Positions 1 through 64,000 of a DNA stretch of 64,000 nucleotides are shown here, one piece after another (the stretch's first letter is position 1; each line of letters opens with the position of its first letter). A program made the translations under genes and the position numbers. The stretch is from Dyella sp. (GTDB taxonomy: Bacteria; Pseudomonadota; Gammaproteobacteria; Xanthomonadales; Rhodanobacteraceae). The DNA lies in NCBI RefSeq assembly GCF_035503745.1, contig NZ_DATJTC010000002.1, positions 14,736 to 78,735 on the forward strand. Reading direction: 5' to 3'. A model generated the notes under the pieces. The model was not told the origin of the DNA. It saw only the letters and a list, made by a program, of their open reading frames with translations, and made no database searches.

Positions 1-1680
<1,680 letters not shown>

Positions 1681-1869
1681 CGAAGTGCGGAAAATTAAGG
1701 TTGGGACAAGGACTTATGATAACCCAGCAGGCCTTGTAGGGGGTCGCCTACCTAAACATGGCATGTTTTCTGCTTGCTAATCACCGCACTTTCACGGGCA
1801 GATGCCGCGCAATTCGCGCGCTGAGATAGGGCGACAGGGGCCCCTTCGCGTACCGGGACAGGAAGCAAA

Positions 1870-1902
1870 GACGGCGCCCGAAAGGGCGCCGTCGTTATTT
1901 TT
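1870..1902 (+). terminator. Rho-independent terminator-like hairpin (possibly bidirectional)
   Basis: GACGGCGCCC-GAAA-GGGCGCCGTC followed by GTTATTTTT. Confidence 0.7.
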
Positions 1903-2156
1903 GATCTCTTGCAAGAGAGATCTGGCGCCCGGCGGTCTCAGGAACAGGGGGAATCCAGGATGACCGTGTTGCCGGGCGCCAGAAACTGAAAAACCGTCAC
2001 GCATCACGGGCTGCATGGCAACCATGGCATCCCCTTGGCGTAGGGCGATCATCGCCCCGTACGTGTGAACATTGGGTGACTAAAACGCAAAAATATGCCG
2101 GTATTTGGCAGCTGATGACGTAATAGGTCACAGCGTGATCGAGAGCAAAAATGTTG

Positions 2157-2172
2157 TGTGATGTGCATCACA
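2157..2172. promoter_or_regulatory. CRP/Clp-type binding site
   Basis: Perfect TGTGA-N6-TCACA (TGTGA TGTGCA TCACA). Confidence 0.65.
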
Positions 2173-2175
2173 AGT

Positions 2176-2191
2176 TGGCACGCCTAATGCA
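2176..2191 (+). promoter_or_regulatory. sigma54 (-24/-12) promoter-like element
   Basis: TGGCACG-CCTA-ATGCA, one mismatch to TGGCACG-N4-TTGCW, about 35 bp upstream of an RBS and ATG. Confidence 0.6.
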
Positions 2192-2225
2192 GCGCTTCCG
2201 TGCAAGCAAAAGTCGGAGGGGTGTC

Positions 2226-2411
2226 ATGGATAACAGTAACGAGTTCGCACCGGTTTACCTGCGGCACGATCTGATGATCGAAATCGGTCGCCTTGAAATG
2301 GCGATGGATCATCTGGTCGAGCGCGAGCCTGCCCAACAGCAGCAGCTGCGCCCGCGCCTGGAATCGCGCATGAATCATCTGCTCACCGAGCTGGATCATC
2401 TGCCCGGCTGA
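2226..2411 (+). CDS. small hypothetical protein (61 aa, helical)
   Basis: GGAGGGG RBS before ATG 2226; MDNSNEFAPVYLRHDLMIEIGRLEMAMDHL...; high-GC3 codon usage; followed by a hairpin. Confidence 0.75.
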   Translation: MDNSNEFAPVYLRHDLMIEIGRLEMAMDHLVEREPAQQQQLRPRLESRMNHLLTELDHLPG

Positions 2412-2438
2412 ACAAGCCCTTTTTCAGTGCCGCCCTGC

Positions 2439-2467
2439 GACGGCGCCCCCTGTGGGAGGGCGCCGTC
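2439..2467. terminator. hairpin between convergent genes, same stem as 1870-1893
   Basis: GACGGCGCCC-N9-GGGCGCCGTC. Confidence 0.55.
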
Positions 2468-2493
2468 CAAGTCTCAGGCGGGCGTTAAGAGGC

Positions 2494-5136
2494 TCAGCGC
2501 TGCAGCACGTTGCCGATGATCTCGCCCAGGTTGCGCGATAAGTCCTGCCGCCGGGCCAGATCCTCAAGCGCCGCATGCGCCGCTTCCCGCCGAACCGGCT
2601 CCAGCCGTTGCCACCCGTTGAAGGCCGTGGCCATGCGCGCGGCGATCTGCGGGTTAAGTGCATCCAGCGCGGCCAGCCGTTCGGTCAGCCAGCGATAACC
2701 GGCGCCATCGTCGCGGTGGAAGCCACTGGGATTGTTGCTGGCGAACGCGCCGATCACGGCGCGCGCGCGGTTGGGATTTTTCAGCGTGAAGGCCGGATCG
2801 CTTTCCAATGCCTTGACGATGGCGAGCGCCGGCTCGCCGGGCACCTGCGCCTGCACGGCGAACCATTTATCCAGCGCGAGCGGGTTGTCGGCATAACGCT
2901 GGCGGAAATCCGAAAGCGCCGCCGCGGCCTGCGCCGCGCGATCGCGGACCAGTACGCCCAGTGCGGCGAGGCGGTCGGTCATGCCGCTGGCCGTTGCGTA
3001 TTGCTGCGCCGCCAGCGCATGCGCGCCGTCGGCATCCACCAGGGCCAGCAGTTCGAGCACGCGGCGTTTGAGCCGGCGCCGGGCCTGGCTGTCGGCATCG
3101 AGCGACTGGCCGGCCTGCGATGCCAGTGCGCGATAGCGCGCAAGCAATGCCGGCGCGCCGATGTGTTTGGCCAGATGATGCTGCAACGCCTGGCGTTGCG
3201 CGTGAATGCTGACCGGATCCACTTCGGCCTGGCGATCGGCGAATTCGATTTCGCCGGGCGGTGTAAGCAGATCGGCCAGCAGGGCATCGTCGATCGTGTC
3301 CTGCTCGAACAACACGCCCAAGGCATCGCACCAGGCTTTGCATGCCTGCGTTTCGCCCTCGCGCAAGCTTTCGAACGCAAGCACAGCCAGCTGCTGGCCG
3401 GCCTCCCAGCGATTGAAGCCATCCGCGTCGTGCGTCAACAGCAGCGCCAGTTCGGCCGGCGAGTGGTTGTATTGCAGCACCACGGGCGCTGAGAAGTCGC
3501 GCAGCAACGAAGGTACCGGGTGGCTTGCGACATCGCGGAAAACAAGCTGCTGCGATGCTTTGTCGATCACTACGACCGTTTCCGTGCCGCCGTCGCTTCC
3601 CTCCAGGTGCAGCGGCAGCAACTGTCCGTTGCGATCGAACAGCGATAGCTTCACGGGAATCGGCACGGGTGCTTTCTCCGGCTGTCCGGCCGTGGCGCGC
3701 GTGTGTTGCGAGAGGGTCAGCGTGTATTGGCGTTTGGCCGCGTCGTAGTCGCCGTGCGCGTGCAGATGCGGCGTACCGGCTTGCGCATACCAGGCCAGGT
3801 ACGGCATCAAGTCGGTGCCGTTGGCATCGCCTAGCGCGCCGAGGAAATCCTCGATCGTCGCCGCGCTGCCGTCGTGGCGTTCGAAATAGGTGTCCATGCC
3901 GCGCCGGAAACCTTCAGGTCCAAGCCGGCCCGCGAGCATGCGCACCAGTTCGGAGCCTTTCTCGTAGACGGTGGCGGTGTAGAAGTTGTTGATCTCCCGG
4001 TACTCGGCCGGACGCACCGGGTGCGCCAGGGGGCCTGCGTCTTCGGGAAACTGCGTGCGGCGCAGCAGCGAGACGTCTTCGATGCGCTTGAGCGGCGCGG
4101 AGTTCATGTCCGCGGAAAACTGCTGCTCGCGGAACACGGTAAGGCCCTCCTTCAACGACAGTTGAAACCAGTCGCGGCAGGTCACGCGGTTGCCGGTCCA
4201 GTTATGGAAATACTCGTGGGCGACCACCGCTTCGACGGCGCGGTATTCCTCGTCGGTGCTGCTGTCAGGATCGGCCAGCAGGTACTTCGCGTTGAAGATG
4301 TTCAGGCCCTTGTTTTCCATGGCGCCCATGTTGAAGTCGTGCGTGGCCACGACGTGGAATACATCCAGGTCGTAGTTGCGACCATAGTTGCGCTCGTCCC
4401 AGCGCATCGAGCGTTCCAGCGCATCCAGCGCGTAGTGGCAGCGGTCGATGACGTTCGCTTCGGACCACATCACCAGTTTTACCGCGCGACCGTCCGCCGC
4501 AAGGTAATCGCGCTGAATGCTTTCCAGCCGCCCGGCCACCAGCGCGAACAGGTAGCTCGGTTTGGGATGCGGATCGACGAAGCGCGCCCAATGACGCCCC
4601 TCCGGCAACTCGCCGCTGCCATCGGGATTGCCGCCGGCCAACAGCACGGGAAAGCGTGCGCGATCGGCACGCAGCGTCACAGTGAAACGGGCGAGCACAT
4701 CGGGACGGTCCGGGAAAAAAGTGATGTGACGAAAGCCTTCCGCTTCACATTGGGTCAGAAGGAAGCCGCTCTCGCGCGAACCGGACAGGTACAGGCCCTC
4801 CAGCGTGGTATTGGCGGCCGGCTTAACCCGTACGCGGGTTTCCAGCACGCTGCCATCGTGTGCGCCATCCACTTCCAGCCCGTTGTCGTGGATGCGGTAG
4901 CTGCCCGTATCGAGCGGGCGGCCGTCCAGCGAGATCGCCAACAGCTCCAGGCCCTCGCCATCCAGTCGCAGCGGTTGGGGCTGGGTGGGATCGTGGCGCA
5001 CGTTGAGCCGGGCGCTGATCTCGGTGCTGTCGATGCCCAGGTCGACGTCCAGTTCGATGGCGTCCACGCTCCATGCGGGTCGGCGGTAGTCGTGCAGGCG
5101 GATGGGGGCGGGGGCAGTTTCGTTGGCGAGGGTCAT
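2494..5136 (-). CDS. pepN: aminopeptidase N (M1 family)
   Basis: FLLTQCEAEGFR, FNMGAMENKGLNIFN, HEYFHNWTGNRVTCRDWFQLSLKEG, C-terminal NPNRARAVIG; start taken at MTLANE. Confidence 0.96.
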   Translation of the reverse strand: MTLANETAPAPIRLHDYRRPAWSVDAIELDVDLGIDSTEISARLNVRHDPTQPQPLRLDGEGLELLAISLDGRPLDTGSYRIHDNGLEVDGAHDGSVLETRVRVKPAANTTLEGLYLSGSRESGFLLTQCEAEGFRHITFFPDRPDVLARFTVTLRADRARFPVLLAGGNPDGSGELPEGRHWARFVDPHPKPSYLFALVAGRLESIQRDYLAADGRAVKLVMWSEANVIDRCHYALDALERSMRWDERNYGRNYDLDVFHVVATHDFNMGAMENKGLNIFNAKYLLADPDSSTDEEYRAVEAVVAHEYFHNWTGNRVTCRDWFQLSLKEGLTVFREQQFSADMNSAPLKRIEDVSLLRRTQFPEDAGPLAHPVRPAEYREINNFYTATVYEKGSELVRMLAGRLGPEGFRRGMDTYFERHDGSAATIEDFLGALGDANGTDLMPYLAWYAQAGTPHLHAHGDYDAAKRQYTLTLSQHTRATAGQPEKAPVPIPVKLSLFDRNGQLLPLHLEGSDGGTETVVVIDKASQQLVFRDVASHPVPSLLRDFSAPVVLQYNHSPAELALLLTHDADGFNRWEAGQQLAVLAFESLREGETQACKAWCDALGVLFEQDTIDDALLADLLTPPGEIEFADRQAEVDPVSIHAQRQALQHHLAKHIGAPALLARYRALASQAGQSLDADSQARRRLKRRVLELLALVDADGAHALAAQQYATASGMTDRLAALGVLVRDRAAQAAAALSDFRQRYADNPLALDKWFAVQAQVPGEPALAIVKALESDPAFTLKNPNRARAVIGAFASNNPSGFHRDDGAGYRWLTERLAALDALNPQIAARMATAFNGWQRLEPVRREAAHAALEDLARRQDLSRNLGEIIGNVLQR

Positions 5137-5202
5137 GCGGCACGTGGACAAGGCAAAGTTGGATCAGGCTAACATGCGGGTTTTTCCCGTCGGGACAAGC
5201 GC

Positions 5203-6210
5203 ATGACCGTATTCAGCATCGAGTCGGACCAGCTGGGCGCGCACGAAATACTCGTTTTGCGCGACATTAAGCGTGGTCGCTGCGTCCGCCTGGCGCGCCG
5301 CGGCGCCGTCCTGATCGGTCTGGAGCAGGCGGTGGACGGGGGCGTGCGCCAGCTTGCGGACGGTTATCGGGACAGTGCCGAGCTGGAAAGCCGCCCCAGC
5401 TCGCGCTTCGCCATCATGGCGCCGTTCGCCAATCGCATCGCCGATGCGCGCTACCGCTTCGATGGCCGTGACTACGACCTGCAGCCGGGGGTGGAAGGCG
5501 CGCAACGCGCCGCCCGGCACGGTTTCGTGCGCGGCGTGGATTTCGACGTCGCGCACAAGCATGCGGACGAATCGGGCGCGCATGTCACCTTCGCCACCTC
5601 GGTGATCCGGCCCGGCAAGTTCGACGGCTATCCGTTTGCGGTCGATGTGCTGGTGACCTATACGCTCGATGCCAGCGGACTTACTCTCCAGGCGCACCTG
5701 CGCAACGTCGGCCAAACCGCGGCACCGTGTTTCTTCGGCTGGCATCCGTATTTCCGGCTGGGCGATCAGGGCATCGATGCGTGGGAGCTTACGGTTCCTG
5801 CCACGACGCTGGTGCGCACCGATGGCGATTTCATTCCGCTGCCGGGCGCGCAAGCGTATCAACCGCTCGACGAAGCGCCGCGCGAACTGGACTTCCGTCG
5901 CGCCAGGCCGATCGGTGCCACCGACATCAACCACGCCTACGCGAATCTCGCCAAAGATGCCGATGGCCGCGCGCGCACCAGCCTGCGCGACCCGGTCAGC
6001 GGCATGCGCATCCATGTATGGCAAGAGAGCGGCGTCATGCTGGTGTTCACCGCCGATACGGTGACGCGCGACGCGCGCCGTGCGGTGGCGCTGGAGCCGA
6101 TGGAAAGCATGTCCGACGCCTTCAACCGTGCCGATTGCGCCAGCGCCGTCCGCCTGGAACCGGGCGCGGAGCGGCTGTTTCGCTGCGGCGTGGAGATCGA
6201 CCCGGCATGA
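5203..6210 (+). CDS. aldose 1-epimerase family protein
   Basis: PFANRI..., HG motif, FGWHPYF, VALEP motifs of the galactose mutarotase-like family. Confidence 0.85.
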   Translation: MTVFSIESDQLGAHEILVLRDIKRGRCVRLARRGAVLIGLEQAVDGGVRQLADGYRDSAELESRPSSRFAIMAPFANRIADARYRFDGRDYDLQPGVEGAQRAARHGFVRGVDFDVAHKHADESGAHVTFATSVIRPGKFDGYPFAVDVLVTYTLDASGLTLQAHLRNVGQTAAPCFFGWHPYFRLGDQGIDAWELTVPATTLVRTDGDFIPLPGAQAYQPLDEAPRELDFRRARPIGATDINHAYANLAKDADGRARTSLRDPVSGMRIHVWQESGVMLVFTADTVTRDARRAVALEPMESMSDAFNRADCASAVRLEPGAERLFRCGVEIDPA

Positions 6211-7157
6211 GCGCATCGCTACCCACGCTCCAGCACATTCGCGATGCCGCCGCGCGGATCGCGCCCTACGCCACCCTGACACCGGTGTTGCGCAGCGATG
6301 AACTCGATGCCGTGGCCGGTGCCCAGCTGCACTTCAAATGCGAAAACCTGCAGCGCGGCGGTGCGTTCAAATTCCGCGGCGCGTGCAACGCGGTGTGGTC
6401 GTTGAGCGATGAAGAGGCCGCCCATGGCGTGGTGACGCACTCGTCCGGCAATCACGGCAACGCACTCGCGCTGGCGGCGGCGACGCGCGGCATTCCCGCA
6501 CATGTGGTGGTGCCCGAAGGCGCCGTGCGCGCCAAGCTCGAAGCGATCGAGCGCGCGGGCGCGATCCTGCATCGCTGCGCCCCCACCATCGCCGCGCGCG
6601 AAGCCAAGGCGGCCCAGGTGCAGCAGGCCACGGGAGCGATCATGGTGCATCCCTATGCCGATGCGCGCGTCATGGCCGGGCAGGGCACGCTGGTGCTGGA
6701 GCTGCTGCACCAGTGCGCAAGCCTCGATGCCCTGGTCACGCCGATCGGCGGTGGCGGCCTCTCCGCCGGCTGCGCCATTGCCGCGCACGGTTTGCAGCCA
6801 TCCATCGCGATCTACGGTGCGGAACCGGCCGGCGCGGCCGATACCGCGCAATCGCTGGCGCGCGGCGCGCGCATCGACAGCTTCACGCCGGACACGATGT
6901 GCGACGGCCTGCGCGCTTTCGTCGGCGAACCGAACCTGCAAGCGCTGCGCGAGCATGGCGTCAGCGTCATCACCGTAAGCGACGAGGAAACCGTCGCCGC
7001 AATGCGCCAGCTATGGCAGGCCTTGAAGATCGTGGTGGAAGTGTCGAGCGCCACGGTATTCGCCGCCGTGCTCAAGCAGCGCGAACGTTTCGCCGGCAAA
7101 CGCGTGGGGCTGGTACTTACCGGCGGCAATGTCGATCTTGATGCGCTGCCCTGGTAA
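6207..7157 (+). CDS. PLP-dependent Ser/Thr dehydratase / serine racemase-like protein
   Basis: FKCENLQRGGAFKFRGA, THSSGNHG, GGGGL, LTGGNVD; ATGA overlap with upstream gene; no ACT domain. Confidence 0.9.
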   Translation: MSASLPTLQHIRDAAARIAPYATLTPVLRSDELDAVAGAQLHFKCENLQRGGAFKFRGACNAVWSLSDEEAAHGVVTHSSGNHGNALALAAATRGIPAHVVVPEGAVRAKLEAIERAGAILHRCAPTIAAREAKAAQVQQATGAIMVHPYADARVMAGQGTLVLELLHQCASLDALVTPIGGGGLSAGCAIAAHGLQPSIAIYGAEPAGAADTAQSLARGARIDSFTPDTMCDGLRAFVGEPNLQALREHGVSVITVSDEETVAAMRQLWQALKIVVEVSSATVFAAVLKQRERFAGKRVGLVLTGGNVDLDALPW

Positions 7158-7291
7158 TGGTGCGTCGCATCGCCCGGCGAGCACGTTTTAGCGGTGCGTT
7201 ACTTTCAACCGACCGTGTAGGCGCGGGATTATCCAAACAACTGTCCCTGGCTGGTTTGGCTGGAGCCTGCGCCAAGAGCGTCGAGGGGCGG

Positions 7292-7345
7292 CTCCGCTTT
7301 GTAGAGTCCGTTGATGGGCTTGGCCAGCGCGTAGTCGTAGGAATC
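7292..7345 (-). pseudogene. IS3-family transposase relic
   Basis: Minus strand reads DSYDYALAKPINGLYKAE, close to the conserved DSYDNALAETINGLYKAE motif; flanks are degenerate. Confidence 0.65.
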
Positions 7346-7594
7346 ATGGCATCAATCGGTTGAGACGGTCGGTACGGAGCTGTCGATTCATCCGATCCAG
7401 CGATGACGGCGCGGTCTTGCCACTGAGCGTGGTGCGTATCCTTTGACCCTCTTTCCAAGGCCGCTCTTGTAGGAAAACCCTTATATCCGCGCCAGAAATA
7501 TCGTAACGGTCGCCCTGTAGGCTACTTATCACGATTCCTTCACAAGTTGGTGCTTACGTTTCCCGACATCGCAAGGGGTGGGAAGGACAAGCAA

Positions 7595-7918
7595 ATGGAT
7601 TTGGTTCGGTGCATCCTGCGGATGTGTCTGGGTTGGGCATGGAATGTTCGGGGCAACGCTGCCACCCGTCAGCGATCAAGAATCCCCGGCCCAGGTTTCC
7701 AGCGCTTAGGCGCATTGCTCGCGCTTGCGTTAGTAGCCATCAGCCACCCGGCATCCGTCATGGCGGACAGTGCTTCCTGCATTTCACCCTACGGATGCTT
7801 CTACAGCTTCGAAGGTCAATATGAAAACTGCGTGCAAGACATGCAGGCCGTGACGCATTGGACGCTCATCAAACCTTGCTATCTGCGCGGTTCGCGCGCT
7901 GACTCCGTTAAAGTATGA
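7595..7918 (+). CDS. hypothetical exported Cys-rich protein; possible orphan Rhs N-terminal module
   Basis: AAGGA RBS; hydrophobic LGALLALALVAISHPASVMA then a segment with 4 Cys; ATGA overlap with next ORF. Confidence 0.45.
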   Translation: MDLVRCILRMCLGWAWNVRGNAATRQRSRIPGPGFQRLGALLALALVAISHPASVMADSASCISPYGCFYSFEGQYENCVQDMQAVTHWTLIKPCYLRGSRADSVKV

Positions 7919-8151
7919 AGGCAGGTTTGGACTTTGAGGGGTTCCGAGTACCTAGGGCAGCCTGGTCGTTCAATGGCTCGATCCACGCTTTATTCAACGC
8001 CAGTGCGAGCGGCAGTTGCGACGCGGACGGCAACCAGGTGCAGGGCATGGGCGGATTAGGTATCCAACGGCAGTTAGGTTGCGACGTGATCAATCGCTTG
8101 TGCAAACCATCGACAACTCCAATGACACGAACTGACAGGGATATCAAATGA
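7915..8151 (+). CDS. hypothetical protein (78 aa), ATGA-coupled on both sides
   Basis: Start overlaps the upstream stop and stop overlaps the Rhs start; no clear RBS; may be a frameshifted continuation of the upstream ORF. Confidence 0.3.
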   Translation: MKAGLDFEGFRVPRAAWSFNGSIHALFNASASGSCDADGNQVQGMGGLGIQRQLGCDVINRLCKPSTTPMTRTDRDIK

Positions 8152-11100
8152 CTCGTATTTTTGGACTGATTCTCGGTGCGCTGTTGGCTGTTTCTTGCAG
8201 CGCCATTTCGATAAACGCGCATGCCGCCGATCAATCTGGTACGTATGAGACTCAAGGTGAGGCATATGCAGCGTGTAATGGGTTTGTTGCGTGGTTGAAT
8301 TCGCACGGACCTCTGAGTCCACCTTACTACTACACGTGCGAGGATGTGGTTCGCGGATCTTCTCCGCCTAGTCCACCTTGTCTAGGCAAGCCATTTGAAG
8401 GCGTAAATTACAGCTATGCCTATACGGTTTATTCCGAGCCAAATCATGACGATGGTGGTTGGGCGGGTTGGTACTTCTGGTGCGCTCCTACGTTTAGCCC
8501 AAGCAAGAACAATGGCTGCTCCTGTAGCGTAGCGGGTGACCCCATCAATCTGGGTACCGGTAACGAATACGAGGATCAAAAGGATTACTCATCCAGTGAC
8601 TCTCTACGGTTCGAACGCTACTACAACAGCAGCAATTCGATTACCCCGACCAACATCGGCGCGCAGTGGCTGGATAATTACGACCGCAGCATTCAATATC
8701 AGACCAGCACCACCCCTGTCGCGACTGTTTTTCGACCCGATGGGAAAGAGTTTGCCTTCCAGAAGGTCAATGGGGTGTGGGCCGCTGATCCAGATGTCAG
8801 CGATACGCTCACTGAGAGCGACAATGCCCTAGGCCAGGTTCAAAGCTGGACATATTTCGATGCCCAGACGCAGCAATACGAAAATTACAACGCAGGCGGC
8901 GCGCTAACCTCGATCGTTGATCTGAGCGGTCAAGTTACAACACTGACGTATAGCGATGGGACGACACCCACGACCATCGCACCGATGGCCGGGTTATTGA
9001 TTACCGTCACGGCACCCAGCGGGCGACAGCTCCAGTTCGTTTACAACGCCAGTAGCCAGATCACGCAGATCACCCTGCCTGACGGCGGCACGCTTGCGTA
9101 TGCATACGACACGTCTGGAAACTTGACTCAAGTGACCTATCCGGATGGCCGTACGCGCGTCTACAAGTACGACGAAAGTGGCAATGCCCCATCGGGGTCA
9201 CCGAATCTTTTGACGGGCATTATTGATGAGGCGGGGCAACGCTATGTGGACATCCACTACGACAGCCAGGGTCGTGCCATGTCGTCGCAGATAGGAGGCA
9301 TAGCCAATCTCACTCAGGTGGCTTACAACTCGGATGGAACGTCTGCCGTTACCTATCCGAGCGGAGTCCAAACCACGATTGGATTTGCAACCCCCTATGG
9401 CCGAGCGCAGATCGCGTCAGTGAGCCAGCCTTGCGGACCGGGTTGTGATCAGACGGCGGCGGCGCGTACGTATGACGCCAATGGCAATCCAGCGAGTGCC
9501 ACGGACTTCAACGGCAACGTCACTACCACCACCTACGACGTCAACGGCCTGCTCGATCAACAGATCGACGCGTCCGGATCTCCGGCCCAGCGCACCACCA
9601 ACTTCACCTGGAACACCACACTGCGCGTACCGCTGACGCGCACCGTGCTCGATGCCAACGGCAACACAGTGAGCAACACGCAATGGGTCTACAACGCCAC
9701 CGGCCAGACCCTGGCCCGCTGCGACATCGACCCGGCCAACAGCGCCGATAGCGGCTACAGCTGCTCGAACACCGGCGCGGTGCCGGCCGGCGTGCGCCGC
9801 CGCACCTACACCTACTGCACCGCCGTCGGAAGTAACTGCCCGCTGGTGGGCCTGATGCTCACCGCCACCGGCCCCCGTACCGATCTCACCCAGACGACGA
9901 GCTACAGCTACTACACCAGCAGCAGCACGACGGGTTGCGGCACGCCCGGCGCCGCCTGCTACCAGCCCGGCGATCTCTACCAGGTCACCGACGCCCTGGG
10001 CCACGTCACCACCATCGCCTCCTACGACGCCGACGGCCGCATCACCCGCCTCACCGACGCCAACGGCGTCAACACCGATCTCACCTACACCCCGCGCGGC
10101 TGGCTCGCCTCGCGCACGGTGGGCGGGGCCACCACTCGCTTCACCTATACCGCCTACGGGGCCGTGCAAACCGTCACCGATCCCGATGGCGTCACCACCA
10201 CCTACGGCTACGATGCCGCCCATCGCCTGACCACCATCACCGATGCCCTGGGCAACACCATCCAGTACACCCTGGATGCCGCCGGCGACAAAACCGCCGA
10301 ACAGGTCTATGACTCGTCGGGCACCTTGCACCAAAGCCTCACCCGCACCTTCAACACCCTGGGCCAGCTCACCAGCGTGGTCGATGGGCTTAGCCACACC
10401 GTGTTCAACGCCAGCGCCACGGGCAGCTACGACGCCAACGGCAACCTGATCCAGAGCAGCGACGGCCTGGGCATCGCGCGCCAATTGGGCTACGACGCCC
10501 TGAACCGCCTGGTGCAGACCCTGGACAACTACAACGGCAGCGACCCTGCAACGAAGAACACCACCACCCAGTACAGCTACGACAGCCTGGACCGCCTCAC
10601 CCAGGTCACCGACCCCAGCAACCTCGCCACCACCTACAGCTACGACGGCCTCAGCGACGCCACCGGCCAGGTGAGCCCCGATACGGGCACGACCAGTCGC
10701 ACCTTCGATGCCGCCGGGAATGTGCTGACACGGACCGACGCCAAGGGCATCACCGCCAGCAACACCTACGACGCACTGGATCGGCTTGTCAGCACCCGCT
10801 ACCCCGACAGCACGCAGAACGTTACCTACAGCTACGACGATCCCAACGGCACCACCGGCTGCAGCACCAGCGATCCGGTCGGCCGGTTGACGCGGATCAT
10901 CGAAAGCGCCGTCACCACCGTCTACTGCTACGACGCCCGCGGCAACGTGATCCAGAAACAACAGATCACCAGCGCCGGCACCGACACCACCGGCTACGCC
11001 CTCACCAACGCCGGCCGCCTCAGCGGCATCGTCTACCCCGACAGCACCCTGGTCAGCTACAGCCGGGATGGCGATGGGCGCATCACCGGCATCAGCGTGA

Positions 11101-12614
11101 CGCCGCCCAGCGGCAGCGCCGGCACGGCGGTGAGCGCGGTCACCTACCAGCCCTTTGGCCCGGTCAGCGGCTACACCCTGGGCAACGGCCAGCAGATCGC
11201 CCGCACCTACGACGCCAACTACCGGCTGACGGACCTCACCAGCCCCGCGTTCACCCTGCACGTGGCACGCGATGCGATGGGCGACATCACGGCCATCGGC
11301 AACAGCCCCGGCGCCAGCCCGGCGACGGAGACCTATAGCTACGACCCGCTATACCGCCTCACGGCGGTGACGGAGGCCAACGGCACGACGCTGGAAAGCG
11401 TCACCTACAACCAAACGGGTGATCGCCTGACCAAGACCGGCAGCGGCCTCGCTACCGGCACCTACAGCTACACCCCGAACACGCATCAACTCATTGCCAC
11501 GGGCAACGCCACACGAACGGTCGATGCGGACGGCAACACCACGGCGATCAGCGAAGCCGGCAGCACGTATGGCTTTGGGTACAACGACCGCAACCGCATG
11601 AGCACCGCGCAACTGGGTGGGAGCACGGTTGCCAACTACACCTACAACGCGCTGAACCAGCGCATCCAGAAGGTTGCCGGCAGCAACGCCGAGCGTTACG
11701 ACTACAACGAAGGCAGTGGGATACTTGCCGAATACGGTGCTACCAACCGGGACTATATCTGGATGGATGGCATTCCGGTGGCCAACGTGGACACGGCCAA
11801 TGGCACAAGCACGATCGCTTACGTCACCGCCGACCAGTTAGGCACGCCACGCGCCATTGCAGACAGTTCCGGAAACACCGAGTGGCAGAATGCCTACCAG
11901 GGTAATCCGTGGAACGAAGTAGCGCCGACGAGTAGCGGTTATGTCTATAACCTTGGGTTCCCAGGGCAGTATTTCGACGCCGAAACGGGGCTCAGTTACA
12001 ACGTCAATCGTGATTACGACTCAAGCACTGGGCGGTACGTGCAAAGTGATCCGTTTGGTCTGAATGGTGGTCTAAGTACGTACGCATATGCCATCAGTGA
12101 CCCACTGAGTACATTTGACTCTCTCGGTCTCCGCCCATTGACCGCCGGTGAAGTTGCGATGCTTACTCCGATTTTCAACAATACAGTAAATTTTTCGCAG
12201 GTCGATATCGAATCGGGCACAGATGGTGATTTTCGCGCAGCCATACCACTGGCTAACGGTGATGCCGTAACGATAAACAACACGATTCACTTTCCATCAT
12301 CGCAGTACCTGCCGGACTTCTCACAGGGTGACTTGAGTGATCAGGCGTGGCTTGCACACGAAGTGACACACATTTTTCAGCACCAAAATGAACCGGGCTA
12401 CACATACGGAAAAGCCATGAGAGAAACGTGGAAGTATGGCAAGCATGTCTACGACTACTCGCTGACAGAACACAAATGCTTCACTGATTACCGATACGAG
12501 CAGCAAGCTGCGATAGTCCATGACTACTTCGTTGCCTTGCATCAAGGAACTCCTGATCTGAGCGGATTTGAAAATTTGCTTGGTCCTATGGGCCTTGGCA
12601 TGAACCACAATTAA
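8148..12614 (+). CDS. rhs: Rhs/YD-repeat polymorphic toxin with N-terminal signal peptide, DUF6531-like domain and C-terminal HEXXH metallopeptidase
   Basis: Signal peptide MTRIFGLILGALLAVSCSAISINAHA; GDPINLGTGN...FERYYNS; many YD repeats; core YNLGFPGQYFDAETGLSYNVNRDYD...DPFGL...DSLGL; C-terminal AHEVTH and YEQQA. Confidence 0.93.
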   Translation: MTRIFGLILGALLAVSCSAISINAHAADQSGTYETQGEAYAACNGFVAWLNSHGPLSPPYYYTCEDVVRGSSPPSPPCLGKPFEGVNYSYAYTVYSEPNHDDGGWAGWYFWCAPTFSPSKNNGCSCSVAGDPINLGTGNEYEDQKDYSSSDSLRFERYYNSSNSITPTNIGAQWLDNYDRSIQYQTSTTPVATVFRPDGKEFAFQKVNGVWAADPDVSDTLTESDNALGQVQSWTYFDAQTQQYENYNAGGALTSIVDLSGQVTTLTYSDGTTPTTIAPMAGLLITVTAPSGRQLQFVYNASSQITQITLPDGGTLAYAYDTSGNLTQVTYPDGRTRVYKYDESGNAPSGSPNLLTGIIDEAGQRYVDIHYDSQGRAMSSQIGGIANLTQVAYNSDGTSAVTYPSGVQTTIGFATPYGRAQIASVSQPCGPGCDQTAAARTYDANGNPASATDFNGNVTTTTYDVNGLLDQQIDASGSPAQRTTNFTWNTTLRVPLTRTVLDANGNTVSNTQWVYNATGQTLARCDIDPANSADSGYSCSNTGAVPAGVRRRTYTYCTAVGSNCPLVGLMLTATGPRTDLTQTTSYSYYTSSSTTGCGTPGAACYQPGDLYQVTDALGHVTTIASYDADGRITRLTDANGVNTDLTYTPRGWLASRTVGGATTRFTYTAYGAVQTVTDPDGVTTTYGYDAAHRLTTITDALGNTIQYTLDAAGDKTAEQVYDSSGTLHQSLTRTFNTLGQLTSVVDGLSHTVFNASATGSYDANGNLIQSSDGLGIARQLGYDALNRLVQTLDNYNGSDPATKNTTTQYSYDSLDRLTQVTDPSNLATTYSYDGLSDATGQVSPDTGTTSRTFDAAGNVLTRTDAKGITASNTYDALDRLVSTRYPDSTQNVTYSYDDPNGTTGCSTSDPVGRLTRIIESAVTTVYCYDARGNVIQKQQITSAGTDTTGYALTNAGRLSGIVYPDSTLVSYSRDGDGRITGISVTPPSGSAGTAVSAVTYQPFGPVSGYTLGNGQQIARTYDANYRLTDLTSPAFTLHVARDAMGDITAIGNSPGASPATETYSYDPLYRLTAVTEANGTTLESVTYNQTGDRLTKTGSGLATGTYSYTPNTHQLIATGNATRTVDADGNTTAISEAGSTYGFGYNDRNRMSTAQLGGSTVANYTYNALNQRIQKVAGSNAERYDYNEGSGILAEYGATNRDYIWMDGIPVANVDTANGTSTIAYVTADQLGTPRAIADSSGNTEWQNAYQGNPWNEVAPTSSGYVYNLGFPGQYFDAETGLSYNVNRDYDSSTGRYVQSDPFGLNGGLSTYAYAISDPLSTFDSLGLRPLTAGEVAMLTPIFNNTVNFSQVDIESGTDGDFRAAIPLANGDAVTINNTIHFPSSQYLPDFSQGDLSDQAWLAHEVTHIFQHQNEPGYTYGKAMRETWKYGKHVYDYSLTEHKCFTDYRYEQQAAIVHDYFVALHQGTPDLSGFENLLGPMGLGMNHN

Positions 12615-12628
12615 GAGAGGGACGATTG

Positions 12629-13027
12629 ATGAAGTTCATTTCAAAGGTCTGCGTTGCCCTGTTATTTGTCGTCTTACTTTGCGGGCTCTCATCTCGATTC
12701 GCTATCGTGGTATCTCAGTCACAAGGTCAAGCACCCTCTTTTGTAATCAAAAGGACAAGCCATGGCCTACTTGGTGAAAGCGTTGAAATCAACTCGTTCT
12801 CCGTAGTCAAGAAGAATGACGCCGGGCAGTGGGACTATAAGCATCCCGTCTGGGCATTCGATCTTCCTCCTGGCACGGGAAAAGAGTTGTCAAAAGTCAA
12901 TTATGGCCAAGTCCCTGCGGGTTTCATTGAAAGAACAAAGGCATTAAAGCTAACTAGTGGTATTACATATTTGGTGCTTGGTTTTGGTCTTGGATCTGAT
13001 GGTTCTGTCCAATTCGTTGCCAAATGA
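12629..13027 (+). CDS. candidate cognate immunity protein, exported
   Basis: 14 bp after the Rhs stop, GAGG RBS, N-terminal hydrophobic stretch, low GC. Confidence 0.7.
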   Translation: MKFISKVCVALLFVVLLCGLSSRFAIVVSQSQGQAPSFVIKRTSHGLLGESVEINSFSVVKKNDAGQWDYKHPVWAFDLPPGTGKELSKVNYGQVPAGFIERTKALKLTSGITYLVLGFGLGSDGSVQFVAK

Positions 13028-13045
13028 TCGCGCCACAGGGTGCTG

Positions 13046-13074
13046 AAAAAAAAGCGCCATACGGGCGCTTTTTT
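13046..13074. terminator. bidirectional Rho-independent terminator
   Basis: A-tract AAGCGCC-ATACG-GGCGCTT T-tract. Confidence 0.75.
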
Positions 13075-13131
13075 GTTTTGGAACATCCGATTCCCGGGGG
13101 CAATACTTCGATGCAGACGTAAGCTCCCCCG

Positions 13132-13431
13132 TCAAGCGGACATTTCAGAAGTAGAACTTTTGGCGTAGTGATCGCGATATTCGGCCGGCGTCATAGCGCC
13201 GAGTGCATCATGGGGACGTTGCTCGTTGTAGTCGATGAGGAACTGCCACGTGGCCTCGCGCACGTCGTCGAGACGGGTGAAAAGGTATTGATCGAGCACC
13301 TCTTCACGATAGGTGCGGTTGAAGCGTTCGATGTAAGCGTTCTGGTTCGGCTTTCCCGGCTGGGTGTACCGGATGGCCATGCCATGCGCCTTGGCCCATT
13401 GCGTGAACACTTCGCCAAGGAACTCCGGCCC
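13132..13431 (-). pseudogene. IS3 orfB 3' part (GPEF...GKPNQNAYIERFNRTYREE)
   Basis: Integrase-core C-terminal motifs; separated from the 5' part by IS110. Confidence 0.9.
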
Positions 13432-13523
13432 ATAGTACATCTGGAAGTATGGTTAGCAGATGGGCAGTCACCGTCATTGAGATCATCCTGAGGGTTCTCA
13501 CACGCCTTAGGAGTTCAACGACG

Positions 13524-14801
13524 ATGACTGCCCCTACTGATGCTACGCCCGTTGCCACCTGGGTGGCGATTGATATCGCCAAACGCCACCATGCGGTGTT
13601 GATCGAAGTGCCGGATGAGAAGCGCCGACGTTTTAGGATGGCTAGTTCATCTGAAGATCACCAAGCATTGGTCGCATTGCTCCACTCATTACCTCAGCCC
13701 ATCCGGGTCGCCATGGAGCCGACTGGTGACTGTCACCGCACTTTGGCCTATCGGCTGGTTGATGAAGGTTTTGACGTTTTCCTCGTTTCATCGATTGCCG
13801 GGGCTCGCTATCGAGAGGCCATGTTCAACTCGTGGGACAAGAACGATCCCAAGGACGCAAGCGTGATCATGGCCTTGCTCAAGCAGGGGATGACGATGCG
13901 TTATGTCGATCCACTCGTAGCGGGGCATCATGGCTTGCAGGAGCTGTCCAAAACGTATTACCAGATTAGCCTTGCTCGCACACGGCTGCAGCACAGCCTT
14001 CTAACCCATTACCTTCCACTGTATTTTCCCGAGATGGAGCGCTACTTCAACACGTCTCATGCAGATTGGTTTGTTCGCTTCCTGCTCCGGTTTCCCACTG
14101 CCGCTTCGGTTCATCGACTCGACCGCGAAACCTTCCGGCAACAAGCCTGGGAACTGGTGGGAAGAAAGGTGAATAAGACAACGTGGCTAAGCGAATTGTA
14201 CGATTGTGCAGGCCACAGTATCGGTTTACCCGTTGCTGAGGACTCACTGGCGATCACGACCTTTCGCCTTCAACTTGAGCGATACCAAGTACTGATTGAG
14301 CAGCGCGACGCTTTGTCCGCACAAGCCCATCAACTTTTGAATGGCAACCCCGATTATGACGTCCTGTGTTCTCTCCCAGGCGTGGGACCAGTCATCGCGT
14401 TGACCATCTTGGCTGAGGCCGGCGACATGCGTCGCTTTGCTCATCATCGACAATTTCTCAAGTACTGCGGACTGGACCTGGCCAAGTCTCAATCAGGCGA
14501 ACGCCGCGGTCAGGAGCGCTTGTCCAAACGAGGCAATGCGAGACTCCGTTTTGCCTTTTGGTTTGCGGCCACTATCGCTGTGCGGATGCGTGAAAACAGC
14601 TTCCGAAACAAGTATGAGCGCTATATCCAAAATGACCCGAAAAATGCTGATCGAAAACGTAAGGCGCTCACCGCCGTCGCTGCCAAAATGGCGCGCGTCG
14701 CTTATGGATTAGTCAAGCATCAGACCCTTTACCGCTGTTACTTCGAGACCGCTTTACCCCGTGGATCGATCCCGCTCAGTAGGGCCGTTGGGACCGCTTA
14801 G
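13524..14801 (+). CDS. IS110 family transposase/recombinase (425 aa)
   Basis: AGGAG RBS; DEDD RuvC-like motifs AIDIAK, MEPTG, KNDPKDA; C-terminal LPGVGP...SQSG...SKRGNARLR. Confidence 0.95.
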   Translation: MTAPTDATPVATWVAIDIAKRHHAVLIEVPDEKRRRFRMASSSEDHQALVALLHSLPQPIRVAMEPTGDCHRTLAYRLVDEGFDVFLVSSIAGARYREAMFNSWDKNDPKDASVIMALLKQGMTMRYVDPLVAGHHGLQELSKTYYQISLARTRLQHSLLTHYLPLYFPEMERYFNTSHADWFVRFLLRFPTAASVHRLDRETFRQQAWELVGRKVNKTTWLSELYDCAGHSIGLPVAEDSLAITTFRLQLERYQVLIEQRDALSAQAHQLLNGNPDYDVLCSLPGVGPVIALTILAEAGDMRRFAHHRQFLKYCGLDLAKSQSGERRGQERLSKRGNARLRFAFWFAATIAVRMRENSFRNKYERYIQNDPKNADRKRKALTAVAAKMARVAYGLVKHQTLYRCYFETALPRGSIPLSRAVGTA

Positions 14802-15026
14802 GATCCTGTAGATAATGCTCGGACCTTCCACGGGTTCTCCATGCTGTTTTAGGCACGTTCGAGGCCGCTTCGGACCTCGTGTTCACTATGGTTAGATTAG
14901 GAGACCTTGACGACGTGGAAGCCCATGGGACATCGCGGATGAAGGTTGCGGTAGTTGTCCAACAGACGCTAAAAGCGGCTGCGCATTGCTGTAACCTGAT
15001 TACGTACTTGACTCCAGAGTTAGCAC
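14802..15026 (+). ncRNA. putative bridge/seek RNA in the IS110 downstream non-coding end
   Basis: 225-bp non-coding end; nested stems enclosing an internal loop with segments matching the element's donor junction. Confidence 0.55.
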
Positions 15027-15587
15027 GTTGTCCGTTCGTAGCACTTGAGGCAACGCACGCTCCTGGGCGATACGCTCGAAGATGCGCACCAAGCGTGCCG
15101 ACGTGATCGAGGTATCGATCTCGATATGCACAGCCTCGCGATTAAAGTCATCGACGATGTTGAAGGTACGCAATGGGCGCCCGCAGATCAGGGCATCCAG
15201 CATAAAGTCGGCCGACCACACCATGTCCGGGCGCTCCGGCACGTACAAGGGCACACGTTCACGCTTGGGCAAGCGCCGCGTCGCGGCCCGGCGCAGGTTG
15301 AGTTTCATGTCACAGTACACCCGGTAAATACGCTTGTGGTTCCATTGCGGATGGGTTCTTTCAAGGATCTGGCAACACTTGTCGAAGCCGCGGCTAGGCT
15401 TGGCCTCGATCAACTTGGACAATGCCGCGATAACCTCAGCGTCCCGCACCGTCCAATCCAATGGCGGCGCGTACCACGCCGCGCGGGACAGGCCGACGCA
15501 GTCGCAGGACCGGCGCAAGGGGCGTGCATGCACCTCAACGAGAAAACGCACCGCCTCGCGCTTCTGCGCCGGCCCTACAATTTTTTT
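15027..15587 (-). pseudogene. IS3 orfB 5' part
   Basis: HTH_21-like region, WNHKRIYRVY, WSADF, RTFNIVDDFNRE, QVLRTDN; begins at the A7 slippery site 15581-15587. Confidence 0.9.
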
Positions 15588-15841
15588 GCGATCAGGTCCT
15601 TCATCGCCGCATTGTCCAGCGCCAGCTCGGCATACATTCGCTTGAGCTTGGCGTTCTCCGCTTCCAGCTCCTTGACCCGTTTCAGGTCCGAAGCGTCCAT
15701 GCCCCCGTACTTCGATTTCCACTGGTAGTACGTCGCCGAGCTGATCCCCGCCTGCCGGCACAAATCCTTTACCGGTACACCGGCATCACCCTGCTTGAGA
15801 ATCGAGACGATCTGCGCCTCGCTGAATTTGGATTTCTTCAT
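15575..15841 (-). CDS. IS3 orfA
   Basis: MKKSKFSEAQIVSILKQ...GISSATYYQWKSKYGGM...LKRMYAE; GGAGG RBS. Confidence 0.93.
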   Translation of the reverse strand: MKKSKFSEAQIVSILKQGDAGVPVKDLCRQAGISSATYYQWKSKYGGMDASDLKRVKELEAENAKLKRMYAELALDNAAMKDLIAKKL

Positions 15842-16030
15842 GGAACCTCCTAGCGGAAAAGATGCCAGAAAGTTCTACTTGCTGTGTGTCCAGGAACTGG
15901 GGGAGCTTACGCAGAGACCGGGCTCGAATACAACGGCGCACGCTATTACGACTCGGCGTCGGGACGCTTCCCGCAAGCCGACCCGATGCACATCAAACTG
16001 CTGGGCCAGTTCGGCCGGCGACAGTGATCC

Positions 16031-16187
16031 GCATTCCTATGACCGGTCAATAAATAATCCGGCCGCCAACCTTGCTCAGTTCTAAGCTAGGTATAAGAAC
16101 GGTAATTATGAAGCACAAGCACAGATGTGGCAGAGCTATGTGTATTCGAAGCTAACGGAGTGGAGATGTAAACCAAGCCACGTTTAA
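16031..16187 (+). pseudogene. degenerate C-terminal toxin remnant resembling the Rhs metallopeptidase tail
   Basis: PHSYDRSINNPAANLAQF*ARYKNGNYEAQAQMWQSYVY resembles VYDYSL...YRYEQQAAIVHDYF; in-frame stop at 16083. Confidence 0.45.
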
Positions 16188-16212
16188 TCGAAGGTTCATG
16201 CGAGTGCAAACA

Positions 16213-16569
16213 ATGAACATTGTGAAGAATTTTCTGATATCCGGTGTCGTGATTTTTTCTGCATGTGTCGCACCTGGAGATGGCGTCAAGGCAAAGAGCG
16301 GCTATGCAGCCGCTGCACCTGTGATTAAAGCACTTGACGCGTATCATCAGGTCAATGATGCCTATCCCTCTTCGTTGAATCAGCTAGTTCCAAAGTTCAT
16401 TGCCGGCGATAGGTTGGTAGCTACCACGCCAGATAGAAAAGTAACGCCGTTTAAGTATCGACAAGTCGATAACGGTTATGAGCTATCGTTTTCTTATACG
16501 GGTCCCGGTACGAACCAATGTGTGTACAGGGAAAGTGCCAAAGCGTGGAAATGCTACGGCGCTTACTAG
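16213..16569 (+). CDS. lipoprotein with GspG/pilin-like helix; orphan immunity candidate
   Basis: Lipobox-like IFSAC; IKALDAYHQVNDAYPSSLNQLV; C-terminal Cys pair; low GC. Confidence 0.65.
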   Translation: MNIVKNFLISGVVIFSACVAPGDGVKAKSGYAAAAPVIKALDAYHQVNDAYPSSLNQLVPKFIAGDRLVATTPDRKVTPFKYRQVDNGYELSFSYTGPGTNQCVYRESAKAWKCYGAY

Positions 16570-16816
16570 GACTGCCCGAACACCATAAGCGGTCGTGCCA
16601 CGGAAAACCGTTGCGATCGGTGCATTACGGTGAGCAGAAATTCATACAGCAACACTCTCTATAAAAACATTGAAAATTTTCTCGGCCGCACGATGACAAC
16701 GACGATTGCCGATAAGGCGCAAGATCGCTCATCCCTGGGTCTTGGCTGTTGCCCTTTGATCAGCCGCTTGGAACACTCGTGACCTGCTACGGAAAATTGG
16801 TCGTACCACCAGGAAA

Positions 16817-17173
16817 ATGGCGCATATGTCACCGACATTGAGGGGTGGGCTGATATCCATTTTCCTGACCGCTGTCGCGTTCGTCGCGGCAGTTCAATGT
16901 GCTTACACTTTTGGTCAGCTCTATCACGTCGCGATCATGGCGTATAAAACAGGAGAAGTGCAGCCGCATCTGGTTAGCTTCGGCCGACTTGGCGTTTATT
17001 CATATTTTTCATTGGCAACCATTATCGCGGTCACAATGCTTTTATTCATAAAGTCTAAAGGAGGCGTTAGGCGTGCAAAGGTCGCCAGCGCGTTCTTAAT
17101 AATCTCTCTCGTCAGTGCCGCTGTCTTCGCGGTGCTGGTCCTACTCCCGGTCTCTGATGTGGTCATTAGGTAG
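16817..17173 (+). CDS. small membrane protein (about 3 TM); orphan immunity candidate
   Basis: AGGA RBS; three hydrophobic segments; low GC; co-oriented in the Rhs tail. Confidence 0.6.
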   Translation: MAHMSPTLRGGLISIFLTAVAFVAAVQCAYTFGQLYHVAIMAYKTGEVQPHLVSFGRLGVYSYFSLATIIAVTMLLFIKSKGGVRRAKVASAFLIISLVSAAVFAVLVLLPVSDVVIR

Positions 17174-17408
17174 CCGCAAAGCGCTCCTACACCGTTCGGT
17201 TTTCGCGACAAGAACAACGAGAACAAAGGAGTCAGAACCTGAGGTTTCCCAGCGTTTCATGCTGTCGCTGTCATCTGGTCTGGTCCCTTTGTTAAATGTG
17301 ACTGTCGGGATGTCTGTTCCCCTGCAAGGAGAGTCCCATTCTCGAACGCAAGTGCAGCTCGCAATAAACACGTGGCTTATCCCCATAACTCAATTTCGAG
17401 AAGAGGTT

Positions 17409-17600
17409 ATGATCAAAAATAAGATAGCGGAGAGTGAAATTAGCGCTCTGATGCTTGAGATAAATGCAAAACTGAATGAGTCCGTTCGAGGGGTTCAAGA
17501 GACCTGTGACGACGATGATTTCAGAGCCTATCGACGAGCGGTTGGGGAAATTATGGGCGAGATTTTATTTGAGATTGCCAAAAGGGGAGAGTTGCGGTGA
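17409..17600 (+). CDS. small helical protein, probably C-terminally truncated at the island border
   Basis: AGAGG RBS; MIKNKIAESEISALMLEINAKLNESV...FRAYRRAVGEIMGEILFE, then runs into the tag RBS. Confidence 0.55.
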   Translation: MIKNKIAESEISALMLEINAKLNESVRGVQETCDDDDFRAYRRAVGEIMGEILFEIAKRGELR

Positions 17601-18178
17601 CCACACGCATACGTTGTCATTGGGCGGCCGATGGGGAGTTGATGCAGGCGTATCACGACGCCGAATGGGGCGTGCCGCTGCACGACGATCGCATGCTGTT
17701 CGAATTTCTGTGCCTGGAAGGTGCGCAGGCGGGGCTTTCGTGGCGTACGGTGTTGCACAAGCGCGACAATTATCGGGGCGCTTTCCACAATTTCGACATC
17801 GCGCGCGTTGCGGCAATGAAGGATCGCGAGCTGGAAAAGTTGCTGCTCGATCCCGGCCTGATCCGCAACCGCCTGAAGATGACCTCGGCGCGCGGCAATG
17901 CGAAGGCGGCGCTGCAGGTCATCGAGGAGTTCGGCAGTCTCGATGCGTATCTGTGGTCTTTCGTCCAGGGCAAGCCGGTGCAGAACCGCTGGCGCGCGAA
18001 GGGCGAGGTGCCGGCCAGCACGCCGCTGTCCGATCGCATGAGCAAGGATCTGAAAAAGCGCGGCTTCCGCTTTGTCGGCACCACCATCTGCTACGCCTTC
18101 ATGCAGGCCACCGGCATGGTCAACGATCATCTGGTGGATTGCTTCCGGCACAAGGCGTGCGCCGCCAAGCGCGCATAG
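17597..18178 (+). CDS. tag: DNA-3-methyladenine glycosylase I
   Basis: RCHW...YHDAEWG, FEFLCLEGAQAGLSW, VGTTICYAFMQATGMVNDHLVDC. Confidence 0.96.
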   Translation: MTTRIRCHWAADGELMQAYHDAEWGVPLHDDRMLFEFLCLEGAQAGLSWRTVLHKRDNYRGAFHNFDIARVAAMKDRELEKLLLDPGLIRNRLKMTSARGNAKAALQVIEEFGSLDAYLWSFVQGKPVQNRWRAKGEVPASTPLSDRMSKDLKKRGFRFVGTTICYAFMQATGMVNDHLVDCFRHKACAAKRA

Positions 18179-18209
18179 CGGTCACGCTTGCATCGCCAGG
18201 CGGGGCGTT

Positions 18210-19091
18210 TCAGCGGCGGCGCGAGCCGCGCAGGCTGTCGATGGAAAAGCTGGCGATTTCGCCGCCGTCTTTCGCGCGACGCGATTGCCCTGGCGGCGGG
18301 CCCCAGGCATGCGCTGTCACCACTTCCCAGGTGGCGGGAATGAGCCCGTCCACGCGCATCGCTTCGTAGGCGGCCAGCATGCCGCGGAAGTGCCGCTTGC
18401 CGGTGAGGCCGCGCTCGCGTCCGCGGTCGGCATGCGTGGCGCCCAGGCCCTTGAGTTCGCGCAGCAACGCCTGCGGATCGCTATAGGTGAGGGTGTAGCG
18501 ATCCACGTCCAGCACCGGATCGCGCAGCCCCGCCGCGATCATCGCATCGCCCAGGTCGTGCATGTCCAGGAAGCGGCCCACGTGCGAATGCTGGTCCACC
18601 GAGGCCCATGCGGCGCGAAGCTCGCGCAAGGTGTCCGGGCCGAAGGTGGAGAACAGCAGCATGCCGCCGGGCTTGAGTACGCGCACGCATTCGCCGAACA
18701 ACGCGGGCAGATCGTCGATCCACTGAAAGCACAGGTTCGAATGCAGCACCTCGACGCTGTGATCGGGCAGCGGCAACGCCGTCGCCTCGCCGCACACGCG
18801 CAGAAACGGCTTGAGCCAACCGGCGTGTGCCCTGGCCGTGCGCAGCATCGGCAGCGCGGCGTCCACGGCGATCACCTGCGCTTTGGCGTAGCGCTTTTTC
18901 AGCAGCGCCGAGCCGCGCCCGGTGCCTGCGCCGACGTCGATCACCCGCGACGGTTGCTGCAGATAGAAATCCAGCCGCTCCAGCAACAGTTGCTGCACCT
19001 CGCGCTGCAGGGCGTCGTGTTTTTCGTAGCTGTCGGCAGCGTGGCCGAAGTTGGCGCGCACGCGTTGCGTGTCGAGGTGGAAATCGCTCAT
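18210..19091 (-). CDS. bioC: malonyl-ACP O-methyltransferase
   Basis: VRANFGHAADSY, VIDVGAGTG, HSNLCFQW, FSTFGPDTLRELR; in bio operon. Confidence 0.93.
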   Translation of the reverse strand: MSDFHLDTQRVRANFGHAADSYEKHDALQREVQQLLLERLDFYLQQPSRVIDVGAGTGRGSALLKKRYAKAQVIAVDAALPMLRTARAHAGWLKPFLRVCGEATALPLPDHSVEVLHSNLCFQWIDDLPALFGECVRVLKPGGMLLFSTFGPDTLRELRAAWASVDQHSHVGRFLDMHDLGDAMIAAGLRDPVLDVDRYTLTYSDPQALLRELKGLGATHADRGRERGLTGKRHFRGMLAAYEAMRVDGLIPATWEVVTAHAWGPPPGQSRRAKDGGEIASFSIDSLRGSRRR

Positions 19092-19861
19092 CGGTGGGCC
19101 TCGAGCCAGGGCAGCAGCGTTTGGGCAACGGCATCGGCATGGCTCAGAAAAGGGGCGTGGCCGGCGTGCGCGATGACGTGGAAGGGGCCGGCACTCGCCG
19201 CGGCCGACCATTCCATGGCCTGCGGATGCACCAGGCGGTCGAGCCGGCCGGCGGCCCACCAGCTGTTGCCCGGTTTCAAGCGCTGCAACGCGGCGCGCAG
19301 GTCGGTTTGATCGAGCAGGCGGATACCTTCCTGCAACACGCGCAGATTCGGTTCGCCGCGCGAAAAGACCTGCTCGCGCAGCTTGCGCAGCTCGCCGCGC
19401 GGATCGCGGCTGCCCATCACTTCCAGCGTCAGGAAACGATCGACGGTGGCGTGGTAGTCGGTCTCAAGATCCGTTGCCAATTGTTGCACCAGCGCTTGTT
19501 CGCGGCCCTGCGGCCAGTCCGGCGCGCTGACGAAGCGCGGCGTGGCGCATAGCATGGCCAGTCCACGCACTTGTTGCGGGAGGTCCAGCGCGGCGCGCAG
19601 CGCGACCAGCCCGCCCATCGACCAGCCCAGCCACGCTGCCGGTGGCGTGGCGTCGGCGATCGCGTGCGCGCAGATGGCCGGATCCAATGGCAGCTCGCTA
19701 TCGCGCGAGTAGCCGTGTCCGGGCAGGTCCACCAGATACAGGGTGCAGTGTTCGGCCAGCGCCTGCACCAGCGGCGCGAAGATGCCGCCGTGCATGGCCC
19801 AGCCGTGGATCATCACCAGCGGGATCGGGCCGCTGCCGTGCGTCTGGATATGCAGGCTCAT
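19088..19861 (-). CDS. bioH: pimeloyl-ACP methyl ester esterase
   Basis: [24 protein letters not shown]. Confidence 0.93.
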
Positions 19862-20634
19862 GCGGCGCCGGCCTTTGCGGTGTCTTCCCACGCGCGGGCC
19901 GATGGCGCTGCCGGCGCCAGCGCGTGATCCACCGCGCCGCGCTCGTCGAACACGAAGCAGTCGCCCTGCCAGTGCGCAGCGCCGACTTGCTCGAAGTATT
20001 TCAGGATGCCGCCTTCCAATTGATAAACGCGCTGCATGCCGGCGTCCTGCATGTGCAGCGCGGCTTTTTCGCAGCGAATGCCGCCGGTGCAATAGGAGAC
20101 GACCGTCTTGTCCGCGTAACGCGCCCGATCGGCGGCCAGCGCCGCCGGCAGTTGCGTGAAGCTGGCGATGCGATAGTCGATGGCCTGCGCAAACATGCCC
20201 ACGTCGGTTTCGTAGGCGTTGCGCGTGTCCAGCAACAGCACCTCGCGGCCGTCGTCGTCATGACCCTGATCGAGCCAGCGCTTGAGCGTGATGGCATCCA
20301 CCGCGGGCGCGCGGCCGCCTTCGGGGCGAATGGCGGGATGGCGCAGCGTGATGATTTCCTTCTTCAACCGCACGCGCATGCGCTTGAAGGGTATTTCGTC
20401 GGACAGCGATTCTTTCGTCTCAAGGTCGGCAAAGCGCGTGTCCTCGCCAAGCCAACGCATGAACGCTGCGATGGCCTGGCGGGAGCCGGCCAGGAACAGG
20501 TTGATGCCCTCCGGCGCCAGCAGGATCGTGCCCTTCAACGCGAGCGCATGGCATTGCGCCAGCACGCGTTCGCGCAGCGCCGGCAAATCGTCCAGGCTGA
20601 CGAAGCGGTAGGCGGAAATATTGAGGATCGACAT
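19858..20634 (-). CDS. rhodanese-domain sulfurtransferase, TrhO/YceA-like (short form)
   Basis: [50 protein letters not shown]. Confidence 0.88.
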
Positions 20635-20662
20635 AGGCAAGGCGGGGACGCTGGACTGGCCA

Positions 20663-21847
20663 TTATACCGGCGCGTCTGCCAGGCGCAGGGCGGCGAGCG
20701 CTTCCAGCAGCCTGTCGACGTGGGTTTCTTCGTGCGCGGCGGTCAGCGTAATGCGCAGCCGCGCCTGGCCCTGCGGCACGGTGGGCGGGCGGATCGCCAC
20801 CACCAGCAAACCCTTCGCTTCCAGCGCCTTGGATGCTTCCAGGGCGCGCCCGGCATCGCCGAGCAAAAGCGGCTGGATGGCGGTGTGCGAGGGCATCAGG
20901 GGCAGGCCCAGTTCGGTGGCGCCGCGCCGAAAGCGTTGGATCAGGCCGGCGAGTTTTTCGCGCCGTCCGCTTTCCTGGCGGGCGAGCGCCACGGCGCGCC
21001 GTGCCGCTGCCGCCAGCGCGGGTGGCATGGCGGTGGTGTAGATGTAGGTGCGCGCAAATTGCGTCAGTCCGTCGATCAAACCAGCCGAACCGGCGACGAA
21101 GGCGCCGCTGCATCCCAGCGCCTTGCCGAGCGTGGCCATCAGCACCGGCACCTCGCCTGCGTTCAATCCGGCGTGCGCCACGCTGCCGGCGCCGTTATCG
21201 CCCAGTACGCCCAGGCCGTGCGCATCGTCGACCATCAAGGTGGCGCGTTCGCGGCGACACAGTGCGGCCAGTTCGCGCAGGGGCGCGATGTCGCCGTCCA
21301 TGCTGAACACGCCATCGGTGGCCAGCAGTGCGCAGGCGTCCGGGTTGCCGCGCAGCTGGCGCTCGGCGGCATCCACGTCCGCATGCCGGTAGCGCTTGAG
21401 GTCCGCGCCGGAAAGCTGCGCGCCGTCGAGCAGGCAGGCGTGGTTGAGTTTGTCCTGCACGCACAGGTCGCCGCGCTGCAATAGCGCCTGCATGGTGCCC
21501 AGATTGGCCATGTAGCCGGTGGAAAAAAGCAGGGCGCGTTCGCGGCCGGTCCATTCGGCCAGCGCTTCTTCCAGCGCGGCATGCTCGCGGCGATGGCCGC
21601 AGATCAGGTGCGCGGAACCGCTGCCCACGCCATCGGCATCGGCCGCTTCTTTCAATGCGGCGATCAGTTGGGGATGTTGCGCCAGGCCCAGGTAATCGTT
21701 GGTGCAGAAAGCCAGCAGGCGGCGCCCCTGGCTTTCCACCCACGGGCCATCGGCGCGCGCGATGGTGCGCAGGTGCCGTTGCAGCCGGGCTTGCGCGCGT
21801 TCGGCCGTCTGGACGGCCAGGCGCGCAAGCAGTTCAGGCCGCGGCAT
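20663..21847 (-). CDS. bioF: 8-amino-7-oxononanoate synthase
   Basis: [43 protein letters not shown]. Confidence 0.96.
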
Positions 21848-22883
21848 GGCAGCCGCAGCCGTTGCCGCAGCTGCCCGCTTGGGTCTCCAGGATGTCGGCG
21901 TGCACGGTGTCGGTGTCCTGGGCGACCTCCAGTGCGTGCAGGTCCAGGCGGCGGAACAGGGCGCGATCGTGCTCGACGTCGGGGTTGCCGGTGGTCAGCA
22001 GCTTTTCGCCGTAGAAAATCGAATTGGCGCCGGCGAAGAAGCACAGCGCCTGCACCGCGTCGTCCATCTGCTGGCGGCCGGCGGAGAGGCGCACCATCGA
22101 GGCCGGCATCAGGATGCGTGCGACGGCGATGGTGCGTACGAACTCGAACGGATCCAGCGCCTCGGTGCCGTGCAGCGGCGTGCCTTCCACCTGCACCAGC
22201 TGGTTGATCGGCACCGACTGCGGGTGCTCGGGCAGGTTGGCCAGCGTCTGCAGCAGGCCGGCGCGCTGCGTACGCGTTTCGCCCATGCCGACGATGCCGC
22301 CGCAGCAGGTTTTAAGGCCCACTTCGCGGATATGTTCGAGCGTATCCAGGCGATCCTGATAATGGCGCGTGTGGATGATCTGGTCGTAGAACTCCGGCGC
22401 GGTATCGAGGTTGTGGTTGTAGTAGTCGAGCCCGGCCTGCTTGAGCGTCTTGGCCTGCGGCTCGGTCAGCATGCCCAGCGTGGCGCAGGTTTCCAGGCCC
22501 AGCGCCTTGACCGCCGAGACAATGTCGGCGACTTGGGCGACATCGCGGTCCTTGGGGCTGCGCCAGGCCGCGCCCATGCAGAAGCGGCTGGCGCCGGCGT
22601 CCTTGGCGGCCTGGGCGCGGGCCAGGACGGCGTCCACCGACATGAGCTTTTCGGCCTTGACGCCGGTGTGGTAGCGCGCGGCCTGCGGGCAATAGCCGCA
22701 ATCCTCCGGGCAGCCGCCGGTCTTGATCGACAGCAGCGTGGACACCTGCACCGCATTCGGGTCGTGGTGCTGGCGATGCGTGCTGTGCGCCCGGTGCAGC
22801 AGTTCGTTGAACGGCAGGGCGAACAGGGCGACGACTTCATCGCGCGTCCAGTCATGGCGAAGTGCGGCTACGGACATGGGCAT
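21834..22883 (-). CDS. bioB: biotin synthase
   Basis: [10 protein letters not shown] radical SAM motif, [22 protein letters not shown]; alternative start 22877. Confidence 0.98.
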
Positions 22884-22932
22884 CGGTTCCGGAAAACGTG
22901 CGGCGCATAAGTGTGGAAGTGACCCGGAAGGC

Positions 22933-22964
22933 TGTCAACTCAATACGGGGTGGAATGGTTGACG
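22933..22964. promoter_or_regulatory. BirA-type biotin operator overlapping the bioB -35
   Basis: TGTCAACT-N16-GGTTGACG, same geometry as E. coli bioO TGTAAACC-N16-GGTTTACA; left arm is TTGACA on the minus strand. Confidence 0.7.
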
Positions 22965-23095
22965 GAAGGGGATGCCAAACCCGCTACCATCCGGCCTCTG
23001 TCCATCCCAAGGAAAGGATTCGTGGCTACAGACCAGGGCGGTATGCCGCGCGCACGCATACCCAGGTTGCGCGGTTAGGCCGGCACTCCCACTGC

Positions 23096-23806
23096 ATGAG
23101 CGCGGCAAAACATCTGCTGGATGCCTGGCACCGCTGGCTGCTGCCATGGCGCTGCCTGCTGTGCGGCGACGCGGGCATGGACGGCATCGACCTTTGCGCC
23201 GCCTGCATCGCCGAATGGCCACGCAACACGCCATGCTGCGCACGTTGCGCATTGCCCTTGCCCGCATCGGCGCCGCAATGCGGCCGCTGCCTGCTCAAGG
23301 CGCCGCCGTGGGATGCGGCGTGGGCGCCGTTCCGCTATGCATGGCCGCTGGACCGGCTGGAAACGCGTTTCAAGTTCGGCCGCGATCTCGCCGCGGGCCG
23401 GGCGCTGGCGCAGGTGTGGCGGCATGAAACCCCGCGCGCGCTGCCGCAGCTCATCTTGCCGGTTCCGCTGCATCCGCGGCGACTGCGCCAGCGCGGCCAC
23501 AACCAGGCGCTGGAATTGGCCCGGCCGCTGGCGCGCTCGCTGCGCATTCCGTGCCGGTGGGACGTGCTGCAACGCGTACGACATACCGACGCGCAAACCA
23601 GCTTGACGGCGATCGAACGGCGCCGCAATTTGCGCAACGCCTTTGCCCTGCGCAAGGGTGCGCAGCTACCCGCGCACGTGGCCGTGCTGGACGATGTCTT
23701 CACCACCGGGGCGACGCTCGCCGAATGCGCGGCTGTGCTCAAGCGGGCCGGCGTGGCGCGGGTCGATGTATGGGCGCTTGCGCGAGCGCCGATACCCGGT
23801 CGCTAG
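23096..23806 (+). CDS. comF: ComF family protein (double zinc ribbon + PRTase)
   Basis: CLLC...C..C, CARC...CGRC, PVPLH, RGHNQA, VLDDVFTTGATL. Confidence 0.92.
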   Translation: MSAAKHLLDAWHRWLLPWRCLLCGDAGMDGIDLCAACIAEWPRNTPCCARCALPLPASAPQCGRCLLKAPPWDAAWAPFRYAWPLDRLETRFKFGRDLAAGRALAQVWRHETPRALPQLILPVPLHPRRLRQRGHNQALELARPLARSLRIPCRWDVLQRVRHTDAQTSLTAIERRRNLRNAFALRKGAQLPAHVAVLDDVFTTGATLAECAAVLKRAGVARVDVWALARAPIPGR

Positions 23807-23816
23807 CATCGAAAAT

Positions 23817-24848
23817 TCAACGCACGGCCACGGCCACGGCCAGTGCGATGCCGATCCACAAGGTCAGGCCCACCCAGTTGTTGTGCCGGAATGCGGCCAG
23901 GCATGCGTCGCGCTCGCGATGGCGGATCAGCCACTGCTGCCAGCCGAACAGTCCCGCGCAGGCCGCCACCGCCAGCCAGTAGGGCCAGCCGAGGTGCGCG
24001 CGGGTGCCAATCATCGCCAGCGCCACCATGAAGGTGCCCATCAGTACGCCGATGATCAGAAGATCCGCGTCGCCGAACAGGATCGCGGTGGAGCGCGCGC
24101 CGGCCTTCAAGTCGTCCTCGCGGTCGACCATCGCGTATTCGGTGTCATAGATCACCGACCACAGGATGTTGGCGATGAACAACAGCCAGCCCAACGGCGG
24201 CACGCCGTTGCCCACCGCGGCGAACGCCATCGGGATCGACCAGCCGAATGCCGCGCCCAGCACCACCTGCGGCAGATCGGTATAGCGCTTGGTGAACGGA
24301 TACAGCGCCGCCAGGCCCGCGCCAATGAAAGAGAGTTTGATGGTCAGCGGATTGGTCAGCAGCACCAGCAGGAAGGCGAACGCCAGGAGGGCGGCGAACA
24401 CGATCAGGGCTTGGCGTGGCGTGATCCGTCCGGCCGCGATCGGCCGTCCAGCCGTCCGTGCGACCTGGGGGTCGAGCTTGCGGTCGGCGAAATCGTTGAT
24501 CGCGCAACCCGCCGCGCGCATGGCGAACACGCCCAGGGTAAAGATGATCAGTGGCTTCCACGGCGGAAAATCGCCAGCCGCCAGCCACAGCGCCCACCAG
24601 GTCGGCCACAGCAGCAGCAAGGCGCCGATCGGCCGGTCCATGCGGGTCAGTACCAGGATATCGTGCGCTTTCTGGCGGTGGCGTTCGGGCAGCGGACGCA
24701 GCAGCCCATCCAGCACGCGGGCGGCACGGGTGGAGCTGTCGGCCGGCTTTTGCGCCTTGCGCACCGTCGGCGTGGCGGCGGTGCGCGTGCGCGTGGAGGT
24801 CGGCGCCGGGGGATTGCGCCGGGGGCGCTTGCGGGAAGTGGGAGACAT
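23817..24848 (-). CDS. ubiA: 4-hydroxybenzoate octaprenyltransferase
   Basis: RMDRPIG, GCAINDFADRKLD, YDTEYAMVDREDD; start uncertain (basic N-terminal extension). Confidence 0.93.
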   Translation of the reverse strand: MSPTSRKRPRRNPPAPTSTRTRTAATPTVRKAQKPADSSTRAARVLDGLLRPLPERHRQKAHDILVLTRMDRPIGALLLLWPTWWALWLAAGDFPPWKPLIIFTLGVFAMRAAGCAINDFADRKLDPQVARTAGRPIAAGRITPRQALIVFAALLAFAFLLVLLTNPLTIKLSFIGAGLAALYPFTKRYTDLPQVVLGAAFGWSIPMAFAAVGNGVPPLGWLLFIANILWSVIYDTEYAMVDREDDLKAGARSTAILFGDADLLIIGVLMGTFMVALAMIGTRAHLGWPYWLAVAACAGLFGWQQWLIRHRERDACLAAFRHNNWVGLTLWIGIALAVAVAVR

Positions 24849-24978
24849 TGACCAAGTGTAGCGTGCCGCTCCGGCCCGGAAACGGTGCGTTGTCCCACCA
24901 GGCGCGCGGGGGGAGTACATTGCCCCTGCCGGTGCGATCAGTCTAGGATCGTGCACCGTTTTGGGGGGTGGGGTGTTC

Positions 24979-25353
24979 ATGGTCTCGTCAATCAGTCACA
25001 TTGCACTGATCGTGCGTGACCCTGCGCGTACCGCAGAGCTGTTTGCCAGCGTCCTTGGGGCTCAAGTCGTGGCCGATTGGCCCGACGGCAACGGCCATCA
25101 GCAAAGTTGCGCCAGGTTGGGCGGCGTGTGGTTCCTGCTGCGGCAGGGCACGGGGCCCTCGTGCCGCAACGGCGACCACATCGCACTTGGCGTGAGTCGC
25201 GATGAGCTGGCGGTCTGCGCGGACAAACTGGCCACCTCCGACGTCGAACACTTCATGGCGCGAGAAGACACCGCGCTGTACTTCATGGATTACGACAACC
25301 ACGTGTTCGAGCTGGACGCGGGCCGGTCGTTCGACGACATGCTGGACGCCTGA
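24979..25353 (+). CDS. VOC/glyoxalase protein, FosX-like
   Basis: ISHIALIVRD, DHIAL, LYFMDYDNHVFELDAG resemble FosX motifs. Confidence 0.75.
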   Translation: MVSSISHIALIVRDPARTAELFASVLGAQVVADWPDGNGHQQSCARLGGVWFLLRQGTGPSCRNGDHIALGVSRDELAVCADKLATSDVEHFMAREDTALYFMDYDNHVFELDAGRSFDDMLDA

Positions 25354-25368
25354 CGCAAACGCCGCGCC

Positions 25369-26934
25369 TTACGCGCGCAACAGCAGTCGATAAGCCGGAT
25401 TGTCGCTTTCGTCGATGTGCGGATAACCCAGGCTGTCGAGAAACCCCCCGAGCAGGGCATGCTCGCTGGGCGGCACCTGCATGCCGACCAGGATGCGCCC
25501 GTAGTCGGCGCCATGATTGCGATAGTGGAACAGGCTGATGTTCCAGTCCGGATGCATGCGCTCCAGGAAGCGCGCCAGCGCCCCGGGGCGTTCGGGAAAG
25601 TCGAAGCGATAAAGCCGCTCATCGCGCGCCAGCGGCGAGCGTCCGCCGATCATGTGGCGAAGGTGCAGCTTGGCCAGTTCATCGTCGGTGAGATCCAGCA
25701 CCCCGAAACCGTTCGCGCGAAAGGCCTCGGTCAGCGCTTCGCGTTCGCCGCGCTGGCCAGTCTGCACACCCACGAAGATGTGCGCCGCCTGCGCATCGCC
25801 GATGCGGTAATTGAACTCGGTGATCGCATGCTGCCCCAGCGCGGCGCAAAAACGCCGGAAACTGCCGCGTTGTTCGGGAATGGTCACCGCAAACACGGCC
25901 TCGCGCTGCTCGCCCACTTCCGCGCGTTCGGCGACGAAGCGCAAGCGGTCGAAATTCATGTTGGCGCCCGATACCACCGCCACCAGCGCGCCGCCCTTTG
26001 CGCCATGCGCGGCGACGTATTGCTTGAGCCCCGCCACCGCCAGCGCGCCCGAAGGCTCGGGGATGCTGCGGGTATCCTGGTAAATGTCGCGGATCGCCGC
26101 GCAGATGGCGTCGGTATCCACGCGCAGCACCTCGTCCACGTATTGCCGGCACAGCGAAAACGTCAACGTGCCGACCTGCTTGACGGCGGTGCCGTCGGCG
26201 AACAGGCCCACGTCGTCCAGGACCACGCGTTCGCCCGCGTCGAGCGCGCGCGCCATCGAATCGGCATCGCTGGCCTGTACGCCAATGACCCGGATATCGG
26301 GCCGGCGCGCCTTGATCACCGCGGCGACGCCCCCGATCAGTCCGCCGCCGCCGATCGGCACGAATACGGCGTGCAGGGAGCCGGGGTGCTGCGCCAGCAA
26401 TTCCAGCGCAATGGTGGCCTGGCCGGCGATCACCTCCAGATCGTCGAAGGGATGCACGAAGGTGGCGCCGAGCGCATCGCGCAGGCGTTGCGCCTGGGCT
26501 TGTGCGTCGCTGTAGGAGTCCCCCGCCAGCACGACCTCGGTATGGCGCCCGCCCAGGCGGCGCACGGCGTCGACCTTTACCTGCGGCGCGGTCACCGGCA
26601 TCACGATGGTGGCCTGGACGCCCAGCCGCGCGGCCGCCAGCGCCACGCCCTGTGCATGATTGCCGGCGGACGCGGCGACCACGCCGCGCGCGCGCTGCGC
26701 GGGATCGAGTTGCGCCATGCGGTTGTAGGCGCCGCGCAGCTTGAACGAGAACACCGGTTGCTGGTCCTCGCGCTTGAGCAGCACGGTGGCGCCCAGCCGT
26801 TCGGACAGCAGCGAGGCCGGTTCCAGCGCGGTGTGGTGCGCCACCTCGTACACGCGCGCCGCTTCGGCGCGCCGCAATACCGCTGCGGCCGTCAGCACGG
26901 TTTCGGTTTCGCCGGATGCAAGCCTTGCATTCAT
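25369..26934 (-). CDS. ilvA: threonine ammonia-lyase, biosynthetic
   Basis: [28 protein letters not shown], two C-terminal ACT-like domains, [11 protein letters not shown]. Confidence 0.97.
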
Positions 26935-27170
26935 GGTTGCGCGGGATGCTCCACCTGCAGCACGTCGACCAGTTTGCGCGTCTGCTGCAGGATCTGGGTC
27001 AGCTTGGCGTCGTCGCCGCGCACGGTGAGCGTGAGCCGCGAGACCGCCGGATCATGGGTGGCCGCGACCGTCAGCGTGTCGATATTGTGGCCGCGCGCCG
27101 CGAACAGCCCGGCGACGCGAACCAGCGCGCCGGCTTCGTTCTGCAGCAAGATGGAAAGCGTGTGTTGCAT
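26931..27170 (-). CDS. ilvN: acetolactate synthase small regulatory subunit (single ACT domain)
   Basis: [25 protein letters not shown]...KLVDV. Confidence 0.88.
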
Positions 27171-27197
27171 GGCCTTGGCTCCGGTGATTCGGGCGGG

Positions 27198-29072
27198 TTA
27201 GAAGCTGTCGGTGGCGGCCGCGTCGCCGGCGTGCGAGGCGTGCCGTGCGGGGATGAATGGGCCGGTGATCATCTGCGAGTAGTTGCTGCCCGGGCCAACC
27301 ATCGGATACACGCCGGCATCGGGATCGATCATCACTTCCAGGAAGGCGGGGCCGTCGAAGTGCAGGAAATCGGCGATGGTGGAGGCCAGTTCCGCCGGGT
27401 TTTCCAGGCGCCGCGACCAGGTGAATCCATCGGCCTCGGCGGCGCGGACGAAATCCTTGCGATGCAGGCTTTTGTCCGATGAGGCGAAGCGTCCCTTGAA
27501 AAACAGCTTCTGCCACTGCCGCACCATGCCGTCGCCGACGTTGTTGAGCACCAGGATCTTCACCGGCAGGCCGTAGGTGGTGACCGTTTCCAGCTCGCCC
27601 AGGTTCATGCGGATGCTGGCGTCGCCGTCGATGTCGATTACCAGCGCATCGGGCCGCGCCAATTGCGCGCCGATCGCCGCCGGCAGGCCGAAGCCCATCG
27701 TGCCCATCGAACCGGAGGTCAGCAGATGGCGTGGCGCACGGAAATCGAGATATTGCGCGGTCCACATCTGGTGCTGGCCCACGCCGGTGGTGACGATGGC
27801 GCGGCCCTGCGCGTGGCGATTGATTTCCTCCAGCACCGCGTATGGCTGGATCAGCGTGCTGGCGTGGTCGTAGTTCATCGCGTGCGTGCGCTTGAGTGCG
27901 GCGACGTGTGCGTGCCAGTCGCCCAGCGACAGGCGCACGCGATGGTCCTTGCCGTATTGGATCAGGCGCTGCAGCGCGCGGTCCAGCGGGCCCACGTGAT
28001 GCCAATGGGTCTGCTTGACCTTGTCGATTTCCGCCGGGTCGATGTCGATGTGCGCGATGAACTTTGCGTGCGGCGCAAACTGCGCCGGTACGCTGGCTAC
28101 GCGATCGTCGAAACGCGCGCCCAGCGTCAACAGGAAGTCGCAATCGTCCACCGCATAGTTGGCGTAGGCGGTGCCGTGCATGCCCAGCATGTGCAGGGCC
28201 AGCGGCTGGGTGGTGTCGTAGCCGCCGATGCCCATCAGTGTGGTGGTGACGGGCAGGCCGAATGCATCGACGAACGCCCGCAACGCAGGTGCCGCACCAC
28301 CGGCGATGACGCCACCGCCGGCATAGATCAGCGGACGCTTGGCATGCGACAGGGCGTCGAAAAATGTCGCGCAGTCGGCGTCGTCGAGCATCGCGTGTTC
28401 GACGGTGCGCAGGCGGGCGCGATAGCCGGGCAGCGGCAGTTCGCCTTCGCCCTCGAAGCGGATCAGGGCGTTCTGCACGTCCTTGGGAATGTCCACGACC
28501 ACCGGCCCCGGCCGTCCGCTGCGCGCGATGGTGAAGGCGGTGCGCAGGGTGGCTTCCAGTTGCGCCGTTTCGGTGATCAGGAAGACATGCTTGGCGCACG
28601 CGCTCATGATGTTGCTGATCGGTGCTTCCTGGAACGCGTCGCTGCCGATCGCCTGGGTGGCGACCTGGCCGCTGATCACCACGATCGGTATCGAATCGGC
28701 CATCGAATCGCGCACCGGGGTCACCATGTTGGTGGCGCCGGGGCCGGAGGTAACCACGGCCACGCCGACCTTGCCCGACGCGCGCGCGTAGCCGGCGGCC
28801 ATGAAGCCCGCACCCTGCTCGTTGGCGGGCACGATCAGCGGCATCGCTTCGCGGCCGTCGGCGCGCGCATGCTCCACGTTGTGCCGGAACACCGCATCGT
28901 AGACCGGCAGGATCGCGCCGCCGGAGTAACCGAACAGTACCTCGACACCTTCGTCGGCCAGCACTTGTACGACGATGTCCGCGCCGCTCAGGTCCTTTCC
29001 TGCGAGCGGGTGACGCGCGGCGCGCGGATCGGCGTCGGCGGCGAACGATGGTTTCGGCAGTGGCGTGTTCAC
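27198..29072 (-). CDS. ilvB: acetolactate synthase large subunit
   Basis: FGYSGGAILP, EQGAGFMAAGYAR, TSGPGATN, GVGQHQMW, DGDASIRMN; GTG start. Confidence 0.96.
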   Translation of the reverse strand: MNTPLPKPSFAADADPRAARHPLAGKDLSGADIVVQVLADEGVEVLFGYSGGAILPVYDAVFRHNVEHARADGREAMPLIVPANEQGAGFMAAGYARASGKVGVAVVTSGPGATNMVTPVRDSMADSIPIVVISGQVATQAIGSDAFQEAPISNIMSACAKHVFLITETAQLEATLRTAFTIARSGRPGPVVVDIPKDVQNALIRFEGEGELPLPGYRARLRTVEHAMLDDADCATFFDALSHAKRPLIYAGGGVIAGGAAPALRAFVDAFGLPVTTTLMGIGGYDTTQPLALHMLGMHGTAYANYAVDDCDFLLTLGARFDDRVASVPAQFAPHAKFIAHIDIDPAEIDKVKQTHWHHVGPLDRALQRLIQYGKDHRVRLSLGDWHAHVAALKRTHAMNYDHASTLIQPYAVLEEINRHAQGRAIVTTGVGQHQMWTAQYLDFRAPRHLLTSGSMGTMGFGLPAAIGAQLARPDALVIDIDGDASIRMNLGELETVTTYGLPVKILVLNNVGDGMVRQWQKLFFKGRFASSDKSLHRKDFVRAAEADGFTWSRRLENPAELASTIADFLHFDGPAFLEVMIDPDAGVYPMVGPGSNYSQMITGPFIPARHASHAGDAAATDSF

Positions 29073-29136
29073 TTCTGTCCCTTGGTGTTTTTTGCAATGC
29101 GCGTTGCGCTGTTGTTGGATCAATGCCGGCCGCGCG

Positions 29137-29451
29137 CTACGCATCGACCGGTATGCCGTACGTCTGCACGATGCGCTCGTCCTGCGCACTGGCACAGAAG
29201 TGTTCCCATTCGATCCCGTTCACGTCCTGCGTGCTGGTAAAGCCTTGCGCGGCTTCGTCTTCGAAGCCGACATGGCGCAGCTGGCCGGCGCGCTCGGGGT
29301 GCCGGTTGATCGAAAAATTCAAAAGCTCGGTGCGCCACATCGCGTACTTGCCCGCCACCACCGCGTTGGGGCGTTGCCCCAGGCGCGTGCTGTAGTCGGC
29401 GATGGAAGCGTCCAGGTCGCGTACGGCCAGGGCGATGTGAAAGCGTTTCAT
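29137..29451 (-). CDS. small VOC/glyoxalase family protein
   Basis: RFHIALAVRDLDASIADYSTRLG, LRHVGF, DVNGIEWE. Confidence 0.8.
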   Translation of the reverse strand: MKRFHIALAVRDLDASIADYSTRLGQRPNAVVAGKYAMWRTELLNFSINRHPERAGQLRHVGFEDEAAQGFTSTQDVNGIEWEHFCASAQDERIVQTYGIPVDA

Positions 29452-29532
29452 CGACAATTTCCCTGTGTAAAAAGGGCCATGCGGCGCTCTTCCTGCCGGA
29501 GGGATGGGGGTGAGGAAGAGCGCCGCATGGAT

Positions 29533-30549
29533 TTAACCGGCCTTCTTCAACGGTGCGGGCTCGGACTTCGCGCCGGCTTGCAGCCATGGCATGCGCGCGC
29601 GCAGCTTGGCGCCGACCTGTTCGATCGGATGATCCAGGTCCGCCTGCTTGAGCTTGGTGTAGTTGGGCAAGCCCGCGTTGTATTCGGCGATCCAGTTGCG
29701 CGCGAAAGTGCCGTCCTGGATGTCCCGCAACACGCCCTTCATGCGCTCCTTGGTGGCGCTGTCCACCACGCGCGGGCCGCTGACGTAGTCGCCGTATTGC
29801 GCGGTCTCGGAGACAAATTGCAGCATGCGCGTGATGCCGCCTTCGTAGAACAGGTCCACGATCAGCTTCAGCTCGTGCAGTACTTCGTAATAGGCGATCT
29901 CCGGCTGGTAGCCCGCTTCCACCAGGGTCTCGAAACCCTTGATCACCAGTTCGCTGGCGCCGCCGCACAGCACGGCCTGCTCGCCGAAGAGATCGGTTTC
30001 GGTTTCTTCCTTGAAATCGGTCTTGATCAGCATGGCGCGCGCGCCGCCGATGCCGGCGGCATAGGCCTTGGCTTTTTCTTCGGCGTGGCCGGTGCTGTCC
30101 TGGTGCACGGCATACACGCACGGCACGCCGCGGCCGCGTTCGTATTCGCTGCGCACCAGCGCGCCCGGACCCTTGGGCGCGACCAGGATCACGTCGATGT
30201 CGCTGCGCGGCTCAATTTGCTTGAAGTGCACGTTGAAGCCGTGCGCGAACAACAGCGCCGCGCCGGGCTTGATATTCGGCGCGATCGATTCGGCGTACAG
30301 CTTCGGCTGCACCATGTCCGGCGTCAGCACGGCGACCAGGTCGGCGCCGCGCACCGCCTGGGCCGCTTCCACGACGTGGAAGCCATCGGCGACGGCTTTG
30401 CTCCAGGTGGGGCCGTTCGGGCGTAGGCCGATCACGACATCGAGTCCTGAATCCTTCAGATTGAGGGCGTGGGCGCGGCCCTGGCTGCCGTAGCCGAGAA
30501 CGGCGATGCGCGCCTTGGCCAGCGTGTCGGTGGTGGCGGTGCTGCTCAT
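29533..30549 (-). CDS. ilvC: ketol-acid reductoisomerase
   Basis: [48 protein letters not shown]. Confidence 0.98.
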
Positions 30550-32258
30550 GCGGTAACTCCTGCTTGGGTGTCTTGCGTGGTTGAAGGGGAAGGCGGAACG
30601 GCAACGGCGGTTTTCGGATGGGTGGTGGCGCCATCGGACGCCGAACCGACCAGACGCGCGTATTTGGCGAGCGCGCCGTGGGTGACCTTGGCGGCGGGCG
30701 GCGTCCAGTGCGCGCGGCGGCTTTGCAGGTCGGCATCGGTGCGCAGCTCGCGGCGGTCGCCGTCGATAACGATGCGGTCGCCATCGCGCAGCAGCGCGAT
30801 CGGGCCGCCGCGCGCGGCTTCCGGTGCAATGTGGCCCACCATGAAACCGTGGGTGGCGCCGGAGAAGCGCCCATCGGTGATCAGGCCGACATCATTGCCA
30901 AGGCCGCGACCGACCAGCGCCGCGGTGACGCCGAGCATTTCGCGCATGCCGGGGCCGCCGGCCGGACCTTCGTTGCGGATCACGATGACGTCGCCCGCCT
31001 TGATGCGGCCGCCCTGCACGGCGGCGAAGGCTTCTTCCTCGCTTTCGAACACGCGCGCGACGCCTTCGAAGTGATTGGCGCCTTTGCCGGCGAGCTTGAG
31101 GATGCAGCCTTCGGGCGCGAGATTGCCGTAGAGAATCGAATAGCCGCCGCGCGGTTTCAGCGGCTGGCGCACCGGATGCACCACGTCCTGTTGCTCGGCG
31201 CGCGGGGCGGCGGCGCATTCTTCGAACAGGCTGCGGCCGGTGACGGTGGGACGATCTTCAAGCATGCCCGCGGCGATCAACTCCTGCGCCACGCGCGCGC
31301 TGCCGCCTGCGCCAAACAGTTCCACCGCGGTATAGCGGCCGCCCGGCAGCAAGTCGGCGATCACCGGCGTGTGCACCGAGGCCGGTTCGAAATCCTCGAT
31401 CGTCCATGGCACGCCCGCTTCGCGCGCGATCGCCAGCAAGTGCAGCACGGCGTTGGTGGAACCGGCCGTGGCGGCGACCATGCGCGCGGCGTTGCGGAAC
31501 GCGGTGACGTTGAGAATATCCAGCGGCTTGCGCTGCTGGCGCAGGCAATCCATCACCAGCTCGCCGCAGCGGAAGGCGGCGTGCGTTTTGGCCGGATGGG
31601 TGGCGGGAATGTCGTTGAAGCCCATCGGCGACAGGCCCAGCGTCTGCATCACCATCGCCATGGTGTTGGCGGTGAACTGGCCGCCGCAAGCGCCGGCACC
31701 GGGGCAGGCGTCTTTTTCGACGGCGGTGAGTTCGGCATCGTCGATCTTGCCCGCGCCGTGCGCGCCGACCGCCTCGAACACCTGCTGGATGGTAATGGGA
31801 TGGTTGTCGTGCGTGCCGTGCGCGATGCTGCCGCCGTAGAGCGCCACCGCGGGAATGTTCAGCCGCGCCATCGCCATCGCGGCGGCGGGAATGGTCTTGT
31901 CGCAGCCGCACAGCACCACCATCGCATCGAGGCAATGGCCGTCCACGGCCAGCTCGATCGAATCGGTGATCACCTCGCGGCTGATCAGCGAGGCGCGCAT
32001 GCCGGGCGTGCCCATCGCAATGCCATCGGTCACGGCAATGGTGTTGAATTCGATCGGCGTGCCGCCCGCGGCGCGGATGCCGGCGGCGGCGTGCTCGGCC
32101 AGTTCGCGCAGATTCAAGTTGCACGGGCTGACGTTGGACCAGGTGTGCACCACGGCCACCAGCGGTTTGGTGATGTCGCCATCGTTGAGGCCGGTGGCGC
32201 GCAGCATGGCGCGCGCGGGGGCGCGGTCGGGGCCGGTTTTGATCAGGTCGCTACGCAT
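30546..32258 (-). CDS. ilvD: dihydroxy-acid dehydratase
   Basis: [50 protein letters not shown]. Confidence 0.97.
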
Positions 32259-32269
32259 CGTGCCCTCGC

Positions 32270-33361
32270 TCAGCCGCACGCGCGCAGGCCGCACAGAAAG
32301 GCCGGCGTGGCTACGTCGTCCAGCGCCTGGATCACCGCGTCGCGGATCTCGGCGGTGCCGGCCTTGCCGCCGATGTCGCGGCTGTGCGGACCGTTGCTGA
32401 GCACGTGGCTCACGGCCGCCTCGATGGTGGTGGCTTCCACGTCCAGTTCCAGCGAGTGGCGCAGCAGCAGCGCGGCGGAAAGAATCGCGCCCAGCGGATT
32501 GGCGGCGCCCTGGCCGGCGATATCCGGTGCCGAGCCATGGATGGGTTCGTACAGGCCGACTTTGCCGTCACCCAGCGAGGCCGAGGGCAGCAGGCCCAGC
32601 GAGCCGGCCAGCGCGGCGGCTTCGTCGGTGAGGATGTCGCCGAACAGGTTTTCGGTGACGATCACGTCGTAGCGCGAGGGTTGCGTCAACAGCAGCATCG
32701 CCATCGAATCGACCAGCTGGTGTTCGAGCTTCACGTCCGGGTATTGGGCCGCGATGCGCGTGACGGTGCTGCGCCACAGGCGCGAGGTTTCCAGCACGTT
32801 GGCTTTGTCTACCGAGGTGACGTGCTGGCGGCGCTCGCGCGCCAGTTCGAAGGCGCGGCGCGTTACCCGCTCGATTTCGGCGACGGTGTACTTGCATTCG
32901 TCGGTGGCGGCGTCAGCGGTGCGGGTCTTGGCGCCGAAGTAGGCGCCGCCGGTCAGTTCGCGCACGAACAAGACATCGACATTCTTGAGCTTTTCGTTCT
33001 TCAGCGGCGACAGCGAGGCCAGCGCCGGATGCACCTGCAGCGGGCGCAGGTTGGCGAACACGCCCAGCGCCGCGCGCAAGGCCAGCAGGCCTTGTTCGGG
33101 GCGCACTTTGGCCTGCGGATCGGACCACTTGGGGCCACCCACCGCGCCCAGCAGTACGGCATCGGCCTGCTTGCACGCGGCCAGCGACGCGGCCGGCAGC
33201 GGCTCGCCCGTGGCGTCGATGGCGCAGCCGCCGATCGCGTGCGATTCAAATTCGAACGTGTGGCCGCTGCGCTCGGCGACGGCTTTCAGTACGGCAACGG
33301 CCGCGTCGGTAACTTCCGGACCTACGCCGTCGCCGGGCAGGGTAACGATACGCGCCTTCAT
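32270..33361 (-). CDS. leuB: 3-isopropylmalate dehydrogenase
   Basis: [54 protein letters not shown]. Confidence 0.97.
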
Positions 33362-33942
33362 GCCGCTTTCTCCTGTTGTTGTTCGTAATGAGCGATGGCC
33401 GCCTCCTGCTGCAGCAGAAAGCCGAGCTGATCGACGCCGTTGAGCAGGCAATGCCGTGCGAACGGCTCAAGCTGGAAACGGATGCGTCCGCCGTCGGGCA
33501 ACTCGATGGTTTGCTCGCGCACGTCGATGGACAGTTCCACGCCGGGGTTTTGCAGCAGCCAGCGGTGTTCGGCTTCGTCCAGCACAATGGCGAGCAGGCC
33601 GTTCTTCAGCGCGTTGCCGCGGAAGATGTCGGCGATCTCGCTGCACAGCACCGCCTTGATGCCGTAGTCGAGCAAGGCCCACGGCGCGTGTTCGCGCGAG
33701 GAGCCACAGCCGAAATTGCGCCCGGCGACGAGGATGCCGCAGCCGCGGGCTTCGGATTTGTTGAGCGGAAATGCCGGGTTGTCGCTGCCGTCCTGGTTGT
33801 AGCGCCAGTCCTCGAAGCAGTGCTTGCCCAGGCCGCTGCGCTCGGTGGTGGTGAGGAAGCGCGCCGGGATGATGCGATCGGTGTCGATGTTCTCATCGAC
33901 CAGCACGGCGGTGCGCGAATGAATGCGGGTGATGGGCTTCAT
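33358..33942 (-). CDS. leuD: 3-isopropylmalate dehydratase small subunit
   Basis: [30 protein letters not shown]. Confidence 0.97.
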
Positions 33943-35351
33943 GCGGCCACCTCCGTCAGGTATTGGCGTGGATCGGCGATCGCGCCGGCGATGGCCGAGG
34001 CGGCGGCGGTGGCGGGACTGGCCAGCACGGTGCGCGCGCCCTTGCCCTGGCGACCTTCGAAATTGCGGTTGGACGTGCTGACGACCAGCTGCCCCGGCTG
34101 TGCGAGATCCCCGTTCATGGCGATGCACATCGAGCAACCCGGGATGCGCCATTCCGCGCCGGCGGCGAGAAATACTTCGTGCAGGCCTTCGCGTTCGGCA
34201 TCGCGGCGCACGGCTTCGGAGCCCGGCACCACCAGCATGCGCACGCCCTGGGCGACCTGTCGGCCGCGCAATACGTTGGCCGCTTCGCGCAGGTCCGAAA
34301 GGCGCGAGTTGGTGCAGCTGCCGATGAACACGACGTCCACGGCAGTGCCTTGCATCGGCTGGTTGGGCTTGGCCTGCATGTAGTCGAGCGCGCGCTGTTC
34401 CGGCGCGTTGCGTGCGGCCGGTACCGGCTTGTCCATCGCGATCGCCATGCCCGGATGCGTACCGTAGGTGACCGTGGGACGGATCTGGCTGGCGTCGATG
34501 CGCACCTGGCGGTCGTAGACCGCGTCCGTATCGCTGCGCAGCGCGCGCCAGCGAGCGACGGCCGCGTCCCATGCTGCGCCCTGCGGCGCACCGGGGCGGC
34601 CTTTGAGCCAGGCGAAGGTGGTGTCGTCCGGAGCGATCAGTCCGGCGCGCGCGCCCGCTTCGATCGACATGTTGCACACGGTCATGCGCTCTTCCATCGA
34701 CATCGCTTCGATGGCTTGGCCGCGATACTCCAGTACGTAGCCGGTGCCGCCATCCACGCCGATCTCGCCGATGATGTGCAGGATCAGGTCCTTCGCGCCG
34801 ACCCCGCGCGGCAGCGTGCCATCGACGTGGATGGCGAAGGTTTTCGGCTTGCGTTGCAGCAGGCACTGCGTAGCCATCACGTGGCCGACCTCGGTGGTGC
34901 CGATGCCGAACGCAAGCGCGCCGAACGCGCCGTGGGTAGAGGTGTGGCTGTCGCCGCAGACGATGGTCATGCCCGGCTGGGTGGCGCCCAGTTCCGGACC
35001 GATCACGTGCACGATGCCGCGGTCCTGGCTATCCCAGCCGTACAGGCGCACGCCAAATTCGCGGCAGTTCACTTCCAGTTGCGCCACCTGCGCCTTGGCT
35101 TCGGCGTTGGCGTAGGGGCGTTCACCGTCCGCGCTCGGCGGCAGCGTGGGCGTGGAGTGATCGAGCGTGGCCAGCGTGCGGTCGGGGCGGCGCAGTGTCA
35201 GGCCGCGCGCGCGCAGTTCGCTGAAGGCCTGCGGCGAGGTGACTTCGTGCACCAGATGCAAGTCGATGTACAGCACCGAGGGGGTGGCGTCGGTTTCGGG
35301 TGCGACGACGTGGCCGTCCCAGATTTTTTCGAACAGCGTACGGGGACTCAT
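33939..35351 (-). CDS. leuC: 3-isopropylmalate dehydratase large subunit
   Basis: [55 protein letters not shown]. Confidence 0.98.
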
Positions 35352-36352
35352 GTCGCGGCCTCCATCGTGGCCTGGCTTTGTTGAGGCGTGCGGCCGTGAC
35401 TGGCCGCATTTTGATTTTCGCGGTCGGCGGCGAGCGCGCTCGATACGTGCGTGAGCCAGCCGTAGCGGTCCTGCGTGCGACCATCGAACAGGCCGAAGAA
35501 GGCATCGCGCAGCGCGCGCGTGACCGGGCCGGGCGTGCCGTTGCCGACCTGCTTGCGATCGACCGAACGTACCGGCGTGATTTCCGCGGCGGTGCCGGTC
35601 ATGAACACTTCGTCGGCCCAGTACAGCGCCTCGCGCGGCAGATCGCGTTCTTCCACCGCGATGCCCAGGTCGTCGGCGAGCGTGATCACCGTGTCGCGCG
35701 TGATACCGGACAAAATGCCCGCGCTCGACGGCGGCGTGAGCAGCTTGCCGCGCTTGACCAGGAACAGGTTCTCGCCCGCGCCCTCGCTCAACAGGCCGTT
35801 GTGGCCCAGGGCAATGCCTTCGTCGAAGCCGCCGCGGCGCGCTTCCAGCCCGATCAGCTGGCTGCTGAGGTAGTTGCCGCCGGCCTTCGCCCAGCTCGGC
35901 AAGGTGTTCGGGGCGGGGCGATTCCACGAGGACACGCACACATCCGCGCCGGTTTCGGCGGCGTCGCCCAGATAGGCGCCCCATTCCAGCGCGAGGATCG
36001 CGACGTCGACGGGCGCGCCGTCCCTGGGGAGTACGCCGAGCCCGCCGGCGCCGCGAAAAACGATGGGGCGTACATAGGCCGAAGCCATGCGGTTGGCGCC
36101 AATCAGTTCCACGCACGCTTCGTCGATCTGTTGCTCGGTGTAGCCGATCTCGATGTCGTAGATGCGCGCCGATTCGAACAGCCGGCGCGTGTGATCGGCC
36201 AGGCGGAAATACGCCGGGCCGTCCGGCGTGTTGTACACGCGCTCGCCCTCGAACACCGAGGAGCCATAGTGCAGGGCGTGCGCGCTGACGTGGACGGTAG
36301 CCTCGGCCCAGGGCTTGATGCGCCCGTTGTGCCACAGGAACGGCGTGTTCAT
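35348..36352 (-). CDS. ilvE: branched-chain amino acid aminotransferase
   Basis: [42 protein letters not shown]. Confidence 0.96.
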
Positions 36353-37956
36353 GCGGAAGCTCCTTGTGACGTGGGGATCTGGGCAGGGCGTTGGCCGGGC
36401 TGCCGTTCGATGCGGTTGACGATGGCGAGCGCGGCGTGCGCGGTCGCCTCGATGATGTCGGTGCTGACGCTGCTGCCGCTCCAGTCGCGCTCGGCGTGGC
36501 GCGCGGTGAGCCGCGCGTGGCCCTGCGCATCGCCGCCTTCGCTGATGGCGCGGACCTGGAAGCGCGTCAGCACCATGTCGGTGCCGGTGGCGCGCTCGAT
36601 CGCGCGCAGCACGGCGTCCACCGGACCGTCGCCGATCGCCGCTTCGCCCACCACGCGGCCGTCTTCGTGGCTCAGCTTCACCGTGGCCGAGGCGCTGCCG
36701 CCCAGGTGCGAATGGGTGTTGAGCAGGTCCAGGTGCCACGGGCCCTTGGCATCGGGATCCTGACCCAGCGCGAGCGCCTCGAGGTCCTCGTCGCGGATCT
36801 CGCGCTTGCGATCGGCCAGCGCCTTGAAGCGCGCGAAGATCTCATCCATCGCCGCCTCCTCCACCGCGTGGCCGAGCGCCTGCAAGCGCTGGCGCAGGGC
36901 ATGGCGGCCCGAATGCTTGCCCAGCACCAGTGTCGTTTCGGCAATGCCCACATCTTGCGGGCGCATGATTTCGTAGGTGCTGCGATGCTTGAGCATGCCG
37001 TGCTGGTGGATGCCCGATTCGTGCGCGAAGGCGTTCTCGCCCACCACCGCCTTGTTGCGCGGCACGGCCTGTCCGGTGATCTGCGTGAGCAGGCGCGAGG
37101 TGGGGTAGAGCTTGCGCGTGTCGATGCCGGTGTTCAGGCCAAAATGCGGTGCGCGGACCTTCAGCGCCATCACGATTTCTTCCAGCGCCGCATTGCCGGC
37201 GCGTTCGCCGATGCCGTTGATGGTGCATTCGACCTGGCGCGCACCCGCACTGACCGCGGCAAGGCTGTTGGCCACGGCCATGCCGAGGTCGTCGTGGCAA
37301 TGCGCGGAAAATACCGCCTTGTGCGCGTCGCGCACGTTTTTGCGCAGATAGGTGAACAGTTCCACCATTTCGGCCGGCGTGGTGTAGCCGACCGTGTCGG
37401 GCGCGTTGAGCGTGGTCGCGCCGGCGGCGACGGCGGCGCTGAACACTTCGACCAGGAAATCCGGTTCGGTGCGCAGTGCGTCCTCGGCGGAAAACTCCAC
37501 ATCGGCGCAGTATTTGCGCGCGCGTTCAATCGACGCTACCGCAGTGTCGAGCACCTGCGCCTTGCTCATGCCCAGCTTGTGCTCGCGATGCAGCGGACTG
37601 GTGGAGAGGAACAGATGGATGCGTGAGCGATGCGCCTGTTCCAGCGCGCGCGCGGAGGTGTCGATATCGCCGTTCTGGCAGCGTGCGAGTGCGCACACGG
37701 TGGTGGTGCGCAAGGTGCGCGCGATTTCCGCCACGGCGGCGAAATCGTCCGGCGAAGCCTGCGGAAAACCCGCTTCCAGGATGTCCACGCCCAGCGTTTC
37801 CAGCGCTTGTGCCATGCACAATTTCGCGCGCCGGTCCATGGAAAAACCCGGTGCCTGCTCGCCGTCGCGCAGGGTGGTGTCGAAAATGCGTACGCGGTCC
37901 TCGGCGTTGTCGCCGGCTTCGTCCTGGTGCTTGGGTGGTGTCGTTTCGGTGGTCAT
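36349..37956 (-). CDS. leuA: 2-isopropylmalate synthase
   Basis: [38 protein letters not shown]-terminal regulatory domain (GDGPVDA). Confidence 0.98.
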
Positions 37957-37989
37957 GCCTGGCTCCGTTTGGACGGTGCCGAGGGCAAC

Positions 37990-38021
37990 AAAAAACCCCG
38001 CATCCTGGTGGGTGCGGGGTT
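37990..38021 (-). terminator. attenuator terminator of the leu/ilv operon
   Basis: Minus strand AACCCCGCA-loop-TGCGGGGTTTTTT. Confidence 0.92.
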
Positions 38022-38066
38022 CTTCGGGGTATCTAGGTCAGTTTTGCTTTACCTGGACACGCGCCC

Positions 38067-38204
38067 TCAGCCCGCACCTCCGTTGGTAATAAGGAGTACG
38101 AGTACAAGGGAAATAAGAAGGAGGCCGGCAAACGGCAGCGTGTCCGTAACCGTCGGGGGACGGATCGCTCGGGTCACGTAGCGGTGGCTGTTGCGCTGCG
38201 GCAT
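38067..38204 (-). CDS. leu/ilv leader peptide (45 aa)
   Basis: MPQRNSHRYVTRAIRPPTVTDTLPFAGLLLISLVLVLLITNGGAG; 11 of 12 consecutive codons are Leu/Ile/Val; the 3' GGTGCGGG is complementary to the terminator arm CCCGCACC. Confidence 0.88.
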   Translation of the reverse strand: MPQRNSHRYVTRAIRPPTVTDTLPFAGLLLISLVLVLLITNGGAG

Positions 38205-38211
38205 GTCGTTG

Positions 38212-38241
38212 ACCCTAAGGCACCGTTCATGAGGCTGTCAA
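38212..38241 (-). promoter_or_regulatory. sigma70 promoter of the leu/ilv leader
   Basis: TTGACA-N18-TAGGGT. Confidence 0.6.
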
Positions 38242-38568
38242 CCATTTTTTTATGAAAAATTTTCCGAATTGCCAATTCGCACACGTACGGACGGCTGGAC
38301 GTCCATATGTACCAACGTGTTTCGTATTTATTCGTTTCAAAAGAAACCAATAAAAAGTAGCGCGCGATGTAGGCACGATTGCCAATTTGCCGGTCGCGCA
38401 TGCATCCATCGGGGCCCAATGAGGCGACGAGCACGGCGCATGCAGGGGCTGACATGCGGTCGGATGATCCCGAGTCTGTTGCTGGCGTCGGCTGTCCCGC
38501 AGCAATGTGCGTTAGGCAGCGCGGCCCCGCCGGATTGAGCTCTGGAGAGGACTCGGTACCATAGCGAC

Positions 38569-39966
38569 ATGAATGTTTCCCGCCTCTTGACGCCTCGTCG
38601 CCTGACTCGGCGGTTGTTGCCGTTGCGCCGTTTCCTGCGTCCGCAACTGAATGCGCTGCACGCCTTTGCGGTGCCGGCCGATGGCATCCGCGTGCTGGAC
38701 GGCCCGGCCGCGTTCCGCGCGGCGCTGCTGGCGTCGATCGCGCGGGCGCAGCGGCGGATCGTGATCGTGGCGCTGTACCTGCAGGACGATGACGTCGGCC
38801 GCGAAGTGCTCGATGCGCTGTATGCGGCAAAGCGCGCCAATCCCGCATTGGCAGTGGAAATCTATGTCGACTGGCATCGCGCCCGGCGCGGACTGATCGG
38901 CCATGCCGACAGCGATGGCAATGCCGCGATGTATCGCCAGTACGCCGCGCGCTTGGGCGACGGCGTGGCGATCCACGGGGTACCGGTGCAAAACCGCGAA
39001 GTGTTCGGCGTCCTGCATCTGAAAGGTTTCGTGATCGACGACGAAGTGCTCTACAGCGGCGCCAGCCTCAACGAGGTTTATCTGGCCCGGCACGGACGCT
39101 ACCGGCTCGATCGCTACCATCTGCTGCGCCATGCGGGCCTTGCCGATAGCCTGGCCGGCTTCGTGCACCGGCATTTCAAGGGCAGCGACGCGGTGATCCG
39201 GCTGGACCGGCCGCCGTTGCCGCCCACCCGCGAGCTGCAGAATCCGATCCGGCACCTGCGCCGGCAATTGCAACGGGCGCATTACCAGGTGCCGCACGAG
39301 GCGTTGCCGGACGGGGCGGTGGCGGTGACGCCGCTGGTCGGCTTCGGCCGCACCGACAACCAGCTCAACGATGTGCTGCTGGCGTTGCTGCGCGACACGC
39401 GGCGGCGCGTGGTGCTGTTCACGCCCTACTTCAACCTGCCGCGGCCGGTGCGCGCGGTGCTGGGCCACTTGCTGCGCCGCGGCTGCAGCATCGACATCAT
39501 GGTGGGGGACAAGACCGCGAACGATTTCTACATTCCACCCAGCGAACCCTTCCGTAAGACCGGCTTGCTGCCGTATCTATACGAAAGCAATCTGCGCCGC
39601 TTTCTGCGACTGCATCGCACGCACGTCATGCGCGGCCAGCTCAATGTCTGGCTGTGGCGCGACGGCGATAACAGTTATCACCTCAAGGGCCTGCTGATCG
39701 ACGAGGAGGTCGCCGTGCTCACCGGCAACAACCTCAATCCGCGCGGGTGGGGGCTGGACCTGGAGAACGGTCTGCTGTTGCGCGATCCCGCGCATCTGCT
39801 GACGGCGCGTCACGAAGCGGAGTGGGCCGCCCTGCGCCGCCACGCCACCCGGTTGGACGATTACAGCGCGCTGGACAATCCGCGCCACTATCCGCCCCAG
39901 GTGCGCCGGCTGCTGCGCCGGCTCAGCCGGGTGCGGCTGGACCGGTTGCTCAATCGGCTGCTTTGA
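38569..39966 (+). CDS. pssA: CDP-diacylglycerol--serine O-phosphatidyltransferase (PLD superfamily, E. coli type)
   Basis: Two HxK(x4)D motifs (HLKGFVID, HLKGLLID); ALYLQDD, DWHRARRG, GDKTANDFY, DLENG. Confidence 0.92.
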   Translation: MNVSRLLTPRRLTRRLLPLRRFLRPQLNALHAFAVPADGIRVLDGPAAFRAALLASIARAQRRIVIVALYLQDDDVGREVLDALYAAKRANPALAVEIYVDWHRARRGLIGHADSDGNAAMYRQYAARLGDGVAIHGVPVQNREVFGVLHLKGFVIDDEVLYSGASLNEVYLARHGRYRLDRYHLLRHAGLADSLAGFVHRHFKGSDAVIRLDRPPLPPTRELQNPIRHLRRQLQRAHYQVPHEALPDGAVAVTPLVGFGRTDNQLNDVLLALLRDTRRRVVLFTPYFNLPRPVRAVLGHLLRRGCSIDIMVGDKTANDFYIPPSEPFRKTGLLPYLYESNLRRFLRLHRTHVMRGQLNVWLWRDGDNSYHLKGLLIDEEVAVLTGNNLNPRGWGLDLENGLLLRDPAHLLTARHEAEWAALRRHATRLDDYSALDNPRHYPPQVRRLLRRLSRVRLDRLLNRLL

Positions 39967-40561
39967 GCGCGTGCAGGCGCGCCAGGCGCATCTGAAGCCA
40001 GCGCGATACGTCCGGCCACTCGCTGGCGATGATCGAATAGCACACCGTATCGCGCAGGGTGCCGTCGGGACGGCGCTTGTGGGCGCGCAGCACGCCATCG
40101 CGATGGGCGCCCAGGCGTTCGATCGCGCGCTGCGAGTCTAGATTGCGGCCGTCGGTGTGCAATTCCACCGCCACGCATTGCAGGCGCTCGAAGGCGTGCT
40201 GCAGCAACAGGCGCTTGCAGGCGGTGTTCAGGTGGCTTTTCTGCCAGCGCCGGGCGTACCAGGTGTAGCCGATGGCGATACGCGGCAGCGCCGGATCGAA
40301 TTCGTAGAAGCGGGTAGTACCGACGATCTCGCCGCTGCTTTTTTCGCGCACGGCGAACGGCAGCATGGTGTTGGCGGCCAGGCCATCCAGCGCTTTCTGG
40401 ATGTAGGCCGGGGCCTGCCCGGGGGCCGGGGCGCTGGTAAACCACAGTTCCCACAGCTGGCCATCCGCGGCGGCCGCTTCCAGGTCGGAGGCGTGATGCG
40501 GGGCGAGGGGTTCGAGCAGGACGTGCTCGTCCTGGAGTGAGACCGGAGTCAGGGTGGGCAT
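39950..40561 (-). CDS. GNAT N-acetyltransferase (RimJ/RimL family)
   Basis: IAIGYTWY, SQRAIERLGA, DGVLR, RDTVCYSI. Confidence 0.9.
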   Translation of the reverse strand: MPTLTPVSLQDEHVLLEPLAPHHASDLEAAAADGQLWELWFTSAPAPGQAPAYIQKALDGLAANTMLPFAVREKSSGEIVGTTRFYEFDPALPRIAIGYTWYARRWQKSHLNTACKRLLLQHAFERLQCVAVELHTDGRNLDSQRAIERLGAHRDGVLRAHKRRPDGTLRDTVCYSIIASEWPDVSRWLQMRLARLHALKAAD

Positions 40562-40565
40562 CGGA

Positions 40566-40772
40566 TCAGGCGTCGAGGTCGGGAATCAGCTTGCTTTCCA
40601 GCCGCGCGATGGTGTCTTTCAGCAGCAGCTTGCGCTTCTTCAGGCGGGTGATCTGCAGCTCGTCGCTGCCCAGCGAGTGACCCATCTGCTCGATTGCCGC
40701 GTCCAGGTCGCGATGCTCCTGGCGCAGTTCGGCCAGGAGATGGACGATCTGGGACTGATCCTGGGCCTGCAT
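40566..40772 (-). CDS. DUF465/YdcH-like small coiled-coil protein
   Basis: LRQEHRDLDAAI...RLKKRKLLLKD. Confidence 0.88.
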   Translation of the reverse strand: MQAQDQSQIVHLLAELRQEHRDLDAAIEQMGHSLGSDELQITRLKKRKLLLKDTIARLESKLIPDLDA

Positions 40773-40878
40773 GGGGGCAATCAATCGCTTGGGCGGCGGA
40801 AGATAGCCAATTGTAGCGCGCAAAAATGGCGGGAGAGAGGCAGGTACACTATGCGCTTGCCCGTCCGACGCTGTGCCC

Positions 40879-41763
40879 ATGTCCGCCCATCCCGACCTCA
40901 TTCCTTCGGAACCCACACGCAAGCAGGCCTACGAGGCCGGCAAGCTGGCCAAGCGCCTGCGCCATCAGGTGGGTCAGGCGATCGCCGACTTCAACATGAT
41001 CGAAGACGGCGACAAGGTGATGGTGTGCCTGTCCGGCGGCAAGGACTCCTACACGATGCTGGACGTGTTGCTGTCGCTGCAGGCCAAGGCGCCGGTGCGC
41101 TTTGAGCTGGTCGCGGTGAACCTGGACCAGAAACAGCCGGGCTTTCCCGAGCACGTGCTGCCGCAGTACCTCAGCGAACGCGGCGTGCCCTTCCACATTA
41201 TCGAGCAGGACACCTACAGCACCGTGACGCGGGTGATTCCCGAGGGCAAGACCATGTGCAGCTTGTGCTCGCGACTGCGTCGCGGCGCGCTGTACACGTG
41301 GGCGGCGGCCAACGGCGTCAGCAAGATCGCGCTGGGGCATCATCGCGACGACATCCTCGGCACGTTTTTCCTGAACCTGTTCTACCAGGCCAGCCTGAAG
41401 GCGATGCCGCCGAAATTGCGCTCGGACGACGGGCGCCATGTGGTGATTCGCCCGCTGGCCTATTGCAAGGAAAGCGACATCGCCGACTACGCGGCGCACA
41501 GGCAGTTTCCGATCATTCCCTGTAACCTGTGCGGCTCGCAGGAAAACCTGCAGCGCAAGGCAGTCGGCCGCATGCTGCATGAATGGGAACGTACCCACCC
41601 CGGACGCAGCGAAACCATTTTCCGCGCGCTGGCGAATGTGGCACCCTCCCAGCTTGCCGACCGCCGGCTGTTCGACTTCGCGAATTTAGGTTCGCGCGAA
41701 GGCGCCCATCGCGCCGACGCGCATGGCTGGCTGGCAGGAGCCGAAAGCGACGGCCAGCATTGA
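40879..41763 (+). CDS. ttcA: tRNA 2-thiocytidine(32) synthetase
   Basis: SGGKDS PP-loop, [26 protein letters not shown]. Confidence 0.96.
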
Positions 41764-41818
41764 TCTTCCAGCGGACGTTTGGACGTCCATCCATCCATTT
41801 ATCACATCGAGTAAAGCC

Positions 41819-43018
41819 GTGTCCTCCTTTGCATCCGTTGAAATGACCCCGGGCGATCCGATCCTGGGCCTTACCGAGGCGTTCGTGACCGATACGCGTC
41901 CGGGCAAGGTCAATCTGGGCGTGGGTATCTACTACGACGAAACCGGCCGCATTCCGCTGCTCAACGCCGTGCGCGAAGTGGAAGAGGCGCTGGCGCGCGA
42001 GGCCAAGCCGCGCGGCTACCTGCCGATCGACGGCCTGCCGGCCTACAACCAGGCCACGCAGAAACTGGTGTTCGGCGCCGAGTCGCCGCTGCTGGCGGCC
42101 GGCCGCGTGGCGACCTCGCAAACCATCGGCGGCAGCGGTGCGTTGCGCGTGGGCGCGGAATTGCTGCGCAAGGCGCTGCCCAACGCCAAGGTCGCCATCA
42201 GCACGCCGAGCTGGGAAAACCATCGCGTGGTGTTTGCCGCGGCCGGTTTCGAGGTGCTCGACTACGCTTACTATGATGCCGCCACGCACGGCCTGGATTT
42301 CGCGGGCATGCTCGCCGATCTTGGCAAGCTGGAGCCCGGCACCGTGGTGCTGTTGCACGCGTGCTGCCACAACCCCACGGGTGTGGATCTCACCGTCGAG
42401 CAGTGGAAGCAGGTGGTCGCGCAGGTCAAGGATCGCGGCCTGGTGCCGTTCATCGACATGGCGTACCAGGGCTTCGACAAGGGCATCGATGAGGATGCCG
42501 CGGCGGTGCGCCTGTTCGCCGAGTCGGGCATCGAATCGTTCGTGGTCGCCAACTCGTATTCGAAGTCGTTCTCGCTGTATGGCGAGCGCGTGGGCGCGTT
42601 GTCGATCGTGGGCGCCAACCGCGAGGAAGCGCTGCGCGTGCAGTCGCTGGTCAAGCGCATCATCCGCTCGATCTATTCCAGCCCTTCCACGCATGGCGGT
42701 GCACTGGTGGCCGGCGTGCTCAACAGTGTCGAGCTGCGCGCGATGTGGGCGAAGGAGCTTACGCAGATGCGCGAACGCATCCACGCCATGCGCGCAGGCA
42801 TGGTGGAGAAGCTGGCCGCCAGCGGTGCACCGCAATTTGGCTTCATCCAGCAGCAGGCAGGCATGTTTTCCTATTCGGGCCTTAGCAAGGCACAGGTGGA
42901 CCGCTTGCGCGAAGAGCACGCCATCTATGCGATCGGCACCGGTCGCATCTGCGTGGCGGCGCTCAACCAGGGCAACCTCGACAACGTGGTTGCGGCGGTC
43001 GCCGCGGTTATCCGCTGA
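41819..43018 (+). CDS. tyrB: aromatic/aspartate aminotransferase (AspC/TyrB family)
   Basis: NLGVGIY, HACCHNPTG, DMAYQGF, SYSKSFSLYGERVG; GTG start. Confidence 0.9.
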   Translation: MSSFASVEMTPGDPILGLTEAFVTDTRPGKVNLGVGIYYDETGRIPLLNAVREVEEALAREAKPRGYLPIDGLPAYNQATQKLVFGAESPLLAAGRVATSQTIGGSGALRVGAELLRKALPNAKVAISTPSWENHRVVFAAAGFEVLDYAYYDAATHGLDFAGMLADLGKLEPGTVVLLHACCHNPTGVDLTVEQWKQVVAQVKDRGLVPFIDMAYQGFDKGIDEDAAAVRLFAESGIESFVVANSYSKSFSLYGERVGALSIVGANREEALRVQSLVKRIIRSIYSSPSTHGGALVAGVLNSVELRAMWAKELTQMRERIHAMRAGMVEKLAASGAPQFGFIQQQAGMFSYSGLSKAQVDRLREEHAIYAIGTGRICVAALNQGNLDNVVAAVAAVIR

Positions 43019-43033
43019 TTCCCTGTAACCGGT

Positions 43034-43143
43034 GCTCCCTCCCCTGCGTGCAGGGGAGGGTTGGGGTGGGGTAAAGCAATCTTGCGTCCAGGCTGGTGCA
43101 AGACACCCCCACCCAGACTCCCGCTGCAAGCAGGGGGAGGGGC
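43034..43143. repeat. REPIN-like element: two inverted REP-like units around a central hairpin
   Basis: CTCCCTCCCCTGCGTGCAGGGGAGGGTTGGGGTGGGG ... CCCCCACCCAGACTCCCGCTGCAAGCAGGGGGAGGGG; internal TCTTGC/GCAAGA stem. Confidence 0.75.
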
Positions 43144-43176
43144 TAAAACAAACGCACGCATCACGACAAGGTCTTC

Positions 43177-44094
43177 ATGTTTTTCCGCAACCTCACGCTG
43201 TTCCGCTTTTCTCCCGCCGTTGCCGAAGATCTCAAACGCCTCGAAGAGGTGTTGGGCGAGCATCGGCTGCGTCCGTGCGGCCCGATGGAAATGGGTACGC
43301 GCGGCTTCGTGCCGCCGGTCGGGCGCGGCGAAGATGCCGCGATGACGCACCTCGTCAACGCTTGCACGTTGCTCACCACCGGTAGCGAGGAAAAGCTGCT
43401 GCCTGCCGCCGTGATCAACGACGAGTTGCAGCGCAAGGTGCAGAAGATCGCCGAAGAAGAAGGCCGCAAGGTCGGCGGGCGCGAGCGCAAGCGCATGAAG
43501 GAAGACCTGCTCAACGAACTGTTACCGCGCGCGTTCGTGCGCAGTTCGCGCATGTCCGCCTACGTCGACCGCAAGCATGGCTGGCTGGTGCTTGACACCG
43601 CCAGTCGTAAATCCGCCGAAAACGCCTTGACGCAGGTGCGCGAGGCGCTCGGCAGTTTTCCCGCGGTGCCGCTTGCGCCCGAGGAAGGTCCGCGCGTGTT
43701 GATGACCGACTGGCTGGCCGGCGGCAAGCTGCCCGGCGGCCTGGTGCTGGGCGACGAATGCGAACTGCGCGATCCGGCCACCGCCACCGGTGCCATCGCG
43801 CGCTGCCGCCGCCAGGACCTGGACGCGGAAGAGGTCAAGGAGCATCTGCGCAACGGCAAGCAGGTGTTCCAGCTGGGCCTGGTGTTCGACGATCGCATCA
43901 GCTTCGTGCTGGGCGAAGACCTGGTGGTGCGCAAGCTGAAGTTCCTCGATGCGGTACTCGACGAGCTCGGCGACGGCCAGCAGGATGCGGCCGCCGAGAT
44001 GGACGCCCGCTTCGCCCTGCTGACCCTGGAACTGGAGCGTTTGCTGGCCAAACTGGAAGAATGGTTCGGCCTTCCCCGTCCCACTGACAGCTGA
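43177..44094 (+). CDS. rdgC: recombination-associated protein RdgC
   Basis: MFFRNLTLFRF, EEKLLPAAVI, LLPRAF, DECEL, HLRNGKQV..L. Confidence 0.95.
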   Translation: MFFRNLTLFRFSPAVAEDLKRLEEVLGEHRLRPCGPMEMGTRGFVPPVGRGEDAAMTHLVNACTLLTTGSEEKLLPAAVINDELQRKVQKIAEEEGRKVGGRERKRMKEDLLNELLPRAFVRSSRMSAYVDRKHGWLVLDTASRKSAENALTQVREALGSFPAVPLAPEEGPRVLMTDWLAGGKLPGGLVLGDECELRDPATATGAIARCRRQDLDAEEVKEHLRNGKQVFQLGLVFDDRISFVLGEDLVVRKLKFLDAVLDELGDGQQDAAAEMDARFALLTLELERLLAKLEEWFGLPRPTDS

Positions 44095-44223
44095 GACGCG
44101 CGCCAGGCCGGGCTTCCCGCCGGCTAGGCAAAATAGCCCTTGCGCGGGGCCCCCGCCGCCCCACATTCTGCTTGCAACCGGGGGTTATTTCGGCCCCCGG
44201 CGGTAGTACCGAAGGGCAGGATC

Positions 44224-44991
44224 ATGGCGTACCTCGACGGCGACTGGCTGGAGCTGGCCACACCCAGCGGCAACACGATTCGCGTGCTCAAAGCGGCGCA
44301 CCCGCGGGCGCGCCGGCTGCGTCTTACCGTTTCGCCGAAGGGCGCGCGGATCACCTATCCGCAGGGCACCCATCCGTCGCAGGTCAACGCATTCCTGCGC
44401 CACAACGCGGATTGGCTGGAAAAGAAACTGGACGAGCTGAACCTCGTCATCGAACCGCTGCCGCCGCTGCGCGTGGGTACGCCGATCGAATTTCCCTTCC
44501 GTGGCGAAACCACCACGCTGGACTGGGCCGAAGGCGCCTATCCGCGCGTGATGGCCTTCGAGGGCGGCCTTACGCTGGAAATTCCGCGTCCGCACAGCCG
44601 TGCCTTGCCGGTGGCGCGCGGCCTGCTGGCCTCGTATTTCGAAACGCAGATTCGCCGCGACGTATCGCGCTGGCTGGCCGGTTACGTGCCGCAGCTCGGG
44701 CTGGCGCCGACCGCCTTGCGCATCCGCCCGATGAAGAGCTTGTGGGGCAGCCTCGATACGCGCGATCGCATCAATCTCGATCTGGCGCTGGCGCTGGCGC
44801 CGTCGTCCGCCTTGCGTTACGTGCTGGCGCACGAGCTGTGTCACCTGAAGGTGCGCAATCATTCGCCGCGCTTTTGGGCGCACGTGGAGTCGATCTTCCC
44901 CGATTGGCGCGAACAGCGCGACTGGCTGCGCCAGAACGGCGCGATGTTGAAGGCGGAACTGGATCGGCTGATCGCCGACGTCGCCGACTAA
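44224..44991 (+). CDS. YgjP/DUF45-like zinc metallopeptidase
   Basis: MKSLWGS, INL, YVLAHELCHL, NHSPRFW. Confidence 0.88.
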   Translation: MAYLDGDWLELATPSGNTIRVLKAAHPRARRLRLTVSPKGARITYPQGTHPSQVNAFLRHNADWLEKKLDELNLVIEPLPPLRVGTPIEFPFRGETTTLDWAEGAYPRVMAFEGGLTLEIPRPHSRALPVARGLLASYFETQIRRDVSRWLAGYVPQLGLAPTALRIRPMKSLWGSLDTRDRINLDLALALAPSSALRYVLAHELCHLKVRNHSPRFWAHVESIFPDWREQRDWLRQNGAMLKAELDRLIADVAD

Positions 44992-45105
44992 GGGCCCGCG
45001 CGGCGCACCGGCCGTTTACGCGGTGCTCACCTGTGCTGCACCTGCCAGCGGCTACGCTGCCGTACCGTGTATAACTTCACTTAACTTCAACGCAGGGGAA
45101 AGGCG

Positions 45106-45678
45106 ATGCCGTTCGGTACTCTGTTCGTGGGCGTGTGGCTGTTGTGGCTGGGGTACTGGGGCATCAGCGCGCTTGGGGTGAAGCGTGCGGCGCGGGTGGA
45201 ATCGATGTGGTCGCGCTTTGGCAAATACTGGTTGCCGCTGATCGTGGCGATCCTGTTGTTGCGCGGTTTGCCGCCCTTTCGCAGCGCGCTGCTGAACGAA
45301 CGCTTCGTGCCCGAGCTGCTGTGGATCGTGTGGCTGGGTTTTTTCCTCACCGTCGTGGGCCTTGGTTTCGCATGCTGGGCGCGCGTAACGCTGGGCCGCA
45401 ACTGGAGCGGCGTGGTGCAGATGAAGCAGGATCACGAGTTGGTGGTGCGCGGCCCCTACAGCCTGGTGCGCCACCCCATCTACACGGGCCTGCTGTTGGC
45501 TCTCTTGGGCACGGTGCTGGCCGTCGGCGTGTGGCGTGCGCTGCTGGCGCTGGCGATCGTGGCCTTGTCGTTCTGGCGCAAGCTGCGGTTGGAAGAGCGC
45601 TGGATGTGCGAGTTGTTCGGCGATCAATACCGGCAATACATGTCGCGCGTCAAAGCGCTGGTGCCATGGCTGTTGTAG
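45106..45678 (+). CDS. isoprenylcysteine carboxylmethyltransferase family protein
   Basis: LGRNWS, HELVVRGPYSLVRHPIYTG, EERWM; multi-TM. Confidence 0.88.
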   Translation: MPFGTLFVGVWLLWLGYWGISALGVKRAARVESMWSRFGKYWLPLIVAILLLRGLPPFRSALLNERFVPELLWIVWLGFFLTVVGLGFACWARVTLGRNWSGVVQMKQDHELVVRGPYSLVRHPIYTGLLLALLGTVLAVGVWRALLALAIVALSFWRKLRLEERWMCELFGDQYRQYMSRVKALVPWLL

Positions 45679-45686
45679 AGGCTTGA

Positions 45687-46103
45687 TCAGCCTGTGCGCG
45701 GCCCGGGCCATTGCGGCCGCGCGGCCGGATCTTCGACGCTCATGCCCGCGCCTTCGGTGGCGCGAACGGGAACCGAGGCGGGGTCGAACCCCGCCAGGCA
45801 GAACACGTTGATCCCGAAGTGATCGGGTGCGGCGCGCTTGCGATGAAACACGTAAATGCCGCAGTGCCGGCAGAAGTAATGCCTGGCGCGGTGCGTGTTC
45901 CATTGATAGAGCGTCAACGCGTCCTCGCCCTGCACGATGCGCAAATCCCGTTCGGGCACCTTGAGCATCAGCGCGTGGCGCATACGGCACAGCGAACAGT
46001 CGCAGGTGGTGAGTTCGGTGACGGTCGCCCGCACGCAAAACCGCACCGCGCCGCAATGGCAGGAGCCATCGAACGACTGCGGCGCGCGATCCTGCGTGGG
46101 CAT
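45687..46103 (-). CDS. GFA/CENP-V family protein
   Basis: GSCHCGAVRF, CDCSLC, FCRHCG. Confidence 0.9.
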   Translation of the reverse strand: MPTQDRAPQSFDGSCHCGAVRFCVRATVTELTTCDCSLCRMRHALMLKVPERDLRIVQGEDALTLYQWNTHRARHYFCRHCGIYVFHRKRAAPDHFGINVFCLAGFDPASVPVRATEGAGMSVEDPAARPQWPGPRTG

Positions 46104-46105
46104 TC

Positions 46106-47095
46106 CTAGTGCGCCAGCGCGAAGCTGGTCAGCGACTGGGCGAATTCCTGCGGTTTCTCCAGCTGCGGCATGTGATTGCAGCCGTTGAGGATGCTGGTGT
46201 TGATCGAAGGCGCATGGGTCAGGCCGTTGCGCAGGCTGTCGAGCGCGGAGATGTCGATGATCTTGTCATCGCGGCACCACAGGCCCATCGTCGGCATGGT
46301 CAGCTTGTCCAGGCGATTCTGCAGCGACAGTACCTGCGAATCCTCGCGCAGCTCTCTGAAGGTATTGTCGATAAACGTGTGATTGGCGATGTTTTCCTTC
46401 ACGAAAACATCGATGAAGCGTCCCGGCACATAGGGCACGTGCAGGAACGCCAGCGACGTCGCACGTTCGAAACCTGCACGATCGTGGTAGACGAAGGGGT
46501 CGATGCCGGCCATGACTTGCTTGGCGAAGTCGTTTTCCTTGAACTTCAAGCCGAACGAATCGATCAACGCCAGCTCGGCAACGTCATCGGGATGCTCGGC
46601 CGCGTACACGCCGGCGATCGCGCCGCCCATCGAATGGCCCACGAACAGTGCGTGCTGAAGGTGCAGCGTCTGGACGAAATCATTGAGGCGCTCGGCCTGG
46701 TTGTCGATGTTGTAGCTTGCGCCGGCGATGCGCGAGGATTCGCCCCAGCCCGGCAGGTCGGGGATGACGACGCGGAAATGCGCGGTGAGCATCGGCGCGA
46801 CTTTCAGCCACACTTCCTTGTTGGCGGCAAAGCCGTGCAGCAGGACGATGGTCGGACCCTGGCCGCCTTCGTAGTACACCCAGCGCGTGTCGCCGGCCTG
46901 CACGGCGTGCTTTTCCAGTTGCGCATTCATCGCCTCGCGCGCCACCTCGGCCTTCATCAGCCATTGCGGCGCGAACAGGTAGCTGCCGCCGAGCAGGACG
47001 ACAAGCAGCGCGGCGACGATGCCGAGGAATTTCAGCCGGCGCAGCAACAGTCGCTGCCATAGCGGGCGGGCTTGGGGATTGGGTGGCGTGTTCAT
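46106..47095 (-). CDS. alpha/beta hydrolase (lipase-like, N-terminal anchor)
   Basis: LLHGF, PDLPGWG, GHSMGG, CNHMPQLE. Confidence 0.9.
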   Translation of the reverse strand: MNTPPNPQARPLWQRLLLRRLKFLGIVAALLVVLLGGSYLFAPQWLMKAEVAREAMNAQLEKHAVQAGDTRWVYYEGGQGPTIVLLHGFAANKEVWLKVAPMLTAHFRVVIPDLPGWGESSRIAGASYNIDNQAERLNDFVQTLHLQHALFVGHSMGGAIAGVYAAEHPDDVAELALIDSFGLKFKENDFAKQVMAGIDPFVYHDRAGFERATSLAFLHVPYVPGRFIDVFVKENIANHTFIDNTFRELREDSQVLSLQNRLDKLTMPTMGLWCRDDKIIDISALDSLRNGLTHAPSINTSILNGCNHMPQLEKPQEFAQSLTSFALAH

Positions 47096-47176
47096 GATGG
47101 CAAGGCTCGTGCGTAGACGGAACTCGATGCCCCACGCCGGTGCGGTTCGCGCCGGCGTGGGGCGTTGTTTCGAACT

Positions 47177-49033
47177 TCAATGCTGGCCTGGCGTGGCTTT
47201 CGCCAGCAAGGTTTCGACCGCCTGCTGCGTCAGCGGGTGATAGCCGTCCTTCGCCTTGGCATACACCTGCCGTGCAAAGGCGAGGCCGTCCAGCGTCGCG
47301 CTCAGCGCGCGGTACACCGGCACGGTCAAGTACAAGCGGCCGATGCGCGTCATGTGCTCGGCGGCGGCGGGCCACACGGCTTTGTCGCCCGCGCCGATCG
47401 CATGCACGTACCAGCGCATGCCGATTTCCGCATTTGGCGTGCCGGTGAGATGCCATGCCGCATCGAGCGCCTGCATCTTGTCCAGCGGGGGCGTGTTCGG
47501 CAGGCCGTCCAGGAAGTACATCCATTCCTGCGTGTTCCAGTCGTGCGCATCGAGTTTGCCGGCCGGCAGCGTACCGGCGAGGAACGTGGCGCGTTCCTTG
47601 TCGATCGCATCAAAGCGCGGCGAATCGGGAATCGGCGCGTTCTTGGGAATGCCCGTGCCGTAGACCCAGTCCTGCACTTCGTCCCAGCTCATCTTGCCGG
47701 GGTATTTGTCGATCAGGTTGGGCTTGAGGAACGCGAGCATCTGTTCGGTGGTAATGCTCTGGAAAGCGAAGTGGTTGAAGTAGCTTTTCAGGTAATTGTC
47801 GAAGGTGGCGCGGCCGAAGCGTTGCTCCAGCGTGCGCAGAAACCAGGAACCTTTGTTGTAGGCGACATCGGAGAGCGAATCGTCGGCGTCGATGCCGCCG
47901 GGCTTGGGAGCCAGGCGCTGCGCGTTGGGCGGCAGCGTGGCGATTTCGCGCTGCAGCGCATGGATGTCCAGCAGCGCTTCCTCGTCGGCCTGGCGCTTGC
48001 CGTACAGCGCCTGGGTGATGCGGCCCTGCACGTAGGTGGTCACCCCTTCGTTGAGCCAGATGTCGCGCCACGAGGCCGCCGTCACCAGGTTGCCCGACCA
48101 AGAATGGGCCAATTCATGCGCGACCAGCGAGACCAGACTCTTGTCGCCGACCAGTACCGTGGGCGTGGCGAAGGTCATGTTCGGATTTTCCATGCCGCCG
48201 TAAGGGAAGCTCGGCGGCAGCACCAGGATGTCGTAGCGGCCCCAGCGATACGGTCCGTACAACTGCTCGGCGGTCTGGATCATCTTTTCGGTATCTTCGA
48301 ACTCGTGCGCGGCCTTGCCGACCACGGAAGGTTCGGCATACACCGCCGAGCGCGGACCGGTTTCCCTCACATCGAGATCGCCCGCGGCGATGGCCAGCAG
48401 GTAGGACGGAATCGGGTGCGCCTGATGGAAGTCGAAGCTGCCGTTCAAGGCATGCTTGGGATCATTGGGTGCGCTCATCGCCACGCGCACGTCCTGCGGT
48501 GCGCTCACGTGAGCATCGTAGGTGAAACGAATCGCGGGCGAATCCTGCAGCGGCACCCACGAGCGGGCGTGGATGGATTCCGATTGCGAGAACATGAACG
48601 GCTGCTTCTTGTCCGCCGTCTGTGCCGGCGGCAGCCATTGCAGGCCCGAGGCGTCGGGCGAGGTGGTGTAGACGATGCGCACCTCGTGCGGATGCCGCGG
48701 CGCCTGGATGGTGAGCTTGCTGCCCAGCTGCTTGTCGCGCGGGGCCAGTGCATAGGGCAGCGGCGAGGTTTTGCCCTGCGCATCCACCGCCTGCACGCTG
48801 GCGATGTGCAGGTCGCGCGTGTCCAGCACCAGCGAGGCGGCCTTGGGGTTCTTCCAGTCCAGCGTCAGGGTCGCCTGGCCGGCGAGCTGACGGTGCGGAA
48901 AGTCCAGCTTCAGGCTCAGATCGAGGTGGGTGACGCGCACCGCGTCGGGCTGGGCGTAGGAATAGGGGTCGTTGGCATAGGCGGCCACAGGCAAGAGCAG
49001 GGTGCCTAGGGCCAGGGTGCGGAGCGGGGGCAT
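47177..49033 (-). CDS. secreted M1 aminopeptidase (leukotriene A4 hydrolase-like)
   Basis: Signal peptide; SQSESIHARSW, PYGGMEN, HELAHSWSGNLVT...WLNEG. Confidence 0.92.
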   Translation of the reverse strand: MPPLRTLALGTLLLPVAAYANDPYSYAQPDAVRVTHLDLSLKLDFPHRQLAGQATLTLDWKNPKAASLVLDTRDLHIASVQAVDAQGKTSPLPYALAPRDKQLGSKLTIQAPRHPHEVRIVYTTSPDASGLQWLPPAQTADKKQPFMFSQSESIHARSWVPLQDSPAIRFTYDAHVSAPQDVRVAMSAPNDPKHALNGSFDFHQAHPIPSYLLAIAAGDLDVRETGPRSAVYAEPSVVGKAAHEFEDTEKMIQTAEQLYGPYRWGRYDILVLPPSFPYGGMENPNMTFATPTVLVGDKSLVSLVAHELAHSWSGNLVTAASWRDIWLNEGVTTYVQGRITQALYGKRQADEEALLDIHALQREIATLPPNAQRLAPKPGGIDADDSLSDVAYNKGSWFLRTLEQRFGRATFDNYLKSYFNHFAFQSITTEQMLAFLKPNLIDKYPGKMSWDEVQDWVYGTGIPKNAPIPDSPRFDAIDKERATFLAGTLPAGKLDAHDWNTQEWMYFLDGLPNTPPLDKMQALDAAWHLTGTPNAEIGMRWYVHAIGAGDKAVWPAAAEHMTRIGRLYLTVPVYRALSATLDGLAFARQVYAKAKDGYHPLTQQAVETLLAKATPGQH

Positions 49034-49228
49034 CGTGCGGCTTCCGGAGCGTTTTGGAAGCGGCGAGTATGCCACTCCCAACCCGGTCCTGCCCCGTGGC
49101 GCAAGTCCATCAGCACCGCGCGCGGACGCCGCCGGCCGCAGGTTTCGGGGGCAGCTCCCTATCTGTCGCGCGGCCGGCAGCGGCCTATGTTCAGGCATCG
49201 CACCTTTGCGCCGCGCGCCGCGGGAGAC

Positions 49229-49705
49229 TCAATGCCACAGCGGCGGCTTGGCCACCATCAGCCAGAAAATCGCGATGACCGACAAGAATGCCGGCCAGCC
49301 GAGTGCGAACCAGATGCGCATGTATCGGAAATACGCCGCCGGCAGCGCGTTGCCATCGCGCAGCGCGGCGGCGGCCAGTTGTGCCGCGCGCCATTGCAGC
49401 CACACGACCGGCAGCCAGCACAGGCCGGTGAACAGGTACAGCAGCATCGCCGCCTGCAGCCACGGCGCATGCAGGTCCAAGCCCATCAGCCGCATCAGCG
49501 CATAGCCGGTAAGCGGCTGCGCGATGACTGCCGGCGTAGTGAACAGGAAATCGGCGCGCACCGTCAGGCGCGTGGCGGTGGCGATGGCCGCGACCTCGCC
49601 GGTGCGATGCGTGAACCACATGAAAAACGCCGTGCCCAATCCGGTACCAAACAGCAGCGTGGAAGAAAGTATGTGCAGCGTTTTCAGCACGACATAGGCA
49701 TTCAT
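49229..49705 (-). CDS. DUF2269 family membrane protein
   Basis: LKTLHILSSTLLFGTGLGTAF, QPLTG, WLMVAKP. Confidence 0.85.
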   Translation of the reverse strand: MNAYVVLKTLHILSSTLLFGTGLGTAFFMWFTHRTGEVAAIATATRLTVRADFLFTTPAVIAQPLTGYALMRLMGLDLHAPWLQAAMLLYLFTGLCWLPVVWLQWRAAQLAAAALRDGNALPAAYFRYMRIWFALGWPAFLSVIAIFWLMVAKPPLWH

Positions 49706-50994
49706 CGGCGTTCGTCCGTGGCGATCAGCATGGTCAGCGCGACGATGAGCGGCAGATTCTTCAGCAGGCCGCCGAACGGATCAAGCCAGTGCGCCGGCCA
49801 GAGTGTGCCGATGCCCACGGTATAGCCCAGCAACATCGCCAGCATCAGCGAAAGCACCCACCTCCAATGCCAGCGCAGCAGGCATAGTGCGCCCAGCAGC
49901 AGATCAGCCGTGGCGGTGGTTCTTGCCAGCCAAAGCGCCAGATGGGGCGCGATCGCGTGTCCGGATGCGGCGGGCACAACATCGGTTTCGGGCAGCCACC
50001 AGCCCACGATGCCCGAACCGAGCCACAGCAGCGCCACGGAGACGCGCAGTAGCGGCAGCAGAAAATAGAGCCGCGCATGCCAGCGGTCCTGCACGTGGCT
50101 GGGCGATGCACGCAGGACCTGGGCCAGCGGTTGCGGTGCCAGGCCCAGGCTGTCGCGCATCTGTGCCAGTGCGCCGACCGAGCCGACGCTGCCGCGGTCG
50201 AGCATGCGCGAAATGGTCTGGCCCAGCGGACCGCGACCGATCCGTTCGCCGATGGCCGCCGCGATCCGCACCCACACCGGCGACACATTCCAGATGCGCG
50301 GTGTGGCGAAGCCGAACCAGTGCCGCCAGGCGAGCAGATAATCGCGCAGAGGCATTACCTGCGGCCCGACCACCTCGATCACTTGCCGCGCGCAGGCCGG
50401 TGTCGCCAGTGCCGCCGCCACGGCAGCGCCCACGTCGTTGGCCGACACCGGCTGCAGCGGCTGCTCGCCCTTGCCGGGCAGCGGCAATACCCAGGGCAAT
50501 GACGCCAGCGCACGCAGCAGCGATGTGCCGCCATAGGAGCCGTATGCGCTGTATACCAGCGACGGCCGCAGGATCAGCCAGTCCAGCGCGAGCTTGGAAA
50601 GTGCCGCATCGCCGCGATGCTTGGAAGCGATGAACTCGCCATCGGCGGGATCGCCCAGCGCAGAGATCTGGATTGCGCGCCGGATGCCTCGTTGTTCGCA
50701 TGCGCGGAACAAGGCCAGCGGCGCATCCTCGTGGACGGCGCGGAACGTGTTGGCGCCGTCTTCGCGCAGAATGCCGGCGCAGTTGACCACCGCGTCGATG
50801 TGTTCGAGCCGCGGTAGCCAGTCCGATACGCGCGTATCGCGCGCCATGTCGCAGGCGATGGCCTTGAGGCCGGGAAAGCGCGAATCGATGCGCGCGCCGC
50901 GCACTGCGCAAGTCACCTCATGCCCGGCAGCCGTCAACGCGGCAACGATATGCGCGCCGATGAATCCGTAGGCCCCGACTACCATGACGCGCAT
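49702..50994 (-). CDS. NAD-dependent epimerase/SDR with C-terminal DoxX-like membrane domain
   Basis: GAYGFIG, VVNCAG, RPSLVY; C-terminal TM helices with DPFGGLLKNL. Confidence 0.88.
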   Translation of the reverse strand: MRVMVVGAYGFIGAHIVAALTAAGHEVTCAVRGARIDSRFPGLKAIACDMARDTRVSDWLPRLEHIDAVVNCAGILREDGANTFRAVHEDAPLALFRACEQRGIRRAIQISALGDPADGEFIASKHRGDAALSKLALDWLILRPSLVYSAYGSYGGTSLLRALASLPWVLPLPGKGEQPLQPVSANDVGAAVAAALATPACARQVIEVVGPQVMPLRDYLLAWRHWFGFATPRIWNVSPVWVRIAAAIGERIGRGPLGQTISRMLDRGSVGSVGALAQMRDSLGLAPQPLAQVLRASPSHVQDRWHARLYFLLPLLRVSVALLWLGSGIVGWWLPETDVVPAASGHAIAPHLALWLARTTATADLLLGALCLLRWHWRWVLSLMLAMLLGYTVGIGTLWPAHWLDPFGGLLKNLPLIVALTMLIATDERR

Positions 50995-51087
50995 GCGCTC
51001 GCTCCCTGTCGCGCCATGGTTTCAATATCGCAGGGGCACGTCAATCGCCCGGACTTGGCGTTGCGATGGCCAAGTCCCGGGCAGGCA

Positions 51088-52248
51088 TCACTCCACAGGG
51101 TGCGCGATGCCGCCGATCCAGGTTTCGCGCACCGTCAGCGTATCGTCCATGACTGCGAAATCGGCGCTGTAGCCTGCGGCGATACGTCCATGCGTGCGCT
51201 CCAGGCCGATCCACGCGGCGGGATAGGCGCTGGCCATGCGAGAAGCCTCGGCCAGCGGCACCCCAAGCATGTGCACGGTGTTGCGCAAGGCGCCGGCCAT
51301 GTCCAGGCCCGAGCCTGCCAGCACGCCGGCCTCGTTCTGGCAGATGCCCTCGCGCATCACGATGGTCTGGCCGTTGAGCACGTAGTCGGGGCGGTCGCTG
51401 CCCACCGGCGGCATCGCGTCGGTGACCAGTACGCACTTGCCGCGCGCTTTGGCGGCCAGTGCCACGCGCAAGGTTGCCGGGTGCACGTGGTGGCCGTCCA
51501 CGATCAATCCGCACCAGCTGTGCGGATCGTCCAGCGCCGCGCCGACCACGCCGGGATCGCGGCTCGCCAGCGGCGTCATGGCGTTGAAAAGATGCGTGAA
51601 GCCGCTTACGCCGGCATCGAGTGCGGCGCGGGTGGTGGCGTAGTCGGCGCCGGTGTGTCCGGCCACGACGATCACGCCGGCCGCGCTGAGGCGGGCGATG
51701 ACTTGCGGCGACACTTCGTCGGGCGCGAGCGTCAGCATCACCGGTCCGCGGTGCGCGGCGATCAGTGCTTCGATGTCGCTCTCGTCGGGATGCCGGAACA
51801 GCGCGGCGTTATGGATGCCCTTGCGTGCGCTGGCGAGGAACGGCCCTTCCACGTGAATGCCCAGGATGCCTGGGACCCGTTGTTCGATCGCCTCGTCCAC
51901 CGCTGCGAGCGCGGCGTGCATCTGCTCGGCGGTATCGGTGATCAGCGTGGGCAGCATGCCGGTGGTGCCGTACTTGCGATGCGCCTGCGCGATGCCGCGC
52001 AGCGTTTCCACCGTCGGCGCGTCGTTGAACAGCAGGCCCCCGCCGCCGTTGACTTGCACGTCGATGAAGCCGGGCAGCAGCAGATGGCCGTGCAGATCGT
52101 GCCGCTGCGCATCGTTCACGCGCGGATCGTCGTGCGCGACGATGGCCACGATGCGCCTGCCGCGCACCAGCACGGCAAGGCCCTCGCGCGGGCCGTGGTC
52201 GCCCAGCACGCGTCCATGGACCAGGGCAATCAGCGGATTGGCGGGCAT
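51088..52248 (-). CDS. nagA: N-acetylglucosamine-6-phosphate deacetylase
   Basis: PGFIDVQVNG, HVEGPF, THLFNAM, DGHHVHP, VTDAM, LAGS. Confidence 0.96.
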   Translation of the reverse strand: MPANPLIALVHGRVLGDHGPREGLAVLVRGRRIVAIVAHDDPRVNDAQRHDLHGHLLLPGFIDVQVNGGGGLLFNDAPTVETLRGIAQAHRKYGTTGMLPTLITDTAEQMHAALAAVDEAIEQRVPGILGIHVEGPFLASARKGIHNAALFRHPDESDIEALIAAHRGPVMLTLAPDEVSPQVIARLSAAGVIVVAGHTGADYATTRAALDAGVSGFTHLFNAMTPLASRDPGVVGAALDDPHSWCGLIVDGHHVHPATLRVALAAKARGKCVLVTDAMPPVGSDRPDYVLNGQTIVMREGICQNEAGVLAGSGLDMAGALRNTVHMLGVPLAEASRMASAYPAAWIGLERTHGRIAAGYSADFAVMDDTLTVRETWIGGIAHPVE

Positions 52249-53282
52249 CACACGGTCTCCGTGACCTTGCGCAGGTGCGGCGGCACATCCGGGTCGTAGC
52301 CGCGCGCGAGCGACAAGGCGCTGGCCGCGCGATAGAAACTCTGCACCGCCAGCAACGGCGTCACGATCGGTTCGATGCCGGTGGGCAGCGGCAACGCATC
52401 GTCGCCTTGCGCGCCGGGTGCGGCCACCCATACGCGTGCGCCGCGCGCGCGAAATTCGGCCGCCAGCGCCAGGGTGTTTTGCAACGTGCCGTCGTCCTGC
52501 GCGAGGAACAGCACGGGAAAACCCGCGCCGACCAGCGCCATCGGTCCGTGCTTGACTTCGGCCGCGCTGAACGCCTCGGCGTGCAGGCCGCAGGTTTCCT
52601 TCAATTTCAGCGCCACTTCCAGTGCGGCGCCGAAGCCGTAGCCGCGGCCGACGACGTAGAGATTGTGCACCTGGACCAAGCCGCGCTCGAGCGCACTCCA
52701 GTCGCCTTCCCAGCCGCGGCGAAGATCGCCGGGCAGGCGTGCGATTGCCGCATGCAGGGCGTCGTCGTTGTTCCAATGCGCAGTCAGCTGCAGGATCGCG
52801 GCGAGCGTCGCCAGATAACTTTTGGTCGCCGCCACGCTTTGTTCGGGGCCGGCGCGCAGCGGAATCACCGTATGCGCGAGCGCGGCCAGCGGCGAATCTT
52901 CCACGTTGACCATCGCCACCACATAGGCACCGGCATCCTTGGCCGCCTGTGCGCTGCGCAAAAGATCGGGGCTTTTGCCCGATTGCGAGATGGCCAGGAA
53001 CAGCGCGCCCTCCACCTTGAGGTTGGCGTCGTAGATCGATGCGATCGAGGGCGACGCCGACGCCGTGACCAGGCCAAGGCGCGTTTCGAACACGTATTTG
53101 GCGTACGCCGCCGCATGATCGGAACTGCCGCGTGCGCAGGTCACGATGAAGCGCGGCGGCTGCGCGCGCAGCCGTTCGCCCAGCGCTTTGAGCAGCGATG
53201 CGTTCTGCGCCAGCTGGCGCTCCACCGCTGCGGCGCTTTCCTGCGCCTCGTTGTACATCAGGGTGTCAGGAGCGGATTTCAT
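52248..53282 (-). CDS. nagB: glucosamine-6-phosphate deaminase, SIS type (NagB-II)
   Basis: ARGSSDHAA, SQSGKSPDL, AGPEQSVAATKSY, LKLKETCGLHAEAFS. Confidence 0.9.
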   Translation of the reverse strand: MKSAPDTLMYNEAQESAAAVERQLAQNASLLKALGERLRAQPPRFIVTCARGSSDHAAAYAKYVFETRLGLVTASASPSIASIYDANLKVEGALFLAISQSGKSPDLLRSAQAAKDAGAYVVAMVNVEDSPLAALAHTVIPLRAGPEQSVAATKSYLATLAAILQLTAHWNNDDALHAAIARLPGDLRRGWEGDWSALERGLVQVHNLYVVGRGYGFGAALEVALKLKETCGLHAEAFSAAEVKHGPMALVGAGFPVLFLAQDDGTLQNTLALAAEFRARGARVWVAAPGAQGDDALPLPTGIEPIVTPLLAVQSFYRAASALSLARGYDPDVPPHLRKVTETV

Positions 53283-53414
53283 GGGGACTCCGGGGAAAAG
53301 AAAAAGTGCAGCAGGCGCCGCCACGCATCGCGGTGCGATGCGCGCGAACGGCTCGCTGGGTGGGGTGACAAAATGAGCATGGCGCGCCGACGCGAGGATG
53401 CCGGCGCAACGGCA

Positions 53415-54443
53415 TCAGGTCTGGCGCGGCGGCGCGGTCGAACCGCGCACCACCAGTTCGGGCATGAAGCCTTCGTTGGCCGGTTCCGGACCTTGGTTCT
53501 GCAAGCTGGTGATCAGGTGCAGGGCGGCATGCGCGCCAATTTCGCTGGTCGATTGCCGCGCGGTGGTCAAGGCGGGCCACGCCTGCTTGGAAAACGGACT
53601 GTCCTCGAACCCGGCGATGGAAAGATCCCAGGGCACGTCCAGCCCCGCCGAGCGCGCGGCGGCCAGCACACCCGCGGCGATCTCGTCGTTGCAACCGAAG
53701 ATCGCGGTGGGCGGTTCTTTCAGGGCAAGCAGTTTGCGCGCGCCGCGGAAGCCATCGTCGAACGCATAGCGGCCGGGCAGGATCAGCTTGCGGTTGATCG
53801 GGATGCCGTAGTCCTTCAAGGCGTCCGCGTAGCCTTGATAGCGCTCCGGGCTGGAGCGGTGGTGCGGTTCGCCCCACAGGAAGCCGATACGCGTATGGCC
53901 CAGTTGAATCAGGTGCTCGGTAATCGCGTAGGCCGCGTCGTGGTCGTCCACGTAGACGCAGGGCATGCCGTCCTGCGGATCCTCGCGCGAGGCAATGATG
54001 CGCACGAAGGCCACGCCGCTGGCTTTGAGCTTGGCCAGCAGCGTGGACTGTTCGGACATCGGCGGCGCCAGGATCAGCCCGGCCAGGCGCGCACGCTGCA
54101 CCAGCGCGATCAGGTCCTCGGCCAAATGCGGGGCGGTCGAATCGCACGGGTAGATCTGCAAGCCGAAGCCGCGTTCGCGGCAGGCCGAAAGCACGCCGTT
54201 CTGCATGTCGATCACGTAGTGCGCGTTCGGGTTGTCGTAGACCAGGCCGATCGCATAAGCGTGCGAGCTGCTGCGCAGGCTGCGTGCGGAGGGGTCCGGG
54301 TGGTAGCCCAGTTGCTCGATCGCCCGTTCCACTTTCTCGCGGGTTTCCGGGCGAACCGCTGCCTCGTGATTGATTACGCGCGACACCGTTTTCAGCGAAA
54401 CGCCGGCGTGTCTGGCGACATCCTTGATGGTGGGACTGTGCAA
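53415..54443 (-). CDS. nagR: LacI family regulator NagR
   Basis: TIKDVARHAGVSLKTVSRVIN; TTG start; inside the nag locus. Confidence 0.88.
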   Translation of the reverse strand: MHSPTIKDVARHAGVSLKTVSRVINHEAAVRPETREKVERAIEQLGYHPDPSARSLRSSSHAYAIGLVYDNPNAHYVIDMQNGVLSACRERGFGLQIYPCDSTAPHLAEDLIALVQRARLAGLILAPPMSEQSTLLAKLKASGVAFVRIIASREDPQDGMPCVYVDDHDAAYAITEHLIQLGHTRIGFLWGEPHHRSSPERYQGYADALKDYGIPINRKLILPGRYAFDDGFRGARKLLALKEPPTAIFGCNDEIAAGVLAAARSAGLDVPWDLSIAGFEDSPFSKQAWPALTTARQSTSEIGAHAALHLITSLQNQGPEPANEGFMPELVVRGSTAPPRQT

Positions 54444-54541
54444 CGAAAAATCCTCCCGGGTGTCGGGTGGGCATCGTAGCCCAGTCACCGGGTGTAGTGG
54501 TGGCCGCAAGGGTGCCGGCGCCTGACATCGCTAAGTATGCC

Positions 54542-55828
54542 TCAGCCTGCGTGGTTGCCCACGTTATGTCCGCGCATCCCGTAGTAAAGGATGTAGAGAT
54601 AACACGGCACTATGACAATCAGGAAGGCGAGCTGGAAGTCGATGTGCTGCTTGAGGTGCACGAACACCTGCGGCAACAGCGCGCCGCCGACGATGCCCAT
54701 CACCAGCACGGCCGAGCCCAGTTCGGTGTGGCTGCCCAGGCCCTTGATCGCCAGCGGGAAAATGGCCGGCCACATCATGGCGTTGGCGAAACCCAGCGCG
54801 GCGACGAATGCCACCGATACATAGCCGTGTGTGACGTAGGCGCCGAAGGCTAACACTACGCCCAGCACCGCCGAAACGGCCAGGTAGCGCTGCTGCGAAA
54901 TGAACCGCGGAATCAGCACCGAACCGACCAGGTAGCCGGCCAGCATCGAGGCCATGGTGTAGGTGGTGAAATGCGAAGTCACCTGCAGGGGCAGTCCAAA
55001 GCCCTGGCCGTAGGTATTGATCGCATCGCCCGCCATCACTTCCACGCCCACGTACACGAACAGGCACAGCACGCCCAGCCACAGATGCGGGAAGCTGAAA
55101 ATGCCGCCCTGGGCATGGCCGATCGAACGTTCGCTGTTGGCGCCGGAAGGCTTGATCTCCGGCAGCGAGGAAAACACGATCCAGATCGCCAGTACCACCA
55201 GCAGGCCGGCCAGGCTCATATACGGCCAAAACACGCGGGCGGCGAATTCATTGAGCAGGGCTTCGCGGGCCGGGCCCTGGGCCATGGTGGTCACCTGGCC
55301 AAGGAAGGCATCGATGCCCGCCATCACCAGCGCGCCGAACGCCAGCGGCGCCAGCGCGCCGGCCACCTTGTTGCAGATGCCCATCAGCGCGATGCGCTGC
55401 GCGGCGCTATCGATCGGCCCGAGAATGCTGATGTACGGATTGGATGCGGTCTGCAGCAGCGACAGCCCCGCGCCGATCACGAACAAGCCGGCCAGCGCGC
55501 CCGGATATACGCGGATGCGGACGAATTGGCCGAACACCGCCGCGCCGATGGCCATGATGAAAAGCCCCAGCACCATGCCTTTTTTCATGCCGGTGCGCTT
55601 GAGCACGGCGCCCGCGGGCAAGGCAAGAAAGAAGTAGGACATGTAGAACGCAAAGGGCACCAGGAAAGCATTGATGTCGTCGAGCGTAAAAGCCACCTTC
55701 ACGAACGAAATCAGCGGACCGTTGAGCCAGGTGAAAAATCCCATGACGAAAAACAGCACGCCGATGATCAGCATGGGCAGCAGTGTCGACGTGCGAGGCG
55801 CGTCGGCGGTGTACGTGGTGGACGACAT
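54542..55828 (-). CDS. nagP: MFS GlcNAc transporter (FucP/GluP family, NagP)
   Basis: 12-TM pattern, WLNGPLI, LQTASNPY, YVGVEV, MWPAIFPL. Confidence 0.88.
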   Translation of the reverse strand: MSSTTYTADAPRTSTLLPMLIIGVLFFVMGFFTWLNGPLISFVKVAFTLDDINAFLVPFAFYMSYFFLALPAGAVLKRTGMKKGMVLGLFIMAIGAAVFGQFVRIRVYPGALAGLFVIGAGLSLLQTASNPYISILGPIDSAAQRIALMGICNKVAGALAPLAFGALVMAGIDAFLGQVTTMAQGPAREALLNEFAARVFWPYMSLAGLLVVLAIWIVFSSLPEIKPSGANSERSIGHAQGGIFSFPHLWLGVLCLFVYVGVEVMAGDAINTYGQGFGLPLQVTSHFTTYTMASMLAGYLVGSVLIPRFISQQRYLAVSAVLGVVLAFGAYVTHGYVSVAFVAALGFANAMMWPAIFPLAIKGLGSHTELGSAVLVMGIVGGALLPQVFVHLKQHIDFQLAFLIVIVPCYLYILYYGMRGHNVGNHAG

Positions 55829-55902
55829 TTACGATTCCCCGTGGATAACGCGATGCCGACGATCATGCGACATCACCGTGACGGTCTTTATTGTCCTCAA
55901 GG

Positions 55903-55916
55903 CATAACGTTGTCAA
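55903..55916. promoter_or_regulatory. NagR-type operator (nagP side)
   Basis: CATAACGTTGTCAA, imperfect copy of the TGACAACGTTGTCA palindrome. Confidence 0.55.
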
Positions 55917-56134
55917 TGAAGGTGGACAAATTGGCCCCGACAACGTGCGTCATTTTACCTCGCCCGATTTAATTTCTTGGTGCGCCGCAACAGTTTGCCA
56001 CATAGGTCTTTTGGCCTAAATGGCATTCGGTAATGTATAAACAAATCAATAATTTAAATATCTAATCCCGCCCCGTCCGGCGATTATGTTTCGCGGCGCG
56101 GCAAACAGTCTTTGAAGGCCATCTTTACGACCTG

Positions 56135-56150
56135 TTGACAGCGTTGTCAT
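56135..56150. promoter_or_regulatory. NagR-type operator (nagK/TBDR side)
   Basis: TTGACAGCGTTGTCAT, one mismatch from a perfect 14-bp palindrome. Confidence 0.75.
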
Positions 56151-56243
56151 TCGTGACCAGACTCCGTCAACGAAAGTCGCGCAGAGCAGACCAGTGCCCA
56201 CGGATCGATCGGGCAGGCGCGACAGGCAACGCGAGGAGGGGGC

Positions 56244-57275
56244 GTGATACAGGCTGTAACACATGGCAACGTGCATTCGATGCCGTCGGCAGAGCTGGCG
56301 TTCCTCGCCGCCGATGTGGGCGGCACGCACGCGCGCATCGGCCTGGTCAGCCCGCGTCCGGATGGCCACCGTCCCGTCACGGTGCTGGAATACCGCCGCT
56401 ACGCCTGCGCCGAATGGCCCAGCCTCACCGCGGTGCTGAAGGATTTCGTTTCGCAGATGGCCGTCAACGTGCGCCTGGAACATTGCGCGGTGGCCAGCGC
56501 CGGTTATGTGCTGGGCGATGCGATCGTCAACGACAACCTGCCGTGGCCGGTATCGATCCGCGACATCCGCGAAACGCTCGGCATCTCCAGCCTGGCGGTG
56601 ATCAATGATTTCGAAGCCGTGGCCTATGCCACGCAGTTCATGACCCAGGCGGACACCACGCCGGTGATCGAGACCAGTTCGCCGCAGGTGAGCGGCCCGG
56701 TACTGGTGATGGGCCCGGGCACGGGCCTGGGTTCGGCCGTGCTGCTGCCGGGCAAACCGCACGCCACGGTGCTCGCCACCGAGGCGGGGCAGGTGGCGCT
56801 GGCGCCCGGCAACGAACTGGAGATCGAGATTCTGCGGCTGTTCGCGCGCGATCGTTCGTATGTGTCGTTCGAACAGGCCCTGTCGGGCCCGGGGCTGGTC
56901 AATCTCTACAACGCCATCTGCACGCTGCGCGGCATGAGACCTGCCTTGCGCATCCCGGCCGAGGTGACGCGCAGCGCGGTAGAAAAATCCGATGCCGCCG
57001 CCGTGGAGGCGCTGCACGTGTTTTGCGGATTGCTCGGCAGTTTCGTCGGCGATCTGGTGCTGCTCTACGGCGCGCGCGGCGGCGTGTATCTGGCCGGCGG
57101 GATCCTGCCGCAGATCCGCGATCTGCTGCTGACCAGCACGTTCGCCGAGCGGTTCTTCAACAAGGGCGTGATGCGCCCTTTCCTGCAACAGGTTCCCGTA
57201 CGACTGATGGAGCACGGCCAGCTGGGTGTCATCGGCGCTGCTGGCCTGTATTTGGACGGACAGCAGGCCCAGTGA
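56244..57275 (+). CDS. nagK: glucokinase-family sugar kinase (GlcNAc kinase NagK-II)
   Basis: ADVGGTHAR, INDFEAVA, GPGTGLG, TEAG, SGPGL, GGVYLAGG. Confidence 0.85.
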   Translation: MIQAVTHGNVHSMPSAELAFLAADVGGTHARIGLVSPRPDGHRPVTVLEYRRYACAEWPSLTAVLKDFVSQMAVNVRLEHCAVASAGYVLGDAIVNDNLPWPVSIRDIRETLGISSLAVINDFEAVAYATQFMTQADTTPVIETSSPQVSGPVLVMGPGTGLGSAVLLPGKPHATVLATEAGQVALAPGNELEIEILRLFARDRSYVSFEQALSGPGLVNLYNAICTLRGMRPALRIPAEVTRSAVEKSDAAAVEALHVFCGLLGSFVGDLVLLYGARGGVYLAGGILPQIRDLLLTSTFAERFFNKGVMRPFLQQVPVRLMEHGQLGVIGAAGLYLDGQQAQ

Positions 57276-57404
57276 GGGGCGCGCCGAGGTCATTTAGGAA
57301 CGAGGTTTTTTTCAACTAAACCGGGCGCAAGCCCATACGCCACACAGCACAGGCATGCCGCGAACATTTCCTGTGCTGAAAAACGCCTCTGAGGGGAGGA
57401 AGCC

Positions 57405-60212
57405 ATGTCACATCGTAAGACTCTACTAGCCGCGAGCATCTTCGCCGGATTGTGTATATCCGGTGCCCTGCATGCGCAGGACCAGAACCAGAACCAAAAC
57501 CAGAGCACGACCAACAACGGCGTCGGTGCCATCACCCAGAGCCAGCAGGACACCGCCCAGACGCACGGCGCCAGCGCGGCCAATGCCAAGCAGCTGGCTA
57601 CGGTTACGGTGACCGGCATCCGCGCCAGCTTGCAGGCGTCGATGGACACCAAGCGCAACGCCGACGCCATCGTCGATGCGATCACCGCCGAGGACATCGG
57701 CAAGTTCCCCGCCACCAACGTGGCCGAAGCGCTGGCCCAGGTACCGGGCGTCACGCTCGACCGCAGCATTCCGGGTACCCAGCGCGTCAGCATCGATGGC
57801 CTGGACCCCAGCCTCAACCTCAGCCTGCTCGACGGCCACCCGGTAGCGCAGGCGATCTGGCTGTTCGGCGACAACCCCAACCGCGGCTTCAACTATTCGC
57901 TGCTGCCGCCGGAAATCCTTGGCCAGCTGGAAATCGTCAAGAGCCCCGAGGCGCGCCTGGTTGAAGGCAGCCTGGGCGGCACGGTGCTGATGCACACGGT
58001 GCAGCCGCTGGACGTGGCGCCCAACACGTTGTCCGGTTCGTTCGGCACGAACTACAACGACATGGTCGGCCAGCAGCGTCCGAACGGCTCGGTGTTCTAC
58101 TCCTGGCACAACGCCGACAAGACCTTCGGCGTGGACGTTTCCGCCCAGCACTATGAGGAATACACCTCGCGCGAGGGCATGGAGAACTACGGCTACAGCA
58201 CCGTCGGTTCGATCGCCGCCGGCAACCCCGACATCGAGGCCGAGCTTGCGTCGGGCAAGATCAAGGCCAGCGACCTGATCCCCAACCAGCTGAGCGCCGC
58301 CAACTTCCAGCAGATCGAAAAGCGCAACAGCATCCTGGTCAACCTGCAGTACAAGCCCAACGAGAGCATCGAGAGCACGCTCAGCCTGATGTACATGAAG
58401 GACGGGCTGGATAACACCAACCAGTCGATGTATCCGTGGGCGACCAACCGGCCGGCGGGCATCACCTCGCTGACCGAAGGCCCCAACGGCATCATCACCG
58501 GCGGCACCTCGGTGGGTACGCCCTGCTACAACTCCACCTCCTGCACCAGCACCGCCTCCACCTTCTCCGATAACTACGCGCGCCAGTCGATGGTGAGCAC
58601 CAAGGGTATCGACTGGAAGGGCACCTACTTCGGCGACGGCTGGCGCCTGGCCGCAGACGTGGGCGTAAGCTCTTCGCGCAACCCGATGACCTCCTTCATC
58701 AAGGAGATCTACTACGGCGGCGGCTTCACCTGGAACATCAACAACGGTGTGCAGTTCACCGATCCGTCCACCGCCAACAATCCCAACTACTGGGCCGACA
58801 ACGGCTGGGGCGGCAACGAGGAAACCCTGCTCTACAAGGCCAGGGACACCTACGGCCAGCTCGATTTCAGCAAGGATTTCGACGGCTTCTTCAATGAACT
58901 GCTGGTCGGCGTGCGCTGGGCCAGCCACTGGGAAAGCCAGGTCGAACAGGCCTATACCGGTCCGCAGCAGCTGACGCTGAACCAGATCGGCTACGGCGGC
59001 CTGACCAATCTGTCGGGCCTGAGCGACCTGGGCCTTTCCGACAGCTTCGTCACCCACGTGCAGACGCTGGGCTTGAACGCGATCAAGAACGCCGTGCTCA
59101 GCACGCCCGGTTTCGGCGCTTCGCGCGATGCGAACGTGTACTTCGACAACACCTGGGCCGTGCAGCAGCAGAATGAAGCGGCCTATGCGCAGCTGAACTT
59201 CGGCAACGACGACGTGCACGGCAACTTCGGCCTGCGTTTCGTGCGTACCCAGTTCAACTCCTCGGGCTACAACGTTCCCAGCACGTGCTCCGCCGACGAT
59301 ACGTTCAACTGCTACTTCCCGGCGGGCTTTGGCTGGGTCACGCAGAAAACCACCTACGACAACGTGCTGCCCGCGGCCAACATCGCGTGGAACGTCACGC
59401 CGGATGTCATCCTGCGTGCTGCAGCGTCGGAAACCGTTGCGTATGCGCCGTACAACCAGCTGGCCCCGTACTTCGAAGCCAACGACACGGTGCTCACGGC
59501 CAGCGGCGGCAATCCCAACCTCAAGCCCTATCGTTCGGCGAACTTCGACGCGTCGGCCGAGTGGTACTTCAACTCCGAGTCGGTGCTTGCCGCGTCCGTG
59601 TTCTACAAGGACGTGCTCAACTACATCGTCAACGCAGCCACCACCCAGTCGCGCATCAACGGTTCCTGGACCCTGCCCGGCTATCTGCAGAGCGAAGGCA
59701 ATGCACAGATCGCGGCGGGCCTTTGCACCGCGGCGGGTATCTGCCAGTACGACGTGACTGCGCCGGTGAACGGCGGTCGCGCCAAGGTGAAGGGCGCCAC
59801 GCTGAGCTATCAGCAGGCCTTCGGTGAAAGCGGCTTCGGCATGCGCGCCAACTACACCTACTCCGACGGCCGCACCGAAAGCGGCGGCTGGCTGCCGTAC
59901 AACTCGAAGAACTCCTACAACATCGGGCCGTACTTCGAGAAGGGACCGTACAGCGCAAGCGTGTCTTACAACTACCGCGACGATTATCTCGCCGGCGGTT
60001 ACGTGGCCGGCGCGCCGTCCACCTATGTGTCCGGCTTCAAGGAGTTGGATGGTTCGGCCGGCTATCAGTTCAACAAGAACTTCGGCCTCACGCTCAACAT
60101 GCTCAACCTGCTCAACGAAAAGTACTACGCGTACCTGGGCAGCAAGACGCAGTTGTCGGAAGAGTATGTAACCGGTCGCCAGTTCATGCTCGAAGCGCAC
60201 TTCAAGTTCTGA
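57405..60212 (+). CDS. TonB-dependent receptor (carbohydrate/chito-oligosaccharide uptake)
   Basis: Signal peptide, TonB-box-like TVTVTG, plug AEDIGKFP.TNVAEAL, NPNLKPY, C-terminal Phe; GGAGG RBS. Confidence 0.95.
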   Translation: MSHRKTLLAASIFAGLCISGALHAQDQNQNQNQSTTNNGVGAITQSQQDTAQTHGASAANAKQLATVTVTGIRASLQASMDTKRNADAIVDAITAEDIGKFPATNVAEALAQVPGVTLDRSIPGTQRVSIDGLDPSLNLSLLDGHPVAQAIWLFGDNPNRGFNYSLLPPEILGQLEIVKSPEARLVEGSLGGTVLMHTVQPLDVAPNTLSGSFGTNYNDMVGQQRPNGSVFYSWHNADKTFGVDVSAQHYEEYTSREGMENYGYSTVGSIAAGNPDIEAELASGKIKASDLIPNQLSAANFQQIEKRNSILVNLQYKPNESIESTLSLMYMKDGLDNTNQSMYPWATNRPAGITSLTEGPNGIITGGTSVGTPCYNSTSCTSTASTFSDNYARQSMVSTKGIDWKGTYFGDGWRLAADVGVSSSRNPMTSFIKEIYYGGGFTWNINNGVQFTDPSTANNPNYWADNGWGGNEETLLYKARDTYGQLDFSKDFDGFFNELLVGVRWASHWESQVEQAYTGPQQLTLNQIGYGGLTNLSGLSDLGLSDSFVTHVQTLGLNAIKNAVLSTPGFGASRDANVYFDNTWAVQQQNEAAYAQLNFGNDDVHGNFGLRFVRTQFNSSGYNVPSTCSADDTFNCYFPAGFGWVTQKTTYDNVLPAANIAWNVTPDVILRAAASETVAYAPYNQLAPYFEANDTVLTASGGNPNLKPYRSANFDASAEWYFNSESVLAASVFYKDVLNYIVNAATTQSRINGSWTLPGYLQSEGNAQIAAGLCTAAGICQYDVTAPVNGGRAKVKGATLSYQQAFGESGFGMRANYTYSDGRTESGGWLPYNSKNSYNIGPYFEKGPYSASVSYNYRDDYLAGGYVAGAPSTYVSGFKELDGSAGYQFNKNFGLTLNMLNLLNEKYYAYLGSKTQLSEEYVTGRQFMLEAHFKF

Positions 60213-60244
60213 TCCAAAGCTCGACCTTTCTTCTTCCCCGCCAA

Positions 60245-60277
60245 GGACCTGGCGATCTTGCCAGGTCCGTTTTTTTT
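60245..60277 (+). terminator. Rho-independent terminator
   Basis: GGACCTGGC-GATCTT-GCCAGGTCC then GTTTTTTTT. Confidence 0.88.
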
Positions 60278-60357
60278 CAAGCGGGGACGTCGATCGCAAC
60301 AAAGGCCCGCAACGCCGGCTACCGGCGTTGCCGCGGCCGCCTTGCCGGAGAGGCTGC

Positions 60358-62193
60358 ATGAAGTTCCTCGCGCAATGCGTCCTGGCCAGCTTCGCACTGC
60401 TCGCGCTCAACGCATGGGCGGGGGAACCGAAGGTGCTGGTCGATCAGGTGGGATACGAGCTCAATGCCGGCAAGCAGGCTATCGTGGAGGCTGACGCGGG
60501 GCAGGCGCTGCACGCGCTGGACGTGATCGACGCCGACGACGGCAAACCCGTTCTCACCGCACTGCTGCAAGACACCGGCCCGGTGGCCAAGTGGGGCAGC
60601 CAGCATTACTGGCGCGCCGATTTCTCCGCGCTCAAGAAACCCGGACGCTATTACCTGCGACTGGACCTGCCCGGCCAGTGCGTGCGCTCGGATGAATTTC
60701 TGGTGCAGCAGAACGTACTGGAGCGCGACACGTTCTCCAACGTCATCTATTACTTCAAGGGCCAGCGCGCCAGCGGTTTGCTGGACAAAGCCGATCGCCA
60801 TTTAGCCGATCCGTACGGCGGCTCCGGAACCTTGGACATCCACGGCGGCTGGTACGACGCGACGGGCGACTATGGCATCCATCTGTCGCACCAGAACCTC
60901 ACCTCGTATTTCAACACCCAGCAGTTGCCGCTGGTGGTGTGGAGCCTGTTGCGCAGCCTGCAGCAGATGGACGCGCGCCACGATCCGGATTTCAGCCAAT
61001 ACCAACGGCGCTTGCTGGACGAAGGTTTGTTCGGCGCCGATTTCCTGGTCCGCGACAAGCGGCCGGACGGTTCGTTCTATCAATCGATCGACGCGCCCGG
61101 CAGCGGCAAGCTGCCGCAGGATCGGCGCATTGGCGATCCCAATTGGCGCACGCAGATCAAGCGCTCGGCCAGCGACACCGGTGCGCGGGTGGAAGAGCCT
61201 GCGCGCGGTCCGCATGCCTATGAGGCGAGTTTCCGTGCCGGCGGCGGCATGGCGATCGCCGCGCTGGCGCTGGCCGGCACCGCCGATGCCGATGGCGATT
61301 TCAGCAGGCAGGACTACCTGCATGCCGCCGAGTCGGCGTATCGGTTTCTCGACGCGCACAACAAGGAACTGCTCAACGATGGTGTGGAGAACATCGTCGA
61401 CGACTACTGCGCGCTGCTGGCAGCCACCGAACTTTACCGCGCTACGCACGACCAGGCGTGGCGAAACGCCGCCGAAAAGCGTGCGGCAAGCCTGATGGCG
61501 CGCCTGGTCACGCACGCCGGACAACACGATTACTGGCGCGCCGATGCCGGTACGCGGCCGTTCTTCCATCCTACCGACGCGGGCCTGCCGGTGGTGGCGC
61601 TGCTCGAATACGCATCCATTGCTTCGCCCGCCCAGCAACGCGCCGTGCGTGATGTGGTGAGGCGCTCGCTGGCTTACGAATTGCGCGTCACCGGCGAGGT
61701 GAACAATCCCTTCGGCTACGCGCGGCAACTGGTGCGCATGGGCGATGGCCGCGTGCGTACCGCGTTTTTCTTTCCGCACGACAGCGAAGCGGCGCCGTGG
61801 TGGCAGGGCGAAAATGCGCGCCTGGCGTCGCTCGCCGCCGCCGCACGCATGGCCGCGCCGCTGTTTGCCGACGATCCTGCGTTCCAGGCGCAACTGGAAC
61901 GCTACGCGTGGAACCAACTGCACTGGATCCTCGGCCGCAATCCCTACGACACCAGCATGTTGATGGGCAGCGGCCAGCGCAATGCGCAATACATGTATTT
62001 CCGTTCCTACCAATACACCAGCGCGCCCGGCGCGATCATCAACGGCATCACCGCGGGACTGGACGATGAGGACGGGATCGCCTTCAATCTCGGCTATGCC
62101 CAGACCGGACGCGACGACGACTGGCGCTGGACCGAACAATGGCTGCCGCACGATGCGTGGTACCTCTACGCCGTGAGCCTGCCGCACGATTAA
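60358..62193 (+). CDS. GH9 glycoside hydrolase, exo-beta-glucosaminidase-like
   Basis: Signal peptide, VDQVGY Ig-like module, GGWYDATGDYG, WILGRNPY, WRWTEQWLPH. Confidence 0.85.
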   Translation: MKFLAQCVLASFALLALNAWAGEPKVLVDQVGYELNAGKQAIVEADAGQALHALDVIDADDGKPVLTALLQDTGPVAKWGSQHYWRADFSALKKPGRYYLRLDLPGQCVRSDEFLVQQNVLERDTFSNVIYYFKGQRASGLLDKADRHLADPYGGSGTLDIHGGWYDATGDYGIHLSHQNLTSYFNTQQLPLVVWSLLRSLQQMDARHDPDFSQYQRRLLDEGLFGADFLVRDKRPDGSFYQSIDAPGSGKLPQDRRIGDPNWRTQIKRSASDTGARVEEPARGPHAYEASFRAGGGMAIAALALAGTADADGDFSRQDYLHAAESAYRFLDAHNKELLNDGVENIVDDYCALLAATELYRATHDQAWRNAAEKRAASLMARLVTHAGQHDYWRADAGTRPFFHPTDAGLPVVALLEYASIASPAQQRAVRDVVRRSLAYELRVTGEVNNPFGYARQLVRMGDGRVRTAFFFPHDSEAAPWWQGENARLASLAAAARMAAPLFADDPAFQAQLERYAWNQLHWILGRNPYDTSMLMGSGQRNAQYMYFRSYQYTSAPGAIINGITAGLDDEDGIAFNLGYAQTGRDDDWRWTEQWLPHDAWYLYAVSLPHD

Positions 62194-62203
62194 GGATCAT
62201 GCA

Positions 62204-64000
62204 TTGAATACATTCTTGCGCCTGGCCGGTTTGGCTTTTTGCTTAGCATGCTGCGGCCTCGCGCAGGCGGCTTCGGCGCCACGGGCCGCCATACCGGTGA
62301 TCCCGCTGCCGGCGCAGGTGCGTGCCGTGGCCGGATCGTTCACGGTGGATGAGCACACCGTCATCGTGCCCGCTTCGCACGATGCGGCGACACGGCAGTC
62401 GGCGGCCTATTTCTCCGACCTCCTGGCGCGCACGCGCGGCCTTAGGTTGAAGGTGGTGGACGATGGCGCCGGATCGAACGCGATCGTGTTCGCCAGGGAC
62501 GCCAAGGCGGCGGTGGCGCACGCCGAAGGCTACACGCTGGACGTTACCGCCAAGGGCATCCGCATCGGCGCGCGCGACGATGCCGGTGTGTTCTACGGCG
62601 CCGTCACGCTGTGGCAAATGCTTACGCCCGACGCCGCGCAGGGCGCGGTGCGCGTGCCGGCCGTGCATATCGCGGACTGGCCGCGCTTCGCCTGGCGCGG
62701 CGTGATGCTCGACTCCGCGCGCCATTTCCAGTCGGCGGCCGAGGTGGAGTCATTGCTCGACCAGATGGCCCAACACAAGCTCAATGTCCTGCATTGGCAT
62801 CTCACCGACGACCAGGGCTGGCGCATCGAGATCAAACGCTATCCCGACCTTACGCGGCTGGGCGCATGGCGCACCCCGCCCGACGCGGGGCACGACGGCG
62901 AACCGCTGCGTTATGGCGGCTACTACACGCAGGATCAGATTCGCCAGGTGGTGGCCTATGCCGCCGCGCGGCACATCACGGTGGTGCCGGAAATCGACAT
63001 GCCCGGCCATGCGCAGGCGGCGGTGGCGTCGTATCCGCAGCTTGGCGTCACCGGCAAGCGTCCGCCGGTGTCGGTGGACTGGGGCGTCAATCCGTATCTG
63101 TACAACGTTGACGATCCGACGTTCCAGTTCATCGACAACGTGCTGGACGAGGTGATGGCCTTGTTTCCCTCGCACTACATCCACGTCGGCGGGGACGAGG
63201 CGATCAAGGATCAATGGAAGGCCTCCCCGGCCGTGCAGGCCAAGATCAAGGCGCTGCACCTGAAGGACGAGGATGCGCTGCAAGGCTGGTTCATCGGTCG
63301 CATCGGTACCTACTTGTCCGCGCATGGACGCCGCCTGATCGGCTGGGATGAAATTCTCGACGGCGGCGTGCCGGCCGATGCGACCGTGATGTCCTGGCGT
63401 GGCACCGATGGCGCGATCAAGGCGGCAAAGATGGGGCACGACGTCGTGATGTCGCCCTCGCCGGACCTGTACCTGGACAGCGTGCAAAGCGACCGCGCGG
63501 ATGAAACGGCCGGGCGCCTGCCCGTGCGCGATCTGGCCAGCATCTACGCCTTCAATCCGGTGCCATCGGCCTTGACGCCCGCGCAGGACAGCCATGTGCT
63601 GGGTGCGCAGGTGAACGTGTGGACCGAGCATATGCCCACCATGCGGCACGTCGAGCATGCGGTCTTTCCCCGGCTCGATGCCTTGAGCGAAGTGGTGTGG
63701 TCGCCGGCCTCGGCCAGGAACTGGAAAGGTTTTCTCGCGCGCCTGCCGGCGCAGCTGGAGCGCTACGCCGACCAGCGCATCGACTATGCCGATAGCGCGT
63801 TCGCGCCGGACATCCAGGTCGATGCCGATCGCGCATTGAAGAGCGGCAAGGCGGACATCGTATTGTCGAACCAGGCCCACTTCGGTGCCATCCACTACAC
63901 CCTCGACGGCAGCGTACCGACCTTGCATTCGCCCTTGTACAGCGGCGCGCTGGTGTTGCAGTGGCCCATCACGATCACCGCCGCAAGCTTCGCGCCCGAC
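62204..64000 (+). CDS. GH20 beta-N-acetylhexosaminidase (runs off window)
   Basis: TTG start 7 nt after TAAGGA; signal peptide; FAWRGVMLDSARHF, HWHLTDDQGWR, EIDMPGH, HVGGDEA, WTE. Confidence 0.94.
   Translation, partial: MNTFLRLAGLAFCLACCGLAQAASAPRAAIPVIPLPAQVRAVAGSFTVDEHTVIVPASHDAATRQSAAYFSDLLARTRGLRLKVVDDGAGSNAIVFARDAKAAVAHAEGYTLDVTAKGIRIGARDDAGVFYGAVTLWQMLTPDAAQGAVRVPAVHIADWPRFAWRGVMLDSARHFQSAAEVESLLDQMAQHKLNVLHWHLTDDQGWRIEIKRYPDLTRLGAWRTPPDAGHDGEPLRYGGYYTQDQIRQVVAYAAARHITVVPEIDMPGHAQAAVASYPQLGVTGKRPPVSVDWGVNPYLYNVDDPTFQFIDNVLDEVMALFPSHYIHVGGDEAIKDQWKASPAVQAKIKALHLKDEDALQGWFIGRIGTYLSAHGRRLIGWDEILDGGVPADATVMSWRGTDGAIKAAKMGHDVVMSPSPDLYLDSVQSDRADETAGRLPVRDLASIYAFNPVPSALTPAQDSHVLGAQVNVWTEHMPTMRHVEHAVFPRLDALSEVVWSPASARNWKGFLARLPAQLERYADQRIDYADSAFAPDIQVDADRALKSGKADIVLSNQAHFGAIHYTLDGSVPTLHSPLYSGALVLQWPITITAASFAPD

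Follow-up and report, generated by a model that had tools for sequence, protein, structure and literature searches.

A predicted two-loop bridge RNA overlapping the recombinase gene of an IS110-family element inserted in an IS3 transposase gene

RNA-guided IS110 recombinases are under development as genome-writing tools. In the bridge RNA of IS621 the target loop precedes the donor loop, with 5' strands in the sense and 3' strands in the antisense direction (Durrant et al. 2024, PMC11208160). The IS1111 transposases, of 330-350 aa, form a separate clade (PMC11187229). ISEc21, of the IS110 family, is RNA-guided by experiment and targets IS3-family transposase genes at the codons that surround the second catalytic Asp (PMC11187229). 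In the published survey, about 14% of the IS110-group elements had no detected bridge RNA, including the cluster of ISMex12, ISYps2 and ISRel25 (PMC11208160); these three are listed as one cluster of group IS110, their 'Detected Bridge RNA End' being empty (Durrant Supplementary Table 5, PMC11208160). The element analysed here lies in a window, meaning the whole stretch of DNA under analysis, of 64,000 nucleotides from Dyella sp. The comparison of its sequence with those of its relatives indicates that its 3' end very probably encodes a two-loop bridge RNA (seekRNA), at ~14757-14929 on the + strand.

Positions 13432-15026 (+) are an IS110-family insertion sequence of 1,595 bp that encodes a DEDD recombinase of 425 aa. 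The family assignment made in the initial annotation agrees with the matches of this protein to Pfam PF01548 (9e-21) and PF02371 (8e-27) and to NCBIfam NF033542, 'IS110 family RNA-guided transposase' (224 bits vs a cutoff of 140). The protein is 52% identical to ISMex12-family proteins. The element splits an IS3-family orfB in the DN|GPEF motif, precisely at the boundary of the Asn and Gly codons, and there is no target duplication. [quoted passage not shown] A search of the element's own genome yielded no second copy of it and none of the host IS3, and the empty site was therefore deduced from the reading frame and the relatives. The element and its surroundings comprise the following features:

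13427-13431, + strand: left target half GGCC plus core C (IS3 orfB on the minus strand, codons G-P)
13432-15026, + strand: IS110-family element, with a 1-2 nt core ambiguity (C13431/A13432 left, C15026/G15027 right)
13432-13523, + strand: left end, 92 nt
13432-13438, + strand: right-donor half (A)TAGTAC, within the left end
13440-13445, + strand: sub-terminal repeat TCTGGA, within the left end
13509-13513, + strand: ribosome-binding site AGGAG, within the left end
13524-14801, + strand: tnp, 425-aa DEDD recombinase (PF01548, PF02371; NF033542)
15008-15026, + strand: conserved right-end terminal block with TTGACT, TCCAGA and TTAGCA plus C
15008-15013, + strand: -35-like TTGACT, in the terminal block
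15013-15018, + strand: sub-terminal repeat TCCAGA, in the terminal block
15027-15032, + strand: right target half, core G plus TTGTC (reverse complement of the IS3 orfB D-N codons)

The right end measures 225 nt vs 92 nt for the left end, and both the longer non-coding region and the predicted guide RNA lie downstream of tnp. The left-donor half, TTAGCA plus C, belongs to the terminal block. At the other extremity, beta- and gammaproteobacterial relatives start with RTAGTAC, and the ISMex12-like, ISYps2 and L067 lineages have other left-end starts, with guides changed to match. TCTGGA (13440-45) and TCCAGA (15013-18) form a 6-bp sub-terminal inverted match, 8 nt from each tip, and the corresponding repeat is of 5-6 bp in other clades. 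When the ends are abutted, TTGACT (15008-15013) stands 17 nt from TACATC (13436-13441), as initially annotated, which gives a -35-like hexamer and a weak -10. TTGACT occupies a fixed place in the right end of 13/37 unique elements; reading across the junction, TACAWN follows it at a distance of 17 nt.

The predicted RNA is 173 nt long. Its start lies ~45 nt upstream of the tnp stop codon, such that its 5' third is inside tnp and it overlaps the last ~15 codons; the stop codon itself (14799-14801) is located in the target-loop hairpin. The initial annotation had placed a guide RNA downstream of the gene, in the non-coding right end. This holds for most of the RNA but not for its start. All the sequence strings listed in that annotation were recovered at their given positions. 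The segments that make up the fold are:

14758-14765, + strand: segment U (CCCGUGGA), 5' half of the target-loop closing stem; codons P-R-G
14790-14807, + strand: target-loop hairpin GGGACC-GCUUA-GG(A)UCCU, 95.6% paired, double changes in 4/6 pairs, predicted by RNAalifold
14825-14834, + strand: segment M (CUUCCACGGG), pairing with U to close the target loop or, alternatively, with D1
14833-14840, + strand: P2 5' strand (GGUUCUCC), closing stem of the donor loop
14860-14879, + strand: donor-loop hairpin CGAGGCCG-CUU-CGG(A)CCUCG, 89% paired, double changes in 6/8 pairs, predicted by RNAalifold
14900-14906, + strand: P2 3' strand GGAGACC, closing stem of the donor loop, from single-sequence folds
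14914-14929, + strand: segments D1 (CGUGGAAG) and D2 (CCCAUGGG), forming a small hairpin together, or pairing D1 with M and D2 with U
14963-14981, + strand: spacer hairpin CAGACGC-UAAAA-GCGGCUG, within an otherwise variable spacer of ~85 nt

The region ~14757-14929 is predicted to form two stem-loops with internal loops, in which compensatory changes are found among relatives at 50-81% protein identity. In the stems, 86-87% of cells are paired vs 37-52% in slid-partner controls, with double changes in 20-21 pairs, and the stem score was reached by 0/500 shuffles. RNAalifold recovers the same stem-loops unaided. The U:M stem, which it predicts independently, is 99.7% paired in 38 sequences and contains the covarying pairs AU26/CG12 and UA24/CG7/UG7. 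The outer stem proposed initially, CTTCCACG (14825-14832) with CGTGGAAG (14914-14921), keeps its pairing through double changes, and the hairpin CGAGG..CCTCG that had been noticed at 14860-14879 is among the covarying ones. As for the second stem of that proposal, GGTTCTCC (14833-14840) with GGAGACC (14900-14906), P2 is only 59-68% paired in the MAFFT alignment. Since the columns of that alignment are not structure-aligned, single-sequence folds were used instead; in nearly all of the 59 relatives these show a central hairpin separated by a large internal loop from an outer stem, with differing P2 sequences. Most relatives also have a GC-rich hairpin of differing sequence at the position of the spacer hairpin.

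Might this conservation reflect DNA-level or cis-regulatory features, such as recombinase-binding sub-terminal repeats, a tnp terminator or attenuator, or an mRNA-stability element? Protein-binding sites are typical of IS ends, the 6-bp sub-terminal inverted repeat is there (13440-45 / 15013-18), a spacer hairpin follows (14963-81), and a thermodynamic signal is absent: the minimum-free-energy z-scores, +0.10 for the + strand and -0.13 for the - strand, are no better than those of shuffled sequence. With z-scores this flat, thermodynamics cannot judge this RNA. However, the compensatory changes are accompanied by frequent G:U pairs, and as only the + strand can form these, selection on the fold of the + strand RNA is indicated. 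Moreover, it is the unpaired loop strands, not the stems, that track the element termini, and no intrinsic terminator was found when one was looked for in the region. More generally, the promoter and terminator scan returned chance-level matches only, and the Rfam covariance-model scan (E <= 10) returned nothing relevant, which, like the z-scores, was counted against the model. We regard a DNA-level or cis-regulatory origin of the conservation as very unlikely, and favour a guide RNA.

In the donor loop, two unpaired strands flank the hairpin:

14851-14857, + strand: left-donor guide AGGCACG, sense strand for AGCA (right end) and core CG
14885-14890, + strand: right-donor guide ACUAUG, antisense strand for C-A-TAGT (core and left end)

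Both strands of the predicted donor loop covary with the element ends across many relatives. The variable triplet of the left-donor guide equals the right-end triplet in 8 classes (CAC, TAC, TTC, ATC, CCC, TCC, CTC and GAC), with identity in 33/38 cases vs 14.1 +/- 2.8 in shuffles (permutation p <= 5e-5). On the other side, the left-end start and the right-donor guide change together in 6 classes in all: TAGT/ACUA, TAAT/AUUA (L052), TAGC/GCUA (ISMex12 clade), TAAC/GUUA (L087), TGAT/AUCA (ISYps2) and TTTT/AAAA (L067). The initial annotation had read TTAGGCAC (14849-14856) and ACTATG (14885-14890) as a sense/antisense donor layout and had named covariation between guides and donor across homologues as a check. 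Both motifs are present, the layout covaries with the ends, and the check gives 8 right-end classes, with p <= 5e-5 for the left-donor guide, and 6 left-end classes. In the window's own element, the left-donor guide nevertheless has one mismatch or bulge relative to the right end (AGGCACG vs AG-CACG), which was counted against the model.

The target loop would present two further guides, on either side of its hairpin:

14782-14788, + strand: left-target guide GGGCCGU, sense of target GGNC-CG-T; tnp codons R-A-V
14811-14817, + strand: right-target guide GAUAAUG, antisense strand for C-G-TTGTC (core and right target), two of its pairs being G:U wobbles

The initial annotation had listed three candidate target guides. 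GGGCCGTTG (14782-14790) is supported, given GGGCCGU in the R-A-V codons and the pairing of GAUAAUG with CGTTGTC, and this last segment, the likely right-target guide, had been missed. The other two candidates are chance matches. GTTGTCC (14954-14960) lies in the non-conserved spacer, where GTTRTC or GAYAAC occurs in 5/53 relatives vs 3.9 expected, while GGACA (14928-14932) coincides in part with the 3' end of a stem, without guide-like conservation. Could all guide matches be accidental, a GC-rich stretch of 266 nt being bound to hold some 5-9-mers that resemble ends and target? The fate of these two candidates and the fold z-score of ~0 fit that explanation, but the covariation extends over >60 relatives in several phyla, with permutation p <= 5e-5, and makes chance barely credible.

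Within the left-target guide, GCCGU is invariant in 56/59 relatives, even at the synonymous third position of the Ala codon. Because this guide lies in conserved codons, its conservation is partly protein-level. Its match to the target stops at CGU, which was counted against the model. The lowest synonymous-site entropy in tnp is found in the last 12 informative codons, at 0.6 bits, vs a mean of 1.3 bits and 0.98 bits in the next lowest non-overlapping window. The right-target guide GAUAAUG is invariant in the family apart from variants that keep pairing, namely GAUCAUG with flank GTGRTC in the sister elements L023 and L067, GACAAUG with flank GTTGTC in L084, and GAUAACG in ISYps2. Each of these three independent changes leaves the pairing with the observed flank intact or strengthens it. 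As the target is near-invariant across the family, target-guide covariation rests on few events, i.e., one A-to-C change accompanied by T-to-G in the flank (L023, L067) and two wobble-to-Watson-Crick changes. The left-target change of L067, from CCGUU to CC(C)GUG, was also considered as flank covariation but dropped, since the ISMex12-like GCCGUG has an unchanged GTTGTC flank. The joined flanks of this retargeted relative, L067, have no recognisable reading frame.

This scarcity of events is what an RNA that guides the donor only, with the DN|G target recognised through the protein or through features of the DNA itself, would have in its favour. GGGCCGU and GAUAAUG would then be kept for the C-terminal codons of tnp and for an internal promoter (-10 GATAAT) driving a short RNA that starts near M. 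Indeed, the target hardly varies, the left-target guide lies within the conserved R-A-V codons, TTGGGA-17-GATAAT resembles a sigma-70 promoter pattern, and the conserved M:D1 pairing would fit a short RNA that begins past the target loop. Yet the promoter-like match occurs at chance rate (1 found vs 1.1 expected), and the Ala codon is fixed even at its synonymous third position. Both target strands flank a covarying hairpin within a covarying closing stem, as in the donor loop. Their match to the two target halves follows the orientation known from IS621, and in the target loop as in the donor loop the 3' strand places AUG opposite the core; the three independent changes of the right-target guide keep pairing, one of them with a changed flank. 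Restriction of the guide function to the donor thus seems improbable, and we retain the reading in which the RNA specifies both donor and target.

All 47 of the 47 independent insertions of the clade are at CC|GTTRTC, which translates to xDN|GxEF of rve transposase genes, and the ISMex12-like and ISYps2 lineages are inserted at the same sequence and motif. Joining the flanks restores the reading frame in 46 loci; insertion is thus site-specific and without target-site duplication. The rve motif variants hit include RTDNGPEF, HSDNGSEY and LTDNGKSF. The core is C-G in the target and C-G/A in the donor, the left junction here being C-A. It is represented in all four guides, the 5' strands ending in CG and the 3' strands containing an invariant AUG opposite C-R-T.

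These comparisons support the guide-RNA interpretation of the initial annotation, and the mechanism might operate as follows. Stem-loop 1, the target loop, would be closed by pairing of CCCGUGGA (14758-65) with UUCCACGGG (14826-34) and would present GGGCCGU (14782-88) as the sense of left target plus core, while the U:G wobbles of the right-target guide would permit GTTATC as well as GTTGTC. Stem-loop 2, the donor loop, would be closed by GGUUCUCC/GGAGACC and would present AGGCACG (14851-57) and ACUAUG (14885-90). Loaded with this RNA, the 425-aa recombinase would recognise the abutted right-end/left-end junction of the excised circle. The same complex would recognise, in genes for rve (DDE) transposases, the sequence that encodes Asp-Asn|Gly of the motif around the second catalytic Asp. 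Circle junction and target would be recombined at their common C-G/A core with no target duplication, and the outcome would be an IS that inserts into other ISs and inactivates them. From this model we infer that the RNA is transcribed, processed, bound by the enzyme and reprogrammable, along with the circular intermediate, the junction promoter and the exact cleavage positions. As the predicted guides match the ends of the element itself as well as a catalytic motif conserved in the transposase genes of other transposons, this is a known mechanism, found in a lineage with no previously reported bridge RNA.

A further feature of the fold is that M has two conserved, mutually exclusive partners, which was counted against a settled guide-RNA fold. 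M:D1 is 90.5% paired, with AU24/GC14 and 0 mismatches at columns 89/200, U:D2 is 89% paired and D1:D2 79.5%. The four-way complementarity of U, M, D1 and D2 is retained in ISMex12-like elements of different sequence. It is tempting to speculate, though we consider it rather doubtful, that these segments could act as a conformational switch that couples bridge-RNA maturation to recombinase translation, or that lets the two loops be presented by separate RNAs in the synaptic complex. In one state of the transcript, U:M and D1:D2 would form and the target loop would be closed; in the other, U:D2 and M:D1 would build a long stem enclosing the donor loop. Ribosomes completing tnp would melt U.

The locus and its relatives place the RNA missing from the published survey, i.e., downstream, starting in the last codons of the recombinase, and they give its probable guide code. 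They also add a large and widespread set of orthologues, from Alpha-, Beta- and Gammaproteobacteria and Acidobacteriota. The clade appears to be a dedicated parasite of other transposons, and a single RNA could, through wobble pairs in a 7-nt guide, attack many families of rve transposases at their catalytic Asp-Asn-Gly motif. The overlap between guide RNA and coding sequence is a warning for pipelines that search non-coding ends only.

Compared with IS621, the predicted RNA has the same order of loops, and in each loop the 5' strand carries left half and core in sense, the 3' strand core and right half in antisense. A common core dinucleotide, the absence of target duplication and a DEDD plus Tnp_20 recombinase are further similarities. 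In contrast, the IS621 RNA is in the left end, upstream of the gene, while it is downstream here and overlaps the last ~15 codons. The core is CT in IS621 and C-G (or C-A) here, the guides are shorter than those of IS621, at 6-7 nt, with a right-target guide that depends on G:U wobbles, and the enzyme has 425 aa vs ~326. The conserved alternative pairing of U, M, D1 and D2 has no described counterpart in IS621.

The position of the guide RNA downstream of tnp, the sub-terminal inverted repeats and the expected junction promoter are reminiscent of IS1111-type elements such as ISEc11, ISPa11 and ISKpn4 (Siddiquee et al. 2024, PMC11187229; Durrant Fig. 6). However, the sub-terminal repeat is of ~6 bp here vs 7-17 bp in IS1111 elements, for which no overlap between RNA and coding sequence has been reported. 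Filing in the IS1111 subgroup is ruled out by the 425-aa enzyme, the IS110 group label of ISMex12/ISYps2/ISRel25 and the 6-bp repeat.

The named relatives, ISMex12, ISYps2 and ISRel25, are other IS species, with ends GTAGCAC or RTGATAC and TAGGAC or TAGTCC and with guides changed to match. Copies of ISMex12 and ISYps2 have the same DN|G left and right flanks and the same GCCGU...GAUAAUG target loop as the element described here. The donor-loop guides of ISYps2 and ISMex12-like relatives match their own ends, the sequence of the ISMex12 copy compared being cut short within its donor loop. As for ISEc21, it is likewise an IS that hits ISs, but it has an upstream non-coding region and an enzyme of 358 aa, vs 425 aa here. 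The ISEc21 copy that was compared lies in HSD|QGSHY and has the orientation of its host gene, while the element described here runs against its host gene, in DN|GxEF. The two also differ in nucleotide target, and the range of rve host genes looks wider here. The two unrelated elements have converged on the same catalytic motif.

The IS110-family insertion lies within orfB of an IS3-family element, and both are single-copy in the host genome. As the orfB frame is continuous across the gap, reading ...LRTDN/GPEF... (slashes mark junctions throughout), the interrupting DNA corresponds to 13432-15026, with no target duplication and a boundary ambiguous by 1 nt (C). The features are as follows.

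13132-15841, minus strand: IS3-family element hosting the insert, with orfA and split orfB
15575-15841, minus strand: IS3 orfA (HTH_Tnp_1), domain match
15000-15761, minus strand: N-terminal piece of IS3 orfB (rve), domain match
13132-13440, minus strand: C-terminal piece of IS3 orfB (rve_3), domain match
13524-14801, plus strand: tnp, the recombinase gene, coding for a 425-aa protein (RBS AGGAG)

The 425-aa protein matches DEDD_Tnp_IS110, Transposase_20 and NCBIfam 'IS110 family RNA-guided transposase'; an in-frame upstream ATG at 13449 would yield a 450-aa product. The left and right ends of the element are 92 and 225 nt long. Between the left tip and the RBS, a block at 13470-13505 (GGGCAGYCAYCG...ATCATCCTGAGGGTTCTCACA) is kept among close relatives. 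Upstream of the nested ISs, window positions 8148-13027 encode an Rhs-type protein of 1,488 aa, after which comes a small exported ORF.

A one-genome-per-species scan yielded 80 related loci, most at 50-81% identity, in Gamma- and Betaproteobacteria and other phyla. Alignments of the sequence on both sides of tnp fixed their ends: on the left, the flank ...GAAYTCNGGNCC is followed by [A/G]TAGTAC, and on the right the element ends in ...TAGNNC, followed by the flank GTTRTC.... CC/GTT.TC is invariant across 47 unique insertion sites. Flank length sufficed for translation at 46 loci, and joining their two flanks gave, on the opposite strand, xDN/GxEF, the motif that surrounds the second catalytic Asp in rve/DDE transposases. 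The genes hit clearly differ (e.g. RTDNGPEF, HSDNGSEY, RSDNGKEF and LTDNGKSF). The clade-wide target is thus the DN/G catalytic motif of rve transposases. The same target is found in the more distant ISMex12 (52% identity), in ISYps2 and in eight further copies on alphaproteobacterial or acidobacterial plasmids, so the clade is specialised on transposase genes of other ISs. In the ISMex12 copy of Methylobacterium extorquens CM4 plasmid pCMU01, the donor-loop region seems to be cut by the IS3-like ISMch1 (L083:2830-2920), so that an IS of the targeted kind would be nested in ISMex12's own bridge-RNA gene. In the closest genome relative, from Arenimonas caeni, the left end begins with a tandem duplication of its first ~56 nt (L003:1440-1560; ...GGCCC/GTAGTACATCTGGAAGCATGC...CCAAGGTC/ATAGTACATCTGGAAGCATGC...), giving an element of 1,650 bp, perhaps the product of half-site or partial recombination.

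The initial annotation had proposed a downstream guide RNA, and all the strings that it named are present in the window sequence at their assigned positions. Folding energy gave no stability above that of shuffled controls on the plus or minus strand (z = +0.10 and -0.13, respectively), and Rfam gave no match; the case therefore rests on comparative data. Alignment A1 comprises 38 sequences (14752-14935 and homologues), in which covarying stems separate conserved blocks. Unaided, RNAalifold predicted 30 pairs, 15 of them with double changes, including the following, where U, M, D1 and D2 are mutually complementary segments and the bracketed pairing counts refer to the specified structures described below the list.

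14758-14765 with 14827-14834, and an extension, plus strand: long-range stem U:M (99.7% paired; AU26/CG12, UA24/CG7/UG7)
14790-14807, plus strand: target-loop hairpin (95.6% paired, 4/6 pairs covarying)
14860-14879, plus strand: donor-loop hairpin (89% paired, 6/8 pairs covarying)
14914-14918 with 14923-14927, plus strand: small hairpin D1:D2

In structures that we specified ourselves, as distinct from the RNAalifold output, 86-87% of cells are paired, a share that drops to 37-52% on sliding the partners by 1-3 columns; double changes occur in 20-21 pairs, and none of 500 shuffles reached the observed covariation score. Given the many G:U pairs, only a plus-strand RNA fits. The outer stem proposed initially, CTTCCACG/CGTGGAAG (M:D1), is kept (90.5% paired, one pair AU24/GC14, no mismatch). 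The inner one, GGTTCTCC/GGAGACC (P2, closing the donor loop), recurs, though its sequence differs, in almost all of the 59 relatives when each is folded singly, and these folds show a central hairpin and a large internal loop within an outer stem; its 59-68% pairing in the MAFFT alignment reflects misaligned columns. M has two alternative partners, U and D1, and U can also pair with D2. The four pairings persist even where the sequence is wholly different, as in relative L088 (CCAGAUGGAAGG / CCUUCCAUCUGG / GAUGGAAG / CCAUCUGG), and may form either a three-way junction or a switch.

The 5' strand of the donor loop reads A(A/G)G-N1N2N3-G and the right end TAG-N1N2N3, then G. Guide and right-end triplets agree in eight classes (CAC, TAC, TTC, ATC, CCC, TCC, CTC and GAC). 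N1N2 are identical at 33/38 positions over 19 non-redundant pairs, vs 14.1 +/- 2.8 in 20,000 shuffles (p <= 5e-5; the result is inflated by relatedness, with at least six independent switches still visible). The 3' strand, NNNN-AUG(G), is the reverse complement of the left-end start C-R-NNNN: TAGT is matched by ACUA or AUUA, TAAT by AUUA (relative L052), TAGC by GCUA (ISMex12-like elements), TAAC by GUUA (relative L087), TGAT by AUCA (ISYps2) and TTTT by AAAA (relative L067). The initial annotation had read TTAG-GCAC and ACTATG as donor guides and named covariation as a check; since triplet and left-end classes match the guides across relatives, both are real donor guides. The element tips are direct, not inverted, near-repeats (left 13432-13438, (R)TAGTAC; right 15020-15026, TTAG(C/T)AC), as in relatives, making the two donor-guide strands partly complementary; minimum-free-energy folds often pair them together.

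The first loop shares the geometry of the donor loop, on which basis two guides were assigned to it.

14782-14788, plus strand: left-target guide GGGCCGU, sense of GGNC-CG-T (left target plus core), in R-A-V codons of tnp
14811-14817, plus strand: right-target guide GAUAAUG, pairing with top-strand C-G-T-T-R-T-C

In 56/59 relatives GCCGU does not vary, even at the third base of the Ala codon, where a change would be synonymous. Along tnp, the third codon positions of conserved residues have an entropy of 1.28-1.40 bits; over the last 12 informative codons this falls to 0.6 bits, the gene's lowest window (next lowest non-overlapping window, 0.98 bits). GAUAAUG places one U opposite the core G (U:G) and another opposite the purine in the wobble position of the Asp codon (U:R); a single guide would therefore accept GTTGTC and GTTATC alike. 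Its variants all retain pairing with the target: GAUCAUG with flank GTG(A/G)TC (relatives L023 and L067), GACAAUG with GTTGTC (relative L084) and GAUAACG in ISYps2. L067 is a retargeted relative (flank GTGATC, left end CATTTTAC, ~270 nt long, L067:1232-1500). Its left flank, GCGCCG, has no obvious fit to its left-target guide, and its joined flanks (L067:1232-1500, 3010 onward) give no recognisable reading frame. Among the three target guides suggested initially, GGGCCGTTG is supported. GTTGTCC (14954-14960) lies in variable spacer, where such hexamers occur at chance rate (5/53 elements vs 3.9 expected), and no support was found for GGACA.

The RNA is separated from the terminal 20 bp by an otherwise non-conserved spacer of ~85 nt. 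In it, at the same place in relatives, sits a GC-rich hairpin (14963-14981) that varies in sequence and has no U-tract after it; it may act as a 3'-end or processing signal. TTGGGA-17-GATAAT (14788-14816) is promoter-like, yet such matches occur at chance rate. The previously suggested junction promoter, TTGACT-17-TACATC, is weak here and better in relatives (TACAAT, TACATT); its prediction in this element is plausible but weak.

Covarying stems and guide matches support a downstream guide RNA with a 425-aa recombinase. From these comparisons, the locus can be assigned to the bridge-RNA systems already known from IS110 elements, with confidence as regards the donor loop and with good support for the target loop. 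In IS621, each of the four pairings includes the core, and the target loop lies before the donor loop (PMC11208160); our locus obeys every point of this rule. It differs in that its RNA lies downstream of tnp and overlaps it, its core is C-G and its guides are 6-7 nt. Here, as in roughly 40% of relatives, the left junction is C-A; either G or A at this core base is tolerated by the U that faces it in both 3' strands and by the G of both 5' strands. An IS1111 type, whose enzymes have 330-350 aa (PMC11187229), is ruled out by enzyme size (425 aa) and a repeat of just 6 bp. Named relatives are labelled 'IS110' in Supplementary Table 5 of Durrant (PMC11208160), where ISMex12, ISRel25 and ISYps2 have no entry under 'Detected Bridge RNA End', against LE for ISEc21 and RE for ISEc11, ISPa11 and IS650. 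No bridge RNA had been detected before in this lineage and arrangement, with its 3' position and coding-sequence overlap. ISEc21, which also belongs to IS110 but has its RNA upstream, has already been reported to target the codons around the second Asp in IS3 transposases (PMC11187229); a copy that we examined is inserted in HSD/QGSHY, in the orientation of the host gene. As its nucleotide target differs from that of our clade, the two lineages have converged on the same catalytic motif.
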